IMG/VR virus record: IMGVR_UViG_3300050821_002957
Coordinates: 124,001-188,000 of that record
DNA length: 64,000 nucleotides
Reading direction: 5' to 3' (one strand)
Both the position numbers and the translations under genes were made by a program. Positions 1-64,000 of the stretch are shown here, in pieces (the stretch's first letter is position 1; each line of letters opens with the position of its first letter). The notes beneath the pieces are model-generated. The model searched no databases. It saw only the letters and a list, made by a program, of their open reading frames with translations, and was not told where the DNA came from.

Positions 1-424
1 TTTCTCCAAATACAATATTGCTTCTTTTAAAATCTTGGGATCATCTTGAACATTCCCCAACAATACATTACATGTTAGACACAAAATCCCTCTGACCTTG
101 TTAGTTACGTGAGAATGATCCACATTAGGAATCGTTTTCCTAGTGACTCGATCCAATACCACCTTACAAATTGCACAGCAGCCACCTTGTTCTGCAAATA
201 TCAAATCGAAAGTTTCTGGTGTAATTCCATACTTATGCATTCGTCTAGATTTTGGACCGTTTACCTTACGCCAATGTGCAAGGTAACTTTTATGTCTAGG
301 CGTTTGTTTCGTTGCTCGTCGGCACGCCACACACTTTTTTGTGCTTACATATCGAGTTGTGGCACCACACTTCACACACGCATGTCCATCAAACGTTTCT
401 AGTGGTTTTTTCGGTCTGTATTGT

Positions 425-1594
425 TTACACGGTTTGTATTCTTTCATTTTTTTCTTCAAGCAAACTGTCGAACCTAGGACCGCCCTCCACTAAATGAGCC
501 ACGTATCCAGCGTCTTCGGGACCGATCTTTTTTGGTCGAATCGCAAACAGCACTGCCGGATGATAAACTGTCGTCGGCACCAACGGTATAGAAGATGGCA
601 TCGAAATTCCAGTTTCAGCCTTCACATTCAAATTGTAAAAAGCATCGAACACAATGAAGACCGGCCATTGCGTATCGGTACGAACGACGGCACGCATTTT
701 CACTTTTTTCAATGCATCTTCCAATTTCAAAGGGTCCAAAGTCCGATGCTGCCCCAAGTGCAACATGACGATCTTGATGTCTGAATCACCCTTTGTCGAA
801 TGAGTCTGCAAGAATTTATACACCGACTGTGACAACTTCCCGGCTGGCGACGAATTGAACAATTTTTCCGCTGTCTGATACGCCCATCCAACGGCTTTCG
901 CTACGGTTCCATGTGTCGGACTTTCGGTGATCAATTTCATGTACCGATCTTCATTGGTCTTGGTCGCCAGGGGAAGCATCAGGCCGACATCCTTCGACTT
1001 AGTTCGTTCGTTGTATCCTTCATTGAACAGGCGTAAAACCGAAGACCAAGAATTACCGCCAACTTGTCCCAGTGTCTTTCCTGATTTCTTGGCACCGGCT
1101 TTCAATGAAATTTTCTCGAAGATGTACTTGTCAGTTTTTACGGTAATATCGGCTTTGGTTCCAGTGTTGTTTGAAATTCCATCAACATCAATCTCAAGTT
1201 TGTTGTCGATGTTGTTCTGATACATCGCTTCGGCCAGAGCTTCAATACGAGGAGAGTTGACATAAGAAGCAGCAGCATCACCGACACGAGCCAGGAGTTT
1301 CAGGTCCAATGCTCTTAAGTCGGCCATCATGCGTTTACCAAGATTCAGCAGGAAGACGATTTTGTCTTTAGCTGTACCGCCCATGTCCATTTTAACTTGA
1401 GACTTGGTGCTGCCTTTTGGTGTGAGAGGAGCCTTCTGCATGACCTTCAGAGCTTTCATGACATCTGAAGACGTGACTTTGCCGATTTGACCGTTTGGCT
1501 TACGGAGAATGAGTTTGGCTACGATGGCGGCACCAAGCACACCTTCTGCTAGATTGCCTTCGTTGACTACTTTGTCTTTTTGTTTGAGTGCCAC
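425..1594 (-). CDS. hypothetical phage protein, possible PD-(D/E)xK nuclease fold
   Basis: 389-aa ORF with a KADI...KISLK motif reminiscent of restriction-like nucleases; CTAAATA-N5-GTG start. Confidence 0.6.
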   Translation of the reverse strand: MALKQKDKVVNEGNLAEGVLGAAIVAKLILRKPNGQIGKVTSSDVMKALKVMQKAPLTPKGSTKSQVKMDMGGTAKDKIVFLLNLGKRMMADLRALDLKLLARVGDAAASYVNSPRIEALAEAMYQNNIDNKLEIDVDGISNNTGTKADITVKTDKYIFEKISLKAGAKKSGKTLGQVGGNSWSSVLRLFNEGYNERTKSKDVGLMLPLATKTNEDRYMKLITESPTHGTVAKAVGWAYQTAEKLFNSSPAGKLSQSVYKFLQTHSTKGDSDIKIVMLHLGQHRTLDPLKLEDALKKVKMRAVVRTDTQWPVFIVFDAFYNLNVKAETGISMPSSIPLVPTTVYHPAVLFAIRPKKIGPEDAGYVAHLVEGGPRFDSLLEEKNERIQTV

Positions 1595-1598
1595 ACGC

Positions 1599-2393
1599 CT
1601 ATTTAGAAAGAGCGTGTACTACTTTCTGAGGATTGACGTGATACCAACCGGAACAATGCAGACAGTTGATTTCGCCGACTTTGAGTCCTTTGTCAGTCTT
1701 AAAAATGTCAATGACGTAGCTGTCAGTAGCGAAGGGGAACTTTTCTACCATGCGTTGGGCGTAGCTGGTGACGTACCAATTCTCGTCGGCATTGGAATAC
1801 TGAATGTCACCATTGCGGACGTATTGGGAAGCTGAGACTACTTCACCGTTAATGACCCAGACTCGCCATTCATCAGTGATCGTTTTGACCGGCGCAGTGA
1901 CGAACAGAGAATCGCCATTGATCGGATGCCAGTCGTGATGATGTGGATTAGAATCGTTTTCTCGATCTTCTGTAAAACCACGAACCCAATCCGGCCATGC
2001 ATAGGCGTTGATAACTTTGCCTTTGATGATGTTAAATCCGGCAGCTTCACGAATATAAATTTTGCCTTGGTCTGGAACCACCAACTTGTCGAGCGGACCA
2101 ACCGTCATGTCGTAGTTGATGAATTCTTCGCCAAGAGCAAGCAGGCTGGAGTATTCGTAACTTTTGTCCCAGAACACTTTCCATCCTTGTTTCATTGCAT
2201 AGGCGACGAAGGATCGTGTACCAAAAGGAATCAGTTCGCTTGGTACAGTGTCGGTGAGCTTGAGATCAATCGTGGATTCCCAGAACACATAGTCGAGTTG
2301 GATACGGCGGTCGCCAGTTGCATCGATAGCGGCTGTGAATTGGTCGATCCCAAATTCGTCACCAAACATTGCATTTTGTACGAGCCAGATCAT
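1599..2393 (-). CDS. ATP-grasp domain protein (DUF4343/R2K-like)
   Basis: EWRVWVINGEVVSASQY, YVIDI and VGEINCLHCSGWY motifs. Confidence 0.75.
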   Translation of the reverse strand: MIWLVQNAMFGDEFGIDQFTAAIDATGDRRIQLDYVFWESTIDLKLTDTVPSELIPFGTRSFVAYAMKQGWKVFWDKSYEYSSLLALGEEFINYDMTVGPLDKLVVPDQGKIYIREAAGFNIIKGKVINAYAWPDWVRGFTEDRENDSNPHHHDWHPINGDSLFVTAPVKTITDEWRVWVINGEVVSASQYVRNGDIQYSNADENWYVTSYAQRMVEKFPFATDSYVIDIFKTDKGLKVGEINCLHCSGWYHVNPQKVVHALSK

Positions 2394-2513
2394 AGTGGGT
2401 CCTGAGATTTTTCAATCATGTCGATATTGCAATAGGGACAGGTCGCCGGGAAATTTGTAGATTCGCACTGACAGACGGGACAGGCCGAAAGAAAGGTCTG
2501 ATTGAAAGTTGAT

Positions 2514-2978
2514 TTAGTATCCATTTTTGGCAATAAAGTCCAATGTATCTTTGAGTGGCGTAACCAACAGAGGATGTCCAAGAGGCGTTTCGTAAAACCC
2601 TTTGCTGATTTCCATTCGCTTGATCGGATTGTGAAGGATCTTGAAATCGCCTTCGACTGGTTTCTTATTGACCGATTCAATTTTACCACAGACCAGACAC
2701 ATACGAGTTTCAGGATGCCAGTCGTCGTTGTCCCAGGAATACGAACCACCGTAGTAGGAGTGTAGAGTAACAACAACTTTGTGCGTACACTCAGCCTTAA
2801 GAGCTTCGATCTCGGCGTTCAATTCCCTAGTAAGTTTTTGCTTGAGAATTTCTTTGGTACGAATCTGCTTGGCGAGAGATTTGTAAGTCATTGACAACCA
2901 CCTGCATAAACCAGTAATACTGCTATGGTCAATGTTAACAAACCACCCACGCCGAAAGCTACTGGAATAGACCACCAA
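2514..2978 (-). CDS. hypothetical protein
   Basis: ORF in the co-directional gene run; real start probably at MTYKSL. Confidence 0.55.
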   Translation of the reverse strand: MVVYSSSFRRGWFVNIDHSSITGLCRWLSMTYKSLAKQIRTKEILKQKLTRELNAEIEALKAECTHKVVVTLHSYYGGSYSWDNDDWHPETRMCLVCGKIESVNKKPVEGDFKILHNPIKRMEISKGFYETPLGHPLLVTPLKDTLDFIAKNGY

Positions 2979-3025
2979 GGAACCGAATTCCTCTTCATGA
3001 ATTCTTCAATCATGAAATCATTCTA

Positions 3026-3565
3026 TCACGATTGTTTGACAGGCGCAATCAGAGCGACAGCGAGTTTGCCATCTTGACGTGGAATCGATTCAGGCTTTCC
3101 AAATGGCTCCAGGTCGGCAATGAGACGTTTGAGAAGATCGTATCCAATGTTGGTATGAGCGATCTCTCGGCCACGGAACTGAACGACGGCTCGGACTTTG
3201 TTGCCGTCTTTCAGGAATTCAATTGCATGTTTCTTTTTGAAATCGTAATCGTGATCGTCAGTGTTTGGCCGGAACTTCAGTTCTTTGATGACGGTGACGT
3301 GTTGGTGACGCTTTGCTTCTTGTTTTTTCTTTTTCTCTTCAAACAAATACTTACCGTGGTCCATAACTTTGGCGACGGGCGGCTTGGCAGTTGGAGAAAT
3401 GCAGATGAGATCAAGGTTGAGTGCTCTGGCTCGTTGGATTGCTTGATTGGTTGGAAGGATGACGTTGGAGCCATCTGGGAAGATTGTCCGAACTTCAGGA
3501 AACCGGATACCTTCGTTTACGTTATCTTTGATTTTTGGTCGTGGGGTTCTTGGTTGATATGCCAT
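3026..3565 (-). CDS. infC: translation initiation factor IF-3
   Basis: NEGIRFPEVR, KPPVAKVMDHGKYLFE, IKELKFRPNTDDHDYDFK and FRGRE motifs. Confidence 0.97.
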   Translation of the reverse strand: MAYQPRTPRPKIKDNVNEGIRFPEVRTIFPDGSNVILPTNQAIQRARALNLDLICISPTAKPPVAKVMDHGKYLFEEKKKKQEAKRHQHVTVIKELKFRPNTDDHDYDFKKKHAIEFLKDGNKVRAVVQFRGREIAHTNIGYDLLKRLIADLEPFGKPESIPRQDGKLAVALIAPVKQS

Positions 3566-3586
3566 TAAGTGTAATTATTTAGACCT

Positions 3587-3985
3587 TTACCACTTGATTA
3601 ATAAAGTCCATTCGGTGTAGGCAGCATGAGAGTAGTCACCTTCACCACAACTGGCGGCAGTGTCCTTATATTCTGGATAGTATTTGGAAATAAGGGCCAC
3701 ATGATACCCTTCGTTTTCTAGTAGTTGTCTAGCGGCAGTAGTGACAACCCGTCCATTATCATCTTTCCACCAATCAGGAGAGACTTCTAAAGATTGAAGA
3801 CCTTTGCTGGCAGCTTCTTCAATTTTCTTGTGAATCTTTTCGACCATCTCTTTTGGATACTTGTCTTTCAAGTCCAATTGAAATTTTTTGGTTTCTTCTT
3901 CCCGCCTGATCCGGTCGGCCTCACTCTTTTCCCAGGCGAGTTGATTGGCTTTTTTGGTTGCGGCGGCAGCTTCTTTTGCAGTCAT
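3587..3985 (-). CDS. hypothetical protein
   Basis: 132-aa ORF in the gene run. Confidence 0.55.
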   Translation of the reverse strand: MTAKEAAAATKKANQLAWEKSEADRIRREEETKKFQLDLKDKYPKEMVEKIHKKIEEAASKGLQSLEVSPDWWKDDNGRVVTTAARQLLENEGYHVALISKYYPEYKDTAASCGEGDYSHAAYTEWTLLIKW

Positions 3986-4042
3986 AGTTTATAACGTGGC
4001 CGGATGCTATTAGTCACCCGGCTACGCCCACAGCGATGGATA

Positions 4043-4549
4043 TTACTCCACCAAATCGAATGCCCAGTTTGCCGCTTGAATCGACGTATCGAGCAGACGA
4101 AGTTCTTGACTCAGGTCATCGACGAGCTTGGTAAAATAGGCCAAGCTGACACCAGGAGCCACGAGCATTTTCGGAGCGTTCTCACCGTACATGCGGCGAG
4201 ACTGATTACGCCCACGAATTTGCTCTTTGATATTTGCAAAATGTTGGATCTGCGATTTCAAGGCATCACGATGAGCAAGCGCCTGCATCATGGTTCGTTC
4301 GCCGACCATCGTAGAATTGTTGGAAGTGTTGATGGAAACCGTCAGTGCTTCCCAACGATGAAATGCACTATGAAGAGAGATTAACAGTGCAGCAGCGTCT
4401 TCTCTTTCATCGTCATCGGCTACAAGACCGGGTAGCCCGAGACCAATCGTTGGTTCTTCAACTAATGCTGCTTCTGAAAAACGACGGTTCAGGTCTGTAA
4501 TACGTGCGCCCAAGGCTTTCTTTTCGAGCAATGCTTCTGCAAGTTTCAT
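4043..4549 (-). CDS. DIP1984-family coiled-coil protein
   Basis: N-terminal MKLAEALL and C-terminal LRLLDTSIQAANW signature; SD aaagga upstream. Confidence 0.8.
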   Translation of the reverse strand: MKLAEALLEKKALGARITDLNRRFSEAALVEEPTIGLGLPGLVADDDEREDAAALLISLHSAFHRWEALTVSINTSNNSTMVGERTMMQALAHRDALKSQIQHFANIKEQIRGRNQSRRMYGENAPKMLVAPGVSLAYFTKLVDDLSQELRLLDTSIQAANWAFDLVE

Positions 4550-4558
4550 AATGTCCTT

Positions 4559-4771
4559 TTAATCTCGTCCCGATCCCCAAGTGTTGTTTGGCTCGTATGA
4601 GCATTGTTCGACCGTTGCCATTGCACGAACAAAAACGATGCCACCATGTTCTACCTCTGGAAGAGAGAAATCAATATCTTTGATGTCACACTTAAGATTT
4701 TTGCGGATTAGATATTGTTTAATTGCTAATTTGATCTCTGGCTCGTCAAGAGTTACTTGGTGTGTCAACAT
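4559..4771 (-). CDS. hypothetical protein
   Basis: 70-aa ORF. Confidence 0.5.
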   Translation of the reverse strand: MLTHQVTLDEPEIKLAIKQYLIRKNLKCDIKDIDFSLPEVEHGGIVFVRAMATVEQCSYEPNNTWGSGRD

Positions 4772-4803
4772 GCTTTGATGATACTGTATTTTTGTTGAGT
4801 TGT

Positions 4804-4831
4804 AAAGGGGTGCTGCGAAAACACCCCCTTT
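4804..4831. terminator. intrinsic terminator hairpin closing the ncRNA cluster
   Basis: aaaggggtg-ctgcgaaaa-cacccccttt inverted repeat flanked by A/T runs. Confidence 0.7.
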
Positions 4832-4832
4832 T

Positions 4833-5205
4833 GATGGCCGCAGGATTCTACTGTTTCCAATCCTGCCAAAGTCAACCGCTAAACTTTCCCGGTTGGTCAG
4901 CCTACGTCTCGTGCAGGCTACGCTATTCTTTCACAGTATGTCACGATACTTGCCGAACCAATTAAGGCCGGGGAACTGACTGTCAGCTACTCGATAAAGA
5001 ATAAATTTTAGTGGAAGCATCCGACCATCTTACGATGACTTTGCTGCCCCGTCCACAAGCGGGAACGTTTTAGCCTGTTTCGATTACTCTAACAGATTAC
5101 TCTTTCGAGAGACGTTCGTGACAGACTTTTTAACCCAGGTCTGCCAGCCGGATTCTCCTCAAATGGAGTTGTCGGCGAACCGATTCCATACACTCAGGAG
5201 TCGAG
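4833..5205 (-). ncRNA. candidate large structured ncRNA (~370 nt) of unknown family
   Basis: No credible ORF; many hairpins on the minus strand (ctctc-gaaa-gag, gtcatc-gtaa-gatggt, agcctgc..gtaggct, gcaggatt..aatcctgc, gcagac..gtctgt); ends at the terminator. Confidence 0.5.
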
Positions 5206-5210
5206 AAATT

Positions 5211-5360
5211 TTTGATCCGAACAAATGGGAGCAATGGATGTTGTTAGGTGCTCTACCATTGAGCTACGTCCTCCATAATAATTTTGGGAGGACGATGGGA
5301 CTCGAACCCATAACCACCCGCTTAATAGGCGATAACCCATCACGAACGGCTCGAATCAAA
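5211..5360 (-). ncRNA. Y RNA-like (YrlA-type) permuted tRNA mimic, copy 1
   Basis: Terminal stem GAGCCG/UUUGUUC and GUUAUC motif, then T arm (AUGGG UUCGAGU CCCAU), loop-closed acceptor stem (CGUCCUCC/GGAGGACG) and D arm (GCUC AAUGGUA GAGC). Confidence 0.85.
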
Positions 5361-5366
5361 CTTGAA

Positions 5367-5496
5367 TCGTGAACAAATAAGCGCCATCCGAGGTTTAGCA
5401 TCTTAACCATTAGACGATACTAGTTTTACCCAGCAGCGGGACTCGAACCCACATCGCTCGTTTTATAGACGATAACGGACAACAAACGGCTCACGA
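5367..5496 (-). ncRNA. Y RNA-like (YrlA-type) permuted tRNA mimic, copy 2
   Basis: Same GAGCCG...GUUAUC...UUUGUUC frame; T arm GUGGG UUCGAGU CCCGC precedes the closed acceptor stem and D arm GUCU AAUGGUUA AGAU. Confidence 0.8.
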
Positions 5497-5500
5497 AAAT

Positions 5501-5677
5501 TTTGGTGCGAACAAATGGCGACAGTAGGGAATGCTCACTCTTTTCAAGTTTTGCTGAACTTCGCCCAGGCCGAGACCTTTACGAGCGGTGAGGATTCGAC
5601 CCCACTCTTTCATTACCCTTGCGGATAATGACGTTCCAAACCAATAGATAACCTACCAATCAACGGCTCACACTAAA
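5501..5677 (-). ncRNA. Y RNA-like ncRNA, copy 3 (divergent, extra helices)
   Basis: GAGCCG/GUUAUC/UUUGUUC frame; T-like arm with GUCGAAU loop; extra GCAA-capped hairpin. Confidence 0.7.
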
Positions 5678-5682
5678 CTCTT

Positions 5683-5862
5683 CTACTTGTTTTTATAATC
5701 GGTCTCGTAGAACCCCGATCCTTTGAAGTGAATCGCAACAGGCGACATCAACTTCTCCAGCTTACCACCGCACTCATGTCTGTCAAGCGGTGCATCATCC
5801 ATTCGTTGTCGAACTTCAAATATTTCTCCGCACTTTTCACAAACGTATTCGTACAGTGCCAT
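5683..5862 (-). CDS. FmdB-family zinc-ribbon protein (59 aa, absent from the ORF track)
   Basis: Manual translation MALYEYVCEKCGEIFEVRQRMDDAPLDRHECGGKLEKLMSPVAIHFKGSGFYETDYKNK*. Confidence 0.9.
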   Translation of the reverse strand: MALYEYVCEKCGEIFEVRQRMDDAPLDRHECGGKLEKLMSPVAIHFKGSGFYETDYKNK

Positions 5863-5871
5863 TCAAATTTA

Positions 5872-6026
5872 TTGTCCGAACAAATGATCGCCTAAGGAAA
5901 TTTGTGACGGTCGCTCTACCAACTGAGCTACATCCAACGTTAACGTTCGCACGCCTAGATGGAAGACAGGACTCGAACCTGCGGCCTACTGTTTGGAATG
6001 ATAACCCTAAACTACGGCTCGAACAA
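5872..6026 (-). ncRNA. Y RNA-like (YrlA-type) permuted tRNA mimic, copy 4
   Basis: GAGCCG/GUUAUC/UUUGUUC frame; T arm GCAGG UUCGAGU CCUGU followed by D arm GCUC AGUUGGUA GAGC. Confidence 0.82.
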
Positions 6027-6033
6027 AACTCTA

Positions 6034-6121
6034 TCTCCCGAAAGGATCTTCCTTCACTTCTGGCTCCATATTACCGTTCGCACGACTTTTTAGCCATCGT
6101 TCTAGCTTAAACTACAGGAGA
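6034..6121 (-). pseudogene. degenerate tRNA-like element
   Basis: Acceptor-like UCUCCUG/CGGGAGA and D-like arm; 6-nt anticodon loop, no TTC T-loop, no CCA. Confidence 0.35.
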
Positions 6122-6126
6122 AAATC

Positions 6127-6203
6127 TGGTAGTCAGTCTCGGACTCGAACCGAGGGCCTTCTCCGTGTAAAGGAGTTGCTCTAACCAACTGAGCTAACCG
6201 ACT
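6127..6203 (-). tRNA. tRNA-Val(TAC)
   Basis: Cloverleaf, anticodon loop TTTACAC, CCA encoded. Confidence 0.95.
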
Positions 6204-6208
6204 AAAAT

Positions 6209-6285
6209 TGGTAGCGGATCTAGGAGTCGAACCTAGTATCTCAAGGTTATGAGTCTTGAATGGTTGTCCGTTCCACTCACCCGCA
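6209..6285 (-). tRNA. tRNA-Met(CAT), initiator-like (1:72 mismatch)
   Basis: Loop CTCATAA, CCA end, U1/U72 mismatch. Confidence 0.85.
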
Positions 6286-6402
6286 AATCGAAACCGGAGC
6301 ATACTGCGCTCTACGGTAAACTTGTATTCCTGCCTACGTCCTCTCGCCTTCAGTCATTATGGTACGAAACCCATGCATAGATTCCGCACTGAGGATCATC
6401 AG

Positions 6403-6801
6403 TCACCGTAAAGCTCGGTTCGCATCTACGAACAACTGCAACGCTACGGAATGCCGTTTTTCCGGCAGGAAATTCTCATATGTTTCTATCCTGTGGCAAT
6501 TGGCACACAGAACTTCACATTTTGCAATCTCAGCACGTACCCTAGCTTCGCTCCAACATTTACGAACCGCATCGGCCACGTTTGCTACTTTATCACGCAA
6601 ATGATGAAAATCAAGAACTCTAAAATCCTTGATCCCACATTCTACGCATCCACTCGCCTCTTTCAAAGTTCTAACCAACAACAGAAGACGCTCTTTCGTA
6701 GCACGATTATGAATCAATGCCCTAGCTTTTAACTTGGCTTTGTTATTCAAATAATGCCGATGAGCACTCTCTTTCTGTTTGATCTTACACTTATGAGGCA
6801 T
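6403..6801 (-). CDS. HNH homing endonuclease
   Basis: CVECG...LDFHH...CEVLCANCHRIET motif; start moved to the ATG just after the tRNA CCA. Confidence 0.88.
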   Translation of the reverse strand: MPHKCKIKQKESAHRHYLNNKAKLKARALIHNRATKERLLLLVRTLKEASGCVECGIKDFRVLDFHHLRDKVANVADAVRKCWSEARVRAEIAKCEVLCANCHRIETYENFLPEKRHSVALQLFVDANRALR

Positions 6802-6803
6802 TC

Positions 6804-6880
6804 TGGTTGCGGCAGATGGCTTCGATCCATCGACTTCTTGCTTATGAGGCAAGCGTTCTACCGGGCTGAACTATACCGCA
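6804..6880 (-). tRNA. tRNA with CAT anticodon (Met or Ile2)
   Basis: Cloverleaf with cttgc-CTCATAA-gcaag anticodon arm; CCA. Confidence 0.9.
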
Positions 6881-6889
6881 AAAACTTTC

Positions 6890-6971
6890 GCAATGAACAA
6901 ATTTTTCAATGTCGGGTTTTCCTGGCATCTTAAAAGAACGCTGATAACCAACATCTTCGGCTCATCACTGC
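6890..6971 (-). ncRNA. short Y RNA-like ncRNA lacking the tRNA module (YrlB-like), copy 5
   Basis: GAUGAGCCGAA...GUUAUC...UUUGUUCAUU; begins 5 nt after a TATAGATA late-type promoter. Confidence 0.7.
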
Positions 6972-7000
6972 TTTACTATCTATACACGCAAAAATTGTGT

Positions 7001-7135
7001 AGAGCGAACAAATATGTAGGTCTCCGCTTGTAACTACCGCCCGGACGCAATCAATATTACTACTGACTGCGGTATGGAATCGAACCACATCGCCTTTTTT
7101 GCAGAAAGAGAACAGAAACCCAGGCGGCTCACTCT
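7001..7135 (-). ncRNA. Y RNA-like ncRNA, copy 6
   Basis: GUGAGCCG/UUUGUUCGC stem; T arm UGUGG UUCGAUU CCAUA; closed acceptor-like stem; TTGACA/TATTCT and CTAAATA promoters directly upstream. Confidence 0.72.
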
Positions 7136-7175
7136 GACTTATTTAGAATACCACACCCAGTCACAGTGTCAAGTA

Positions 7176-7481
7176 TTATTTTCCGAGAAAGAACAAAGAC
7201 GAATAGATGCCGGTCACCGTACCAAGAACACCACCGGCAGTATAACCGATCCATTGAATAAAAGTGTCCTCATCTTTGCCTTTCATCATTTTCTTGATCA
7301 CAAAAAATGTCAATGAGGCCAGTGTTGTATCTGTGATGATAGCCGCCAGAACGTTAGCCTGTGCGACGGCTCTCCATGAGATTGTACAAAGACCCCAATT
7401 GAAAAACTGCATGGCTCCAATTTCAAGTGCATCAATGATCTGTTTCTTGTTGACTGCTGGAAATCGGAAAATTACTTTCAT
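7176..7481 (-). CDS. small membrane protein
   Basis: Three hydrophobic segments. Confidence 0.6.
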   Translation of the reverse strand: MKVIFRFPAVNKKQIIDALEIGAMQFFNWGLCTISWRAVAQANVLAAIITDTTLASLTFFVIKKMMKGKDEDTFIQWIGYTAGGVLGTVTGIYSSLFFLGK

Positions 7482-7494
7482 GCTTGGATTTAGA

Positions 7495-7968
7495 CTAAGC
7501 TAAAACTGCAACATGCTTACCCAGGCGTGCAGAAAAATAACTTACAGCTTCTTCATACGAAGAGAAAATGTTCGCAGTCGGAAACCTTTCACGAAGATCC
7601 TTTTCAGTCTTCTTCAGAGCTTTTAAGAGATGGCCGCTGTACTCTCTGTTGTCGAACACAATCACAGTAGTACTTGGCTTATCGTACAAGCCCATCACAG
7701 CCTCGACAATGCTGTAGACAGAAACATGTGTCGCATCGCCGGGGTTCGGAGAGCAGATGTAAAAGAGGTTATATTGCGCCTCACGTTTTGCCTGATCTTC
7801 TGCGACTTGACATTCCGGTGTCCAATCAGGAACTACAGGATTATAAAGGGATTCTGCCGGAACACCAGCAGCTACAAGATCATCAATGAAAGTGGACCGC
7901 CATGTGGTAGATCCGACAGTACCGCCAAGGAAAATGGATGTGTGTGACATGAATTTATCACACCACAT
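7495..7968 (-). CDS. nucleoside 2-deoxyribosyltransferase-like protein
   Basis: IFLGGT...WR, YNPVVPDW and SIVE motifs. Confidence 0.7.
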   Translation of the reverse strand: MWCDKFMSHTSIFLGGTVGSTTWRSTFIDDLVAAGVPAESLYNPVVPDWTPECQVAEDQAKREAQYNLFYICSPNPGDATHVSVYSIVEAVMGLYDKPSTTVIVFDNREYSGHLLKALKKTEKDLRERFPTANIFSSYEEAVSYFSARLGKHVAVLA

Positions 7969-7972
7969 ATTC

Positions 7973-8323
7973 CTATTCTGTCAACATTGAGGCGTAGATA
8001 AGAAGCTCTTCTTGAGATCTAAAGTAATGTTCGATTTTGCGAGAACATTCAAGATGACTCGGCATGAAACTACTGTACATGCATAAAGTACAGCCCATAT
8101 CATGCCGAGAGCGTAGAAACGTCGTCAGAGGCGCTGGAAGATCCTTTCGGTCCTCTAGGTCATACAAGTCCTGTTCAGCACGTCCTAACGTCTTCATGCG
8201 CTCGGCACACTCTTTCATCACACTATCTTTGAAATTCGATTCAGTAATCAGACGTGCATTCACACTGGCAGCTTTCTTTGCTACCATCCACGTCCGTAAT
8301 GTATCGAAAATCAGTTTATCCAT
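7973..8323 (-). CDS. hypothetical protein
   Basis: ORF coupled to the thioredoxin gene. Confidence 0.5.
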   Translation of the reverse strand: MDKLIFDTLRTWMVAKKAASVNARLITESNFKDSVMKECAERMKTLGRAEQDLYDLEDRKDLPAPLTTFLRSRHDMGCTLCMYSSFMPSHLECSRKIEHYFRSQEELLIYASMLTE

Positions 8324-8648
8324 TTATTGGGGTTGCCAAATACTTCAAAAGATCGGTCGGTGTTCTTGGACCGTCATATCGTGAAACTTCAACCCCGCCT
8401 TTGAACAGAGCCAAGGCGGGAATGGACCGGATTTTGAACTGCTCGGTCTGGATTGGATTTTCGTCAATGTTCAATTTACCAACTTTCACTGCACCGGCAA
8501 TATCGTTCGCTACGATTTCCAAAACTGGCGTCAGCTTCACACACGGACCACACCAGGGTGCCCAAAAATCCACCAGGACGGGTAACTCAGACTTCAGTAC
8601 TTCTTCCTCAAAATTTGCGTCAGTCAATTCTACAATGTTCTCGCTCAT
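8316..8648 (-). CDS. trxA: thioredoxin
   Basis: VLVDFWAPWCGPC active site. Confidence 0.97.
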   Translation of the reverse strand: MSENIVELTDANFEEEVLKSELPVLVDFWAPWCGPCVKLTPVLEIVANDIAGAVKVGKLNIDENPIQTEQFKIRSIPALALFKGGVEVSRYDGPRTPTDLLKYLATPING

Positions 8649-8930
8649 GCTTTCCTTCCCTTAATTGGTTCCTTCCGATGATTCTTGCAGTAATATTGCC
8701 CGTTTTCCATGTGCCGGGTTACTTTACCGCAGCCAATAACACACGGTCTTGCTTTGTTTCGTCCAGTCATTTGTCCTCTTGTTTAGTATAGCATTCCAGG
8801 CATCTTACCGTCGTCGTTCGATTGGTCAGGATGGTATGTCCACACTCGCCTCGCACCACGTTAGGATAACCATTTAGCGCCGGTCTGATCACTTCAGTAA
8901 TTTTCACCGAAGGCCAGTTCTTTAGAAACA

Positions 8931-9530
8931 TCATTCCCAATAGTTACGATACTCTGTGCCGTAAACTTCATTTAGCTTCTTGAAGTAGGCATCAGTTTTG
9001 ATCTTCACCTGGAAACCATCACCCTTTGCCACGACGCCTTCCCATACAGGATACACCCCTTTTCGCACATCGTCAATGAACTGCTTGTTGAGGTTGCCTT
9101 CGTAGACTACCTGTGCAGCTTGGGGCATGTCACCGAACGTCTTCAGGAATGTTCTAGGGGCCATGAAACCACGTTTGAACAAGAATGCATCGATCAGACG
9201 AAGTTCCATCAAATCGTTAGGATCATGTTGACCGGCAAAACTGTTGGGGCCGAAAAATTCTGTGAAAACTGTGATGCGTTGGATGCCTCGCTCCAAATGT
9301 TTCACCCGACGCACGATCTCATCGCCCAATGTGTCTTTGAAAATTGGAATTGCTTTGGCATACAACGGATCAGACTCATCGAACAACTGATGCTTGGTGC
9401 CGTACTTATGCCAGCCTTGTTTCGGCGACCATTCCCAACGCAAGTTGCTTCCATCGTACTTGTAAAAAGCAATGCAAGGCTTTCCCAATGGTGCCTTAGC
9501 GCTGCCGTCGATGGAAGGGAACTGTTGCAT
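8931..9530 (-). CDS. RNA ligase (Rnl2-like nucleotidyltransferase domain)
   Basis: Motif I KYDGSN, EFFG, EGVV and KIK. Confidence 0.8.
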   Translation of the reverse strand: MQQFPSIDGSAKAPLGKPCIAFYKYDGSNLRWEWSPKQGWHKYGTKHQLFDESDPLYAKAIPIFKDTLGDEIVRRVKHLERGIQRITVFTEFFGPNSFAGQHDPNDLMELRLIDAFLFKRGFMAPRTFLKTFGDMPQAAQVVYEGNLNKQFIDDVRKGVYPVWEGVVAKGDGFQVKIKTDAYFKKLNEVYGTEYRNYWE

Positions 9531-9713
9531 TATTTTAGTGACTTTAGATATTCCGAAATTCGTGCATCTCTTATGGCTTGATCCTGTTTGAATGCTTTCA
9601 TCTGAGCGTTGAACTTGCGTCGTTCTTCATTTGGCAAAAACCATCCAATTAACAGGCCGACGACAGCCGATCCTGCGAGAAACATCCAAATTTCAGAATT
9701 GGTCATTTATAAG

Positions 9714-9796
9714 TGAGCGGGTGCGGGAGTTGAACCCACATTTCCATCGGTGATCAAACCGGGCTAGGCGTCCTGTCCATTTAGACGAACCCTCTC
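9714..9796 (-). pseudogene. atypical tRNA (Gln/Glu-like D arm, expanded anticodon arm)
   Basis: D arm GUCU AAAUGGACA GGAC and T arm GUGGG UUCAACU CCCGC intact; anticodon region ~24 nt; no CCA. Confidence 0.55.
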
Positions 9797-9805
9797 ATAA
9801 CCTTT

Positions 9806-10189
9806 CTATCCCGTTGCCTTCATCATCAACGGGGCGGTGTCGATCTGCTTCGCACAGGCAGTCGTATAAAGCTGTCGAACGTTGGTCGCCGTAAATTCTT
9901 GATTGAACCGGGTCTTGAATCCATCATGATTTAGAATTCGTGCAATGGTATTGAACGACGAATTCACTTTACGGAGTGACATCATTCGCTCGGTCACTGC
10001 TTCCAAATTGTAATCAGGATTGGTCGGCTTCTTTCCGATGTTCACACCAGCTTCTTTTGAGACATGAGCACTCAATTCGAGAATCAAACCTTCGTGGTTC
10101 TTTTCCTCGAATGCAACGTCTTCTTTAAGATTGGCAATCCGATTTTTGGACTGCCGGATCTTATTCATGATTTCTTTGTACGATGGCAC
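9806..10189 (-). CDS. hypothetical protein with recombinase-type HTH
   Basis: SFNTIARILNHDGFKTR motif. Confidence 0.55.
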   Translation of the reverse strand: MPSYKEIMNKIRQSKNRIANLKEDVAFEEKNHEGLILELSAHVSKEAGVNIGKKPTNPDYNLEAVTERMMSLRKVNSSFNTIARILNHDGFKTRFNQEFTATNVRQLYTTACAKQIDTAPLMMKATG

Positions 10190-10207
10190 TGTTGTTGTCC
10201 TTTCTTT

Positions 10208-10504
10208 TCAGATCAAAAGTTTACAGACTCGGGCCTTGACGAAGCCGGTTGTAATCTCACGTCCGGTGTCGGCACAAATCCTGTTACGAATCAAAAAATC
10301 CAACATGGTTGCGTTTTCGCTCCAGGTCTTTATAATAACTTCATTAGCCTGAATGTCATGTTCGGGCAAGTTTACCGTGGCGCTGGCAACCTGCCCCTCC
10401 GCATCCATCAATACTAACGCCACTCGACCGTTGGCATATTTTTGTTTTTCCAACCACACGTTATAGACATCACTCGGCGTGGTGTACTTGTACATTTGCT
10501 TCAT
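10208..10504 (-). CDS. hypothetical protein (DUF4313-like)
   Basis: YANGRVAL...ATVNLP...IKTWSEN...TGFV pattern. Confidence 0.55.
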   Translation of the reverse strand: MKQMYKYTTPSDVYNVWLEKQKYANGRVALVLMDAEGQVASATVNLPEHDIQANEVIIKTWSENATMLDFLIRNRICADTGREITTGFVKARVCKLLI

Positions 10505-10550
10505 AACGGTAATCGTACCACATCTGAAACAGGATCAACAAACAAAATTT

Positions 10551-10625
10551 TGGGGTGCTATGAGAGGCTCGAACTCTCCCTAACAGGTTCACAGCCTGTT
10601 GTGCTACCGCTACACTAAAAGCACC
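10551..10625 (-). tRNA. tRNA-His(GTG)
   Basis: Loop CTGTGAA, G-1, C73, CCA. Confidence 0.93.
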
Positions 10626-10857
10626 ATAATGGTCAACGTCTGAACAATTTCTGACACTCAACATACCATCGATCAACGACTTTGTTGTTGGGCCAGCCTG
10701 CCGCCTCTAAAACAATTGCGGCTTTCATGTCATCAACGTCAACGAACTTTTCTTCAAGTGATAATCCAAGCTCGACCATTAACTTCTCGAGAACTTGAAC
10801 CTCTTGAACAATCTCACCTTCAAACTCACCGAACAGCATGAATTGTCTCATAAATTT

Positions 10858-10931
10858 TGGCTCCCGGTCAGAGACTCGAACTCCGATTAGAGGCTTCAGA
10901 GGCCCCTGTCCTGCCATTAGACGAACCGGGA
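10858..10931 (-). tRNA. tRNA-Gln(CTG)
   Basis: Loop CTCTGAA, CCA. Confidence 0.93.
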
Positions 10932-10935
10932 ATAA

Positions 10936-11496
10936 CTAAACTCGTTTCACATTGCGACCAGCAAACGTTTCTGTTTGACTGTTGCAATTCGGACATAACA
11001 GCCGAAGATTGTCCAGTCTGTTATCATCCTTCACCCCATTGATATGGTCAAGCACCATCACCAACATTTTTCCGTTCCATTCCGGCTGCTGGCCACAATC
11101 ACTACACTCATTCGCCAGTATACCATCTCGGATCAAACGATTTTTCAAGTGTCCTCGATTGTATGTCGATCCCTCTACCAAAACATTCAACAATGAAACT
11201 GATCGTTCCTCAATATTCGGTACGATTCGACCACACTCAACCGACTTATACCATGATGCCGGATTCATCCCAAATTTGTTAATACACTCCCGAAAAGAAG
11301 CTCCTCTATCAATCTCTTTTTGTACAGCAGTCCAATCATATCGCTGTGCGCCATCACGACCCATAAAGACTATGGACGGATTCTCAGCATGGCGGCGTGC
11401 ATGATAACTAATCGTAGATCGAGCACAACCCAATTCTTTTTCAATCTCTCGATACGAACGTCCTTCTTTCAACAACTGAATAATACGATGCTTCAT
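10936..11496 (-). CDS. HNH homing endonuclease with N-terminal HTH
   Basis: GRSYREIEKELG HTH; LDHINGVKDDNRLDNLRLLCPNCNSQT; CTAAATA-N5-ATG start. Confidence 0.92.
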   Translation of the reverse strand: MKHRIIQLLKEGRSYREIEKELGCARSTISYHARRHAENPSIVFMGRDGAQRYDWTAVQKEIDRGASFRECINKFGMNPASWYKSVECGRIVPNIEERSVSLLNVLVEGSTYNRGHLKNRLIRDGILANECSDCGQQPEWNGKMLVMVLDHINGVKDDNRLDNLRLLCPNCNSQTETFAGRNVKRV

Positions 11497-11574
11497 AATC
11501 CTATTTAGGTAGGATCAAGATTTCACCACATCATCCATACTACTTTGGTTCGACCGCCACTCACATTTTAGTTT

Positions 11575-11808
11575 TCAAGCAAAATACCAAAATAACCAGA
11601 CGGTCAATACAGATGAGAGGGACGAAACAAAAATGGCCATCAACCAACTCATTGGACCGAACAACAAATACAGAAAAATGTATCCAGCGCCGCCGCCCAT
11701 ACTGCCGATGAAGTAAGCCAAAAGCGGAGCCTTCCAACTGACAACTGCTCCACTAGAATTCTCCGTCAACCTGTTAAACAATCTGTACGGCTCACGTTTC
11801 AAAAACAT
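11575..11808 (-). CDS. small membrane protein
   Basis: Two transmembrane-like segments; SD gagg upstream. Confidence 0.55.
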   Translation of the reverse strand: MFLKREPYRLFNRLTENSSGAVVSWKAPLLAYFIGSMGGGAGYIFLYLLFGPMSWLMAIFVSSLSSVLTVWLFWYFA

Positions 11809-11825
11809 GTTTCCTCTTTCAAAAT

Positions 11826-11899
11826 TGGCACCGGGGCGTGGTATCGATCCACGGTCTTGGGTTTCAAAGACCCACGTTCTACCATTGAACTAACCCGGT
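11826..11899 (-). tRNA. tRNA-Gln(TTG)
   Basis: tgggt-CTTTGAA-accca anticodon arm, G73, CCA. Confidence 0.9.
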
Positions 11900-11910
11900 A
11901 TAAACTTTTT

Positions 11911-11984
11911 TGGTAGCCCTGGAGAGAATCGAACTCTCGTTCTCTGACTGAGAATCAGGTGTCCTCCCACTAGACGACAAGGCC
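11911..11984 (-). tRNA. tRNA-Glu(CTC)
   Basis: Loop TTCTCAG, CCA. Confidence 0.92.
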
Positions 11985-12214
11985 ACAACAAACCTAACCG
12001 AACGTTTCTTTCAACGTTGCTTTGGGATTTATAAACCCACTCATGAGACATACCAAACCATTCGAGCCGCCGACTGCAAGTAGCTCTTGGCTTTGTCTCC
12101 AGGGATTACCATCTTCATCCCGACTGGTTTCTACACTCACAAAAATCTTTTCGCCGGAATCATACTTCTCCAACAATTTCCGTAGATCCCCGACTGTCTC
12201 AACCTTTTCTGCCT

Positions 12215-12817
12215 TCATACCGATAAGCCTCGAAACGTCAAACTCACACGAGGACCACAATTCTGAATCGAACTCTTCGGAATTCGATGAAAATGTGTAT
12301 CCTGCATCCCGGCTTCCATCAGACACAAACTACCAGAGTCAAGCCACAACTTCGTGACATTGGTAGTATCTGGTTTCACCGTAGTCAATGTCGTCTCTCC
12401 CATCGCCGTAGTCTTAATCGCTGGTGCAAAATAAATCTCTCGTCTCGCACCCAACGACACAATCGCAATAGGACGCTCGTCATCCATTTCAGGAGAGTCG
12501 TCGGCGTGCCAGCCTAACTGGTCGCTTCCATCACGATAGCCGTTGAGGAAACACACTTCAAAACGGCATCCTGCAATCTTCTCTGCACCCTCTCGAATCG
12601 CCGTAATGACCGGATGCCACGGCTGCGCCTCATAAGTCCGCACGCCAGCACCACGCCCATACGTATACGGCAGGCCCGAATCGTTGCAATAATACTCCGA
12701 CCGAGGCGTCTGATCACGTCGCACCCAGGCCAACTCTTTCCATAGAGTTTCAAACACAGTCGCCGAATCAGCAACGAATTCCTGCACGTATTTTATCGGT
12801 ACGCCGTTCATGATCAT
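12215..12817 (-). CDS. AlkB-family 2OG-Fe(II) dioxygenase
   Basis: NGYRDGSDQLGWHADD, IVSLGA, HRIPK and RVSLTFR motifs. Confidence 0.93.
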   Translation of the reverse strand: MIMNGVPIKYVQEFVADSATVFETLWKELAWVRRDQTPRSEYYCNDSGLPYTYGRGAGVRTYEAQPWHPVITAIREGAEKIAGCRFEVCFLNGYRDGSDQLGWHADDSPEMDDERPIAIVSLGARREIYFAPAIKTTAMGETTLTTVKPDTTNVTKLWLDSGSLCLMEAGMQDTHFHRIPKSSIQNCGPRVSLTFRGLSV

Positions 12818-13008
12818 CCTTTCCGAATTGCAATAATCTTGTCCAAAGTTGCTCGATTAAGCTGGACAGTGATTCTCCGATCCAACAAATTCTCTGGACC
12901 CTCATTCACCTTACACCGAAGCTCAATCGTGCTGCCATCCATCGTGACAGCAACCATCTCTACTACGACCGCACGAACAGGAATCATACAAATCCTTTCG
13001 CAAAAATT

Positions 13009-13083
13009 TGGTAGCGATACGGGGAATCGAACCCCGATTCTGAGAGTGAAAATCTCATGTCCTAACCGTTAGACGATATCGCC
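13009..13083 (-). tRNA. tRNA-Glu(TTC)
   Basis: tgaga-TTTTCAC-tctca anticodon arm, CCA. Confidence 0.95.
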
Positions 13084-13127
13084 ACAATTCAGGTGAGCGG
13101 CCCAATTACCGCCCACCAAACCCTTTA

Positions 13128-14426
13128 CTACTGTGCCTGACCCTGATAGCTGGCCGCATCAATCGCAGCCGCCGCAATCTCTTCAGACGACTTTCTCAGT
13201 GTCTTCTTTACCTTCACCGGAGCCATATCTTCCGGCAATCGAAACGCAATGCCCTTGGCGATTTGCGGCAAACCATCGTGGCTGAAGCCCTGATACTTCA
13301 CCGTCAACTGCTGACCGAGATACTTATCGGCTTCCAAGAACAACTCAGCACGGTCGGCCAACGTTCCATTCGGCACAACAAAGAACACACCCGGAACATC
13401 ATCACGATAGGCCGTCTTCATCAAGTTGCCGGTTTTTTCTTTACCTTCCAGGCTGAACCCAGGAACCACACACTGCCAAATCACACAACCGGCATGACCA
13501 CCTTCGGCCTGCTTGAAACCAACAACCTCGAACTCGGCATCTTCAAAGAGCTTGATCTTCAACAAATTCTTCGAGCGCACACCGGACTCATACTTGCCAT
13601 GCTTATTCCGCAACATCGAACCTTCAAATTTACTCTCGATGCATTTCTCTTGAAAAGCCAGCACTTGCTCTTCGTTTTCCACTTCCAACGTCAAAACCTT
13701 CACCAGATGCGGCGTACCAGGATCAGCCGTCATCCAATCGCCCGGAACCAACGCAACCAAATCGGCGATGCGCTGTTCCTGAATGCGATCTTCTTCACCT
13801 TCGCACATTGGAACGTCATAAATGTGAAATTCCAATTTCTTCGACTCAGGATAATTGTTCGACAACCACTTCTGAATCGTCTGCCGCTTTACACCGTGAA
13901 AATACATCTCGCCGTCAAACATGGCGTCACGAGGCATCACCTTTTCCAACTGCGCCTTGATGTGCGGAGCCTGCCATTCCTTGCCGCCACGAGTCATTAA
14001 GACGATCCGGTCGCCGTCCCAATACGCTAGACACCGGGCACCATCCAACTTCGGCTGCACGAACGCCGGATACTTCGCATAACGATTCGTGCTCTTTGCT
14101 GGCCCACGTTCTTTATCAATGAACTTTTCGTTCGGAGCCAACATCACTTCGATCTTCCGGGTCACGCCGACGTTTTCGACGCCGACCACGTACTTGTGCT
14201 CAACCTTGTGCTTCCATTCGGCGACGGCTTCATTTTCAGCCTGAATTTCCGGGGTAGTTGCATTCGCTTTTCCCACGTTCTTGGCTTCACATGCCCGTCG
14301 ATGGGTGATCAGCTTGCCACCGACCTGTCCAGCTTCGATTACAATCTCATTGCCTTCGGTCCAAATTCGCCACTGAAGCAAAGCTCCAGTCGAACTCTTT
14401 CGATAAAGTGTTGGTAAAGTGTCCAT
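13128..14426 (-). CDS. ATP-dependent DNA ligase
   Basis: QPKLDGARC, FDGEMY, EGSMLR, LLKIK and LTVKYQ motifs; start at MDTLPTL after a TATAAT promoter. Confidence 0.93.
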   Translation of the reverse strand: MDTLPTLYRKSSTGALLQWRIWTEGNEIVIEAGQVGGKLITHRRACEAKNVGKANATTPEIQAENEAVAEWKHKVEHKYVVGVENVGVTRKIEVMLAPNEKFIDKERGPAKSTNRYAKYPAFVQPKLDGARCLAYWDGDRIVLMTRGGKEWQAPHIKAQLEKVMPRDAMFDGEMYFHGVKRQTIQKWLSNNYPESKKLEFHIYDVPMCEGEEDRIQEQRIADLVALVPGDWMTADPGTPHLVKVLTLEVENEEQVLAFQEKCIESKFEGSMLRNKHGKYESGVRSKNLLKIKLFEDAEFEVVGFKQAEGGHAGCVIWQCVVPGFSLEGKEKTGNLMKTAYRDDVPGVFFVVPNGTLADRAELFLEADKYLGQQLTVKYQGFSHDGLPQIAKGIAFRLPEDMAPVKVKKTLRKSSEEIAAAAIDAASYQGQAQ

Positions 14427-14516
14427 GCTGAAAATTATACCACACGCAGACAAAAAGATGCAACTACTTGCGAACGTTTATTTTAGGGGAACCGAGAATC
14501 AGGACGATTTCGGCGG

Positions 14517-14600
14517 TTACTGATGTCGATGAACCTGCACACCAGTCCCCACACGTTCTTGCTGTTGCTCGTGTTGGTGTTGATGTGTCATGTTCTTCAC
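14517..14600 (-). promoter_or_regulatory. His/Gln/Glu-rich leader mini-ORF (MKN)MTHQHQHEQQQERVGTGVQVHRHQ*
   Basis: TATAAATA (14606-14613) 5 nt before GTG; hairpin after the stop; upstream of Glu, Glu, Gln, Gln, His tRNAs. Confidence 0.65.
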
Positions 14601-15525
14601 GTTTTTATTTATACAGACAAACAAATTTGGTGGAAGGTCTCTCAGCCATATGGGTGGTATACGTGCCTTCCACCATCCATATCGCACCCTGGTCGTCAAA
14701 GAACCTTCCAGGATCACAGGGTTAATTAGTGTTCCAAAAAGCCTTACAGCCAACCCTGTATCTTTTATACCACTTCTTTTTCAGGATGTCAAGCACCAAC
14801 CAAAAAAGATTTTATATCTGGGTTTTGGATTGTTTAGCGGCTTGATGCTGCCATCTGTGTTGATCTTGATTATGCGTTCGGTGTCTGCCATTATGTTCCT
14901 TTTTTGACGCATCCACATTTTCTCCAATGTAGATGTCCATTACCATGTAGACACTTCACGCAACCGCACGAAGGACGCTGCCAAAGCTCATTGCCATGAA
15001 TGCATTTTACAGGCATCGGCGTCGGAAGTGCCTTGAAATGAAAAAATTTTCTGAAACGATCACGCATCGCCACAGTTCGAGGATCACCCAGGTCAATTTT
15101 ATTCAGATAATCAGCCATCAAAAGTGCAAAGGGCATTATTCCTCCGCTTGTGGACCCAGAAGAGCTTCGATCACAGCCGGATCATTGGTTGTGCTGATAA
15201 TCATATCGGGAATCTGACAACCACTTCCATCGTCATCTCGTGCATCAGGTTTGAAAACGAGAACAGCAGTGAGTCCATTTTGACCTGCTTCTTTGATCAG
15301 ATCGAGATATTCTTGATATGAGGTCATCCATGATCGTAATTATACAACAGGGATGAAAATAAATCCAGGCTCTTGATTAGTTATTTGTTGGTAGACGATC
15401 AGTGCTTCGTTTGGTGTCAAGGAGTCATCAACGTAAACGATAGGGCAAATTTCTTTGGCTTTCACAACATCATCAGAATGACAGATGATGTATTTAACGA
15501 GTGAAGGTGAGGCATTCATAAATTG

Positions 15526-15599
15526 TGGAGCCGGGGCCGAGAATCGAACTCGGGGCTGATCATTACAAGTGAACTGCTTTACCACTAAGCGAACCCGGC
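15526..15599 (-). tRNA. tRNA-Thr(TGT)
   Basis: Loop CTTGTAA, CCA. Confidence 0.93.
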
Positions 15600-15822
15600 G
15601 TATTAGTCCTCAAATTCTACCGTACCATCATCGACATCACTGACAGCCATCGTAACCTGAACGAGCCGATCATTTTCATACCAACGAAGCGTAACAAGAG
15701 AACCTTGAATGGTTACGCCTACGCCGGTCGAAACGAGCTTCTTCCGCATCGCTTCAATAATATCATTAGCGACTGGCTCAACGAATTTTGTTTTTCCTAC
15801 CCACATAAAGCACTTCAAAAAT

Positions 15823-15900
15823 TGGCGGGGTGTGTGGGGCACGATCCCACCATCTCCAACGTGACAGGCTGGCGTCTTAGACCATCTCGACCTACACCCC
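15823..15900 (-). tRNA. tRNA-Asp(GTC)
   Basis: Loop CTGTCAC, G73, CCA. Confidence 0.9.
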
Positions 15901-15980
15901 GTTTACGAACAAAATCAAAACTGCTACAACTAATCCAGCAATAATGCGAACCAAGGATCATTTTCTGGCATTTGAAAATT

Positions 15981-16055
15981 TGGCGGGGCGTAGGAGAATC
16001 GAACTCCCATTTTCTGATAGACAGTCAGATATCGTAGCCGTTGGAACAACGCCCC
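15981..16055 (-). tRNA. tRNA-Asp(GTC), second divergent copy
   Basis: tctga-CTGTCTA-tcaga anticodon arm (unusual U37), CCA. Confidence 0.85.
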
Positions 16056-16062
16056 GTAAGTG

Positions 16063-16115
16063 TGCCGGGACGATTTCTCTCCCGGCAGTTAATCTGATGT
16101 CTGTGTTCGTGTCAT
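16063..16115 (-). promoter_or_regulatory. leader mini-ORF MTRTQTSD* (16089-16115) plus 8-bp hairpin (16063-16087)
   Basis: TATAATA-N4-ATG; three ACA codons and a GAT; directly upstream of the Asp, Asp, Thr(TGT) tRNAs. Confidence 0.6.
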
Positions 16116-16353
16116 ACTGTATTATATAGTCTCACACATTTTCCGATCTGTCAACTCTCATCTAACAATTCCAACAAGGTTAGCGCCAAACCAATCGGAC
16201 CCAAAAGAAAAACCACAATGCTCGCACCGATTTGAAATGGCACACTGTAGATGCTCTCAAGATCTGTAAAAGCAAATTTCCGGCCTTCACGACGAGCGAT
16301 CAACCACATGACCACGAAAGTCATACCACCACATGAGAACCACAAGAACCAAT

Positions 16354-16608
16354 TCACAGTTTCGTCTCCGTAATTTCAACCTTGAAAACACCAAGAACTT
16401 CTTCGATGAATCCGCCGTAATAACCCAGGTCTTCGACGATTTGTGCGCCACGATCACCTTCAGTGGACATTGCTTTCTCAATCTTTGCTAATAACTGAAA
16501 GGCTTCTTCCGGCGTATTGAATATTCGGATTTCGTTTTCCCAGCCGTTGTCCATGCGACCGGAATTGTAATGATACAGACGGAACCGAACTTCATACTTG
16601 GTAATCAT
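16354..16608 (-). CDS. hypothetical protein
   Basis: 84-aa ORF. Confidence 0.5.
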   Translation of the reverse strand: MITKYEVRFRLYHYNSGRMDNGWENEIRIFNTPEEAFQLLAKIEKAMSTEGDRGAQIVEDLGYYGGFIEEVLGVFKVEITETKL

Positions 16609-16851
16609 AAGCTATTCAAAATCGGTCGGACATAATTCTTCGTGTGTATCGGCAGCAAGAAAAACCTTGCCGTGAAAGCGATCTCCGACTTTCACTGGAA
16701 GCGGAATCTTCTCAATCAAAATGGCACACCGGCTCGACCATGCAGGAATCACACCAGACTCCATCTTCTGATATAGCAATTACCCGAAAAAGCGTCCGAA
16801 AGAATCGTTCGGGAGGCGGCTGTTCTCGACCGTAATCAAAAATGCTCTTCA

Positions 16852-17691
16852 TCATCGGTTCTCGAATCTGTCTTCAATTTCACGGACCAAATCAATGAAT
16901 CCCGGCATTCTCTTCACATCTGGGTGCCACATGAAACCCAATTCGATCATGTCCAATGTATCGACAATACGTGCGCCAGGAATCTCATTACCGGCTACGT
17001 CACGTTCACGATCCATAATCCATACCGTATCTGCAATCGCCAAAGCCGAAGGAATGTCATGCGTCACCATAATGATCGTATTTAAATCATCCTGGTTCGC
17101 AACTTCCTGAACGAGCTTCGCCACTCGATTCTTGTTCTTTACATCCAATCCGGCAGTTGGCTCATCCATCAACAAAAAATGTTCTGAGCACAAAAGTTGC
17201 TGGGCAATGGCGACTCGCTGTCTCTGACCACCAGAAAGTTGCGCCGGATATAATTCAGCCTTATTGACCAAATCAAAACGGTTCAGCATCTCCATGCATT
17301 TTTCGTAACCATTCTTTTCGTTGCATCCGGTCTGCTTCACCGAAACCATCAGATTGCTCATGACGGTACGGTTACGATACAGATAATACTGCTGAGAAAC
17401 CATTCCGACGAGGCCAGGAGCGACCGGAGTACGACCATGCCCCAAGTATACATTGCCTGTCGTCGGCTTCTGAAGCCCCGCCAGAATGCGAAGAAACTGG
17501 GTTTTACCGATGCCTGATGGTCCGAGGAAAGCGATAATCTGCCCGGTCACGTCATTGGCAAGCTCAGGCCGGATCAAGTTGTCGATTTTAACGTTGATGT
17601 CTCGAAGAATTAAATTCGATCCATACGACAACGAAACATTCTCGACGGAGAGAAGCGTTTCTGTTCTTGCATATGACATGACGGCACCCAT
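16852..17691 (-). CDS. ABC transporter ATP-binding protein (NitT/TauT type)
   Basis: Walker A GPSGIGKT, signature LSGGQRQR, LLMDEP, VTHD. Confidence 0.95.
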   Translation of the reverse strand: MGAVMSYARTETLLSVENVSLSYGSNLILRDINVKIDNLIRPELANDVTGQIIAFLGPSGIGKTQFLRILAGLQKPTTGNVYLGHGRTPVAPGLVGMVSQQYYLYRNRTVMSNLMVSVKQTGCNEKNGYEKCMEMLNRFDLVNKAELYPAQLSGGQRQRVAIAQQLLCSEHFLLMDEPTAGLDVKNKNRVAKLVQEVANQDDLNTIIMVTHDIPSALAIADTVWIMDRERDVAGNEIPGARIVDTLDMIELGFMWHPDVKRMPGFIDLVREIEDRFENR

Positions 17692-18544
17692 TAAAAGTGG
17701 TTTCCCCAGCGGATGTCTTGCATAACCTTGATAGCTGCTTCGACACCAGCGTGTTTTGTAACCGCCTGAGCTACATCGTCGATCAAGCCACCGATACTAT
17801 GAGCATTTTCGGACTCCGCACGCTCATTCAAGTCTCGGACAATTTTTGCGAGCTTTGTTTCTGGTTTCATTTTCATCCTCCAAAAGTTTCTGTGTACAAC
17901 TGACGAATCTCCATCAAAGTAGTCTGGCGAGAATCCCAATAAGCCAAATTAAAACAAAATTCCTTTTCCAAATTTTGCTTACACTCCAATATCAGAGCAT
18001 CAAGCGTATTCCGAAATAGCACTTTTGGATCTGGTAGGCTCACTGTCTTCTTTTGCCCTCTACAAATTTCCTCGCCGCATTCGGAACCCTTCCAAGTTGC
18101 ATTGACGGTTGATCGGCGCTTTACCGTATGCCCACAATCCAAATACAAAGTCCAGTTACAATATCCACTATACCCTGGTCGCTGCACTTCAGGAAAATCA
18201 GGAACCGCCCGGACAACTTTCCGATACCGGCCCTTGGTTCTCATTTCTTTTTCTTTCCTGGCACAATGATATCTTTCAAAGGAATCCAGATCGAATAGCT
18301 ATCAAATTGAACTTCGATAACTTCTTGTCCAAGAGTCCGTACCGTTCCTTTGACAAGAAGTTTACTCCCAGGTCGGCCCTCTTTCAATTGCGAAAGTTCC
18401 CGTTTGGTCATTTCTTTTTCGCCTTTTCTGCTTCATGATATTGTATCGCTTCAGCCACCACTTCTTCGACATCTGCTACCTTCATACCACAGCCAAGAAG
18501 TTCTGTGACCAAATCCCAAAGACGATCTGATGGAGAAATTATGG

Positions 18545-19405
18545 TCATGAGCGTTCCATTCCTAGGCTGGCGTAAGGACATGCTAGTTTCTTGATGTACT
18601 TGATTACCGCATCCTGAAAGAATCCAATGAGCATGATGACAAAGAGAGCACAGAAAACCCGGTCGAGCTTGAGGTACTTGTTCTCAATCTCCATCATCGC
18701 ACCAATTCCACCTTCATCACGGAAACGACCTTCGACCATCGGAAGCATCATCCATCCCATCGCCACATTGACTGCTATGATGTCGATGACTTGATCCATC
18801 GTTCCCAAAACAACAACTTCCCAGACCACTCGCCATTCACTCATACGAAGTGTCCGACTGTGATCAAACAAATCTTTCGGAATATTTTCAATCATTTTAG
18901 TCAGACTCAAAACTGTGAAGACACCCATTCCAAAAACTAAGAGCGCAACTTTCACGTCGGCATGACTATGAAAAACAGACATGAACACAATCGGCAGTCC
19001 GACAAATCCATTAAAACGACCCAGGCTTACAATTTTCGCCAATGCTGCCCCGGCTGGCGTCACACTCAAAATTGAAAGTGGATACGAAATCGAGAACATG
19101 ATAGCGATTGATGTAAGATTCAGTTGCATCGAGTCCCACAGTCGAATCCCCATACCTTCTTGGAACCACAAAACCGGGAACGCCTGAATCACTTCCATTG
19201 GAGAAGGAAGATACTTGGCTCCAAATGAAATCCAAGCAAAAACCATCATGCCGATCCAAGCACAGATCAAGAGAATTTCAGTTGATTGATTTCTGACGCT
19301 ATTTGGGGAGATCCAATGCATCACCTTCAGCTTACGCTTGACCGGCGTCTTTGGCGTCATGACTACGACAGTTGTGTTCACGGCATCCTTCTTTACTGAA
19401 AGCAT
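18545..19405 (-). CDS. ABC transporter permease (SsuC/TauC-like)
   Basis: Multiple TM segments, YLPSP motif, EAA-like loop (DLFDHSRTLRMS). Confidence 0.85.
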   Translation of the reverse strand: MLSVKKDAVNTTVVVMTPKTPVKRKLKVMHWISPNSVRNQSTEILLICAWIGMMVFAWISFGAKYLPSPMEVIQAFPVLWFQEGMGIRLWDSMQLNLTSIAIMFSISYPLSILSVTPAGAALAKIVSLGRFNGFVGLPIVFMSVFHSHADVKVALLVFGMGVFTVLSLTKMIENIPKDLFDHSRTLRMSEWRVVWEVVVLGTMDQVIDIIAVNVAMGWMMLPMVEGRFRDEGGIGAMMEIENKYLKLDRVFCALFVIMLIGFFQDAVIKYIKKLACPYASLGMERS

Positions 19406-19782
19406 TAATTTCTCTTGTCCGACAAAGTGTGGCGTCCTCGAATTCTAACGTTCATTTTGCTCTCGATTTCATCTTCAATTTTGCCGACTAACTCTGTCAC
19501 TGTATCACGATCACAAGAAAAGGCAAATCCCACTTTACTGTGCGAGGGGCCGCAATTAAAAACAATTTCATATGTGTGAGATAGTTCATCCGTCTCAGGA
19601 TTTTTGTATGTCGAATAAAGAGTAATCGTATCAATAATCCCGCCAGCCATCTCCCACAAAATTTTAAGAAACACATTGGTGTCCCACTTTCCAGGATCGG
19701 TGAGAACAAAACAAATATCTCGACTGATCTTGGTGAGTGAACCGGCAGCAATAGGAACCTTGTTCAATCCAATGTATGTCAT
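19405..19782 (-). CDS. stand-alone ferredoxin-fold anticodon-binding (FDX-ACB) domain protein
   Basis: ISRDICFVL...IIDTITLYSTYKNPET..SHTYEIVF...VRIRG resembles the PheRS C-terminal domain. Confidence 0.6.
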   Translation of the reverse strand: MTYIGLNKVPIAAGSLTKISRDICFVLTDPGKWDTNVFLKILWEMAGGIIDTITLYSTYKNPETDELSHTYEIVFNCGPSHSKVGFAFSCDRDTVTELVGKIEDEIESKMNVRIRGRHTLSDKRN

Positions 19783-19830
19783 GTGATTCTCCTATGAAGG
19801 GAGCCTCCCAAAGGAAGACTCCCAATTCAT

Positions 19831-21693
19831 TTACTGCTCGATGGTGCCGAGAACGATTTCGACACGGCGGTTCAATGCACGCTCAGAAGGTGAATTCTGA
19901 TTTGCGTTCGGATGAAGAGGCTCTTCCTGACCATGAGCGTAGGTGCGAACGATGTTCTTCACACCCTTGTTCTTCAGGTATTGAGCAACCGAATCTGCAC
20001 GAGCCTGAGAAAGCGTAACGTTGGCATCGGCATTTCCGGTATTGTCGGTATGGCCGTGAGCAGCCACGGCGTACTTGGTCAATACGATGTCATCGGCGAG
20101 TTGATTCAACACACCGTAAGAAACCGGCAGAATCGTAGCGCTGCCAACCGAGAACTGAATGCTGTAGTTCTTACGGCCTTCAATGCTCGACATGGACTTC
20201 GTGGACTTCGTGACCACGACATCTTCGGCATTGTTTGTCGGCAGAACATTCTTCGCAGCAACCGCAGCCACATATTGCGTATCCAAAATTTCTGAAACCG
20301 CAGGATAAGTCGCCATGATGTTAGGATACTGCTGGACATCGATCTTACCGAAAGTGTTGTACGTGGCAGCAAAAAGATTCACGCCGCCGTTCAAACCGAA
20401 GGACTGCATCGCATCGGCAAGATTGGCAACAGAAGAACCACCGAGATGGACACGAACACCCAATGCATCCGGTTCAGTAACACCCTTGTAGTATCGAACC
20501 CAATAATCCGCCGACTCTTCGTTATAAAGAGCGTAAGCGACCTTGCCGTATTCGGTCAAAGCTGCCGGATTCACACGCATCTGATCGGCACCCTCGAAAG
20601 CTGCTGACAACATCTTTACGATGTCTTCTTTGTGAGCACGATCCCAGCGACGAAGGCCGATAAGCACACAAGGCATCTGGAATGCAGACTGTTGAGTGGT
20701 CATGATCGGCACGACTCCACCCTTCTTCTTCGCCACAGTCACGTCACCGGGCGTCCAGGTAACCACGGCATCGGCACATTTATGAATCTTGCCGCCACCG
20801 ATGCCCTTTACAGTGAAGTCAGCACAGGCCACGCCGTTTGCGAAGTCCGCTGCCGCATCAGTATACGATTTGGAATCAATCCAGTTCATCGCAGTCTTGT
20901 CGTAGGTGTTAGTGTCCGGGTTATTCGGAATGTTGCACTGACCCAACTTCTTCAGAGCGATATTCCAGTCGCCGTCACGAAGCACGCCAACGGTCACACC
21001 GCCACGCATTGCTTCACAGTTGTTCTTCCACTCTGCCGGTCCCCAGAAACCATCCTCACCACGGCTGTAACCGATAGTAGCGATAACTTCTGCAATCATG
21101 TCGGGTGCGATCTTCGCCAACTTCGGATTGATCGTCGCAAAGAAAGCCGGATCGCCATCACCCATGTCCGTAATGAACTTCACACCGCTGGCATTCGGGT
21201 CACTTGCAAGACGCTGCGCTGTATCCAACAGATCAGCTTGCATCTGATTGGTGTCATCCTGACGAGTGATACGAACGTTGACGCCATACTTCTCCATCAA
21301 CGATCCTTTGCTGGTCTGAATGAACTTGGATTTACCGCTCTGCCCAACAGAGCTACCAACAGCATAGTCCAGACCGCCGTTCGCATTCCAGGCCCATTGC
21401 TCGATCTCATGAACGGGGCCTGCAATGCAATTACGAATGTTGCCGTCCATGCATGGCTGAACTGCCGTCGAAGTCGGAAGCGGAGCCGCCTTCACGTTGC
21501 CGGGGTTGGTTTCGAGCACATTCGCAGTGATCTCTTCGGCCTTGACCGGGATGTAAGCCTTCAGTGCGTTCGGGCGAGGGATGAGTCCAGTGTAGACGGC
21601 ATGACGATAGCCGAATACCAGACCACCAACCACAAGCAAGAACAAAATCAGTTTCGGTAGCGGTTTCATTTTCATATGTTTGTTCCTTTTCAA
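19831..21693 (-). CDS. ABC substrate-binding protein fused to a C-terminal OmpA domain
   Basis: N-terminal TM anchor, YSRGEDG motif, C-terminal GHTDNTG..N..LSQARA..NRRVEI. Confidence 0.9.
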   Translation of the reverse strand: MKRNKHMKMKPLPKLILFLLVVGGLVFGYRHAVYTGLIPRPNALKAYIPVKAEEITANVLETNPGNVKAAPLPTSTAVQPCMDGNIRNCIAGPVHEIEQWAWNANGGLDYAVGSSVGQSGKSKFIQTSKGSLMEKYGVNVRITRQDDTNQMQADLLDTAQRLASDPNASGVKFITDMGDGDPAFFATINPKLAKIAPDMIAEVIATIGYSRGEDGFWGPAEWKNNCEAMRGGVTVGVLRDGDWNIALKKLGQCNIPNNPDTNTYDKTAMNWIDSKSYTDAAADFANGVACADFTVKGIGGGKIHKCADAVVTWTPGDVTVAKKKGGVVPIMTTQQSAFQMPCVLIGLRRWDRAHKEDIVKMLSAAFEGADQMRVNPAALTEYGKVAYALYNEESADYWVRYYKGVTEPDALGVRVHLGGSSVANLADAMQSFGLNGGVNLFAATYNTFGKIDVQQYPNIMATYPAVSEILDTQYVAAVAAKNVLPTNNAEDVVVTKSTKSMSSIEGRKNYSIQFSVGSATILPVSYGVLNQLADDIVLTKYAVAAHGHTDNTGNADANVTLSQARADSVAQYLKNKGVKNIVRTYAHGQEEPLHPNANQNSPSERALNRRVEIVLGTIEQ

Positions 21694-21708
21694 ATTGATT
21701 CGACGAAT

Positions 21709-22797
21709 TTACTTTTTCTTAAACAGATCGCCGTATTCGTCACCGGAAGTCTGTTGCTGTGCAGGCACGTACATCGGTTTGCCACTCGTCATGCTCATCG
21801 TCAAAGCCGCAGGCGTAGCTTCGATCTGACGAGTAGCGTCGGAAATGATGTTTGCCTTGCTTACCTGATTGCCGTTGCCGCCTAACTGTACACCGGCATT
21901 CTTATTCTGCCATGCGTCCAACATCTGCATAGCCTTCTCAGTATCCACGCCGTCCTGTAGATCGGACTGCTTGAGAATGTCTTTCGTCACGTCGAGGAAG
22001 TTTTCGACTTCACCCATCGCAGCGGTATAGTCTTGTTCCAATTTGACAGTGGCTTCATCCCACATGTCTTTTTCAGGAAGACCCTTGAGAATCGCCATTG
22101 CACCACGAACCACGCCACGGTCGGCCTTGGCTTCTTCACGCTCTTCTTCACGGAACTTGATTTCGTTGCCCATGTCGATGATCGTGTCGCTGCACAGATG
22201 ATAGTAGCGATCCATGATAGTGATCAACAAAGTCAGGCGCTTCATTTCTTCGATGTAGCGAGCCTTCTTCGCTTCCAGGCGGGTGACCTGTTTCTTGTTG
22301 ATGTTCATCCCGCTTTGATCGTTGTTTTTCACGGCCTGATTCAAAAGACCGTAAGTATTTTCCAGTTCTGCATCATTGGCTTGCTGACGACGTTGAACCT
22401 TGACACGCTGCCCTTTCAGAGCATCGAGAGATTCCTTCATCTCATTCAGCTTGCCTTCCATGCGTTCCTTGTAAGTCTTCAGGATACCGATAGGGTCGAT
22501 GCTAATGAATTGACTGGTAAGCCAGCGCATCATCGAGCGATACAAGTAGAAGACCATATTTCGCAGTTGCCCATCGACGACAAGCCAGCCGAGCAGCGCA
22601 ATACCGATGCCAACCACAAAAAGATGGAAAATGTTGTCCACTGCATTGACCATGTAATCGCCAATGGAGCTTCCGAAAAAGTAAAGAATCAATGCGACCG
22701 CTGCGACTGGAATACCGTAGCTAAAAGCCTTGGTTAAACCATCTCCCGGTCGAGTTCCTTTAGTTACTGTTGAAAGTGTGTTAAGTTCGCCTGCCAT
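21709..22797 (-). CDS. membrane-anchored coiled-coil protein (PspA-like)
   Basis: Two N-terminal TM segments, DPIGIL motif, long coiled coil. Confidence 0.65.
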   Translation of the reverse strand: MAGELNTLSTVTKGTRPGDGLTKAFSYGIPVAAVALILYFFGSSIGDYMVNAVDNIFHLFVVGIGIALLGWLVVDGQLRNMVFYLYRSMMRWLTSQFISIDPIGILKTYKERMEGKLNEMKESLDALKGQRVKVQRRQQANDAELENTYGLLNQAVKNNDQSGMNINKKQVTRLEAKKARYIEEMKRLTLLITIMDRYYHLCSDTIIDMGNEIKFREEEREEAKADRGVVRGAMAILKGLPEKDMWDEATVKLEQDYTAAMGEVENFLDVTKDILKQSDLQDGVDTEKAMQMLDAWQNKNAGVQLGGNGNQVSKANIISDATRQIEATPAALTMSMTSGKPMYVPAQQQTSGDEYGDLFKKK

Positions 22798-22836
22798 ATT
22801 GTTCCTTTGTTGTTGTTCCTTTCGATTCGATGCTGA

Positions 22837-23520
22837 CTACTTCGCCGTCGATGCAGAGGAAGGCATCGGGGAGTAAATCTTCAGCTTGTTCAGCGAATCG
22901 TTGATTTCGGCAGTGACTTGCTGAGTTGCCGTGTCGAGACTGGTTTGCATGACACCGATCTCTGCACGCTGTTCGATCACTTGCGTAGAGAGTTGATCAC
23001 GCTGCTTGGAAAGTTCTTCGATCTGATTATTGATGCCAGTGATCGAATTTTCACGAGTGGTCACTTCTTTTTCGGTCTGGGCCTTGATTGCGCCAATGAT
23101 CTTACCGTGTTCTAATTCGATGACATTGAGCATCGCATTGAACGCTTCGGCCAATTGCGCCTGAGTAATGTTCTGTGTCTTCGCCAATGTCTTCAGGGCC
23201 GCACGAAAACGACCACCTTCGTCCTTGATGGCGTCTTCAAGAGACTCAGCAATCGTCAGAAACGACTGAATTGTAACTGCATTTGGCGACAATGCCAATT
23301 TCGCACGGAACTTGGTCACAAAGTCAGTGACTCGGCCAGGATCGACCGCTCCGTTCAAAATCGGAGTTGAAGTTGTCGGTGCATTTCCACGAATCGACTG
23401 AGAAATCGAAGACGAAGGTGCAGCGGCAACAGGTGTTTCGGTTTTCTCGGCATCGGCAGCAGAATGATCAAATAATGCATCACCAAGCGCCGACCCAATA
23501 GAGCTAATGTTAAATTTCAT
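22837..23520 (-). CDS. coiled-coil protein of the ABC/OmpA operon
   Basis: 227-aa ORF, first gene of the operon. Confidence 0.65.
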   Translation of the reverse strand: MKFNISSIGSALGDALFDHSAADAEKTETPVAAAPSSSISQSIRGNAPTTSTPILNGAVDPGRVTDFVTKFRAKLALSPNAVTIQSFLTIAESLEDAIKDEGGRFRAALKTLAKTQNITQAQLAEAFNAMLNVIELEHGKIIGAIKAQTEKEVTTRENSITGINNQIEELSKQRDQLSTQVIEQRAEIGVMQTSLDTATQQVTAEINDSLNKLKIYSPMPSSASTAK

Positions 23521-24006
23521 ACGGGTCCTTTCAATCTACTCACAAATTTTCTACAACGTCAAGTATTTCGTACATTAACGTTTTACAACTTGAACACCAA
23601 TCTCAACGCTGACTTGCCGGTTTCTTGCATCGACACTAATTCCTCAGCAATGAGTTCTTGCTTTTGCTTGGCCGTCAACGAGGAGTCATCGTACAGACTA
23701 ACTATTCGCTTCAGATACTCGTCCATTCGTGTCAACTGCACTCTGAACGCTATCTGTTCCGGCGTCGGTTTTGATGGTTTCTTTGTCATTCCGTCTGCGT
23801 ATCTCTGCCCACAATTGCTGCACAAGAAAATGTTCGGGACCTAATGACTTTTCAAGTTCATATGATCACCAACCAACTTCTCAAGCGGCTGTTCATGGAG
23901 AGGAATGTTTAGATCATTCATCTTGACATTCTTTCCTTTCATTTACTCAGGTGTTTGACCTAATTCATACATCAAACCTAACATGACAATACCTGCCTGT
24001 CAAGAA

Positions 24007-24372
24007 CTAGATGCACCTTTGTGTGTTCTTTTCTTTGGCACTCACTTTTAACACTGACTCACGACTAATACGAATAGGATTAGGACACTTCGCTCCGGGC
24101 ACATCAGGACAGTTATGTGCTATGCGGTCACCAAACTCTTCTTCTAACTCTGCCTGTCGTTCAAGTAAAATAGTCAAGTTGTAAATGTGTCCTTCGATAC
24201 CTTTGAGAGTGACAAACCACTGATTAACTTTCATCCTAACTTGATGGCGCTCCACATTCTTTACGATAGCAATACCACCGCAGACATCACGTTCACCCTG
24301 TTCAATGTACCAACTAGAGTCTATGTACAGTTCGTCTCCTGGTCTAACTTCTGACGGATTTTTCTTCGACAT
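24007..24372 (-). CDS. hypothetical protein
   Basis: 121-aa ORF. Confidence 0.5.
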   Translation of the reverse strand: MSKKNPSEVRPGDELYIDSSWYIEQGERDVCGGIAIVKNVERHQVRMKVNQWFVTLKGIEGHIYNLTILLERQAELEEEFGDRIAHNCPDVPGAKCPNPIRISRESVLKVSAKEKNTQRCI

Positions 24373-24688
24373 TCTTCATCTACCTCCCAATTATCGGCGT
24401 GGTTTTCACAACAAAATAATCGATACCGGCGCACAGGATCAAATAATTGTTTTACGTAATCATCCAACAAAACAATGGCTACGGTGCTGTCCTTAAGACA
24501 AAAAAATTCATGACAATAATCACACTCAGCCTGTGACGACCAATCGCCAGGAAGACGCAATGGAGGATCAAGACGTTCACCCGCCAACATCCGAATGACA
24601 ATCTCACCGTGTTCTTTCACACGCTTCGGACGATGTTTTTGATGAACGCCTCGACTTCCACCAGTCTGTAATGAAGTACGCTTATACA

Positions 24689-25297
24689 TTACGTCGCTAT
24701 CATCACCTGATCCGGCTGCACGACCGTCGCCGACAATGCTTCGATGGCAATGCGAGCTTCGTATTCTTGAATGTATTCGAGATGAACTTTTTCGATTTTC
24801 GCCACAACCTTTTTCGGAAGGTCGGCTTTCACAGCAACCTTGACGACTGCCGGGGTTCCCTTTACCGGGCATCCTTCAGTCTCACCACCGCAGGCGCAGG
24901 ACTTTGCATGGACACCTTTTTTGATGGCTGTTTTGAGGATACTGGCGTAGACGAGTTTCTTGGCTTTTTCAGGAGGGATGTTTTCGTTTTCTTTCCACTC
25001 GTAAGAGCGACGAACACCGATGTTAAGATTCTTGATGGGATTGTTCTGCTTACGTTTGTCTTTTTTCTTTGGTTGAGGATTTGCTTCCATCAAAGATCCG
25101 GCCAGAATTGTAATCGGCTCCAAGATGCCCTGATATTGTCGGTAGAGATTGGTAATCGTCTCTACTTCCGCCGCATACTCAATCTGCAACGTGGCAATCT
25201 GCGTCTTCAATATTTCGACACGATCCCCTGAACGGCGAAGCAAATCTATTACTGTGGCTTCATCGGTTTTTTCACCGAGGTTTAAATTTTCAATCAT
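24689..25297 (-). CDS. hypothetical protein
   Basis: 202-aa ORF with SD ggaagg and its own TTGACA promoter. Confidence 0.6.
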   Translation of the reverse strand: MIENLNLGEKTDEATVIDLLRRSGDRVEILKTQIATLQIEYAAEVETITNLYRQYQGILEPITILAGSLMEANPQPKKKDKRKQNNPIKNLNIGVRRSYEWKENENIPPEKAKKLVYASILKTAIKKGVHAKSCACGGETEGCPVKGTPAVVKVAVKADLPKKVVAKIEKVHLEYIQEYEARIAIEALSATVVQPDQVMIAT

Positions 25298-25662
25298 AGT
25301 TGTTCCTTCCGGTCTCGATAGACCTTTCCTGAACCATCATAAAACATCTACATCTACTTTGTCAAGCAGATACATCAAGTGCTAGATAGCAATATGGTTT
25401 GTCTCTTTGATCGTTTCCTCACCGAAGAACTCTCGGTGCCATCAGATGCTATTCTCAGCTTTTACGCCCATCCTCGAATTCAAGTCCAAGTATACGATGA
25501 TTCGCCCTGTTATACGGCACTTTTCTACGTGGACGGCAAACCGACACTCAAAGAAAATCTAATCGACGGACTCTCAAAATTTTTTGAACGAACAATCATC
25601 GACGCAAATTTTCACGCCTTCCTAATTGAAATTGTCTCATAAAACGCTGTCTAAATGGATGC

Positions 25663-26271
25663 ATGAAGACACCAGAAGTTCTCTACCACTATACCACCGG
25701 CAACATTTTCCGCAAGATCCTTCATCAAGGTGCAATCGAACCAGATCGTACCGAACCAAAAAATGAAAATGAAGTTCCGACCGTCACTTTTTCGAGCAAT
25801 CCTGTTTGGGAGCGCACTCGTTTTCGTGTTGGTAAACTGCCTGACGGCCAATTGATCATGATGAGTCAGCAGCTTTTGAAAGAATTTGATGGCGGTGTAT
25901 TTCGTATTTTGGTGCCTGGAGAGCTTGCTCCGCTTACTTGGCACGACATGAAAGACACCTGCGGCATCAGTAAAGAAGCCATGAAAGGCATCTACGATTT
26001 TGCACTTCAGGTTGGCGCAAAAACCTCTCAATGGTTTGCCACGACCGAACGAGTACCTGAAGATGTATGGATCAATGTCGAAAAATTGAATGACACTGGG
26101 GAATGGGTCGAACTGGCTGAAGATGAAATTCCTGAACCATCTGCCGAAGAATCTGGTAACATGGGATTCAATACTTCCAGTCCCATAGAAATTGGAAACA
26201 AAGAAGAATTGGTTCCTGTGACCGATGAAAATGTTCTTCGTGAAGCCGGATCATTGGTCTCCGCAGAATAA
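25663..26271 (+). CDS. hypothetical protein (LYHYTT motif, possibly ADP-ribosyltransferase-like)
   Basis: LYHYTT...I..G.I and VTFSSNP motifs. Confidence 0.5.
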   Translation: MKTPEVLYHYTTGNIFRKILHQGAIEPDRTEPKNENEVPTVTFSSNPVWERTRFRVGKLPDGQLIMMSQQLLKEFDGGVFRILVPGELAPLTWHDMKDTCGISKEAMKGIYDFALQVGAKTSQWFATTERVPEDVWINVEKLNDTGEWVELAEDEIPEPSAEESGNMGFNTSSPIEIGNKEELVPVTDENVLREAGSLVSAE

Positions 26272-26418
26272 AATTTTCCGCAGAAAGATTCTGAAGAACT
26301 TAAAGTTTCTGGAGAATTTCTTTCGCTTCACTGGAGATTGTAGCGAATTTTTCAGGAATGTCAAGTAGGTCAACTTTTCTCTTGGAAATATTACCGAGTC
26401 TGTGATAGTATTCTGCCC

Positions 26419-26883
26419 ATGAGCGAAAGACCGCTACCAGGAAAACCACAACCAAGAGAACGCAGACCGTTGGCGGAACCGGAATGGGATGGAAATGCTT
26501 GCCTCTTTATTACGGCACATGCAGCCCGTCGTATGGAGGAACGTTTTGGTCTCACCCGGCTTCGGACTACACCGTTTGAAATTCAGACGATGTATTGTGA
26601 AGCAACCGACATTGACCGGCCTGTCTGGGCACTTCGGATCAGCAATGGAAAATCAAATGGATGGATTCTTGGCAGATGGGAACTCGCCGAACCCGTTCTG
26701 GCCCGAGGAATCTACAAATATTGGTTTGTCGGCACCACAGTTATCAACGACAAACAGTTCAATTATTCCCGGCTAGAGGTTCGTAAGACCATCAGAATCA
26801 ACGTCAAACGAATCATCAACGAATCTTCACGAATACGTCCAAAAAGTGAAGATACATCTATTGACATTTACGACCAACTCTGA
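26419..26883 (+). CDS. hypothetical protein
   Basis: ITAHAARRMEERF motif reminiscent of RelE/Barnase-like RNase folds. Confidence 0.5.
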   Translation: MSERPLPGKPQPRERRPLAEPEWDGNACLFITAHAARRMEERFGLTRLRTTPFEIQTMYCEATDIDRPVWALRISNGKSNGWILGRWELAEPVLARGIYKYWFVGTTVINDKQFNYSRLEVRKTIRINVKRIINESSRIRPKSEDTSIDIYDQL

Positions 26884-26889
26884 TACGAT
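26850..26889 (+). promoter_or_regulatory. sigma70-type promoter with upstream AGATACATCT palindrome
   Basis: TTGACA-N17-TACGAT-N6-ATG. Confidence 0.75.
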
Positions 26890-26895
26890 TGGTTC

Positions 26896-27177
26896 ATGGT
26901 TCCAAAGACGATAAAGCAAATTCAGGACGATGTGTCCCGGATTCATTTTATGACACGAGATTTTGCGATCCATGTTCGTAAGTTGAAACTGGCTCACAAG
27001 AATCGTGTCGTCGAGCAACAGCGTATGTCGGATGAAGGCGTGCCCGGAAGTCAGGAGCCTTTCAATGTGCCAGCGTTTGCTTTGGAATATCAAGCTGACG
27101 CACTTATTGATCTCGCCAACCAAATCAAGGAATCGGCCAAGTTCTTACGAAATACGCCGGTAGATGAATGGAAATGA
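26896..27177 (+). CDS. hypothetical early protein
   Basis: ORF starting 6 nt after a -10 box. Confidence 0.6.
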   Translation: MVPKTIKQIQDDVSRIHFMTRDFAIHVRKLKLAHKNRVVEQQRMSDEGVPGSQEPFNVPAFALEYQADALIDLANQIKESAKFLRNTPVDEWK

Positions 27178-27952
27178 ACCAATACGAAAAGATGGTCAAG
27201 GCAAAAGAGTTACTCATCGAGGCTCGCAAACTTTGGTTCGAGGCAGCTTGTGGAAATTTTAATCCTCCAATCGAAAAGCACAATGCGATGGCCGGTCACT
27301 CATTACAGGATGAAGGTGTGCGTCCAATGATCGACACGCTGATCCTCATGGCGGAAAACGAACTCGTCCATTACGTAAAGGAATCCTAATGCCACAGTCG
27401 CAAGCCAGCACCGCCGATCAACTTGAAAAACTGAAGGTTCTCGTCGCCGATCAGGAATATGATCTCGACAATCTTGGTCCACATGATCTTCGGGCCATTG
27501 TGAAGATTGCGAATTTCAACGGTTTGTACGATGCCGCTGACTTCGTAAGAAATCAGGCCGGAAAATAAAAAATCACATTGGAGTGGAAATGAATCCTGAA
27601 CACTACCCGACTTGGGCCGCACTATCTTATGAATTTTGGGCGTTTGCCTCGATTCATCCTTTTGAGGCGACCGTTTTCGTATTGGCTACATTGACTGTTA
27701 TTGGTTGGTGGGTCCGAAAAGACTAACGAAGAATGACAGATTGAAAACCTGTGGTACGATGTGTCATGACTTTTGATCCGCACGATTTCAAACCCACGAC
27801 GCTTGGACTTTGCGAGATTTGCGCCGAGCACAAGTACCATCCTTCGCACCATGAATTTATTCTACATCCCACGTATAGAGGACCCGGCTGCGCTCATTGT
27901 GGAAAGCCGGAAAAAGGTCACAAACCAGCCTCAAAAAAAGTTGAAAAAAATT

Positions 27953-27992
27953 AGATACATCTATTGACATCAACCCAGTTGTTTGGTATTCT
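27953..27992 (+). promoter_or_regulatory. sigma70-type promoter with AGATACATCT palindrome
   Basis: TTGACA-N17-TATTCT-N6-ATG. Confidence 0.75.
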
Positions 27993-27998
27993 TGATTC

Positions 27999-28591
27999 AT
28001 GAGCACAACGACCAAGACGACCAAAAAGACTGCGGTAAAGAAGACGGTTTCCAGGGCGAAAACGACCTTGGTGATGAACCGGGACAAAAAGGCCAAGCCG
28101 GTAACAACAGCCAAGAAGAATGCACTGACGGCTCGCTCGCCTTTTGCTCCGAAAGTTTCCAAGCCTCGTGTGTTTGTTCCGGTGAATCAGCTTGGTGTTG
28201 TCGATCAGATCACCAATGCGTTTGCCCGTCACAACATGTTCGCTACGGTTTTGGGGGTCCTCATCGGCAGTTTCGTTCCGGTTGCGGTTTGCCGGCGCAT
28301 TATGGTGTTCAGGTTCATCCGGCTCTATGGGTTCTGGTGTTGGGCGGTCTGGTCTACTCAGCGCTGACAGTTTTCAAGTGGGGTGTTGCTGCGTTTTCGT
28401 CGCCGGTCAAGAGCGTCGGCTTTGTGCTGCTGCTGGAAGGTACGTTGACGTTCAGTAATGAACACGCTTTGGCTTTGGGTGCTTTAGCAATTCTGGCATT
28501 CATCAACGCAGTAGCGACGGCTTGCAACTTGATCGCTCAGAAGAAAGAAGCGAAGCAGGAAGCAATTGCAGCAAAGAAAGCAGGAAAGTAA
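27999..28591 (+). pseudogene. frameshifted membrane protein with Lys/Thr-rich N-terminus
   Basis: Protein-like N-half in frame 27999 and hydrophobic C-half in frame 27983 join near 28290. Confidence 0.55.
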
Positions 28592-28967
28592 ATGTTATCA
28601 CCTATAACTAAAGCTGATCTAGAGAAATTTTTGCAGGAGAATAGTCATCTTCCTGGTGACACTCCCATTTACATCATTTACGGTCTCGGCCCTGCCAAGA
28701 TGGACCAGATGTATGTTGATGATGAGATGTGTGAAGAAGTGGCAATCTTTTTCCAGTAAAGGAATGGGAACATGATCGAACTTTCAGTAATATTGTCGTG
28801 CGGCCACGTTGCTGTCGTAGAGTCGCCGGTTCCCTTTGATATTTTGGATCGGATGGGATTTGCATCGGCATCATGTCCTCAGGGATGTGGTTATCGAATG
28901 ATCATCAAGGAAAATAAAGACACATCTTCTATTGACAAACCGAAGAAGGTGGGATAGGCTAAGAACA

Positions 28968-29309
28968 ATGACGATTCAACAGAATGGTGGTTTCAAATCG
29001 AGTGGAGAAGGGCCGAAGGAAGTGCGCCCACCGGAGCCAGTCAGCTTTATTGTAAAGTTTACATACTGGCCATCGATGACCAAGGATTGCAGTCCTTCGG
29101 ATAGTAAGATCATCGTTCAGGCAATGAGCTACGACGAGGCTGTAGAGAACTCCAAGAAAGAACTCAAGGCTAAGAAAATGTGGCGGCAGGTTATCGCTAT
29201 TCACTCGGTGAGTTTTGTTTGTGATGGTTGGGGTCGAGCGATCAAGCCGACAAGTTCCAATCGAGGGAAACTTCAATTCGAGGAAAGTGTCGCTGAATAT
29301 CTACTATGA
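28968..29309 (+). CDS. hypothetical protein
   Basis: ORF after a TTGACA-N17-TAGGCT promoter. Confidence 0.55.
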   Translation: MTIQQNGGFKSSGEGPKEVRPPEPVSFIVKFTYWPSMTKDCSPSDSKIIVQAMSYDEAVENSKKELKAKKMWRQVIAIHSVSFVCDGWGRAIKPTSSNRGKLQFEESVAEYLL

Positions 29310-29515
29310 CCCAACAAGAGGTCGTCGAAAAAATTGTTCAGTTGAGAGAGGAACGGTGTGATTGTGTTTTGTCCGTCCGTATGCCCTCAACTTGTCGCCG
29401 ATGTTGGGATCTGATGTTTTACACGGAATTATTGAGAGATTGGAAAGAAAACGAAGAATTGACTTGGCCGGAACTAACCGTCACTTGTCGTGAAGAAAAG
29501 ATGGAGGATTAAAAA

Positions 29516-30943
29516 ATGAATTTTGAAACTTTGAAGCACACAAACTATGGGGCAACTGTCGTAACGCTCTCGAAGTTTGTTGCATTGGAAAAGGGTGATG
29601 GTGGCCGTCAGGCGTGCGACAACGTGAAAGCTGCGTTGATTTTTGGTATGCAGGTTATCGTCAGCAAGGATGTCGAAGCTGGTTCGGTAGGTCTGTATTT
29701 CCCTGCGGAGACTGCGCTGTCAGCAGAATTCCTGGGTCAGAACAACCTCTATCGCAAGGCCGAGTTTGGCAACACCGATCCCGAAAAGAAGGGATTTTTC
29801 GAGCAGCATGGTCGTGTCCGTGTCGTGAAGTTCCGTGGTCACAAGTCGGAAGGCTTCTGGATTCCGCTGGACTCACTCAAGTATCTGGGCCTGCCGCTGT
29901 CGGAATTTCCAGTTGGTGCTGAATTCGATTTTGTGAACGAACACGAAATCTGCCACAAGTACATTCCTCGCCGTAACCGGGTGTCGAATCCTTGTGCGCC
30001 TCGTGGCCGTAAGGCTCGTGTCGAAGACAAGCTGGTAGACGGTCAGTTCCGTTTCCATATCGATACGGCGCAGCTTCGTCGTAATGCTCATCGTATCGAA
30101 CCGGACACGTTAATCTCGGTGTCTGAGAAGTGGCATGGTACGTCGGCCATCTTCTCGAACATCCTGGTAAAGCGTGATCTGGCGTGGTATGAGCGTGCGC
30201 TGAAGTGGCTGGGCACGAAGATCCAGGAATACGAATTCGGTTTCACCTGGGCGTCTCGCCGTGTTGTGAAGGGTGTGGATGGCGAAGCAAAGAAGGATGC
30301 CGTTCATTTTTACTCGACCGACATCTGGGGCACGGTCGCAAAGGAAGTCCAGGAATTCATTCCGAAGGGCTTCACGATTTACGGCGAAATTGTCGGCTTT
30401 ACGCCGGATGGTGGTGCGATCCAAAAGGGTAAGACTGGTGTTTACCATTATGGTTGCCAGCCGGGTACGCATCGCTTCTTGGTGTATCGTGTCACGTCAA
30501 CGAACTACGATGGTAAGGTCGTAGAACTGGCGTGGCCGCAAATGAAGGAATTCTGCCGCAAGTACGGTCTCGAAATGGTCAAGGAACTATACTATGGCCG
30601 TGCGGATGGATTCTTTCCGATGGATCGAGTTGAAGCGTTCGACAACGAAGGCTATTCAATCGGTAATCGCAACATGACGCTCGACGAATGGCAGGAAGGT
30701 TTTGTCAAGGCGCTTGAAAAGGCGTTTGTCTATGACCAGATGTGCCAACACAACAACATGGAAGTTCCGGCAGAAGGTGTCGTGGTCCGTGTTGAACGCT
30801 ACGACGAATGCGAAGCCTTCAAACTGAAGTCGTTCCTGTTCCTCCAGCACGAGTCTGATCAGTTGGACAAGGGCGAACTGGACATGGAAACGGCAGAAGC
30901 CGAAGGTGGCGCTGACGAAGTTACGGAAGGCGCAGAAGCATGA
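29516..30943 (+). CDS. RNA ligase, DRB0094-like (N-terminal OB-like domain)
   Basis: VKFRGHKSEG, EKWHGTS, IYGEIVG, EGVVVR and FKLKS motifs. Confidence 0.85.
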   Translation: MNFETLKHTNYGATVVTLSKFVALEKGDGGRQACDNVKAALIFGMQVIVSKDVEAGSVGLYFPAETALSAEFLGQNNLYRKAEFGNTDPEKKGFFEQHGRVRVVKFRGHKSEGFWIPLDSLKYLGLPLSEFPVGAEFDFVNEHEICHKYIPRRNRVSNPCAPRGRKARVEDKLVDGQFRFHIDTAQLRRNAHRIEPDTLISVSEKWHGTSAIFSNILVKRDLAWYERALKWLGTKIQEYEFGFTWASRRVVKGVDGEAKKDAVHFYSTDIWGTVAKEVQEFIPKGFTIYGEIVGFTPDGGAIQKGKTGVYHYGCQPGTHRFLVYRVTSTNYDGKVVELAWPQMKEFCRKYGLEMVKELYYGRADGFFPMDRVEAFDNEGYSIGNRNMTLDEWQEGFVKALEKAFVYDQMCQHNNMEVPAEGVVVRVERYDECEAFKLKSFLFLQHESDQLDKGELDMETAEAEGGADEVTEGAEA

Positions 30944-31501
30944 TTGGGAAGTTGACACGCCTGCAATTTGCGGTATGATTGTAGGCGTGTCAATCCCTAA
31001 ATTATCGAACAAGCAAATTACTCTCAATGCAGTCCTCCCTCTGAAAGGCGTAACATTCACCGACCGAGAAGCAATGGATGATGCATTTTTACCGTACTTC
31101 GCACCACTCCAAAATTTCTTCCACGGCGAAGGACATCGTGATCTTGTTGATCGTCTGATTCGTTGTGGATGGATCACTGTAGATCGAGTCAAAGGCACAT
31201 TTACCGTGGTGCTTGAAGAAGGCATCCAAGTTGCAATGCAGGCGACCGACCCAACACAAGGCCCGACTCCTCGCACAGTAGAAATGTCATTTCTGGAAGA
31301 ACATCAGCCGGTGACGCAACTCACTTTCGTTCAGATGCAAATGATCGATGAAGTCGGGAAGCATACATCATATGATCCAGGCCCCAATGAACCGAAGCGA
31401 ATCGCCATTCTTGAAACTCTTATCGATGCAGGTTTGGTTCAAATTTCATATTCATTGACTCCATTGGGCATTGCAGAATTCAAAAAACTCGGATCTATTT
31501 A

Positions 31502-32554
31502 ATGCGTCTGAAAAAAGCATTTTCGTTCGACGACGTGATGCTCGTGCCACGTCTTAGTCACATGAACACCAGGAGCGATGCCGATCTCTCTACGACTGTC
31601 GCTAGTGTACCGTTAAAAATTCCAATCATCGCCGCCAACATGTCTTCCGTGTGTGAAGCAGATATGGCTATTGCTTTGGCACAAATCGGTGGTCTTGGAA
31701 TTATTCATCGCATGTGCTCTGTAGATGAACAAGCAGCAATGGTCAGACATGTTCGTGGAAGTGCTGGAATTGTACGTCCTCTTGAACCACCTGCTGTACG
31801 AGTTGGGTTTTCCATAGGCGTTGGTGAAGATTGGCGTGACCGTATGGATGCTTGCCGACATCATGCTGATATTGTATGCTTAGACATTGCACATGCTCAT
31901 CATCAGCGGGTCATTGAACTGCTCGACAAATATTTTGGAATTTACAAAGACTATCCGATCATCATTGGACAGGTAAGTACGGCTGCTGCGGTTCGTGATC
32001 TTCTCCGGTCGAATCATGTAGCAAAACATTTACCGACGATTGCGTTCAAGACTTCTATTGGCGGCGGCTCGCTTTGTACGACTAGAATCAAAACGGGATT
32101 TGGTGTGCCGACACTTCAGTCAATCATGGACATTCACCAAGTATTTCCTGAAATTAACATCATTGGTGACGGCGGCATCAAAGAATCTGGTGACATCGTA
32201 AAGTCGCTGGCCGCAGGCGCAAGTGCTGTGATGCTTGGCAGTCTTCTTGCCGGAACCGATGAAGCCCCTGGTAGAATCGTAAAGAGTAAAGACATCATGT
32301 TCAAGGTCTATCGTGGTTCGGCGTCGTTCGGTGATAAAGCTCTACGTGGAGAAAAGACACGAAACGTCGAAGGCGAGGAAGCTCTTGTTCCCTACAAAGG
32401 TAGTGTTCATCGTGTCGTCGAAAATTTACTCGATGGAATTCGTAGTGGATTTTCTTACGGTGGTGCTGCTACAATAAATGAATTACAGGACGGAATCGAA
32501 TTCATTGAAATTTCAGCCCACGGTTACCAAGAAAGCCTACCGCATGGTAAGTGA
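31502..32554 (+). CDS. guaB: IMP dehydrogenase / GMP reductase family protein
   Basis: [17 protein letters not shown] and [30 protein letters not shown] motifs. Confidence 0.9.
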
Positions 32555-32804
32555 AGAAGAAGTACTGAAAGTATGTGCTAAAGAGCGCCCAGAGTGGAGA
32601 ATGCGCTACAGTCATCGGTATTTCTACATGTCCTGGGGTGCTGATACACTCGCTGAATTGCGGCGGATCGTATCTAATAAAGGTCTTAAATTTGTGATTG
32701 ATAATTCAAAATTTTGATACGAATTATTGTTGGAGTTTTCTTGTGTTTTGCTACCATATTCGTGTATTATGGTGTTCTAAGCTGGGTCGTAAAAAAGAAC
32801 AGAA

Positions 32805-33323
32805 ATGATAGAAGATAGAACGGACTCTCAACACGCAGTTTACGCCGGGACGTTCGATCCATTTACAAAAGGTCATGAGCATGTACTGATGCAGGCGAAG
32901 CCACTCTTCGACCGGATCACACTTGCAATCGGTGTGAACCCAGGTAAGAAGACGATGTTCACGTTGGAAGATCGCCTCGCTATGTTGCGTGATGTAGCAA
33001 ATCAGCACAACAGAATGAAGGTCTCCTCTTTCGAGAATTTGTACCTCATGGATTATGCCGAGAGTATTGGTGCCCGGTATGTAATCAGAGGTCTCCGTAA
33101 TGCAGCCGATTTTGAGTACGAGCTTTCGATTGCTCAAATCAACAAAGGAATTAATCCTCGTATTCGTACAGTATTTTTCATGGCAGATCGTGAATTCGCC
33201 GACATCAGTTCCAGTGTCGTCAAAGGTCTCATCGGCCCGAAGGATTGGCAGAAAGTTATTAAAGAATATTTGCCGATGGAAATGTGGGAACGTTTTTTCA
33301 AAATACTTGACAAGAACTCATAG
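32805..33323 (+). CDS. coaD: phosphopantetheine adenylyltransferase
   Basis: YAGTFDPFTKGH, IRGLRNAADFEYE and ISSSVVK motifs. Confidence 0.95.
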   Translation: MIEDRTDSQHAVYAGTFDPFTKGHEHVLMQAKPLFDRITLAIGVNPGKKTMFTLEDRLAMLRDVANQHNRMKVSSFENLYLMDYAESIGARYVIRGLRNAADFEYELSIAQINKGINPRIRTVFFMADREFADISSSVVKGLIGPKDWQKVIKEYLPMEMWERFFKILDKNS

Positions 33324-33343
33324 AGAGGTTAACATCAAAACTA

Positions 33344-35731
33344 ATGACGAACGGATCAACCAATCATAATAGCGCTCTCGAAACCGTCTTAACCGGCGAA
33401 GCGAGTAAGCTGCTTCATACACACAGTGCCACTGTCTTGGCGAAATACGGAAGCCTTAGGAAGGAATTGGAAGCTCTTCAGAATGCTGTCAATAAGCATG
33501 AAGAGAAAATTTCAAAGTTAGTCAGAACCGCAAAGAAGCAACTCGATCCGTTTTACGATAGGTTTGATCCGACCAGCAAAGCAGGCGTCGAAGACCTCTC
33601 GATTTTCCGGTTCATTGATAACGTCGGCGGCAGTCTGATCAACTTCATGTCGAACAGCAGTGCAAGATTGCAGATGATCCAGATGTATAGTGATCTTCTG
33701 CTTCCGGCGCTTCAACACAAGACCAGTGAACTGTCAGACATCGTTCTGGCAGAAGACAGCGGATCTGAATTGATTCGTACCTGCTCTGCGGAATTTCAAC
33801 AGACTGTACTTGGTTTCGAGAAGTTGTTAGCTTCTATCTACGTCGGCACTCGTGGTGAATACAAGAAGCTCCGTCGTAAGTTCTTGGGCGGAAGTGCGGC
33901 CCCTGATAACGATAACGTCGAAGATCAGTTGCTCATGTCCTTCTTTGGAACCAAACCGCCGCAACGTGAGACGACTGGTCCTGCAACTGCTCTGATCGAT
34001 GAAAACTGTGTTCTGACTCAGTTGCTCATTGACATCGGTGAGAATCTTCCTCGTTTTTACGAAAAGGTCACCCCGATTTTGAAGCGTGGAAAGTTGTCCG
34101 GTAAGACCAAGACGACCAAAATTCTTGACCAGGGTGAAATTGAAGACTGGGCCGGTACGTTGACTTCAATTTCCAATCCGATCTACTGGAAGTACGTCAA
34201 TAATCCTGGCGAACTGACCACGACCATTCTCAGTGTTGTAAAGGCATTCCAGACTGAATACACACAGATTGCAACTGCTCTGCACGCTCTGGTCATGAAG
34301 GCCAATCTCGAACACGAAGAGAAGCGGCGCATCATCGACGATCCGGCTGCGTTGACCAAGCAGTACAATCGTATCAACTTTCTGTCGATCAGACCGTCTG
34401 CTGAAGACATTGCTCCTCGCACCAAAATGGATGCAGATTTGGCAGCAGCACGTACCAAATTGTTTGTCCAGTTGAAAGAGACCATTGATCTTCTATCTCA
34501 GATGGATCACCACGAACAGACCACGGAAGATTTCGCTATCGACCGTGTAAGAAAGGCCATCGAACTGAAAGAAGCGATGGATGACATTCAGCGTACAGAA
34601 GCTCAGAAGCATCTCAAGCGCAATATTGCTGACGACAATGAATTCTACGTCGGCAAGTCGGGCAATCTTGGTTCGATTAGTTCCGAGCGTGAACCTGCTC
34701 CTCGCATCACGTATGACGATGTGATTGGTGCCAGCTTCATCAAGGCCAAGCAGCACGTCGATGAAGTAATCAAGGTTGCTTCTCATCCTCACTTGATGCG
34801 TCTTTCGGCTCCTCGTGGAAATGTGAAGAGCAATTTGCTGTTCATTGGGCCTTATGGTTGCGGTAAGACGGAAATAGCTCGTGCTATCGGTGGTGACAAA
34901 CGTATCATCGGCTTCAACGTTGCTGTTGCAGACATGTTGACTGCTTACATGCACGAATCGGTCAAGAACGTCAAGCGTGTCTATGATTGTGCCAAGGATC
35001 TCCGCAAGGGTTCTCGGTACACCAAGCCGGTTGCAATTTTGATGGACGAGTTTGATCGTCTCTTCAATTACGGCGAAGGTGTTCATGCTGCCTATGATGG
35101 CGGTCGCATGACTGGTGTTCTTCAGGAAATGATGGACGGCGTTGTGGACTACGAAGGTGTGTTCTTGGTCGGCATGACGAACGTTCCGAAGCAAATTCCT
35201 GAAGCTGTTCTGCGTCGGTTCAAGTACGTCGATGTGGTCGGTCAGTTGACGCAGGAAGAGCGGGTCAAGTTGTTCAAGATGTTCCTGACTCGTGGTCTCC
35301 CGGTCGATGAATCCGTCACCGAAGCCGATTATCTGAAGTGGGCCGATATGATGAATCACGCTCCTGGTGATGTCATTGGAAAGGTCACCGACGAAATTCA
35401 CTTCAAGTTCATGCATGAGCTTGTAACCCGAGACGAAAAAATCATCGCCACTCTAGAAAAGTCTTTGTCCAAGAAACTTCGTGATCGTGAAGCCAAGAAA
35501 ACCGACTACACATTCCTGAAGGCAGCACTGGCGAAGCACAAGACGATTGGCGCAGCCGACATCACGACCGCACTGGAAGCAGTCATCGTCCAGCCACAAG
35601 TAAAGATGCAAATCAACAAGGCGAAGCAGACCTACAAGGATGCAGAAGACATCATGAAGGGTTTGAGTGCAATCGGCGAGTCGGACCACGGTTTCCACGG
35701 TCTGAAAAAGTCCCAAATCTGGGGCCAGTAA
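33344..35731 (+). CDS. AAA+ ATPase with long helical N-terminus
   Basis: GPYGCGKT, ILMDEFD and MTNVP..IPEAVLRRF motifs. Confidence 0.9.
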   Translation: MTNGSTNHNSALETVLTGEASKLLHTHSATVLAKYGSLRKELEALQNAVNKHEEKISKLVRTAKKQLDPFYDRFDPTSKAGVEDLSIFRFIDNVGGSLINFMSNSSARLQMIQMYSDLLLPALQHKTSELSDIVLAEDSGSELIRTCSAEFQQTVLGFEKLLASIYVGTRGEYKKLRRKFLGGSAAPDNDNVEDQLLMSFFGTKPPQRETTGPATALIDENCVLTQLLIDIGENLPRFYEKVTPILKRGKLSGKTKTTKILDQGEIEDWAGTLTSISNPIYWKYVNNPGELTTTILSVVKAFQTEYTQIATALHALVMKANLEHEEKRRIIDDPAALTKQYNRINFLSIRPSAEDIAPRTKMDADLAAARTKLFVQLKETIDLLSQMDHHEQTTEDFAIDRVRKAIELKEAMDDIQRTEAQKHLKRNIADDNEFYVGKSGNLGSISSEREPAPRITYDDVIGASFIKAKQHVDEVIKVASHPHLMRLSAPRGNVKSNLLFIGPYGCGKTEIARAIGGDKRIIGFNVAVADMLTAYMHESVKNVKRVYDCAKDLRKGSRYTKPVAILMDEFDRLFNYGEGVHAAYDGGRMTGVLQEMMDGVVDYEGVFLVGMTNVPKQIPEAVLRRFKYVDVVGQLTQEERVKLFKMFLTRGLPVDESVTEADYLKWADMMNHAPGDVIGKVTDEIHFKFMHELVTRDEKIIATLEKSLSKKLRDREAKKTDYTFLKAALAKHKTIGAADITTALEAVIVQPQVKMQINKAKQTYKDAEDIMKGLSAIGESDHGFHGLKKSQIWGQ

Positions 35732-35999
35732 AATCCTCTTTACAATCGTTCATGGATCTGTTAGTATTTGGTCCATGAACGATTCCCTAAAAGGCACAAT
35801 GAATTTGAATGAACTGATCATGGGTGTTCGGGCGGAACCGGCATTTAATGGTAAGGTTCGTCTTAAGTATCTTGCAATTTCAGGAGGCTGTGGCCCGGAA
35901 CTGAGCATGGACTTCGATTTAGCAAGAAAAACCATCATGGCATTGGAAACGGCAATGGCGGGTGGAACCTACGAAAGCGAATAAAGGTACATCTACCTG

Positions 36000-36028
36000 T
36001 TGACAATCGCTCATGAGCCTGCTAGAAT
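36000..36028 (+). promoter_or_regulatory. sigma70-type promoter for a leaderless transcript
   Basis: TTGACA-N17-TAGAAT-N6-ATG. Confidence 0.75.
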
Positions 36029-36034
36029 GGGTTC

Positions 36035-36376
36035 ATGAGCGATTCCTTTTTGAACGGTTCAATGCCTGGAGATTACGTCGAGCTAGGCGATGTCTGCCGA
36101 AAACGCCTGGGAATGCAGTGTCAATACGGCTCCCGGTACGCTAACGATCTCTGCAAAGACCTTCGTTACATCGGAACAACCGCCGACTACCACTCGATGC
36201 AGATTCACCGAGATGACGTTGAAGAGTATGTCGGTCGAGTGGCCATCTATCGCCATAAAATTGGTGCCATTGGGGAAGCCGAATCATTTGCGTTGTGTCC
36301 TGCCGCTCATAGATTTGATTCGCATATTTTTGATGTGGTCGCCGAGTTCATTCGCAAAAAGGACGTAAAATGCTGA
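36035..36376 (+). CDS. hypothetical protein
   Basis: ORF directly after the promoter. Confidence 0.6.
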   Translation: MSDSFLNGSMPGDYVELGDVCRKRLGMQCQYGSRYANDLCKDLRYIGTTADYHSMQIHRDDVEEYVGRVAIYRHKIGAIGEAESFALCPAAHRFDSHIFDVVAEFIRKKDVKC

Positions 36377-36551
36377 GAGTAGGAGATCGTGTTCGCCGAG
36401 AAAAAGAGCTAGGCCGGATTCGGATGACACCAGCAATGGAATACGGTCGATATGAAATCGAATTCGATAACGGTGTGACACTATTTCTGAACGCCGACGA
36501 ATTTGAAGACGTTCCTTTACCACAATTTTGCAGGGATATTTTTGAGGAATT

Positions 36552-37199
36552 ATGAACGAAGACACCATCGAGACACATCCAAGTTACGCCCAGATCAGTG
36601 CCAGCCGAGTGAGTTCAAACCCCGGCGCAACAATGTACGGTTCCAAACTTCAGCATGGTCGTTATATCATCATCACAATCTCGGAATCGGAACTGCATCG
36701 CTCGATTAATTCGGATCGTTACCATGATCGCAAGCAATTGATTCGTGTTCGTCTGACAGAAAACCAGTTCGCAGAATTCATTACGTCATTGAACAGCGGC
36801 GGCGGCGCACCTTGCACTATTGAACGGCAAAACGGCCAACAAATTCCTTCGCCACCATTTCGTGATGAAGTTGGCACCGTCCGAAACGAGTTTGAAGCCA
36901 AGGCCAAGGAAGTCGCCAAGACTCTGGCAGATGCACAGAAGCGTCTCGCTGTAATGATTGCACCGGGTGGCAAGGCTTCCAAGGCCGACCTGAATACTCT
37001 TCAAAGCGAAATTGACAAAGCTGTGCGGGAGATCGGTGCAAACATGCCGTACATGGCCGAGTGCTTTGTCGAAACGATGGAAGAAGTCGTGACCGACGCC
37101 AAGGCCACCATTGAAGCCTTCGCTGCCGACCGTCGTCAGTCTGGTCTCACCGAAGCTCCAGTGTTGACTTTAAACGCCGTCGATGAGGACCCAAAATGA
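36552..37199 (+). CDS. hypothetical phage protein
   Basis: 215-aa ORF with HPSYAQI and G.PCTI motifs; SD gagg. Confidence 0.65.
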   Translation: MNEDTIETHPSYAQISASRVSSNPGATMYGSKLQHGRYIIITISESELHRSINSDRYHDRKQLIRVRLTENQFAEFITSLNSGGGAPCTIERQNGQQIPSPPFRDEVGTVRNEFEAKAKEVAKTLADAQKRLAVMIAPGGKASKADLNTLQSEIDKAVREIGANMPYMAECFVETMEEVVTDAKATIEAFAADRRQSGLTEAPVLTLNAVDEDPK

Positions 37200-37458
37200 C
37201 ACTCAAAATATTGGTCATGTCGGCTTTGGAGACCATTTCCGAAGACGGAGGGTTTCTTCCGGCTACCAAAGATCCTGTCAATGCAACATCGAAGCGAGTG
37301 AAGCCAAATCCGTATGCTGGGTATGCTCCGCTTGCCGACGACATAATCAAGGCTTGGGATGAAGATCCTGACCAGATCGTTACTCCCGATGCCTATGAAG
37401 ACGTTTGTATCGGCATTCATGAATACGCAAAAGCACGCCCACCAAAAAAGAAAGCGTC

Positions 37459-37977
37459 ATGATCCTCGACATTCTCAAAGCGCAAAACCCAGCAGACTTC
37501 ACTTTCCTGAAAAAGAAAGCTGCTGATGTCACTTCATTCGGTGAAGCAATACAAGCTCTTGCCGACCAGATGATTGAAACCATGCTGGCACCAAATGAAA
37601 ATGGAGATCCCAGAGGCGTCGGTTTGGCTGGTCCACAAGTTGGTGTTGGCTTGAACATCTTCGTCATGCGTACCCAACATGGAATCGAACATGACACTCG
37701 TGAATCGATGGTTATCATCAATCCTCACGTCCTAATCGAAACCAATGGCACCGAGGAAGAGATAGAAGGCTGTCTGAGCATTCCCGGCCTCTTAGGGAAG
37801 GTGAAGCGACACAAAGAGCTTGGCGTGGTGTTCTATGACGCCTACGGCCACCGCAAAGGCATGGCCTTGAGCGGTTTCATTGCCCGAGTCTTCCAACACG
37901 AGAAAGATCACCTGGACGGCATTCTCTTTACCGACCGAACCAAAGATTTGTACGTCCCAAAAAAGAAGGCATCATGA
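37459..37977 (+). CDS. def: peptide deformylase
   Basis: GVGLAGPQVG, EGCLSIP and FQHEKDHLDG motifs. Confidence 0.97.
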   Translation: MILDILKAQNPADFTFLKKKAADVTSFGEAIQALADQMIETMLAPNENGDPRGVGLAGPQVGVGLNIFVMRTQHGIEHDTRESMVIINPHVLIETNGTEEEIEGCLSIPGLLGKVKRHKELGVVFYDAYGHRKGMALSGFIARVFQHEKDHLDGILFTDRTKDLYVPKKKAS

Positions 37978-38231
37978 TCATCCTGGTAAAGCCGTGTGTT
38001 CGACCAGAAGACAATTTGAAAGTGGATTATCACGATCAAAATGGTGGATGCTGGTATCGAGCCATCAATGTTGCTGGTCAGTTGTGTTTTGAAGCGACAG
38101 GCGGTGAAGAAGAAGTCGGCGGCTTCATCACGTTAGTCATGCTTGGTGAAGGAATGCAAGTCGGTAACGAATTTTCTTTGACTTTAGTTCCGGCCTAGTG
38201 GTATTCTTTCTTTGGAGGGTTCAACAAACCT

Positions 38232-38462
38232 ATGGCTGACGAAAACAGCGGTCCCCAGATTCAGGGCAAACCGGCAAAAACTGCTTCTGCAATAGAAAAG
38301 GCGCTTCTCGGTGAAATGGCCGAAGCTCGCATCAAAGAGTTCCGTAACAAGCTCAAGGAACTGGTAGTCGCTCGTGACGCCGCACAGAAGGTACTCGACG
38401 GAAAGAACGCAGAGATCAAGGCGCTTTCCGAAGACTACAGCGACGTTCTAGCACCTGAGTAA
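38232..38462 (+). CDS. small coiled-coil protein
   Basis: SD ggagg; 76-aa ORF. Confidence 0.6.
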   Translation: MADENSGPQIQGKPAKTASAIEKALLGEMAEARIKEFRNKLKELVVARDAAQKVLDGKNAEIKALSEDYSDVLAPE

Positions 38463-38477
38463 TTTCATTCAACCGGC

Positions 38478-39167
38478 GTGCAACATCACATTGAAGATCC
38501 CGAAGACAATTGGGGTTATGAAATGATTCCCACGCCGGAATACTCCAAAGAAGATTATGAATACCAGGGAAAAGTGAGCCGCCGCAGAATGTATTTTGTG
38601 AAACCAGTGAAATTTCCGTACAAAGTCGTACTGAACGACAATGACGAAAGTGAATTCCCAGAACCTATGTCTAGCAAGGCAGAACAACACACACGATGGT
38701 ACAATTCAATAGCATTGTATGAGATGGTTCACAATAGCCAGATCGTACTCAATTTTGGTGGATTGCATTATCTAGCCGAAGATCTTGCAAAAGCAGGCTG
38801 GACGTGTAGAATCACATACAATCCCTATGGTGGTCGCACGAAAGTAGTGTTTAATAGCGCCGACCGTCGATCCACATTGTGTTTCCGTGTGGACCGATCA
38901 AAACAAGATTTCAAGTCAAACGACCATGCGCTTCTAAAGCGTCTTGGTGAGGGCACATTCAACATCGTCCCCAAGATCCTGGTCACTGAAAAGGTCATTC
39001 AAAAAGAAGTGGTCACGGAAGTAGTCAAAGAAGTGATAACTGAAGAAGCATCTGATTTTGAACTTTTGGATCGTGTCAATCAGAACATCCAAAAGCGTCT
39101 CAAGGCTCGACCGAAGAGAAAAGCTGTTCCAACTGAGGTTCCGCAGGTAATGAAAGCGGCATCATGA
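38478..39167 (+). CDS. hypothetical protein
   Basis: 229-aa ORF. Confidence 0.6.
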   Translation: MQHHIEDPEDNWGYEMIPTPEYSKEDYEYQGKVSRRRMYFVKPVKFPYKVVLNDNDESEFPEPMSSKAEQHTRWYNSIALYEMVHNSQIVLNFGGLHYLAEDLAKAGWTCRITYNPYGGRTKVVFNSADRRSTLCFRVDRSKQDFKSNDHALLKRLGEGTFNIVPKILVTEKVIQKEVVTEVVKEVITEEASDFELLDRVNQNIQKRLKARPKRKAVPTEVPQVMKAAS

Positions 39168-39571
39168 TAAACAGACTGACCCACGACGAAGAAACTGGCA
39201 AACGCTTTCTGACGAAGGAAGAGCTTGAAGACGGTGCTTATTACGTCGGACATTGCCGGAATGCGTCTGTGGCTCGTTGGAACGCCGAGAAACAACAATT
39301 CTATCACTGGCGAGAGAAGTGGGGAATCTTTTCCACTGAGACTATCAAACATCCAGTCGATGACGAGAAATTTGATGTTTTTCTTCCACATCGAAAACTC
39401 GAAGAACCAAAATTTGAAATCCCATTCGACGAGACTGAGTTCAAAGGGGATAAAAAATTGCTTTATGAGCACAACCTTGAAGTTTGGTGCTATTGTGGGT
39501 TAACCGGCAAGTGCATCCATTGCAAATGTGATGCCCGAGAAAGAGAGCTACAAAACGATGTCGATGCATAG
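39164..39571 (+). CDS. hypothetical phage protein
   Basis: GAYYVGHCRNASVARW motif. Confidence 0.6.
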   Translation: MINRLTHDEETGKRFLTKEELEDGAYYVGHCRNASVARWNAEKQQFYHWREKWGIFSTETIKHPVDDEKFDVFLPHRKLEEPKFEIPFDETEFKGDKKLLYEHNLEVWCYCGLTGKCIHCKCDARERELQNDVDA

Positions 39572-40014
39572 TTACGTCCAGGGAATCAAACCTCCAGACG
39601 AAAAGTTCAACCAGATGCTTACAATTTGGAAGGCATGTATTGATGCAAACGTTAATCCGCCTGCCGCTGTCCATGAATTTTTTCGGGGTGATGTTCCTGA
39701 TGAAAAGGGCGTCATTGTGGACTTACAAGACGGTCATCCAGCAGTGCGGGAATATAAAGTAGACATGCAAGACGGCTTTGAGATCGATCTTCGCAAGCTG
39801 CCGGAAGACATCAAGATCATTCGATTCGTGAATTCGTACTAGGGAGAAACATCATGATCGCTACGAACATTTCTGAAAAAGAAGCAGAGAAGATCGTGGA
39901 TAAACTCATCGACGACTTACAGGGCCGCAGCGGTCTGGGTAATGTCTGGGATGAGATGGATGATGAGATTCGTCGGGATCTCAAAGACGCCTGGATTGAA
40001 ATCGTAATGAAAAC

Positions 40015-40389
40015 ATGACGCAAATCCCGGTCTCTCGGTTGATTGAATTTTACAATCCGTTCGAGTCACCATCGCCTTGGTATGATGTCGAATTGGATTC
40101 TAACCAAAGACTCTCGATGCAGGTTATAAGTGAAGCAATCCGTCGTGAACGTTTCATTTCGTCAAATTGTTACGGAGAAAAATTTGACGACCGCATCTGT
40201 CGAATTGCTTACCTTGTGAAATTCGGATGGTCGGATGCAATTTCACTGAAGATCACAAGTTCAAATTGTAAAATTGAAGATGGCAATCATCGCTTCGCTG
40301 CCGCCATTTTCCGTAAAGATACCTACATTTCTTGCAATCTTTCTGGACAAGTTGGGTATTGTTTCGCTTTGTTCGGAGTCAAACCTTAA
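40015..40389 (+). CDS. ParB/Srx-like domain protein
   Basis: IEDGNHRFAAA motif. Confidence 0.65.
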   Translation: MTQIPVSRLIEFYNPFESPSPWYDVELDSNQRLSMQVISEAIRRERFISSNCYGEKFDDRICRIAYLVKFGWSDAISLKITSSNCKIEDGNHRFAAAIFRKDTYISCNLSGQVGYCFALFGVKP

Positions 40390-40781
40390 GACAGAAACTT
40401 CGGTTCCAGATGAATGGCGAAGGGGATCTCATGGGTATAGCCTTTACCGATCAGATCATTCGAGTGAACCGGCTTCATTTTCTTTCCACGATCTAAAGAC
40501 AATGTGATGTGATAGAGCTTTCCATCTGGACGCTTGGTGCTCCCGTTGATTTCGACGACGAGAGCTTCCAGGCCATCTTGGGATGCATAGCCGACAACAT
40601 GAGCTTCCTTTACAGCAGGCGGCAAGGGATCGCTGCTGCTGGCCGGGAACTTATACGTGACATGGTGACAAATCACTTCAGGATTTTTTGGCTGATAGTG
40701 ATGCAACAATTCACGTCGGCTCGCATCAGTCAATTCGTATGCTGTGTACCCCATTTTATTAAACGCCTCGAAGGTAAGCAT
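40386..40781 (-). CDS. 2H phosphoesterase
   Basis: Two HxT motifs (HHVTY, YHITL). Confidence 0.75.
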   Translation of the reverse strand: MLTFEAFNKMGYTAYELTDASRRELLHHYQPKNPEVICHHVTYKFPASSSDPLPPAVKEAHVVGYASQDGLEALVVEINGSTKRPDGKLYHITLSLDRGKKMKPVHSNDLIGKGYTHEIPFAIHLEPKFLS

Positions 40782-40789
40782 AGCACAAA

Positions 40790-41767
40790 TTAGTATTGCT
40801 TTGCGTCTGGTGCGAACGGGCCAGCTTTGTGGTGAGCCATGAGTGAATCGTGATGTTGGACGCCTTTGGTAATGTGCGAGTGCATCGATTTCAAATCTGT
40901 ACCGCCATCATGAAATGCACCACCACGCCATGAGTGTTTATCAGGACGGCCCTTGTGTGTAGTCGTCACTAACTGGACACCTGATTTCCAATGATGATCT
41001 GGTTGATATGTATGGACAGTCGTTGCGCCTTTCTTCCATGTACTCTTATGTTCCAGACCAGCTTTTGTAGCTTCGTCGTGCCACGGATGACGTTCTTCTG
41101 GCTTTACATCTTTTGCATCGGTTAAGGTAGAATGGGCTTCGTTCATTTCTTCGTCCTCATTTCTAAGTCTACCAAATTCGATGTTTTTTTTGCGACGTTC
41201 AAGTGCCAAATCCCGAACTGCCTTTTGCTTCACAATTGGATCAGCACTCAACAAACTGGTGTTGATGTTCTTTCGCAAATTATAAAGTCTACGAATTTCC
41301 ATAAGACTTTCACCGTTCGGTCCAACTTCTTCGTGTAAACTGCGGAGATGATGTTGAAGATCACGAAGTGGAGTTGCATTACCGCCGACACCCCGTTTCT
41401 TTCCTGCCTTTACGTGATTCCAGCTACGATCATCACCAAAAGTTAGAGTATGACCGGATTCATGCTTCCAAGTGTTCGGCGAGCCTTTGACACGTTTGTA
41501 CTCGTGCTTTCTGGCGTGATGCTCCTGGCGTTCTTTGATGTGCGCCATACGCTCTGCTTTACGACTCTCTGCGGCTTCCTTCTTGGCGTGCAACTTCAAC
41601 AATGCTTTATACTTAGGATGTTTCGTGCCGTACTTTGAACTAGCCGACTTGATGTGACTTTTGAGAGTTTTGAGATCCCGAATTTCGTTCAGGTTCATTT
41701 CATCCAACAGGACGAGTTCTTGCAGTTCTTCCGCAAGCAATTGACCGAGTTCTTTAGCGTATGACAT
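40790..41767 (-). CDS. His/Lys-rich late protein, possibly virion-internal
   Basis: CTAAATA-N5-ATG start; strongly basic and His-rich. Confidence 0.6.
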   Translation of the reverse strand: MSYAKELGQLLAEELQELVLLDEMNLNEIRDLKTLKSHIKSASSKYGTKHPKYKALLKLHAKKEAAESRKAERMAHIKERQEHHARKHEYKRVKGSPNTWKHESGHTLTFGDDRSWNHVKAGKKRGVGGNATPLRDLQHHLRSLHEEVGPNGESLMEIRRLYNLRKNINTSLLSADPIVKQKAVRDLALERRKKNIEFGRLRNEDEEMNEAHSTLTDAKDVKPEERHPWHDEATKAGLEHKSTWKKGATTVHTYQPDHHWKSGVQLVTTTHKGRPDKHSWRGGAFHDGGTDLKSMHSHITKGVQHHDSLMAHHKAGPFAPDAKQY

Positions 41768-41820
41768 GTCTGTATTTAGAACAACTTGACAGAACCCAAA
41801 TTCGTGTTGAAATAGTTGGC

Positions 41821-42303
41821 ATGAGTCGTACAATTCCAGATTGGGACAGCTACTTCATGGGGATGCTTGAACCAATTTCTCGTCGTAGTAAAGATCCTAA
41901 TACACAGGTCGGATGTGTAATCACAGGATCAGATCACAACATTAGATCGACGGGGTTCAATAGCTTTCCACGAGGCATTCAAGACGATGTTCCTGAACGT
42001 CTTGAGAGGCCCGAGAAGTACTTTTGGATTGAACATGGAGACCGTAACGCAATTTATGCCGCCGCCAGAGTTGGAACACCACTACAAGGTTGCAAAATGT
42101 ACCTTACTGGTTTGCCATGTATGGATTGTGCCCGAGCCATTATTCAGGTGGGAATCGTCGAAGTAATCTATGATGGCAACCGACAAGACGAATGGGCAAA
42201 AACCACACCAAAATATGTACCAGATTTTGAGCGAGTAAAAATCTTGTTGCACGAGGCAGGTATTATACTGACCGAGTGGCGAGAGAGTCCATGTTCTTCA
42301 TAA
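41821..42303 (+). CDS. dCMP deaminase
   Basis: SKDPNTQVG, EHGDRNA and PCMDCARAIIQ motifs. Confidence 0.92.
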   Translation: MSRTIPDWDSYFMGMLEPISRRSKDPNTQVGCVITGSDHNIRSTGFNSFPRGIQDDVPERLERPEKYFWIEHGDRNAIYAAARVGTPLQGCKMYLTGLPCMDCARAIIQVGIVEVIYDGNRQDEWAKTTPKYVPDFERVKILLHEAGIILTEWRESPCSS

Positions 42304-42770
42304 CGGTCTTTCCATTGTTTGCTGCTTTTGTCGGTGGTGTTTTGGTGATTTATGCTGCGTTCCACAAATCTAACGAATCAGGAACCATCGAAGGCAAAAT
42401 TAGAAATCTTCGGGTGAGTCGGCCACTTTACAAGAACACCAAGCGAGCCGGGACACGGTTTGATTTTCAGGTCTGGGTGGAGAACAATTCCGGGCGTGAT
42501 GTCATATTCGGCTTTCCGACCATAGAAATCAATTTGAAAGACGGCAAGGTTCATGAATGGAAACTTCCTGACCAAATTGGATTCGTACCTAAAGAAAGTT
42601 ACGTACTAATTCCAAAAAGCAGAAGTGAATTCATCAGATTGTATCTTGATGATGTGGATCAATCGGCACTTGACCTGAAGTCGTTGTCGGTGAAAGTTAA
42701 GGATAATAAAGGAATGTTGTATGTTTTCATTGAGGAGTAAGAGACACCGCTAGACCGCTAAATAGTAGCG

Positions 42771-43064
42771 ATGGCAAGAACCACCAATCAACTGGCCGAA
42801 GGTTTCAGTTTCGCCGGAACGTTTCTCTTCTCGCAGAAAGCGGATGCTGAGGGCATAGCAGCAATGTTAGGTCTTCAGGGTGCCTTTCCGATGCAAACCG
42901 ATGAAGGTTTGTTTTGGATGCCCGGAACATCATACGACGAACTTCTTCAGCGCATCTATTCTGATTGGACGTTACCCGACAAAGCCACGGTTCCTCTAGC
43001 CCATCCTCAAGATCCAAACAGACTGACGTTTCTTGCTTACCTAGATACTCAGGGAGAGCAATAA
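42771..43064 (+). CDS. hypothetical late protein
   Basis: CTAAATA-N6-ATG start. Confidence 0.55.
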   Translation: MARTTNQLAEGFSFAGTFLFSQKADAEGIAAMLGLQGAFPMQTDEGLFWMPGTSYDELLQRIYSDWTLPDKATVPLAHPQDPNRLTFLAYLDTQGEQ

Positions 43065-43070
43065 AACTAT

Positions 43071-43349
43071 ATGCCAATTTACGAATACGGATGCTCCAAT
43101 TGCGAGACACTATTCGAGAAGATTCTGAAGATGAGTGAGATGGAAGAGCCTTTGCACAATCCATGTCCTGAATGTGGTTCCTTAGGGAGCATTACACAAG
43201 AGGTCACAGCGGCAAATTTCGGAGATCCCGTTCGCATGGGTCGAGTAAAACCCGATGCTGGATGGAATGATGTCTTGAAGAAGGTAAAGAGTGCTCACCC
43301 GAAAGGCAACTGGGGGAATAAGAAATTTACCCCGACGCAAGGGAGGTAA
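43071..43349 (+). CDS. FmdB-family zinc-ribbon protein
   Basis: MPIYEYGCSNC...CPECGS motif. Confidence 0.88.
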   Translation: MPIYEYGCSNCETLFEKILKMSEMEEPLHNPCPECGSLGSITQEVTAANFGDPVRMGRVKPDAGWNDVLKKVKSAHPKGNWGNKKFTPTQGR

Positions 43350-43388
43350 TGAGCACAGTTAGAAATTAATTTTAGGAGAACGCAAGGA

Positions 43389-44144
43389 ATGTCCAAGCGC
43401 AAAAGAACGGCAAACGGCGACCAACACAACAACCAGTCGCTAGACCAGAGTTTCAGATTGAAGAAGATTTCTCCGATGACCGATACGCAATCCGACGTAT
43501 TCGATGCGTATTCAGAGGATTTGAATCTTTTCTTGTACGGCTGCGCCGGAACGGGAAAAACATTCATCTCGCTCTATCTTGCTTTAAAAGAAGTTCTGAA
43601 TCCAAATTCGCCATATCGCAAGGTTTACATGGTGAGGTCGTCTGTGCCTTCCCGAGACATGGGCTTCATGCCGGGTAACAAGCAAGAGAAGATGGCTGTC
43701 TACGAAGCTCCTTACATTGCGATGGTCAACACATTGTTTGGTCGGGGTGATGCCTATCAAGTTGCCGTCCAAAAAGGTGCTTTTGAAATGCTTTCGACAT
43801 CCTTCATGAGAGGCGCAACGCTTGAAAATTGTATTGTGATCGCCGACGAAGTTCAAAATTATTCCTTCCAGGAGCTTGATACCCTTGTCACCAGACCGGG
43901 ACAAAACTGCCGTATGATCATGTGCGGCGACGTAGAACAGTGTGATTTGATCCGTAACAAGTACGATACTACTGGTTTGCCTCAGTTCATGAAGATCGTT
44001 GATTTGATGGAGTCTTTTGAGTTTATCGAGTTCATGCCGCAGGACATCGTTCGTTCGGGTTTTGTCAAAGAATATATAATGGCAAAGCGTAAGGTTGAAC
44101 ACGGTGAGACATCAGAATTTCTCCCGTCCGAGGAACCAGCATAA
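43389..44144 (+). CDS. phoH: PhoH-like ATPase
   Basis: GCAGTGKT, FMRGAT, DEVQN and DIVRSG motifs. Confidence 0.95.
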   Translation: MSKRKRTANGDQHNNQSLDQSFRLKKISPMTDTQSDVFDAYSEDLNLFLYGCAGTGKTFISLYLALKEVLNPNSPYRKVYMVRSSVPSRDMGFMPGNKQEKMAVYEAPYIAMVNTLFGRGDAYQVAVQKGAFEMLSTSFMRGATLENCIVIADEVQNYSFQELDTLVTRPGQNCRMIMCGDVEQCDLIRNKYDTTGLPQFMKIVDLMESFEFIEFMPQDIVRSGFVKEYIMAKRKVEHGETSEFLPSEEPA

Positions 44145-45137
44145 ATTATGGAATATTATTGCCCATCATGTCGAGATTGGTTCGACACCACATACTGTGC
44201 ATCACACTATGAAAGTGTTCACGGTCAGTCTGACGTAACATTTGAAAAGTTGAGACAACGCATGAAAGTGGTTGGTGGGTTAGACGTTAGAGACGAAAAA
44301 GAGGCCGCACTTGAAGAAGAGGAGCGGCCCGTTTTCGTGACAAATAATTTCAGACATCAATTGTAGAGATAGAGGAACATATGACAACAATCGCAACATA
44401 CAATCAAGCTCGTTCGCTGGCACATGCCCTTGGAGAGTTTAATATCGGCATAAAGCCTGAAACCTTCGAGATGACAACCTCTGGAATCTACATTCCTCGT
44501 TGGATAGGTTATAGCCGGATTCCTCATGAATTCGATCCTATCACTGGTGTCGCTCAATGGTATTTCTTTTTCCGTTTTGTCAACACAGCAACCGCCGATC
44601 TCAATGTCGGAGAAGCTCTTGACTTCCAAAACGGAAAACCGTCTGGCGCTCGTGGAATGGCTGCATTGGTCAACAAGATCAAGTCAAACGTTCGTGTCGT
44701 AAAACCGTAACTTGACGTTTTGAGATTGTGCGGTATGTTAGGATTATGCCGCCAACACGAAGACTTGAAGCACGAGATACACCACTACTCGGTATTGCCA
44801 AACTTTCTGAAGGTGTTCCTCGCATTGTTGAAATTTTAGACAATCTGTTCAAATATGCTTCGATGATCGATCCCTACTCTATTTTGGGTGGGGCGGCGTA
44901 TCTTGTCTATTTGGATGAATTAGGAATCTATTGTAGTGACATCGGAGCTTTGTTTAGGCGTTGCAACCAAAATGTTCTGGAGATGGCAACCGTATTACGT
45001 GCCTATCAATTGGGCATTCTGACTGACACCGAAATTCGTTCAGTTATTGATTCTAAACATGGATTTAATACTCAGGCTCTTTTTACCGCCGTCCAAGCGG
45101 AATTGCCGGGTTTTGGACAAATGTCCATACAGAAAGA

Positions 45138-45808
45138 TGAATAAGACTTTTACTCATCTACCACTGCAAACTCCTCTTCCTGAGCTTTCCGCAGACACTA
45201 CAGACCACGGACGTTTTTATACTACACCGGCAGGAAACGTTTATCCTTCTATCACCACAGTCCTTTCTGTATTGAGCAAAGAACACATTGGTAAGTGGAA
45301 AGAAAAAGTCGGCGAGATCCAGGCTAAAGAAATTTCAGAACACGCTTCCAATCGAGGAACGGAGCTTCATGCAATTTTAGAGTCGTATCTCAATAATGAA
45401 GAATTGATTTTTCCGACTGATCCCAAAAGCAAAGTGCGGATCATGTTCAATCGCATGAAACGTGTCTTGAACAACGTCGATAACGTCATAGCTCAAGAAG
45501 TTCCATTGTATTCTGATGAACTTGGTATTGCAGGCCGGTGTGACGTGATCGCTGAATGGATCAAGAAATTGTCCATCATCGATTTTAAAGGATCGACCAA
45601 GGCAAAGAAGGTCGATTGGATCTCTGGTTATTTTATGCAAGCGACCGGCTACTCTCTTATGTTTGAAGAACGTACCGGGATTAAGATCGACCAAATTGTA
45701 ATTTTGATGTCGGGGGAAGATGACTTCTCTTGTCAGGTGTTTGTTGAAGATCGAGAGAAATTCATTGAACCTCTGAAAGAGACCATTGCACTATTTCACA
45801 AACAATGA
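45138..45808 (+). CDS. PD-(D/E)xK exonuclease (Cas4-like phage exonuclease)
   Basis: YPSITTVL, RGTELH, AGRCD, IIDFKGS and YFMQ motifs. Confidence 0.88.
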
Positions 45809-46251
45809 GCAACCACACTCTTACGTACAAAGAAATCATGAACATTCCAGCGGGACGCATCATGAATACATTTATCAATGAATACGTCCTTGGTCAACAT
45901 CCAGAACGCTGGAGCAATGGACAACAAAAGGAGATCAGAGTCCATTGGTTTGAAGAGCATCCTCGTGCGTGCGCTGAGGATGACGGGGGCTACTGCTCTG
46001 CGGATAGCATATCAAAATTCAGCACGGACATTTCGGCAGCAATGGCACTGGCAAACGTACTATTTGGAAAAACCTTGACAACCAAGACCATCACAGATAA
46101 AGATGCGACGGTCGTCAATCAATGGGCCACGTTTTCAAATGTAGGATTTGGAGATCCTAACTACAACTGGAAGCAGGCGTGGGCAGTCGGAGAAACGATG
46201 GCTTTAGCAATATGTAGAGCCGCATTACTAGCAGTATAACTATTAACAACT

Positions 46252-47418
46252 ATGAAACTCATCTCAAAACTCACAGCAATTCTCGCCCTGTTTACAGCAG
46301 CGGCATTCGCACAACAGACGTATCCATTCACTCTCTCTCCAAATGGTGGTGTTTCGGCTACTCTGAACAAGTACACATCTCCTAGCATCGTTCAAATTCC
46401 GACGCCCGTAGTCGTATCTCTGGCAAGTGGTGTTGTCGGCAATCACGTCGTCAGTGTCAACATGCCGCCGACTGTCGATGTCAACGGAAACATCAATACA
46501 GCGATGTTCAGCTTTACAATTACCAACGCTGATGGTTCCTATAACGGATCACAAGGTTTGGTTCTTGGATCAGGTGGCCCTACATCAGTCTATTTGAATG
46601 TCAACGTTGCTCTTCTACCGGCTACCTCGGGTCAACCTCTTGGTATTCCAATGTACGTCACGGATGCTTCGTCGGGATTGACATCAGCAATCTTTTTCTA
46701 CATCACCAATGTGGATGGTCGCACTTACGTCTACCCAGCGTCGAATGTTCGGGCACTCCCACACGTTGCAAGTGGTGTAGGTTGGCAGACAATCGTAGAG
46801 TTCACAAATCAGAATTCTTCAAACACTCAGGTTCGTGTTGACTTCTCTGATCAATCTGGAAATCCTTTGGCGCTGCACTTAGCTGACGGTCGCCAAGCAT
46901 CTTCCATTTACGAAGACATCAATGCTCATGGAAATGCAAGTATCACTATCGCCGATTCAGCCGCAACCTCGACGATCATTGCAACCGCTTTGGTCACTCC
47001 AACGATTGGTTTTCCAGTTGGCGTTACTGAAATTTTCAATACGACAAACGTTCCGCATTCGGCTGGTGTTGCGGCACAGCTTATCAATACCGATAGTTTG
47101 ACATTCTTTTATGACACAACCAACGGCAATGCAATTGGTCTGGCTCTTCTCAATTCGTTGAACTATGCCGAACCGTTGACATTGACCTACTACGATCAGT
47201 TCGGAAATCAACTGGCACAGACTACAGAGACATTGTGCGCCGGATGCCAGATCGCTCGTACACTCACCGCAGCAGTCGTTCCTGCTATTCAAGGTAAGAC
47301 TGGCACGATCACAGCATCCTTCCCGGCTGGTTTTTCGGCAATGACTGGAATTGCTTTCCGTTTTGATTCTAATTTCTTCTTCATTCCGATTCTTCCTATC
47401 ACCAACACAATTCAGTAA
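46252..47418 (+). CDS. secreted beta-rich protein, Acidobacteria-type
   Basis: Signal peptide; LPHVASGVGWQTIVEFTN and GLALLN patterns. Confidence 0.65.
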   Translation: MKLISKLTAILALFTAAAFAQQTYPFTLSPNGGVSATLNKYTSPSIVQIPTPVVVSLASGVVGNHVVSVNMPPTVDVNGNINTAMFSFTITNADGSYNGSQGLVLGSGGPTSVYLNVNVALLPATSGQPLGIPMYVTDASSGLTSAIFFYITNVDGRTYVYPASNVRALPHVASGVGWQTIVEFTNQNSSNTQVRVDFSDQSGNPLALHLADGRQASSIYEDINAHGNASITIADSAATSTIIATALVTPTIGFPVGVTEIFNTTNVPHSAGVAAQLINTDSLTFFYDTTNGNAIGLALLNSLNYAEPLTLTYYDQFGNQLAQTTETLCAGCQIARTLTAAVVPAIQGKTGTITASFPAGFSAMTGIAFRFDSNFFFIPILPITNTIQ

Positions 47419-47457
47419 AAAGGAAATGGGACGTTCTTCGGAGCGTCCCAAACTTTC

Positions 47458-47841
47458 ATGGGATATTACACAAAATTTTGGTTGACTATCGAACAAGGTC
47501 TCATTGATGATTTCGGGAAGGTTTATGATCTTCTCAGTAAAATTGTGACGGATGGACAAGGTTCTCCGTTTTATTACGAAGCCGACAGCGATCAACTCAG
47601 TAGTGATGACACCATGACTTGGTACGATCATGATGAAGACTGTGCCGAAATGTCAAAGTCATTTCCTGATGTCACATTTTGCCTGGAAGGTCAAGGTGAA
47701 GAAGCCAGTGATACTTGGAAAAGTTATTATCGAAATGGTTTAATGCAAATCAGTCGGGCGATCATTACGTATCCACCATTTGATCCAACAAAGCTGAAGT
47801 CAGTATTTGAGGCTCAATCAAATGACAACGGACGACCTTAA
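47458..47841 (+). CDS. hypothetical phage protein
   Basis: MGYYTKF...WY...GEE motif. Confidence 0.6.
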   Translation: MGYYTKFWLTIEQGLIDDFGKVYDLLSKIVTDGQGSPFYYEADSDQLSSDDTMTWYDHDEDCAEMSKSFPDVTFCLEGQGEEASDTWKSYYRNGLMQISRAIITYPPFDPTKLKSVFEAQSNDNGRP

Positions 47842-47871
47842 AGCAAAATCATTAAAAACGGGAATTAAACA

Positions 47872-48267
47872 ATGCCTATCACCGATCTTTGGCTCGACGA
47901 TGATCCAAGAAGAAAACTTCCCATCTGTGGAATTAGCTGGACATGGGTGCGTACCGCCGATGAAGCCATACTAGCTCTCCAGACTGGCACTGTAGAATTT
48001 GCCTCGCTCGATCATGATCTGGCTGACGAACATTACGTCAAGTTTTTTGAAGCTGAAGAAAATGGCACAGAACTAGACACATCCGACTGCAAAGAACGAA
48101 CCGGATATGACGTTCTCCTGTGGATGCGAGAGAACAATGTCTGGCCCTCTGAAGGTGTCCGAATCCACACAATGAATACCGTCAGAAAACCCATTATGTT
48201 GGCAATGGTCTACGAGCATTATGGGCGCACTTTTCAATATCAATACGCCGGGACGCACAATGTCTAA
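47872..48267 (+). CDS. cyclic-phosphate-processing receiver domain protein
   Basis: LWLDDD.R, SLDHDL, TGYDVLLW and IHTMN motifs. Confidence 0.8.
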   Translation: MPITDLWLDDDPRRKLPICGISWTWVRTADEAILALQTGTVEFASLDHDLADEHYVKFFEAEENGTELDTSDCKERTGYDVLLWMRENNVWPSEGVRIHTMNTVRKPIMLAMVYEHYGRTFQYQYAGTHNV

Positions 48268-48314
48268 CAACTTGACAAATAAGGGAAATTTTTGATAGAA
48301 TGGGTTCTGAAAAA

Positions 48315-48887
48315 ATGGTAAGAAAAATCGGTCTCGCCGGAAAAAGCGGAAGCGGAAAAGATGTGGTGGCCGACTATTTAGGAGACCGCTACAGCTACAA
48401 GAAAATTGCTGTTGCCGATGCGATCCGTAATGAAGTAGCTGACTTTTTTGATCATGCATTAGGATCGTGGTTTACCCACATTCCCGGATTCGTCACTGTC
48501 ATCAAAGCATTCAAAGGCATGGTCTGGGAAAAACCTACACACTCAGCCATGCGTGTTCTGTTACAGTGGTGGGGTACAGAATATCGTCGTTCACAAGATC
48601 CTGATTACTGGACCAAAAAACTAGCTGCTCGTCTTGACAATAATGAATGGATAGTTGTATCTGATGTTCGTACACCCGAAGAAATGCGTGTAATTCGTGA
48701 AGCTGGTGGCGAAGTTTGGTTTGTATCTCGTCCTGGTGTTGCGCCGGTCGGAATTCCGAATCATTACACCGAAGTCGCCTTAGAGGGTGCAACGTTCGAT
48801 CAAACAATTTTGAATGACGGAACCTTAGAAGATTTGTTCCAACTTGTTGATTGGAAAGCAGATAGTTTCTGTAATTGCAAGTCCTAG
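48315..48887 (+). CDS. deoxynucleoside monophosphate kinase
   Basis: IGLAGKSGSGKD, LLQWWGTE and VSDVR motifs. Confidence 0.9.
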   Translation: MVRKIGLAGKSGSGKDVVADYLGDRYSYKKIAVADAIRNEVADFFDHALGSWFTHIPGFVTVIKAFKGMVWEKPTHSAMRVLLQWWGTEYRRSQDPDYWTKKLAARLDNNEWIVVSDVRTPEEMRVIREAGGEVWFVSRPGVAPVGIPNHYTEVALEGATFDQTILNDGTLEDLFQLVDWKADSFCNCKS

Positions 48888-48957
48888 TACTTTAGTCCAA
48901 TTGATGTATCTCTTGGGGTATGCTAGAGTGGTTTCCAGTGTGGAGACACTCTTTTCA

Positions 48958-49632
48958 ATGAAGACTATCAAACTGTTTTTCGCAACTATTTTTCTTGCCT
49001 TGGCTTCTAATGCCGTTGCAAGCTCTGTAACCATCGACTTCACTGCGCTACCCGGTCAGACCGCTGGTGGTGAGTACGTCGGCTTCTCACAGGCGACGAT
49101 CATCACGCCGACTCAGACCTTCACCAATTTCGATCTGATCTGTGACGATTTCGAGCATACGACCAACATGCCAAGCGGCCCGTTCACTTACGATGTATCG
49201 ACGCTGCCTACGTTGTCGAACGTTCGTTGGACGCAATCACCGGAACTAATGGACTATGAATTGGCGGCAATCATCGTCTACACTTTCAACGGACTTGGTT
49301 CTGGTCAGAGTGCAGCCGCAGGAGCTTATAACTTTGCTTTGTGGGACCTGTTCGATCCGTCTGCTCCGACCTTTACGGGATCGGCGGCAGTATTGAGTGC
49401 AGCGCAGACTCAGTACAATCTGGGCGCAAGCAATGCCGCAAACATTCATGCGTACAATCAGATTCAAATCTTCACTCCGGTGGGCGATTCTGCCAGCAAC
49501 CAGGAGTTCTTGGGACTCTCTGGTACGCCGATTGGTGGGCCGCAGACACCTGAGCCTACCTCGATGCTTTTGTTGGGGTCTGGTCTGGTGTTCTTCGGCG
49601 TGATCGGTCGCAAGCGTCTCGCCAAACAGTAA
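48958..49632 (+). CDS. PEP-CTERM sorting-domain surface protein
   Basis: Signal peptide; C-terminal TPEPTSMLLLGSGLVFFGVIGRKR. Confidence 0.9.
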   Translation: MKTIKLFFATIFLALASNAVASSVTIDFTALPGQTAGGEYVGFSQATIITPTQTFTNFDLICDDFEHTTNMPSGPFTYDVSTLPTLSNVRWTQSPELMDYELAAIIVYTFNGLGSGQSAAAGAYNFALWDLFDPSAPTFTGSAAVLSAAQTQYNLGASNAANIHAYNQIQIFTPVGDSASNQEFLGLSGTPIGGPQTPEPTSMLLLGSGLVFFGVIGRKRLAKQ

Positions 49633-49645
49633 TTGGTGTGATATA

Positions 49646-50242
49646 ATGGCGAATGTGATGACCAAAGAAGAGCTTGACCGACGCATTAAAGAGCGAGCGC
49701 CTCATAGTGAAGCAGTCCGTGAAGGCATGGAGCTTGTCGAGCGAGCACGCACATTCGCCATTAAAAATCACGGTGACCAAAAGTATGACACCGAACCCTA
49801 TTCAGTGCATCTTGACGCCGTAGAGAACGTTCTAATCGAATTTGACCACATTTCCTCAGTCTTACGTGCGGCAGCGTGGCTTCATGATCTTGTCGAAGAC
49901 ACGAATGTTTCCCAGGCCGAAATCGACATCGAATTTCCTGGCTATGTTGCATTGATCGTTGGTGCTGTTACTTCAGAACCAGGGAAAAATCGTCGTGAAC
50001 GAAACATTAAGACGTATCCAAAGATCGCACAGTACCCCGAAGCAATCATTCTCAAATTGGCCGACCGCATTGCAAACGTCCGCAACTGCATCGCCACTCA
50101 AAGCGATTTGTTGAACATGTACCGCAAAGAGTATCCTGCCTTTCGTCTTGCGTTGAAAAGCGATAATCCCGACGTAAAACGGATGTGGTGGTATCTTGAT
50201 TTCCTAATGAGTTACAATGACGACAGCAAACAAAGCCAATAG
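49646..50242 (+). CDS. HD-domain hydrolase (Mesh1/SpoT-like small alarmone hydrolase)
   Basis: H.DQ..PY..H, AAWLHDLVEDT and LKLADRIAN motifs. Confidence 0.85.
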   Translation: MANVMTKEELDRRIKERAPHSEAVREGMELVERARTFAIKNHGDQKYDTEPYSVHLDAVENVLIEFDHISSVLRAAAWLHDLVEDTNVSQAEIDIEFPGYVALIVGAVTSEPGKNRRERNIKTYPKIAQYPEAIILKLADRIANVRNCIATQSDLLNMYRKEYPAFRLALKSDNPDVKRMWWYLDFLMSYNDDSKQSQ

Positions 50243-50484
50243 AATAATCTTTCTTGCACGTACCAGCGAAACACGAACACGTCAAGCCATGATCGATGCC
50301 AAGATCACATTGGCAGGCGTGGAGGCAATGTATGATGCTTGGGTTCGTGAGTATAACAGTGATCCTGACAACTTCGAGCCGGGACCGGGATTTCATCGAC
50401 CCAATCCGTACAATGTCGAAAATGCACAAGAACAAGTAAAGCGAGCAGAAGAAGCCTATAACGAAGCACGAGAGACACTGGAAT

Positions 50485-50940
50485 TTGCAACTGATGAATT
50501 TGTTCGCCGCCTTGTCTGACGAAGAAGAGCCTCCGGTTACACGTCTAGTCAACATCCGAAAGAAAAAAGATAGCATTTGGTACACCTGTGATGTTAGAAT
50601 AGATCGAGGTAGCTATTGGGGAAATCCTTTCAGTCATCTTCGAGCGAGTGCCGCTAAGTATCTTGTGGCGACCAGGAAAGAAGCCATCGAGAGTTATCGA
50701 GACTATGTTTTATCTCGCCCGGACATGATGGCTAGATTGGGTGAACTTAAAGGAAAGACGTTAGGGTGTTGGTGTGTATCAAAACCTTGGACCTTTGGTG
50801 ATTCGCCGCCAGAGGACTATGTGTGTCATGGACAAATTCTGATACAATTGATGCATGGATCGGCGCACACTAGCAGCGATTGGAATGAAACTGGAAGAAG
50901 GAAGACTGAAGATGGCGGCAGCGAAGAAAAAGAAGTCTGA
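50485..50940 (+). CDS. DUF4326 protein
   Basis: IDRGSYWGNPF, LKGKTLGCWC and CHGQIL motifs. Confidence 0.85.
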   Translation: MQLMNLFAALSDEEEPPVTRLVNIRKKKDSIWYTCDVRIDRGSYWGNPFSHLRASAAKYLVATRKEAIESYRDYVLSRPDMMARLGELKGKTLGCWCVSKPWTFGDSPPEDYVCHGQILIQLMHGSAHTSSDWNETGRRKTEDGGSEEKEV

Positions 50941-51292
50941 AGTCAAAACGGAGTCATACAACGAATTCCGAGAGCGAGTTCTGACTGTCTGTGCTCGTGA
51001 AGCGCCGGATCAAGCGATCACTGAGGTCAGCACAAATACTGTAAGAAAAACGGTTCTGTACTATACGAACCCGGCCAAAAACAGTGACAAGGTTTACATC
51101 GCCGAAATCCTTAAGAGTAAAACATCGACTTTGTACGACGTTGTTTTTCAGTACGGAAGACGGGGCGGAACTTTGAAAGATGGCTTCAAAAAACGGAGTG
51201 TCGTGTGGTCCGAAGCGTTTCATGCCTACAACAAAGTGCTCGACGAGAAATTGAAAGAAGGATATACCCAAGACATTAAGGGTGGTTTATGA
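50885..51292 (+). CDS. WGR-domain protein
   Basis: SDKVY, QYGRRG and EKLKEGY motifs. Confidence 0.75.
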   Translation: MKLEEGRLKMAAAKKKKSEVKTESYNEFRERVLTVCAREAPDQAITEVSTNTVRKTVLYYTNPAKNSDKVYIAEILKSKTSTLYDVVFQYGRRGGTLKDGFKKRSVVWSEAFHAYNKVLDEKLKEGYTQDIKGGL

Positions 51293-51693
51293 AAAAATGC
51301 GTTAATTGCGGTCAAAACGACGCTAAGGCCGACTCTGTAATTTGTCAAGCGTGTGAGAACAGCGCTGCTGGATTACCTAAAGAATTTGCCGATCAAGTCA
51401 AAGAATATGGCCGGATGATGAAAGAGTCGATGGACAAATGCGAAGCTGCTTGTGGCGTCGGATCTGGTTGTGTTAAAATTGGCAACTGTATGGCTCATGC
51501 TCCAGGTTGTAAAAATGGTATTGGAAGTCATTTCTAAAATGAGCTACGACACGAAATGGCTGCTTTGTTTCTTGGTTGTGTTGGCCTCTGCAATCGTAAT
51601 TGATTGTACTCCTAACCTTTTGATTCAGAGTGTGTCGGGATGTGCCGGTATTGTCGCAACCGGATTTGTGCTGTATAATTATTATAAGTCATT

Positions 51694-52230
51694 ATGAGCC
51701 TGTTTCTCAGAGCATTGGTGCGTAGCGAAGGCAAGAGTTGCGAAGGCAAACTCAAGTATCCTCGTGAGGACTCTGCTGTCCGTAATGCTCTCGCAATGAC
51801 CGAAAAGAAAAAGAAGCTCCACGCTGCCGAGGGCCGGGAGTCAACCGAATTTTTTGAGACGTACAAATGCAACTTTTGTGACGGCTGGCATATCGGTCAC
51901 CAAACCAACTTCGATTGGATTCCACAGTCACACCGGGCGCAGCATTTGATGATGAATAAGTACGAGTGCTTCAGCAAAATCGATGAAGTCGTGTGTGGCA
52001 AAATTTGGATCAGCAACACAGTTTTCTCGAATCGAATTCTGGAGCATTTTCCGAACGTCAAAGATGAAATGGAGCGTCTTGTTATTTGTCCGAAATGCAA
52101 AGGAACACTGTACAAGAATCATGGCCGTCTTTGGGTGAATCTGGAGACGATCAACCCAGAATCCACTGAAACCATCGAAGCACTTTGGGCCAAACAAGAT
52201 GTATCTGTTGACAATCTCGCCGAATCGTGA
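51694..52230 (+). CDS. hypothetical zinc-finger protein
   Basis: YKCNFCDGWHIGH motif. Confidence 0.6.
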   Translation: MSLFLRALVRSEGKSCEGKLKYPREDSAVRNALAMTEKKKKLHAAEGRESTEFFETYKCNFCDGWHIGHQTNFDWIPQSHRAQHLMMNKYECFSKIDEVVCGKIWISNTVFSNRILEHFPNVKDEMERLVICPKCKGTLYKNHGRLWVNLETINPESTETIEALWAKQDVSVDNLAES

Positions 52231-52236
52231 TAGAGT
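52197..52236 (+). promoter_or_regulatory. sigma70-type promoter with AGATGTATCT palindrome
   Basis: TTGACA-N17-TAGAGT-N6-ATG. Confidence 0.7.
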
Positions 52237-52586
52237 TTGTTCATGACGTACCGTATTCGTTTTCGCAACATAGGTTCCTTGCACGAATCGGAACCAAAGA
52301 CTTTCAATGAGGCATGGGTTATCGCCATCAATCTCTCCCATTGGAATCAGCGTGTCGATATTATTGACGCTGAGACCGGCGAAGTACTCAAATCCTCAGA
52401 ACCGTACTCCGAGAATGGGGCACGGCAACTTGAAGCGATGCTGGCGCAGTAAAGGCCAATCCTGGTGATTCGTGGAGCCTCTGCTGTTCGAGGCTCTCCC
52501 CACCGGGGTCTTATAAATAAAAACGTGGCAACCCCACATAGGAGGTCATCAATGTCAAGATTTATAGCTTAGGAGGCTTTAAATAC

Positions 52587-53495
52587 ATGCGTGATGACAT
52601 CGTAAAACTCATTTACGAAAAAGAGCGGGGAGGATCTCGTTCAAAGTCCCTCAAGACTGGAAAGAAACTCGATCCTCGCATTGACTATGACGACGATTTT
52701 GATTGGGGTCCGAAACGGATTTCCATAGCTCGTCGTAAAGAATATGGTTGGGACTGCAAGAGTCTCAATTACAATTTGCGTCCTCTCTATCGGTTCCTGG
52801 ATCAGTCTGTGGGCCGACCTTGGAATGACGTACACAGCGAGATCCACAGTCAGATTGATCCTCGCACAGCCAACGGCCACACCATTTACAAATGCATGGA
52901 TCACCACGTTGACTCGCATGGCAATGGTGTAGTAAGCTGGCGGCGTTACGGCGGTGGTTTGTACGTCGATGATGACGGTATCCTTTGCAAGACCGAATAC
53001 CATCCTCGTCAACGTCCTGAAGTGCCTGTGACTTCGCTGCACTGGTACGATAATATCTGGTTTCAGCTTCACACTTTTAAGACCAAGGCAAAGTGTGGAT
53101 GCGTTCACTTCAAGGAGCCGGTTCATCCTGAGGATGCTGATAAACCTCGTTGGTATCGTCCGTATCGAAACGAGCCTGCCGTCTGCATCCACGGTAACGA
53201 ACCTCTCACTCGTGAAATTTGGTACGTTGTCGAATACGTCTACCACAAGCCGGATGAAATCTACATGGTTCACAAGCTCGAAGACTATCGTCAACCTGGA
53301 GGCGGTCTTCGGCGTGGCTATGAGAAGTGGGGCCTGAGCGAAAGCTACCCGGTTCACTATGTCTACTATCGTGACGTTCCTGAGAAAATGAAGGACCCAA
53401 TTGAAAAGTTGACCAAGCGCCGCACTGCAAACCGCAAACACTTGAAGCTCATTCGTAAAGCATTGGAAAAGGCCGCTGGACAAAAAGCGGCCTGA
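52587..53495 (+). CDS. hypothetical protein
   Basis: 302-aa ORF with SD aggagg; PLYRFL..VGRPWNDVHSEI and LYVDDDGILC motifs. Confidence 0.7.
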   Translation: MRDDIVKLIYEKERGGSRSKSLKTGKKLDPRIDYDDDFDWGPKRISIARRKEYGWDCKSLNYNLRPLYRFLDQSVGRPWNDVHSEIHSQIDPRTANGHTIYKCMDHHVDSHGNGVVSWRRYGGGLYVDDDGILCKTEYHPRQRPEVPVTSLHWYDNIWFQLHTFKTKAKCGCVHFKEPVHPEDADKPRWYRPYRNEPAVCIHGNEPLTREIWYVVEYVYHKPDEIYMVHKLEDYRQPGGGLRRGYEKWGLSESYPVHYVYYRDVPEKMKDPIEKLTKRRTANRKHLKLIRKALEKAAGQKAA

Positions 53496-53716
53496 TGCTA
53501 CAATGAGTGCATGAGATTTCTGTGTACGTTCCTTTTCTTTTTTGCAATTCTCTTGGGTGCCGAGACTCTTGCTAACAGTCACCATTTTATGGTGACCGGC
53601 ACAGTACGAAATTACACAATCACAGAATTTCAACCTTCAAAGAACACACATTGTTACGTACTTGAACCTCATTACGATAGCAACTCACCATCGATCAGTT
53701 GCGTCGTCGAGCCATA

Positions 53717-54280
53717 ATGAAACCTCAAACACAAGAGCAATTCCATTTTTTCTATGGAGGTCCGTTCTCACAATGGGCCTTCTCGCCGTTCACTGTCAAT
53801 GGCATTTACTACAAGACCGCCGAGCATTACATGATGTGGTACAAAGACCAACTTTTCGGTGGTACACTCTCCGATGAAATTCTTGCTGTCGATCATCCTC
53901 GTGATGCAAAGTTATTGGGCCGGAAAGTTCCAAATTTTAACATCAATGTTTGGAATGCTGTCGCCAAGCCGGGTGTCTATCGTGGCAACATGGCGAAGTT
54001 CACACAAAATCCTCTCATGCTTCAACAGTTAATGGAGACCTATGGTTACACGTTGGTTGAAGCCTCGCCGACCGATATTGTCTGGGGAATCGGTTTGGGG
54101 GAGCATGATCCGCTGCGTCTTGACCGTTCAAATTGGCGTGGAACGAATTGGTTGGGTGATGTACTTATGGATGTTCGAGACACGTTGACGCTTGCCTATC
54201 GTTGGCATGATGATCCTTCTGAGATCGGCAATCCAACAATCATCGAAGGTGAGAATTTGATTGGATCGGTCGAGCTATGA
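53717..54280 (+). CDS. NADAR-family protein
   Basis: FSQW, TAEHYMM, KFTQN, LVEASPTDIVWGIG and GTNWLG motifs. Confidence 0.93.
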   Translation: MKPQTQEQFHFFYGGPFSQWAFSPFTVNGIYYKTAEHYMMWYKDQLFGGTLSDEILAVDHPRDAKLLGRKVPNFNINVWNAVAKPGVYRGNMAKFTQNPLMLQQLMETYGYTLVEASPTDIVWGIGLGEHDPLRLDRSNWRGTNWLGDVLMDVRDTLTLAYRWHDDPSEIGNPTIIEGENLIGSVEL

Positions 54281-54632
54281 CCGCAAAAATGATATTGGAA
54301 TTAGAAGACGTTTTGGACAGAAAAGAGTCTCAAGAACTGACTCGTACTTTATTGTGTCGTTTGCTGGCAAAGTACCGAGCGGCAAATTTCTTCATAAAGT
54401 ATCACATCTCGTTGAATCGTACATATCCACAAATTATTTTGCAATATCCAGACAGCCGAAAAGAACGCTGGCTGTACAAAGAAAAAGGACTTGAACTGAT
54501 TCCTTTTGGATTGCCAATCGTCTATAAGGTTCCTACCACAGTACGAAAGTGTGGGCAAATACATAGTTGTCGTAATGGATGTTCCCAATGCTGGGAGATC
54601 ACCAAAATTGAAAAGGGGTATACCGAGGTAAG

Positions 54633-55220
54633 ATGATTTACTCAGGAACCGGCCATCGACTGGAAGTGTTGCGTGGGGCCGACGAAACTATCGATCTAGA
54701 AGTTATCCACCACAAAGCTGTCAGGTATGCGAAAAGCATTCTTCCATCTTACGCCGACATCACTCAAGGTATTTCAGGAATGGCAATTGGATGGGACACT
54801 GCCTTTGCTCTAGCTCTGCTCGATCACGGTGTCCCAGTGATCGCTGCCATTCCGTTTATTGGTCAAGAAAGCATTTGGCCGGAACATGCCAAAAAACGTT
54901 ATCACGAAATTCTTGACAAGTGCGCCGAGGTCCATGTTGTCTGTGAAGGTGGTTACGCTCCGCACAAATATCATGAGCGGGACAAATGGATGGTCGAGCG
55001 GGGTCAAAAAATGATGGCTCTATGGAACGGTCATCCAAAAGGTGGAACTGCTGCGACCGTGCGCTATGCAAAGAAGGCAGGCAAAGAAATTGTCAATGTC
55101 TGGCCGGGATGGGAAATTTTTGAAATTGGATGCCCATGCGGATGCGGAGCCGATAGCGAGTCACATTGTTGGAATGCTTCTACGTGGGATAATGAAGGTG
55201 GTCAAACTCAAATTTTTTGA
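54633..55220 (+). CDS. SLOG-superfamily protein (YspA/DUF1273-like)
   Basis: TGHR, ISGMAIGWD, AIPF.GQE and GGTAATVRYA motifs. Confidence 0.88.
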   Translation: MIYSGTGHRLEVLRGADETIDLEVIHHKAVRYAKSILPSYADITQGISGMAIGWDTAFALALLDHGVPVIAAIPFIGQESIWPEHAKKRYHEILDKCAEVHVVCEGGYAPHKYHERDKWMVERGQKMMALWNGHPKGGTAATVRYAKKAGKEIVNVWPGWEIFEIGCPCGCGADSESHCWNASTWDNEGGQTQIF

Positions 55221-55529
55221 TACGACGTATACCCATACCGTTTCCGAATTGCATTATGAGCCTTCTCTTGTAAAACTGAATCAACCGTTGGACTAGACCA
55301 TGTATAAAAAGTTGCTTGAGTTGTTCGATTGACATGATCCACTGTGATCACACCATGCTGAAGAGAACGGTGATCGTCAATGCCATGATCGTCGGCTAGA
55401 ACTTTATGTGATTCTTTGTCGGTGCCGATTACGTAACGGTCAAAATCTAAAATGTATGGATAAACTTCCTTAACCAATTGAGAATGTTTTTTCATTGAAT
55501 TCGTGGTATACTTCATCCCAGAAATATTT

Positions 55530-55886
55530 ATGCAGAGAATCACTCCAGACCCAACCGGAAAAGACGCTCCAACCCCAGAAACATTGGTGAATATGCTATA
55601 TGGCAGAGTCGAGGAACTTGAAGCCATTGTGAAACGCCTAGAGCCTCAACCGCATTGGTCGGGAGCATCTAAAAGTCTTGTGATGCGTCTGAGAGGCATC
55701 TACGCAATAGGCCCAAACGCAATGCAAATGGGACCCAACGACAAACCAGAATTTGGCTGGCGCACTTTCGACCAAATGCCTCCAATCCAATTTGAAGCGG
55801 CAGCACGCATTCAAGAATTGGAAGACAGACTTCAAAAATGCCTTGAACGATTTTTCAAACAGGAATGTGATCTTCGAGGAATCTGA
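55530..55886 (+). CDS. hypothetical protein
   Basis: ORF in the gene run. Confidence 0.5.
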   Translation: MQRITPDPTGKDAPTPETLVNMLYGRVEELEAIVKRLEPQPHWSGASKSLVMRLRGIYAIGPNAMQMGPNDKPEFGWRTFDQMPPIQFEAAARIQELEDRLQKCLERFFKQECDLRGI

Positions 55887-56073
55887 TGTCACAAGGCGTT
55901 TTTAGTTCTTGTGGTTTTTGTGGACTCCATCTCCCTTTGACTTTTGATGAACAAAAAGATGCCGACCGAGCATGGAAATTCAGCGGAATGAACATCCATG
56001 AATGGCATCGCCGCAAGTTTCCAAATTACCATCCCCGGTTGACATTCAAGGTTCCGCTTGATATCATTGAGAA

Positions 56074-57054
56074 ATGTCAAAGCCAGACAAAAAAGATTCA
56101 GTGATCCTTACCGGGACCATTGGATCTCATAGCTACGGAACGGCCACGCCGACTTCAGATTACGACTACATGTCCGTCGTGATTGCATCGTCTGACGTGT
56201 ACCTGGGTCTTGACAATTGGGGAACTGCTGGAACCAAAGACGACGTTTACGAAGATCCCGAAAAGAGTCTGGTCGAACATCGGTATTTTGAATTGAAAAA
56301 GTTCGTTGGTATGTGCGCCGGAATGAACCCAAATGCAGTTCCGCTTTTGTGGCTGCAACCGGAGCACTACGAAACCATGTCGGCGGCTGGTAGAAAGCTC
56401 GTCCAGGCCCGAGAGATTTTTAATTCCAAAAAAGCATACGATACGTTCTCTGGTTACGCTCATGGTCAGCTTCAAAAAATGGGCGGCGTGTTCAATGATG
56501 CCGAAGAGTCGAACAAACTCTTGAAGCAAGGTCATATCAAATTTCAAGACTGGTCTGAAGACATGATCAAGCTGCTTCGGATGATTCGTGATGGAAAGTC
56601 ACCGATCCCTGAAGACGCCAAGCCTGCGGACATTTACATTTACGACGAAGGATGGTTGAACGCTCTTATTGCCTTGAAGACTCATTCCAAGGAAGAGATC
56701 AAGCGTATCAAAGACGGTCCAATCACCGGGCGCATGGGAGCGAAGCGGAAAGAGCTTCGTTCTCAATATGGTTTCGACACTAAATTTGCTTTTCATACGA
56801 TTCGACTGATGAGAATGTGCGTCGAATTTCTTACGCACCCTGAAGAAGGTCTGAAGGTGTACCGCAAAGACATCGATGCTGACTTCTTGTACTCAATCAG
56901 AACCGGCGCTGTCTCACAAGAAGACATCAAGAAGATGGCCGACGACCTGTTCGCTCAAGCCAAAGAAGCCTTGGTCACCACGTCTCTTCCAGATAAGCCT
57001 GACACCGAAGCAATTCATAACTTGACGATGGACCTGATTAGATCATCCATTTGA
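56074..57054 (+). CDS. Pol-beta-type nucleotidyltransferase (YcgL/RlaP-like)
   Basis: GSHSYGTATPTSDYD, NPN and FDTKFAFHTIRL motifs. Confidence 0.85.
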   Translation: MSKPDKKDSVILTGTIGSHSYGTATPTSDYDYMSVVIASSDVYLGLDNWGTAGTKDDVYEDPEKSLVEHRYFELKKFVGMCAGMNPNAVPLLWLQPEHYETMSAAGRKLVQAREIFNSKKAYDTFSGYAHGQLQKMGGVFNDAEESNKLLKQGHIKFQDWSEDMIKLLRMIRDGKSPIPEDAKPADIYIYDEGWLNALIALKTHSKEEIKRIKDGPITGRMGAKRKELRSQYGFDTKFAFHTIRLMRMCVEFLTHPEEGLKVYRKDIDADFLYSIRTGAVSQEDIKKMADDLFAQAKEALVTTSLPDKPDTEAIHNLTMDLIRSSI

Positions 57055-57098
57055 CAGATCACAACTTTCCATAGCAGCTATATAACTAATAGACTGCT

Positions 57099-57563
57099 AT
57101 GGATATTACACAGTACATTTCGGTGGGTTTGAGTGCCTTGGGACTTGTAGGTGGTTTATTCTCCTACGTTCTAAGCCTACGTATCAAACACGACATTCTA
57201 GAGAACAACGAAAAACTTGAAAAAGACATTCAAGCTGCAAAGGACGCAGCTACAGTTGGACTATCTCAACTTAGGAATGATTTACTTCGAGAGTTTGGAA
57301 CCAATCAGGATAAGGGCGACGAAAAACGAGAACGCCTTGAACGTGAATTGGGCGATCTCCAGGCCGGTCTTACAGATCGTATTCTAAATGCAGTAAATGG
57401 GAAGTATGTAAGGATCGATATTCATCAACAAGCTATAGCCAATATTCAAGATCGTTTCCTATCCATGAAAGAACTTATCGAAGTCAACATGGGTAAGATT
57501 GAGCAAGGTCTGGATCGGCAAATTTTAGACTTGAAGGATCGAATCTTTCATCAACCCAAATAA
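57099..57563 (+). CDS. membrane-anchored coiled-coil protein
   Basis: N-terminal TM segment followed by a coiled coil. Confidence 0.6.
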   Translation: MDITQYISVGLSALGLVGGLFSYVLSLRIKHDILENNEKLEKDIQAAKDAATVGLSQLRNDLLREFGTNQDKGDEKRERLERELGDLQAGLTDRILNAVNGKYVRIDIHQQAIANIQDRFLSMKELIEVNMGKIEQGLDRQILDLKDRIFHQPK

Positions 57564-57819
57564 GGGGTAAGCAATGGCCGATAAAGCTGTAGCAACGAAA
57601 AGAGAGAAACTTACCATCGATCCCCGAGAATTGATGTTGTATGAGCTTCAAAAGGTCCGTAAGACATTCGCAGACGTAGCGGTCCAAGTATCCAAGGATC
57701 TTACGAAAGTGATGCCTACAAACTTGACATAATCCGTCGATGTGCTATCGTGGTGTTGTGAAGTTTCAAACAATGAGCTAGGACAACCTTGTTCATATCT
57801 AGGAAAACAAAAAACAAAC

Positions 57820-58308
57820 ATGAAAAATTTAATTGCATTATTTGTATTGGCATTGGGCACTGTCTTTGCACAGTCCGCAGTACCGCAGAATGAAGTTTTT
57901 GGCAACGTAGGTCTGTCGTTCCCTCGCACGCCTGCAATCACGACCACCGTCAGCGCAACCGCAGGTTATGGTCGGACTCTGGCAAACGAAACCTTTGGCA
58001 GCACTGAAGTGATCGGCACTTATGATTTCACTCGTGCTACCCCGAAGGGCGGCGTTCAGTCTTTCTTGGGTGGCGTGAAGCAAAACTTCAAGAGCACTCT
58101 TCCGGGCATCGTTCCATTCTTGTCGGTCCAAGTCGGTGAGGCAACATTGCTTCGTAAGACCAGCTTTGCAACCGAAGTAGCTGGCGGCGTTCGGTTCACC
58201 AAGCTGTGCCCATTGTTTGGCGTCGATCTTGGCGTCAAGGGTACGAAGGTTGATGACAAGACACCGATGTATGGTGGTGTGTTCGTCGGCCTCTCGAAGA
58301 GCTTCTAG
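57820..58308 (+). CDS. putative outer-membrane beta-barrel protein
   Basis: Signal peptide, amphipathic strands, C-terminal VGLSKSF. Confidence 0.6.
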   Translation: MKNLIALFVLALGTVFAQSAVPQNEVFGNVGLSFPRTPAITTTVSATAGYGRTLANETFGSTEVIGTYDFTRATPKGGVQSFLGGVKQNFKSTLPGIVPFLSVQVGEATLLRKTSFATEVAGGVRFTKLCPLFGVDLGVKGTKVDDKTPMYGGVFVGLSKSF

Positions 58309-58367
58309 TTTTAAGAGCGTCTAGAATCGTCTAGACAATTTCAACGAGGGTGTGTTAGTATGAGAAC

Positions 58368-59060
58368 ATGAAAACTCTGCTAACCGCCCTCGTTTTATTT
58401 GGTGTTGCTGCTTCAGCGCAGACATCGCAAGAAAAGCCGTGCCCAAATGGTGGCTACGGTCCAGATTGCATCGTTCCCGGACTATTGCAACTTCCTTCCG
58501 AAACCACGACCACTCCTAAGTCCGATAAGATTTCTGACGGATCAACATCAAATGATCTGTTCTTCATGGTTGGCTCCGATTTCGACCGTCCTGGTTTGCT
58601 GCCTCGTGCAAATTACAATGTCGGCCTGGGTCACACTTTCTCCTTCTTGACCAATTCTCCTGTTCATTATTTCGGCGATGAAGTTACCGTTGCGTACACT
58701 TACGAAAACGGTGGACCGAAAGGTTTCTGGCATGGTCCTACAAGCACCAGCACTGAAAGCCTTGGTCTGATGAAAAACATCAGCATTCCGCATACGAAGA
58801 AAGTTACTGTCTACACTTGGCCGCAACTCGGTCTTACATCCATTTTTACCGGAAAGCCAGCGACAATACTGGATACAAAAGTGGTTGTTGATGGTGTTCC
58901 TCTTCCTCCCACACAAAATCGTCTGTATGCCGGTTTTGCTATTGGGGCGATCATCCACCTTCCACACAACACGTCCATTTGGATTCAAGAGAGCTACAAC
59001 AAAGTCGTGACGGTGCCGTGGTACACAACGACTTCGATTGGCTATACGATCAGCTTCTAA
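58368..59060 (+). CDS. putative outer-membrane beta-barrel protein
   Basis: Signal peptide, C-terminal IGYTISF beta-signal. Confidence 0.6.
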   Translation: MKTLLTALVLFGVAASAQTSQEKPCPNGGYGPDCIVPGLLQLPSETTTTPKSDKISDGSTSNDLFFMVGSDFDRPGLLPRANYNVGLGHTFSFLTNSPVHYFGDEVTVAYTYENGGPKGFWHGPTSTSTESLGLMKNISIPHTKKVTVYTWPQLGLTSIFTGKPATILDTKVVVDGVPLPPTQNRLYAGFAIGAIIHLPHNTSIWIQESYNKVVTVPWYTTTSIGYTISF

Positions 59061-59214
59061 TGATACTACAATCACTAAAACAATTTTTGGGACGCATTAT
59101 GTTTTAGTCTCCTTGGGATGTTCCCTTCGGTATTTAGTTGCTAGAATATTTCTTCCGGCATAGGAAAATTTTATAAGGTATTGACAGGATACGGGTCTTG
59201 TGCTATAAATAGAG

Positions 59215-59490
59215 TCGTAGCAGATAGTCGAAGTGAACGAAGAACGCTTCTTGGACATGGGTTCAATTCCCATCGGCTCCACCAAAATTCTGATTTTAGG
59301 CATCAGAGAACTTATGGGGCCGCCCCGGTTTCGACAGGATGAGATGTTGCGTAAGCAGGGCTACCGTGGTCCTTGTCCACGTTATCCAGAAGGAATCATA
59401 AACGCTAATGCACCTGCATTTGCTTTCGCTGCCGCTGCCTAAACAGCGCTCGAACGAAGTCGGAGAACTTTGTTAAAGAACTCCCAACAG
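59215..59490 (+). ncRNA. ssrA: two-piece (circularly permuted) tmRNA, tag ANAPAFAFAAAA
   Basis: T arm and CGGCUCCACCA (ends 59284) precede GGGGCCG...GGUUUCGAC (starts 59316); G3.U70 pair; tag ORF 59404-59442; TTGACA/TATAAA promoter upstream. Confidence 0.92.
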
Positions 59491-59521
59491 AAGGCCGGGG
59501 CAACTCGGCCTTTTGCTTTTT
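59491..59521 (+). terminator. intrinsic terminator after the tmRNA
   Basis: aaggccggg-gcaa-ctcggcctt hairpin followed by a T run. Confidence 0.85.
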
Positions 59522-59681
59522 GAAAGGTTGTGTTTATGAGACGACATTTGAAAATGGTCCATCACCACGGCAAACGAGCACTAAAGTCTAAGTACGGACA
59601 GGTGTTCATCATCCTGTGGTTCGTGCCGGAAGCCATTGCACTTTTTGGTTTGATATGGGCTGCATGGCGACACCTTGTAAA

Positions 59682-60032
59682 ATGAAGTTTCTTCTGTTCA
59701 TTCTCTTATTCTTCGCATCAAGCGCCTGGGCCGCAGAGAAGCCTCTTGTCGAAAAATGCTTCAAAGTCCAGTCTCTCATCAAGGCAGATCCAGAGCATTA
59801 TTGGGCTACCTGGAAGAACGCCTGTCCGTACATCATTGACTCGATCTACGTAAACGTCGATTTCAAAGACAAGGCCGGAAGCATTCTTGGACATGGAGTC
59901 TGGTCGCTACATTATGTCAAACCGGGCGAGGGCCGCTACATTCGATTCTCAACTCCATCCTTGACAAGTGACTATTTCTCTGTTATCTTAAAAGAGATTA
60001 CTTTGGACGCTTTCAAAGCTCTACGGTACTAA
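59682..60032 (+). CDS. secreted hypothetical protein
   Basis: Signal peptide MKFLLFILLFFASSAWA. Confidence 0.6.
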   Translation: MKFLLFILLFFASSAWAAEKPLVEKCFKVQSLIKADPEHYWATWKNACPYIIDSIYVNVDFKDKAGSILGHGVWSLHYVKPGEGRYIRFSTPSLTSDYFSVILKEITLDAFKALRY

Positions 60033-60040
60033 ATACGAAC

Positions 60041-60104
60041 ATGGTACGTTTTTCCACCATCACGACAAGCACTACCACGACCGTCTAGTTCCTCTAGAAC
60101 GGTC
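60041..60104 (+). promoter_or_regulatory. thrL-like leader peptide MVRFSTITTSTTTTV* (60041-60088) with hairpin (60079-60104)
   Basis: 7 Thr in 10 codons; CTAAATA-N5-ATG; 35 nt upstream of two tRNA-Thr genes. Confidence 0.8.
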
Positions 60105-60123
60105 CACTTCCCATTTCAATTAA

Positions 60124-60199
60124 GCCGAATTAGCTCAGTTAGCAGAGCGCCGCCCTCGTAATGCGGAGGTCATGAGTGCAACTCTCATATTCGGCTCCA
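60124..60199 (+). tRNA. tRNA-Thr(CGT)
   Basis: Loop CTCGTAA, CCA; atypical T loop TGCAACT. Confidence 0.9.
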
Positions 60200-60202
60200 A
60201 AT

Positions 60203-60276
60203 GCCGCCTTATTTCAATGGTAGACTCTATCTCTGGTACAGATAGGATTTGGGTTCGATTCCCAAAGGCGGCTCCA
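60203..60276 (+). tRNA. tRNA-Thr(GGT)
   Basis: tatct-CTGGTAC-agata anticodon arm, CCA. Confidence 0.9.
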
Positions 60277-60330
60277 CATAGTTTCGGAAAATCGATGTGT
60301 CTAAATATCCAATAAGAGGATATTCCGAAC

Positions 60331-60957
60331 ATGACACGCAGCGAAGCCGGAAGGTTAGGTGGACAAATTATAGGGCAAAGAAATCGTGATGAGTCGTTTG
60401 CTCGATATTATGCAAACCCAAAATATTGTTTCCAGTGCGGATCGATCATTAAAATTCCACTGGGTAAGAGATACCAGTCCATTGCAAACAAGAAATTTTG
60501 TACGTCAAGTTGTTCGGCAACGTTTAACAATGCACAACGAGGACGGAAGGAACGGCTATGCAAGCGATGTAGCGCTGTCATCTCAAATTCCAACAAAGAA
60601 TTTTGCAGCCATGTTTGTAGCAATCAATTTCGATACGAAAGATTCATTAAAGAGTGGCGAGCCGGGGACACATCAAAGGCTTCAACTTGCGACGGACTAT
60701 CCATCAGCAACCATATCCGTCGCTATCTGTTCGATAAGTATGAATCGAAGTGCTGTAAGTGTGGCTGGAACCGAGTCAATTCGGTAACTGGAAGAATTCC
60801 TCTAGTCGTCAATCACATCGATGGGCACTCGGAGAATAATTTAGAAAGCAACCTGGAGCTTATCTGCCCATCTTGCGATAGCCTAACGCCGACCTACATG
60901 GCTCTGAACATTGGTCACGGTAGGAAGGCTCGTTACCGGGCAAAGGGTCCAAAATAA
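60331..60957 (+). CDS. HNH homing endonuclease
   Basis: KFCTSSC repeats; NHIDGHSENNLESNLELICPSC. Confidence 0.9.
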   Translation: MTRSEAGRLGGQIIGQRNRDESFARYYANPKYCFQCGSIIKIPLGKRYQSIANKKFCTSSCSATFNNAQRGRKERLCKRCSAVISNSNKEFCSHVCSNQFRYERFIKEWRAGDTSKASTCDGLSISNHIRRYLFDKYESKCCKCGWNRVNSVTGRIPLVVNHIDGHSENNLESNLELICPSCDSLTPTYMALNIGHGRKARYRAKGPK

Positions 60958-61024
60958 TTTTATAGCTTCGCTTGACAGGTTCTTTTCCTTAGTGTATTCT
61001 TAGTTCAGGCTTAGGGAAAATTTA

Positions 61025-62242
61025 GTGCAACAAACTAGAACATCGACGACTTTTCGTGTTAAACATACTCCGTGGAATAAAGGTAAGAAGACCGGAGTTG
61101 GTGGACCTAAAGGGAGAAAATGGACAACAGAAGAGCGTCAACGAAGTTCTGAGGTACGGAAAGGACAAACCCCTTGGAATAAAGGGAAGACGGGAATTGG
61201 TGTGTGGTCCTCACAGCGCCGCAAACAACATACCGAAAAGATGAAAAAACGGTGGGCTGTTTCCCTGCAAACACGAGATGAAAAATTATCGGTTTCTATG
61301 AAGAAAGTTCTATCAACAGTGGATTACACTTTCATTAGTCACTATAGAGGAATGACCGGAAAGTGGCCGCTCGTCCGAATCATCTACAAGTGTACAAAAG
61401 GACACAAAATTGATGCTTCATGGCCTGCTGTTAAACGAGCCATAGAAATTCGTGGATCAAATTGTCGCTTGTGTTCAATTCAGGTAAAACGAGAACATCC
61501 TTTTCCTGGTAGAATACACATAAAACCGTTTTCTACATATGCCTTACTATTCAAAGAAGCAGGAGCAACTCTTCTTTCAATTGAATACAATCCTAAAAAG
61601 GAATTTCATTATGTGTGTCGGTGTGGTAAACGTTGTAAAACGACTCACTACCAACGTTACCAGTGTCGAGAGTGTGGAAACAAAGCCGGGGCACAAAAAA
61701 ATCGAGAATTTATTAGACCTATAGGATTAGCCGCTCCTGGTCATCTTGGACAAAAGCGTGCTTCTAGACTCGAACAACTTCAAGCAGAATTTTTAGCAGC
61801 CGGATGTAAGATAACAAAATATGTAAATTGCAAGCGAATGTACTACATTTGTTCATGTGGAGGGTTTGGTGTTTCCACTTTGTGGAATTGGCGTCGGGGC
61901 GCACGATGTTCAAAATGTTCGTCTAGACGACAAGGCAAACAGAAGTCGTTTAAAGAAATTCTAGCCACATTCTTGAAGGCTGGATGTGTCCCTTTGTTCG
62001 ATCAATATCTGAATGCTCATGATCCTTTACGATTTCGTTGTCGATGTGGTCGCATTGCCCAGAAAGGCTTCCAAATGTTCGAGCATCATCCGCACTGCAT
62101 TCATTGTGGGCGAGAAATCCAAGCCCAACAGGGACAGCGTATCACTAAAATTAGAAAATTCTATCAAGAGGCAATTACTAAAATCAATGTTTCCCGAGAA
62201 TTGAAACGTGTCCTGAAAGGGGTCAAGAAGATGGGACCATGA
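61025..62242 (+). CDS. NUMOD3 / zinc-ribbon repeat DNA-binding protein (homing-endonuclease related)
   Basis: PWNKGK twice and repeated CxCG...CxxC; no clear catalytic domain. Confidence 0.65.
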   Translation: MQQTRTSTTFRVKHTPWNKGKKTGVGGPKGRKWTTEERQRSSEVRKGQTPWNKGKTGIGVWSSQRRKQHTEKMKKRWAVSLQTRDEKLSVSMKKVLSTVDYTFISHYRGMTGKWPLVRIIYKCTKGHKIDASWPAVKRAIEIRGSNCRLCSIQVKREHPFPGRIHIKPFSTYALLFKEAGATLLSIEYNPKKEFHYVCRCGKRCKTTHYQRYQCRECGNKAGAQKNREFIRPIGLAAPGHLGQKRASRLEQLQAEFLAAGCKITKYVNCKRMYYICSCGGFGVSTLWNWRRGARCSKCSSRRQGKQKSFKEILATFLKAGCVPLFDQYLNAHDPLRFRCRCGRIAQKGFQMFEHHPHCIHCGREIQAQQGQRITKIRKFYQEAITKINVSRELKRVLKGVKKMGP

Positions 62243-62458
62243 AGGTACTACAATTCCCTAAACCGCAACTGATTCAGTCAGTCGCACCCGGCCAAGTCTA
62301 CGATGATTTGTATGTGATGGAAAAAACAGATCGTCGCCAAGGTGGACATGTGATCTGGCAATGTCGGTGTCAATGTGGGCGTATCACATACGTCACAGCC
62401 TACCGATTAAGATTTCGAGTTATTAAATCATGTGGCAAATGCCGCAAAGGACAACATC

Positions 62459-63193
62459 ATGAACAGCATTACGTTTAAGAACAAATTGCGTCCCTTATCG
62501 GACGAGATCAAGAATGAATTGGCAGCAGTTCGGGACCAGGGCAACTCTGTTTTGGATTCTCTCCAGAGCGTTTTGCTCAAAGCACTCGTCTCGATCCACG
62601 GTGCATGGCGACAGGAACCGATCCCGAACAAGAAAGCGATGTGGGATCATGTTTCAAAAGAAGCGAAGCGTATCCTCGTTGACAAACAACATGGCGGCGG
62701 GGCCGATCATGGTTGGACATTAGGCACCTTCCAGAACTACATAAGTCGGGTGAAGAAAGCCATTGTATTTCAGGTGGACATCTACACCGCCGAAAGTGAA
62801 ACCACGGAATTACTTCGTGAAGCTCAAATTCGTGCCGAGAAGCTGGCCGAAGACGCTGGCAGCATGAAGACCGAAAAGTTCATGGTGGCTGCAATTAAAG
62901 CCGTCAAAGTTGATCGTGAAGCCAGAGCAAAAGCGAACGCCGAAAAGGAAGCAGTGGGACATGGATTTCATGGTCTTCCAAATCCGAATGAATTCAAGGA
63001 CGACGAAGCGCTCGCCCTTGGAACCATCAAGCAGTTCTATTCATATCTTGGATACATCCAAGATCGCATCAAAGGTGACAGCGATGCCGAGAAGCTGCTT
63101 CGCAAGATTCAGAAACAAGTCGTCACCTACAAGGAAGAACATTCTTCTGAGTTTGCTGAATTTGAAGAAGTGCTGGCTTCGGCGGCAGCTTAG
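62459..63193 (+). CDS. hypothetical protein
   Basis: Helical ORF with SD aagga. Confidence 0.6.
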   Translation: MNSITFKNKLRPLSDEIKNELAAVRDQGNSVLDSLQSVLLKALVSIHGAWRQEPIPNKKAMWDHVSKEAKRILVDKQHGGGADHGWTLGTFQNYISRVKKAIVFQVDIYTAESETTELLREAQIRAEKLAEDAGSMKTEKFMVAAIKAVKVDREARAKANAEKEAVGHGFHGLPNPNEFKDDEALALGTIKQFYSYLGYIQDRIKGDSDAEKLLRKIQKQVVTYKEEHSSEFAEFEEVLASAAA

Positions 63194-63711
63194 GTCTCTC
63201 TTTTTCCGAAGAGGGTCATTTTGGCCCTCTTCACTAATCTAAGGCGTTGTATTGATCACGAAGTTGAGTCTTTGTTAATCGTCCGTTTTCGTAATCCTCC
63301 AATAGTTCTGTCAATTTGTTTTCTCGTTCTTGTAGTGTCGATAAACAGCGCTCGACAGCCGGAAAGTTTGTTTTGAGATAAGTCACCAGAATATTTAGTC
63401 GTGGTAGAAATGGCTTTTAACTCCTTTTGTTTCAAGTAAATAGAGGTATCCCTTAAAATATGATGGTTAAGAAAACAAAGTTGGCGGATGGCGTGAGTAG
63501 TATCGAATTTTTAGATCGATACGACAAGCCATGCATCCTGCTCCGAGATACTTTGCCAGACGATGCCATCCCTGGGATTACATTTGTGGTGACCGGACAG
63601 ATTCATTTAGATTTGGATCAAGTACGATGGCTGGCTCGTGAATTGTCTCATTTTGCTGAATGGGGGAAATTTTTAGAATAGGATAAAAAATGCATCTACA
63701 CCTATTTCCAT

Positions 63712-63996
63712 TCAAATCAATCTCTGAGCAAGTAACGCCATGATTTCCTTCTCTTCCTGAAGCGAATGGCGTAACATCTCGTCGATCACGTCAACAGGCT
63801 CTTCCTGAGGTTCTGGCGGCTCTGGTGGGGTTGTTGGGGCCGGTGGTGGTTCTGGGGCCTTGGCCTGTTCCTGAACGTTCTGAGGCTCTGGCTGGCCGAA
63901 CATTGGATCGAATTCATCCAAAAGAGGATCGTAAAAATCTGTAAAAGTTGGTCGCCGGGTTTGCGGTCTTGGCCACAGTTCAAACCGATAGGTCAT
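63712..63996 (-). CDS. Pro-rich hypothetical protein
   Basis: 94-aa ORF at the window edge. Confidence 0.45.
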   Translation of the reverse strand: MTYRFELWPRPQTRRPTFTDFYDPLLDEFDPMFGQPEPQNVQEQAKAPEPPPAPTTPPEPPEPQEEPVDVIDEMLRHSLQEEKEIMALLAQRLI

Positions 63997-64000
63997 TGAA

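What the first reader, a model, noticed from the sequence alone, without database searches (positions are those of the whole stretch)
60029..60276. thrL-like attenuator controlling two tRNA-Thr genes
MVRFSTITTSTTTTV* closely resembles E. coli ThrL ([15 protein letters not shown]...). Five of its 7 Thr codons are ACC or ACG, matching the GGT and CGT tRNAs 35 nt downstream. A strong hairpin (gaccgtctag/ctagaacggtc) overlaps the stop codon and is followed by a pyrimidine-rich stretch rather than a U-tract. Control may therefore be Rho-dependent or act on tRNA processing instead of using a classic intrinsic terminator.
Basis: partly seen in the sequence, partly recalled or inferred. Interest (0 to 1): 0.88.

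Follow-up and report, generated by a model that had tools for sequence, protein, structure and literature searches.

The report
Threonine-codon leader before phage tRNA-Thr genes
A clade of ~400 kb soil phages keeps a tiny threonine-rich reading frame, ending inside a conserved RNA hairpin, directly upstream of its two threonine tRNA genes, which looks like a built-in sensor that adjusts the phage's tRNA-Thr output to Thr-tRNA supply, an arrangement I found no precedent for.

Summary
A 15-codon ORF (60041-60088, MVRFSTITTSTTTTV*) has 7 Thr codons. Its stop lies in a hairpin (60079-60104). A G-free pyrimidine-rich spacer and tRNA-Thr(CGU) plus tRNA-Thr(GGU) follow. It is the only Thr run of this density in all six frames of the window.

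The window is part of a 405 kb T4-like jumbo phage contig from soil. Six further related phage contigs (RlaP anchor 65-79% identical) carry the same tRNA-Thr pair. All six have the same module: an ATG-started ORF with a Thr-rich 3' end, a stop at hairpin nt 8-10 in 6 of 7 loci, two covarying stem pairs and a G-poor spacer. Upstream genes and the tRNAs themselves have diverged. Relatives without the tRNA pair lack the ORF, and no other tRNA has such a leader.

In one relative the ATG sits at leaderless distance from a strong promoter. In two relatives unrelated in-frame insertions lengthen the ORF without breaking it.

It is not homologous to thrL. It has no U-tract terminator and no conserved antiterminator.

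Best reading (about 0.5): ribosome-mediated sensing of Thr-tRNA supply that controls read-through into the tRNA genes, by hairpin occlusion and/or Rho. The function is inferred, not shown.

The parts
59961..59989 (+). Promoter-like site (TTGACA, 17 nt, TATCTT, preceded by TG) inside the 3' end of the upstream 116-aa ORF. It would give a 5' UTR of about 45 nt before the leader ATG.
   Evidence: The same TTGACA-17-TATAGT site is present in the closest relative L038. The type matches about 20 other TTGACA-N16-18-TAnnnT sites in front of genes in the window.
60030..60040 (+). A/U-rich motif TAAATACGAAC directly before the ATG, with no Shine-Dalgarno sequence.
   Evidence: Shared with L038 (TAAATACGACC) and L041 (TAAATACGATC), and similar to L042 (TAAATAGAGTC), where it is part of the -10 region of a leaderless promoter.
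60041..60088 (+). Leader mini-ORF of 15 codons plus TAG: MVRFSTITTSTTTTV*.
   Evidence: Homologous ORFs occur in 6 related loci.
60056..60082 (+). Run of control codons: 7 Thr among codons 6-14 (ACC ATC ACG ACA AGC ACT ACC ACG ACC). It includes the clade-conserved core ACTAnCAnGACnG.
60079..60104 (+). Hairpin of 10 bp with one bulge and a 5-nt loop. It begins in the last Thr codon and contains the stop codon at hairpin nt 8-10.
   Evidence: The outer 6 bp are conserved in 7 of 7 loci with 2 covarying pairs, and 97.6% of cells are paired.
60105..60123 (+). G-free, pyrimidine-rich spacer between the hairpin and the tRNA. No U-run is adjacent to the stem.
   Evidence: The spacers of all loci have 0-1 G. 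The whole leader is in the top 0.8% of 80-nt windows for C-over-G excess.
60124..60199 (+). tRNA-Thr, anticodon CGU (reads ACG), with CCA encoded.
   Evidence: ARAGORN; Rfam tRNA, 58.4 bits.
60203..60276 (+). tRNA-Thr, anticodon GGU (reads ACC and ACU), with CCA encoded.
   Evidence: ARAGORN; Rfam tRNA, 52.2 bits.

Best explanation
This is a conserved cis-regulatory leader of the phage's tRNA-Thr(CGU)-tRNA-Thr(GGU) transcription unit. A short ORF is translated at the 5' end of the precursor. Its last ~10 codons are mostly Thr and run directly into a hairpin that contains the stop codon. The inferred mechanism follows. When Thr-tRNA that decodes ACC/ACG/ACU is plentiful, the ribosome finishes and leaves. 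The hairpin then forms and the C-rich, G-poor leader is left bare. Transcription into the tRNA genes is reduced, by hairpin-dependent pausing or termination and/or by Rho loading on the exposed leader. When Thr-tRNA is scarce (host pool exhausted, uncharged or damaged), the ribosome stalls on the invariant ACT-ACN-ANG-ACN codons. It then physically covers the 5' arm of the hairpin and the C-rich tract, and RNA polymerase reads on into the two tRNA-Thr genes. The outcome is negative feedback: the phage makes more tRNA-Thr when it is needed. Shown: the anatomy, its conservation, its linkage to the tRNA-Thr pair, the covariation of the hairpin, and the fixed phase between ORF and hairpin. Inferred: translation of the ORF, stalling, the direction of control, and the termination factor.
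For: (1) 7 of 7 independent loci with the tRNA-Thr pair have the module. These are the window, L004, L037, L038, L041, L042 and L044 (L045 is a second copy of L044). The peptides are MVRFSTITTSTTTTV, MNITFNTTRTTTTV, MFLTFTTRTTSKTAGY, MLITLTSTSTTKTA, MLTFLTSTSTTKTA...KLNITFSTTSTTTTV and ...AAMRFFSTSTNKTA. (2) The module stays with the tRNAs whatever lies upstream: tmRNA directly, a 116-aa ORF, or a HAD hydrolase. It is missing from L013, L015 and L016, which have the tmRNA but not the tRNA pair. (3) Thr is kept with synonymous variation: one aligned column holds ACA, ACC and ACG, and another holds ACC and ACG. (4) Several signs point to translation. Every locus has an ATG. In L042 the ATG lies 6-7 nt after a TTGACA-17-TATAAAT promoter identical in its -10 region to the clade's tmRNA promoter, the same geometry as many leaderless genes of this phage. 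In L041 a 10/12 promoter ends 18 nt before the ATG. In L037 and L038, mutually unrelated inserts of about 110-150 nt keep the frame open down to the same stop. (5) The outer 6 bp of the hairpin are present in 7 of 7 loci, with C-G<->G-C and C-G<->U-A compensatory changes. Only 2 of 500 shuffles reach the observed pairing, and slid controls pair at 12-55% against 97.6%. The stop codon sits at hairpin nt 8-10 in 6 of 7 loci although the stems differ in length. (6) The leader is C-rich and G-poor, in the top 0.8% of windows, and the spacers hold 0-1 G, which is rut-like composition. (7) No other tRNA in the window, L046 or L047 has a cognate-codon leader, so this is specific and not a general by-product of tRNA flanks. 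(8) A contig from a soil metatranscriptome library spans 60059-60206: the distal leader, the hairpin, the spacer, the first tRNA and the start of the second. Its depth is about twice that of neighbouring genes, consistent with a read-through precursor.
Against: No Shine-Dalgarno sequence precedes the ATG in any locus, and there is no direct evidence of translation. The hairpin is never followed by a U-run at the stem and is never scored as terminator-like. No conserved alternative (antiterminator) pairing exists. A ribosome reaching the stop also melts the hairpin, so the simple occlusion model needs a timing element, such as a pause or Rho, that is not demonstrated. L037 keeps only 3 Thr in its last 14 sense codons and has an HNH gene inserted between the hairpin and the tRNAs. 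The conserved core is also conserved as plain nucleotides, so an RNA-level function with an incidental ORF is not excluded. Only three hairpin haplotypes exist, so the covariation rests on few events. The RNA-library contig could derive from contaminating DNA, and it does not cover the first 18 nt of the ORF. The host is unknown.
Confidence: 0.5

Rival explanations
1. This is an RNA-level element only. The conserved hairpin plus the C-rich single strand would be a 5'-leader feature of the tRNA precursor, such as a protective or processing hairpin, an RNA polymerase pause site, or a constitutive Rho or nuclease entry site. On this reading the Thr ORF is a by-product of an AC-rich sequence, and nothing senses Thr-tRNA.
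For: The core ACTAnCAnGACnG and the hairpin are conserved at nucleotide level. No SD is present. The other two frames of so short a segment are also open. The composition is strongly C>G. The metatranscriptome contig shows the leader attached to the tRNA.
Against: An ATG is kept at 13-16 codons from the stop in 5 of 7 loci. In the other 2 loci the frame stays open through unrelated inserts. L042 has leaderless-promoter geometry. Thr is kept through synonymous changes. The stop codon keeps a fixed position in hairpins of different design. The phage's other tRNA transcription units need no such element.
Confidence: 0.2
2. The mini-ORF is translated, but it serves a purpose other than Thr sensing. 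One possibility is an anti-polarity device: a ribosome on the 5' end of an otherwise untranslated tRNA transcript keeps Rho or RNases off, so efficient translation would increase tRNA output. Another possibility is that the Thr/Ser-rich peptide acts in its own right.
For: The evidence for translation is the same as in the best explanation. T4-type phages are known to lose distal early transcripts to Rho when translation is blocked (my own textbook knowledge, not retrieved here). The clade has T4-like genes gp32, gp59 and the late coactivator.
Against: Any ORF would serve against polarity, yet Thr enrichment is conserved specifically before tRNA-Thr genes. Other tRNA units in the same phages start directly after their promoters. 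A 14-aa low-complexity peptide whose N-terminus varies freely, and which tolerates 36-52 extra unrelated residues, is unlikely to be a folded effector. No family hit was found.
Confidence: 0.15
3. Decaying remnant or chance: the ORF is the leftover 3' end of a once longer gene (as in L037 and L038), next to a terminator-like hairpin of that gene, with no present function.
For: In L038 and L037 the Thr tail is the C-terminus of 66-aa and 50-aa ORFs. The window looks like L038 with about 150 nt missing after a shared TAAATACGAnCAT motif.
Against: The N-terminal parts of the two long ORFs are unrelated to each other and to any family, so they look like independent insertions, not an ancestral gene. 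The tail, the hairpin and the phase are kept in 7 lineages whose tRNAs and spacers have diverged more than the core has. The hairpin does not look like the phage's real terminators, for example the tmRNA terminator with its T-run at 59488-59515.
Confidence: 0.08
4. Direct tRNA binding: the single-stranded Thr codons (for example UACCA, complementary to nt 33-37 of a GGU anticodon loop) would pair with tRNA-Thr anticodon loops and affect folding or processing of the precursor, in the manner of a minimal T-box specifier.
For: Only the complementarity inherent in codons and the single-stranded state of the core in all predicted folds.
Against: There is no T-box or other Rfam match. There is no Stem I-like platform and no T-box sequence to read the acceptor end. 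The element is far too small. The ORF features are left unexplained.
Confidence: 0.03

Closest known systems
E. coli thr operon leader (thrL attenuator; class of ribosome-mediated transcription attenuators thr/his/leu/phe/trp/ilv)
   Same: It has a very short ORF at the 5' end of the transcript, with clustered codons for the amino acid relevant to the downstream genes, followed by a GC-rich hairpin. The peptide composition is alike: ThrL has 8 Thr and 4 Ile in 21 residues.
   Different: The genes controlled would be tRNAs, not biosynthetic enzymes. The stop codon lies inside the hairpin, whereas thrL's terminator starts about 20 nt after its stop. There is no U-run, whereas thrL's terminator ends in 9 T. 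There is no 1:2/2:3/3:4 set of alternative helices. There is no sequence or structure homology. The context is a phage.
Rho-dependent leader-peptide attenuators (E. coli tnaC-tnaA; Salmonella mgtL/mgtP and corL leaders). Named from my own knowledge.
   Same: A leader ORF whose ribosome occupancy decides whether a C-rich, G-poor stretch at or after the stop is accessible. No intrinsic terminator is present. The composition here is in the top 0.8% for C>G.
   Different: Only 65-90 nt are available before the highly structured tRNA. The stall would be caused by cognate tRNA shortage, not by a ligand-arrested peptide (tnaC). Rho dependence is untested and the host is unknown.
pyrBI-type attenuation (a leader ORF runs into the attenuator hairpin, and a closely following ribosome prevents hairpin formation). 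Named from my own knowledge.
   Same: The ORF physically overlaps the hairpin, so a ribosome can block it directly without a separate antiterminator.
   Different: pyrBI senses UTP through polymerase pausing, has a canonical U-tract terminator, and has no cognate-codon run.
Phage tRNA gene clusters (T4, T5 and jumbo phages)
   Same: tRNA genes are clustered with homing endonuclease genes and small ORFs, and are transcribed from sigma70-like early promoters. The CGU-then-GGU tRNA-Thr pair also occurs in unrelated phages.
   Different: In those other phages, and for all other tRNAs of this phage clade, no cognate-codon leader ORF precedes the tRNAs. Literature searches found no described leader-peptide control of any tRNA gene.

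Membership tests
Ribosome-mediated transcription attenuators of the thr/his/leu/phe/trp class | Short leader ORF with clustered regulatory codons cognate to the controlled function | tested here: met
   7 Thr in 15 codons, the only such run in six frames of 64 kb. The relatives have 6-7 Thr in 5 loci and 3 in L037, counted over the last 14 sense codons.
Ribosome-mediated transcription attenuators of the thr/his/leu/phe/trp class | Leader ORF conserved with the regulated genes in related genomes | tested here: met
   Present in 7 of 7 loci with the tRNA-Thr pair and absent from 3 relatives without the pair.
Ribosome-mediated transcription attenuators of the thr/his/leu/phe/trp class | Functional translation start for the leader | tested here: inconclusive
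   Every locus has an ATG. L042 has leaderless-promoter geometry and L041 has a promoter 18 nt upstream. No SD is present in any locus, and there are no ribosome data.
Ribosome-mediated transcription attenuators of the thr/his/leu/phe/trp class | Intrinsic terminator (GC-rich hairpin immediately followed by a U-run) between the leader ORF and the regulated genes | tested here: not met
   The hairpin is present (dG -9.5 to -12.7) but no U-run abuts the stem. It is never called by the terminator scan in the window, L041, L042 or L044. Compare the thrL terminator with its 9 T.
Ribosome-mediated transcription attenuators of the thr/his/leu/phe/trp class | Mutually exclusive antiterminator helix whose formation depends on the ribosome's position | tested here: not met
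   Folds of 7 leaders share only the hairpin that overlaps the stop. The upstream helices differ between loci.
Ribosome-mediated transcription attenuators of the thr/his/leu/phe/trp class | Downstream expression responds to charged cognate tRNA | not testable with these tools
   This needs reporter, starvation or in vitro transcription experiments.
Rfam Thr_leader or any curated RNA family | Match to the covariance model | tested here: not met
   No match to any of 4227 Rfam families at E<=10 over 59950-60130.
Rho-dependent leader-peptide attenuators (tnaC, mgtL type) | C-rich, G-poor, weakly structured rut-like region at or after the leader stop | tested here: inconclusive
   The composition fits: C 27-35%, G 12-16%, top 0.8% of windows, and spacers with 0-1 G. 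However, only 65-90 nt are available and a stable hairpin sits in the middle.
Rho-dependent leader-peptide attenuators (tnaC, mgtL type) | Termination abolished by Rho inhibition or rho mutation | not testable with these tools
   This needs bicyclomycin or in vitro Rho assays. The host is unknown.
Translational attenuation (erm/cat leader type) | The regulated hairpin sequesters the ribosome-binding site of the downstream coding gene | tested here: not met
   The downstream genes are tRNAs, starting 20-43 nt after the stop in 6 of 7 loci.
T-box riboswitch | Stem I with a specifier loop plus a T-box antiterminator that reads the tRNA acceptor end | tested here: not met
   No Rfam match. The element is only 65-90 nt long with a single hairpin.

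The most novel reading that the evidence does not exclude
This is the first known case, in a virus or a cell, in which ribosome stalling at cognate codons of a leader ORF gauges a specific aminoacyl-tRNA pool and feeds back on transcription or maturation of the tRNA genes themselves. It would use a minimal terminator-less design: the stop codon lies inside the hairpin, and the Thr-codon run doubles as a C-rich Rho or pause platform. It would give jumbo phages an on-demand supply of tRNA-Thr, for example when host tRNA-Thr is depleted or cleaved during infection.
Probability: 0.4. Interest if true: 0.85.

Novelty: new variant of a known kind. Interest (0 to 1): 0.72.

Why it matters
Leader-peptide attenuation is a textbook mechanism, but it is known for amino-acid biosynthesis and a few transport or stress operons. 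It is not known for tRNA genes, and not for phages. Why large phages carry tRNAs is still debated: codon-usage matching, replacement of a degraded host pool, or escape from anticodon nucleases. A phage tRNA unit that appears wired to sense Thr-tRNA supply would argue for demand-driven compensation, and it would make that question testable with one small cassette. The design is unusually compact, about 85 nt with one hairpin and no U-tract. It could therefore also inform how ribosome position is coupled to RNA polymerase or Rho without an antiterminator. It could also provide a natural tRNA-pool sensor as a genetic part.

Tried and rejected
- **Pattern scans of IMG/VR.** I scanned with the back-translated leader, the nucleotide core, a tmRNA 3' motif and a tRNA-Thr(CGU) anticodon arm. 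These found only the window's own contig and L004, plus coding low-complexity Thr/His repeats and unrelated tRNA arrays without a leader. IMG/VR holds only two members of the clade. The useful relatives came from RlaP-anchored look-ups.
- **General cognate-codon leaders on the phage's tRNAs.** This idea was rejected. None of the other 11 tRNAs in the window, nor those in L046 and L047, has one.
- **Leaderless mini-ORF before the tRNA-Asp unit.** MTRTQTSD* plus a hairpin (about 16064-16090, minus strand; three ACA codons, with tRNA-Thr(UGU) in the same unit) looked like a second case. It is not conserved: in L047 and L046 the tRNAs follow their promoters directly.
- **Codon-anticodon matching.** Leader Thr codons are ACG 17, ACC 14, ACT 8 and ACA 3, against an ACA background of 17%. 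This is a trend only, and the loci are not independent.
- **Minus-strand coding.** Gene callers placed minus-strand genes over the element in L037 and L038. The minus frame is closed in the window (21-aa ORF only), so this is rejected.
- **Minihelix or tRNA remnant with 3' CCA.** The bases after the stem read CA in 5 of 7 loci and TT or TC in the other 2, and the stems are 6-10 bp. Rejected.
- **Remembered Phe-rich leader before E. coli pheV.** This was a lead from my own memory. The genome shows a promoter directly before the tRNA and no such ORF, and the literature gives a 3-4 nt leader (PMC7049720). Rejected.
- **Genome-contig scan for RlaP relatives.** It found nothing.
- **More distant RlaP relatives.** L048, L051 and L052 have no tRNAs in reach. 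Two look-ups returned no DNA.

Full report
**What is in the window**

The window is part of IMGVR_UViG_3300050821_002957, a 405 kb phage contig from soil. It carries 14 tRNA genes, a permuted tmRNA, DNA and RNA ligases and an RlaP nucleotidyltransferase. Relatives show T4-type genes gp32, gp59 and endonuclease VII.

At 60041-60088 the + strand reads a 15-codon ORF, MVRFSTITTSTTTTV*, with 7 Thr codons: ACC x3, ACG x2, ACA and ACT. A hairpin at 60079-60104 starts in the last Thr codon and holds the TAG at its nt 8-10. It has 10 bp and one bulge, and a dG of -12.5. A 19-nt spacer without a single G follows. Then come tRNA-Thr(CGU) at 60124-60199 and tRNA-Thr(GGU) at 60203-60276.

A 12-codon window with at least 7 Thr occurs once in all six frames of the 64 kb, and it is here. 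A promoter-like site (TTGACA-17-TATCTT with TG) lies at 59961-59989. It is of the same type as about 20 sites in front of other genes of the phage. Many of those place an ATG 6 nt after the -10 element, which means leaderless mRNAs.

**Is it conserved?**

Direct pattern scans of IMG/VR found only the contig itself and one relative. I therefore used the RlaP gene, 3 kb upstream, as an anchor and fetched contigs that encode its homologues.

Six independent relatives, with RlaP 65-79% identical, carry a tRNA-Thr(CGU)+tRNA-Thr(GGU) pair downstream of the tmRNA. Every one has a Thr-rich ORF ending in a hairpin just upstream:

| Locus | Leader peptide | Notes |
|---|---|---|
| L042 | MNITFNTTRTTTTV* | leaderless promoter geometry |
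| L041 | MFLTFTTRTTSKTAGY* | promoter ends 18 nt before the ATG |
| L004 | MLITLTSTSTTKTA* | follows the tmRNA directly |
| L044 (= L045) | MLTFLTSTSTTKTA* | follows the tmRNA directly |
| L038 | ...KLNITFSTTSTTTTV* | 66-aa ORF |
| L037 | ...AAMRFFSTSTNKTA* | 50-aa ORF |

The upstream neighbour differs between loci. It is the tmRNA directly in L004, L044 and L037, a 116-aa secreted-type ORF in the window and L038, and a HAD hydrolase in L041. The module stays with the tRNAs in all cases. Three relatives with the tmRNA but no tRNA-Thr pair at that place (L013, L015, L016) have no Thr ORF there. The tRNAs themselves and the spacers have diverged more than this core has.

**Evidence that the ORF is read as an ORF**

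- All seven loci have an ATG.
- In L042 the ATG lies 6-7 nt after TTGACA-17-TATAAAT. That -10 region (TATAAATAGAGTC) is identical to the one in the clade's tmRNA promoter. The geometry is the same as in the phage's many leaderless genes.
- In L041 a 10/12 promoter ends 18 nt before the ATG.
- L004 and L037 share the same ATG just after the tmRNA's last hairpin. L037 has about 108 extra nt, and these keep the frame down to the same stop. L038 has about 150 extra nt relative to the window, also in frame.
- The two extensions are unrelated to each other and to any family. They look like independent insertions that were tolerated only in frame.
- Thr is kept through synonymous change: one aligned column holds ACA, ACC and ACG.
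- Against translation: no locus has a Shine-Dalgarno sequence, and there are no ribosome data.

**The hairpin**

The outer six pairs are present in 7 of 7 loci. Two pairs covary: C-G to G-C in three sequences, and C-G to U-A in two. In total 97.6% of cells are paired. Only 2 of 500 shuffles reach this, and slid registers pair at 12-55%.

The inner parts differ. Some loci have four more pairs and a 5-nt loop, one has a second small helix, and others have only a GNRA-type tetraloop. Even so, the stop codon sits at hairpin nt 8-10 in six of seven loci. This fixed phase between reading frame and structure is the strongest hint that translation and the hairpin interact.

The hairpin is not a canonical terminator. 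No U-run abuts the stem, and the terminator scan never calls it. The phage's tmRNA does end in a textbook terminator at 59488-59515. No alternative helix is shared among the leaders. No Rfam family matches.

The whole leader is C-rich and G-poor, in the top 0.8% of 80-nt windows, and the spacers have 0-1 G. That is the composition expected of a Rho loading site.

**Transcription**

One contig from a soil metatranscriptome library (X3) covers 60059-60206. It contains the distal leader, the hairpin, the spacer, the first tRNA and the start of the second. Its depth is 6.2, against 2-3.7 for neighbouring genes. Another RNA library (X5) holds the tmRNA.

If this is RNA and not carried-over DNA, the hairpin does not stop all transcription and unprocessed precursor exists. 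It says nothing about regulation.

**Specificity**

No other tRNA of the window or of L046 and L047 has a cognate-codon leader.

A leaderless mini-ORF plus hairpin before the window's tRNA-Asp unit looked like a second case. It reads MTRTQTSD*, has three ACA codons, and tRNA-Thr(UGU) lies in the same unit. It is absent from relatives.

ACA makes up 3 of 42 leader Thr codons, against 17% in long ORFs of the phage.

**Most likely mechanism**

The anatomy fits a minimal ribosome-mediated attenuator. A ribosome stalled on the invariant ACT-ACN-ANG-ACN codons covers the 5' arm of the hairpin and much of the C-rich leader. A ribosome that terminates and leaves exposes both. Hairpin-dependent pausing or termination, and/or Rho, would then limit transcription into the tRNA genes when Thr-tRNA is abundant, and release it when Thr-tRNA is short.

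I give this about 0.5. Within it, the termination factor is open. The rivals are:

| Rival | Confidence |
|---|---|
| RNA-only processing or stability element with an incidental ORF | 0.2 |
| Translated ORF acting against polarity, or as a peptide, without Thr sensing | 0.15 |
| Gene remnant | 0.08 |
| Direct tRNA pairing | 0.03 |

**Comparison with what is known**

The element works like the thr/his/leu/phe leader attenuators in logic. It fails their membership test on the terminator, the antiterminator and homology. E. coli thrL, read from the genome, has its stop about 20 nt before a hairpin that ends in nine T.

It resembles tnaC- or mgtL-type Rho-dependent leaders in lacking an intrinsic terminator and in composition. 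It resembles pyrBI in having the ORF run into the hairpin. Both comparisons rest on my own knowledge.

Searches of the literature found no leader-peptide control of tRNA genes, in phages or in cells. A remembered lead about E. coli pheV proved wrong. I therefore rate it a new variant of a known kind.

**Verdict**

Noticed in passing
window 59192-59533 (Rfam core 59223-59442), + strand; also L004, L013, L015, L016, L037, L038, L041, L042, L044: The phage encodes a permuted (two-piece type) tmRNA with its own TTGACA...TGCTATAAAT promoter and, in the window, a canonical terminator. Tag peptides differ between relatives (ANAPAFAFAAAA, ANNFALPVAA, ATETFALPVAA, ANSYEYALPLAA and others). A metatranscriptome contig covers it at 100% identity. 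Permuted tmRNAs and these tag endings suggest an alphaproteobacterial-type host.
   Followed up: partly
window, about 20 sites, e.g. 27964, 36000, 52208, 56039 (+) and 25365 (-): Many genes are preceded by TTGACA-N16-18-TAnnnT, with the ATG only 6 nt after the -10 element (consensus ...ggttcATG). There is often a conserved GATACATCTA just upstream of the -35 element. The phage seems to rely heavily on leaderless mRNAs.
   Followed up: partly
window about 16064-16135, minus strand: The tRNA-Asp/tRNA-Asp/tRNA-Thr(UGU) unit starts with a TTGACA...TATATAAT promoter. A leaderless 8-codon ORF follows (MTRTQTSD*, all three Thr codons ACA), and then a GC-rich hairpin. The ORF and hairpin are absent in relatives L046 and L047, so they are probably not functional.
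   Followed up: yes
window 60331-60957 and 61025-62242 (+); 10936-11496 (-); L037 about 11060-11285: HNH homing-endonuclease genes sit next to or between tRNA genes. In L037 one has inserted between the leader hairpin and the tRNA-Thr pair.
   Followed up: partly
L015 6001-8031 and L016 5998-8082; L046 1416-3347: In two relatives the RlaP gene is interrupted by about 350 extra codons, and the protein matches in two pieces, which looks like an intein. A relative's ABC-type ATPase carries Hom_end_hint/LAGLIDADG hits, another likely intein.
   Followed up: no
window 6212-6285 (-) and about 7060-7135 (-): Rfam finds a 14th tRNA at 6212-6285 (39.6 bits) that ARAGORN missed. Downstream of the promoter at 7172 (-) there is a stretch with a perfect T-arm-like GGTTCGATTCC, but it matches no tRNA model and may be a decayed tRNA.
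   Followed up: partly
L046 14780-15296: A relative of this phage encodes a translation initiation factor IF3 homologue (IF3_N and IF3_C). This adds to the translation-related load of the clade (tRNAs, tmRNA, RNA ligase, RlaP).
   Followed up: no
window 57742-58308, 58368-59060, 59682-60032 (+): Three small ORFs with signal-peptide-like N-termini and no family match lie between RlaP and the leader. Metatranscriptome contigs cover the first two at 100% identity. The third (116 aa) is shared only with L038 and separates the tmRNA from the leader.
   Followed up: no
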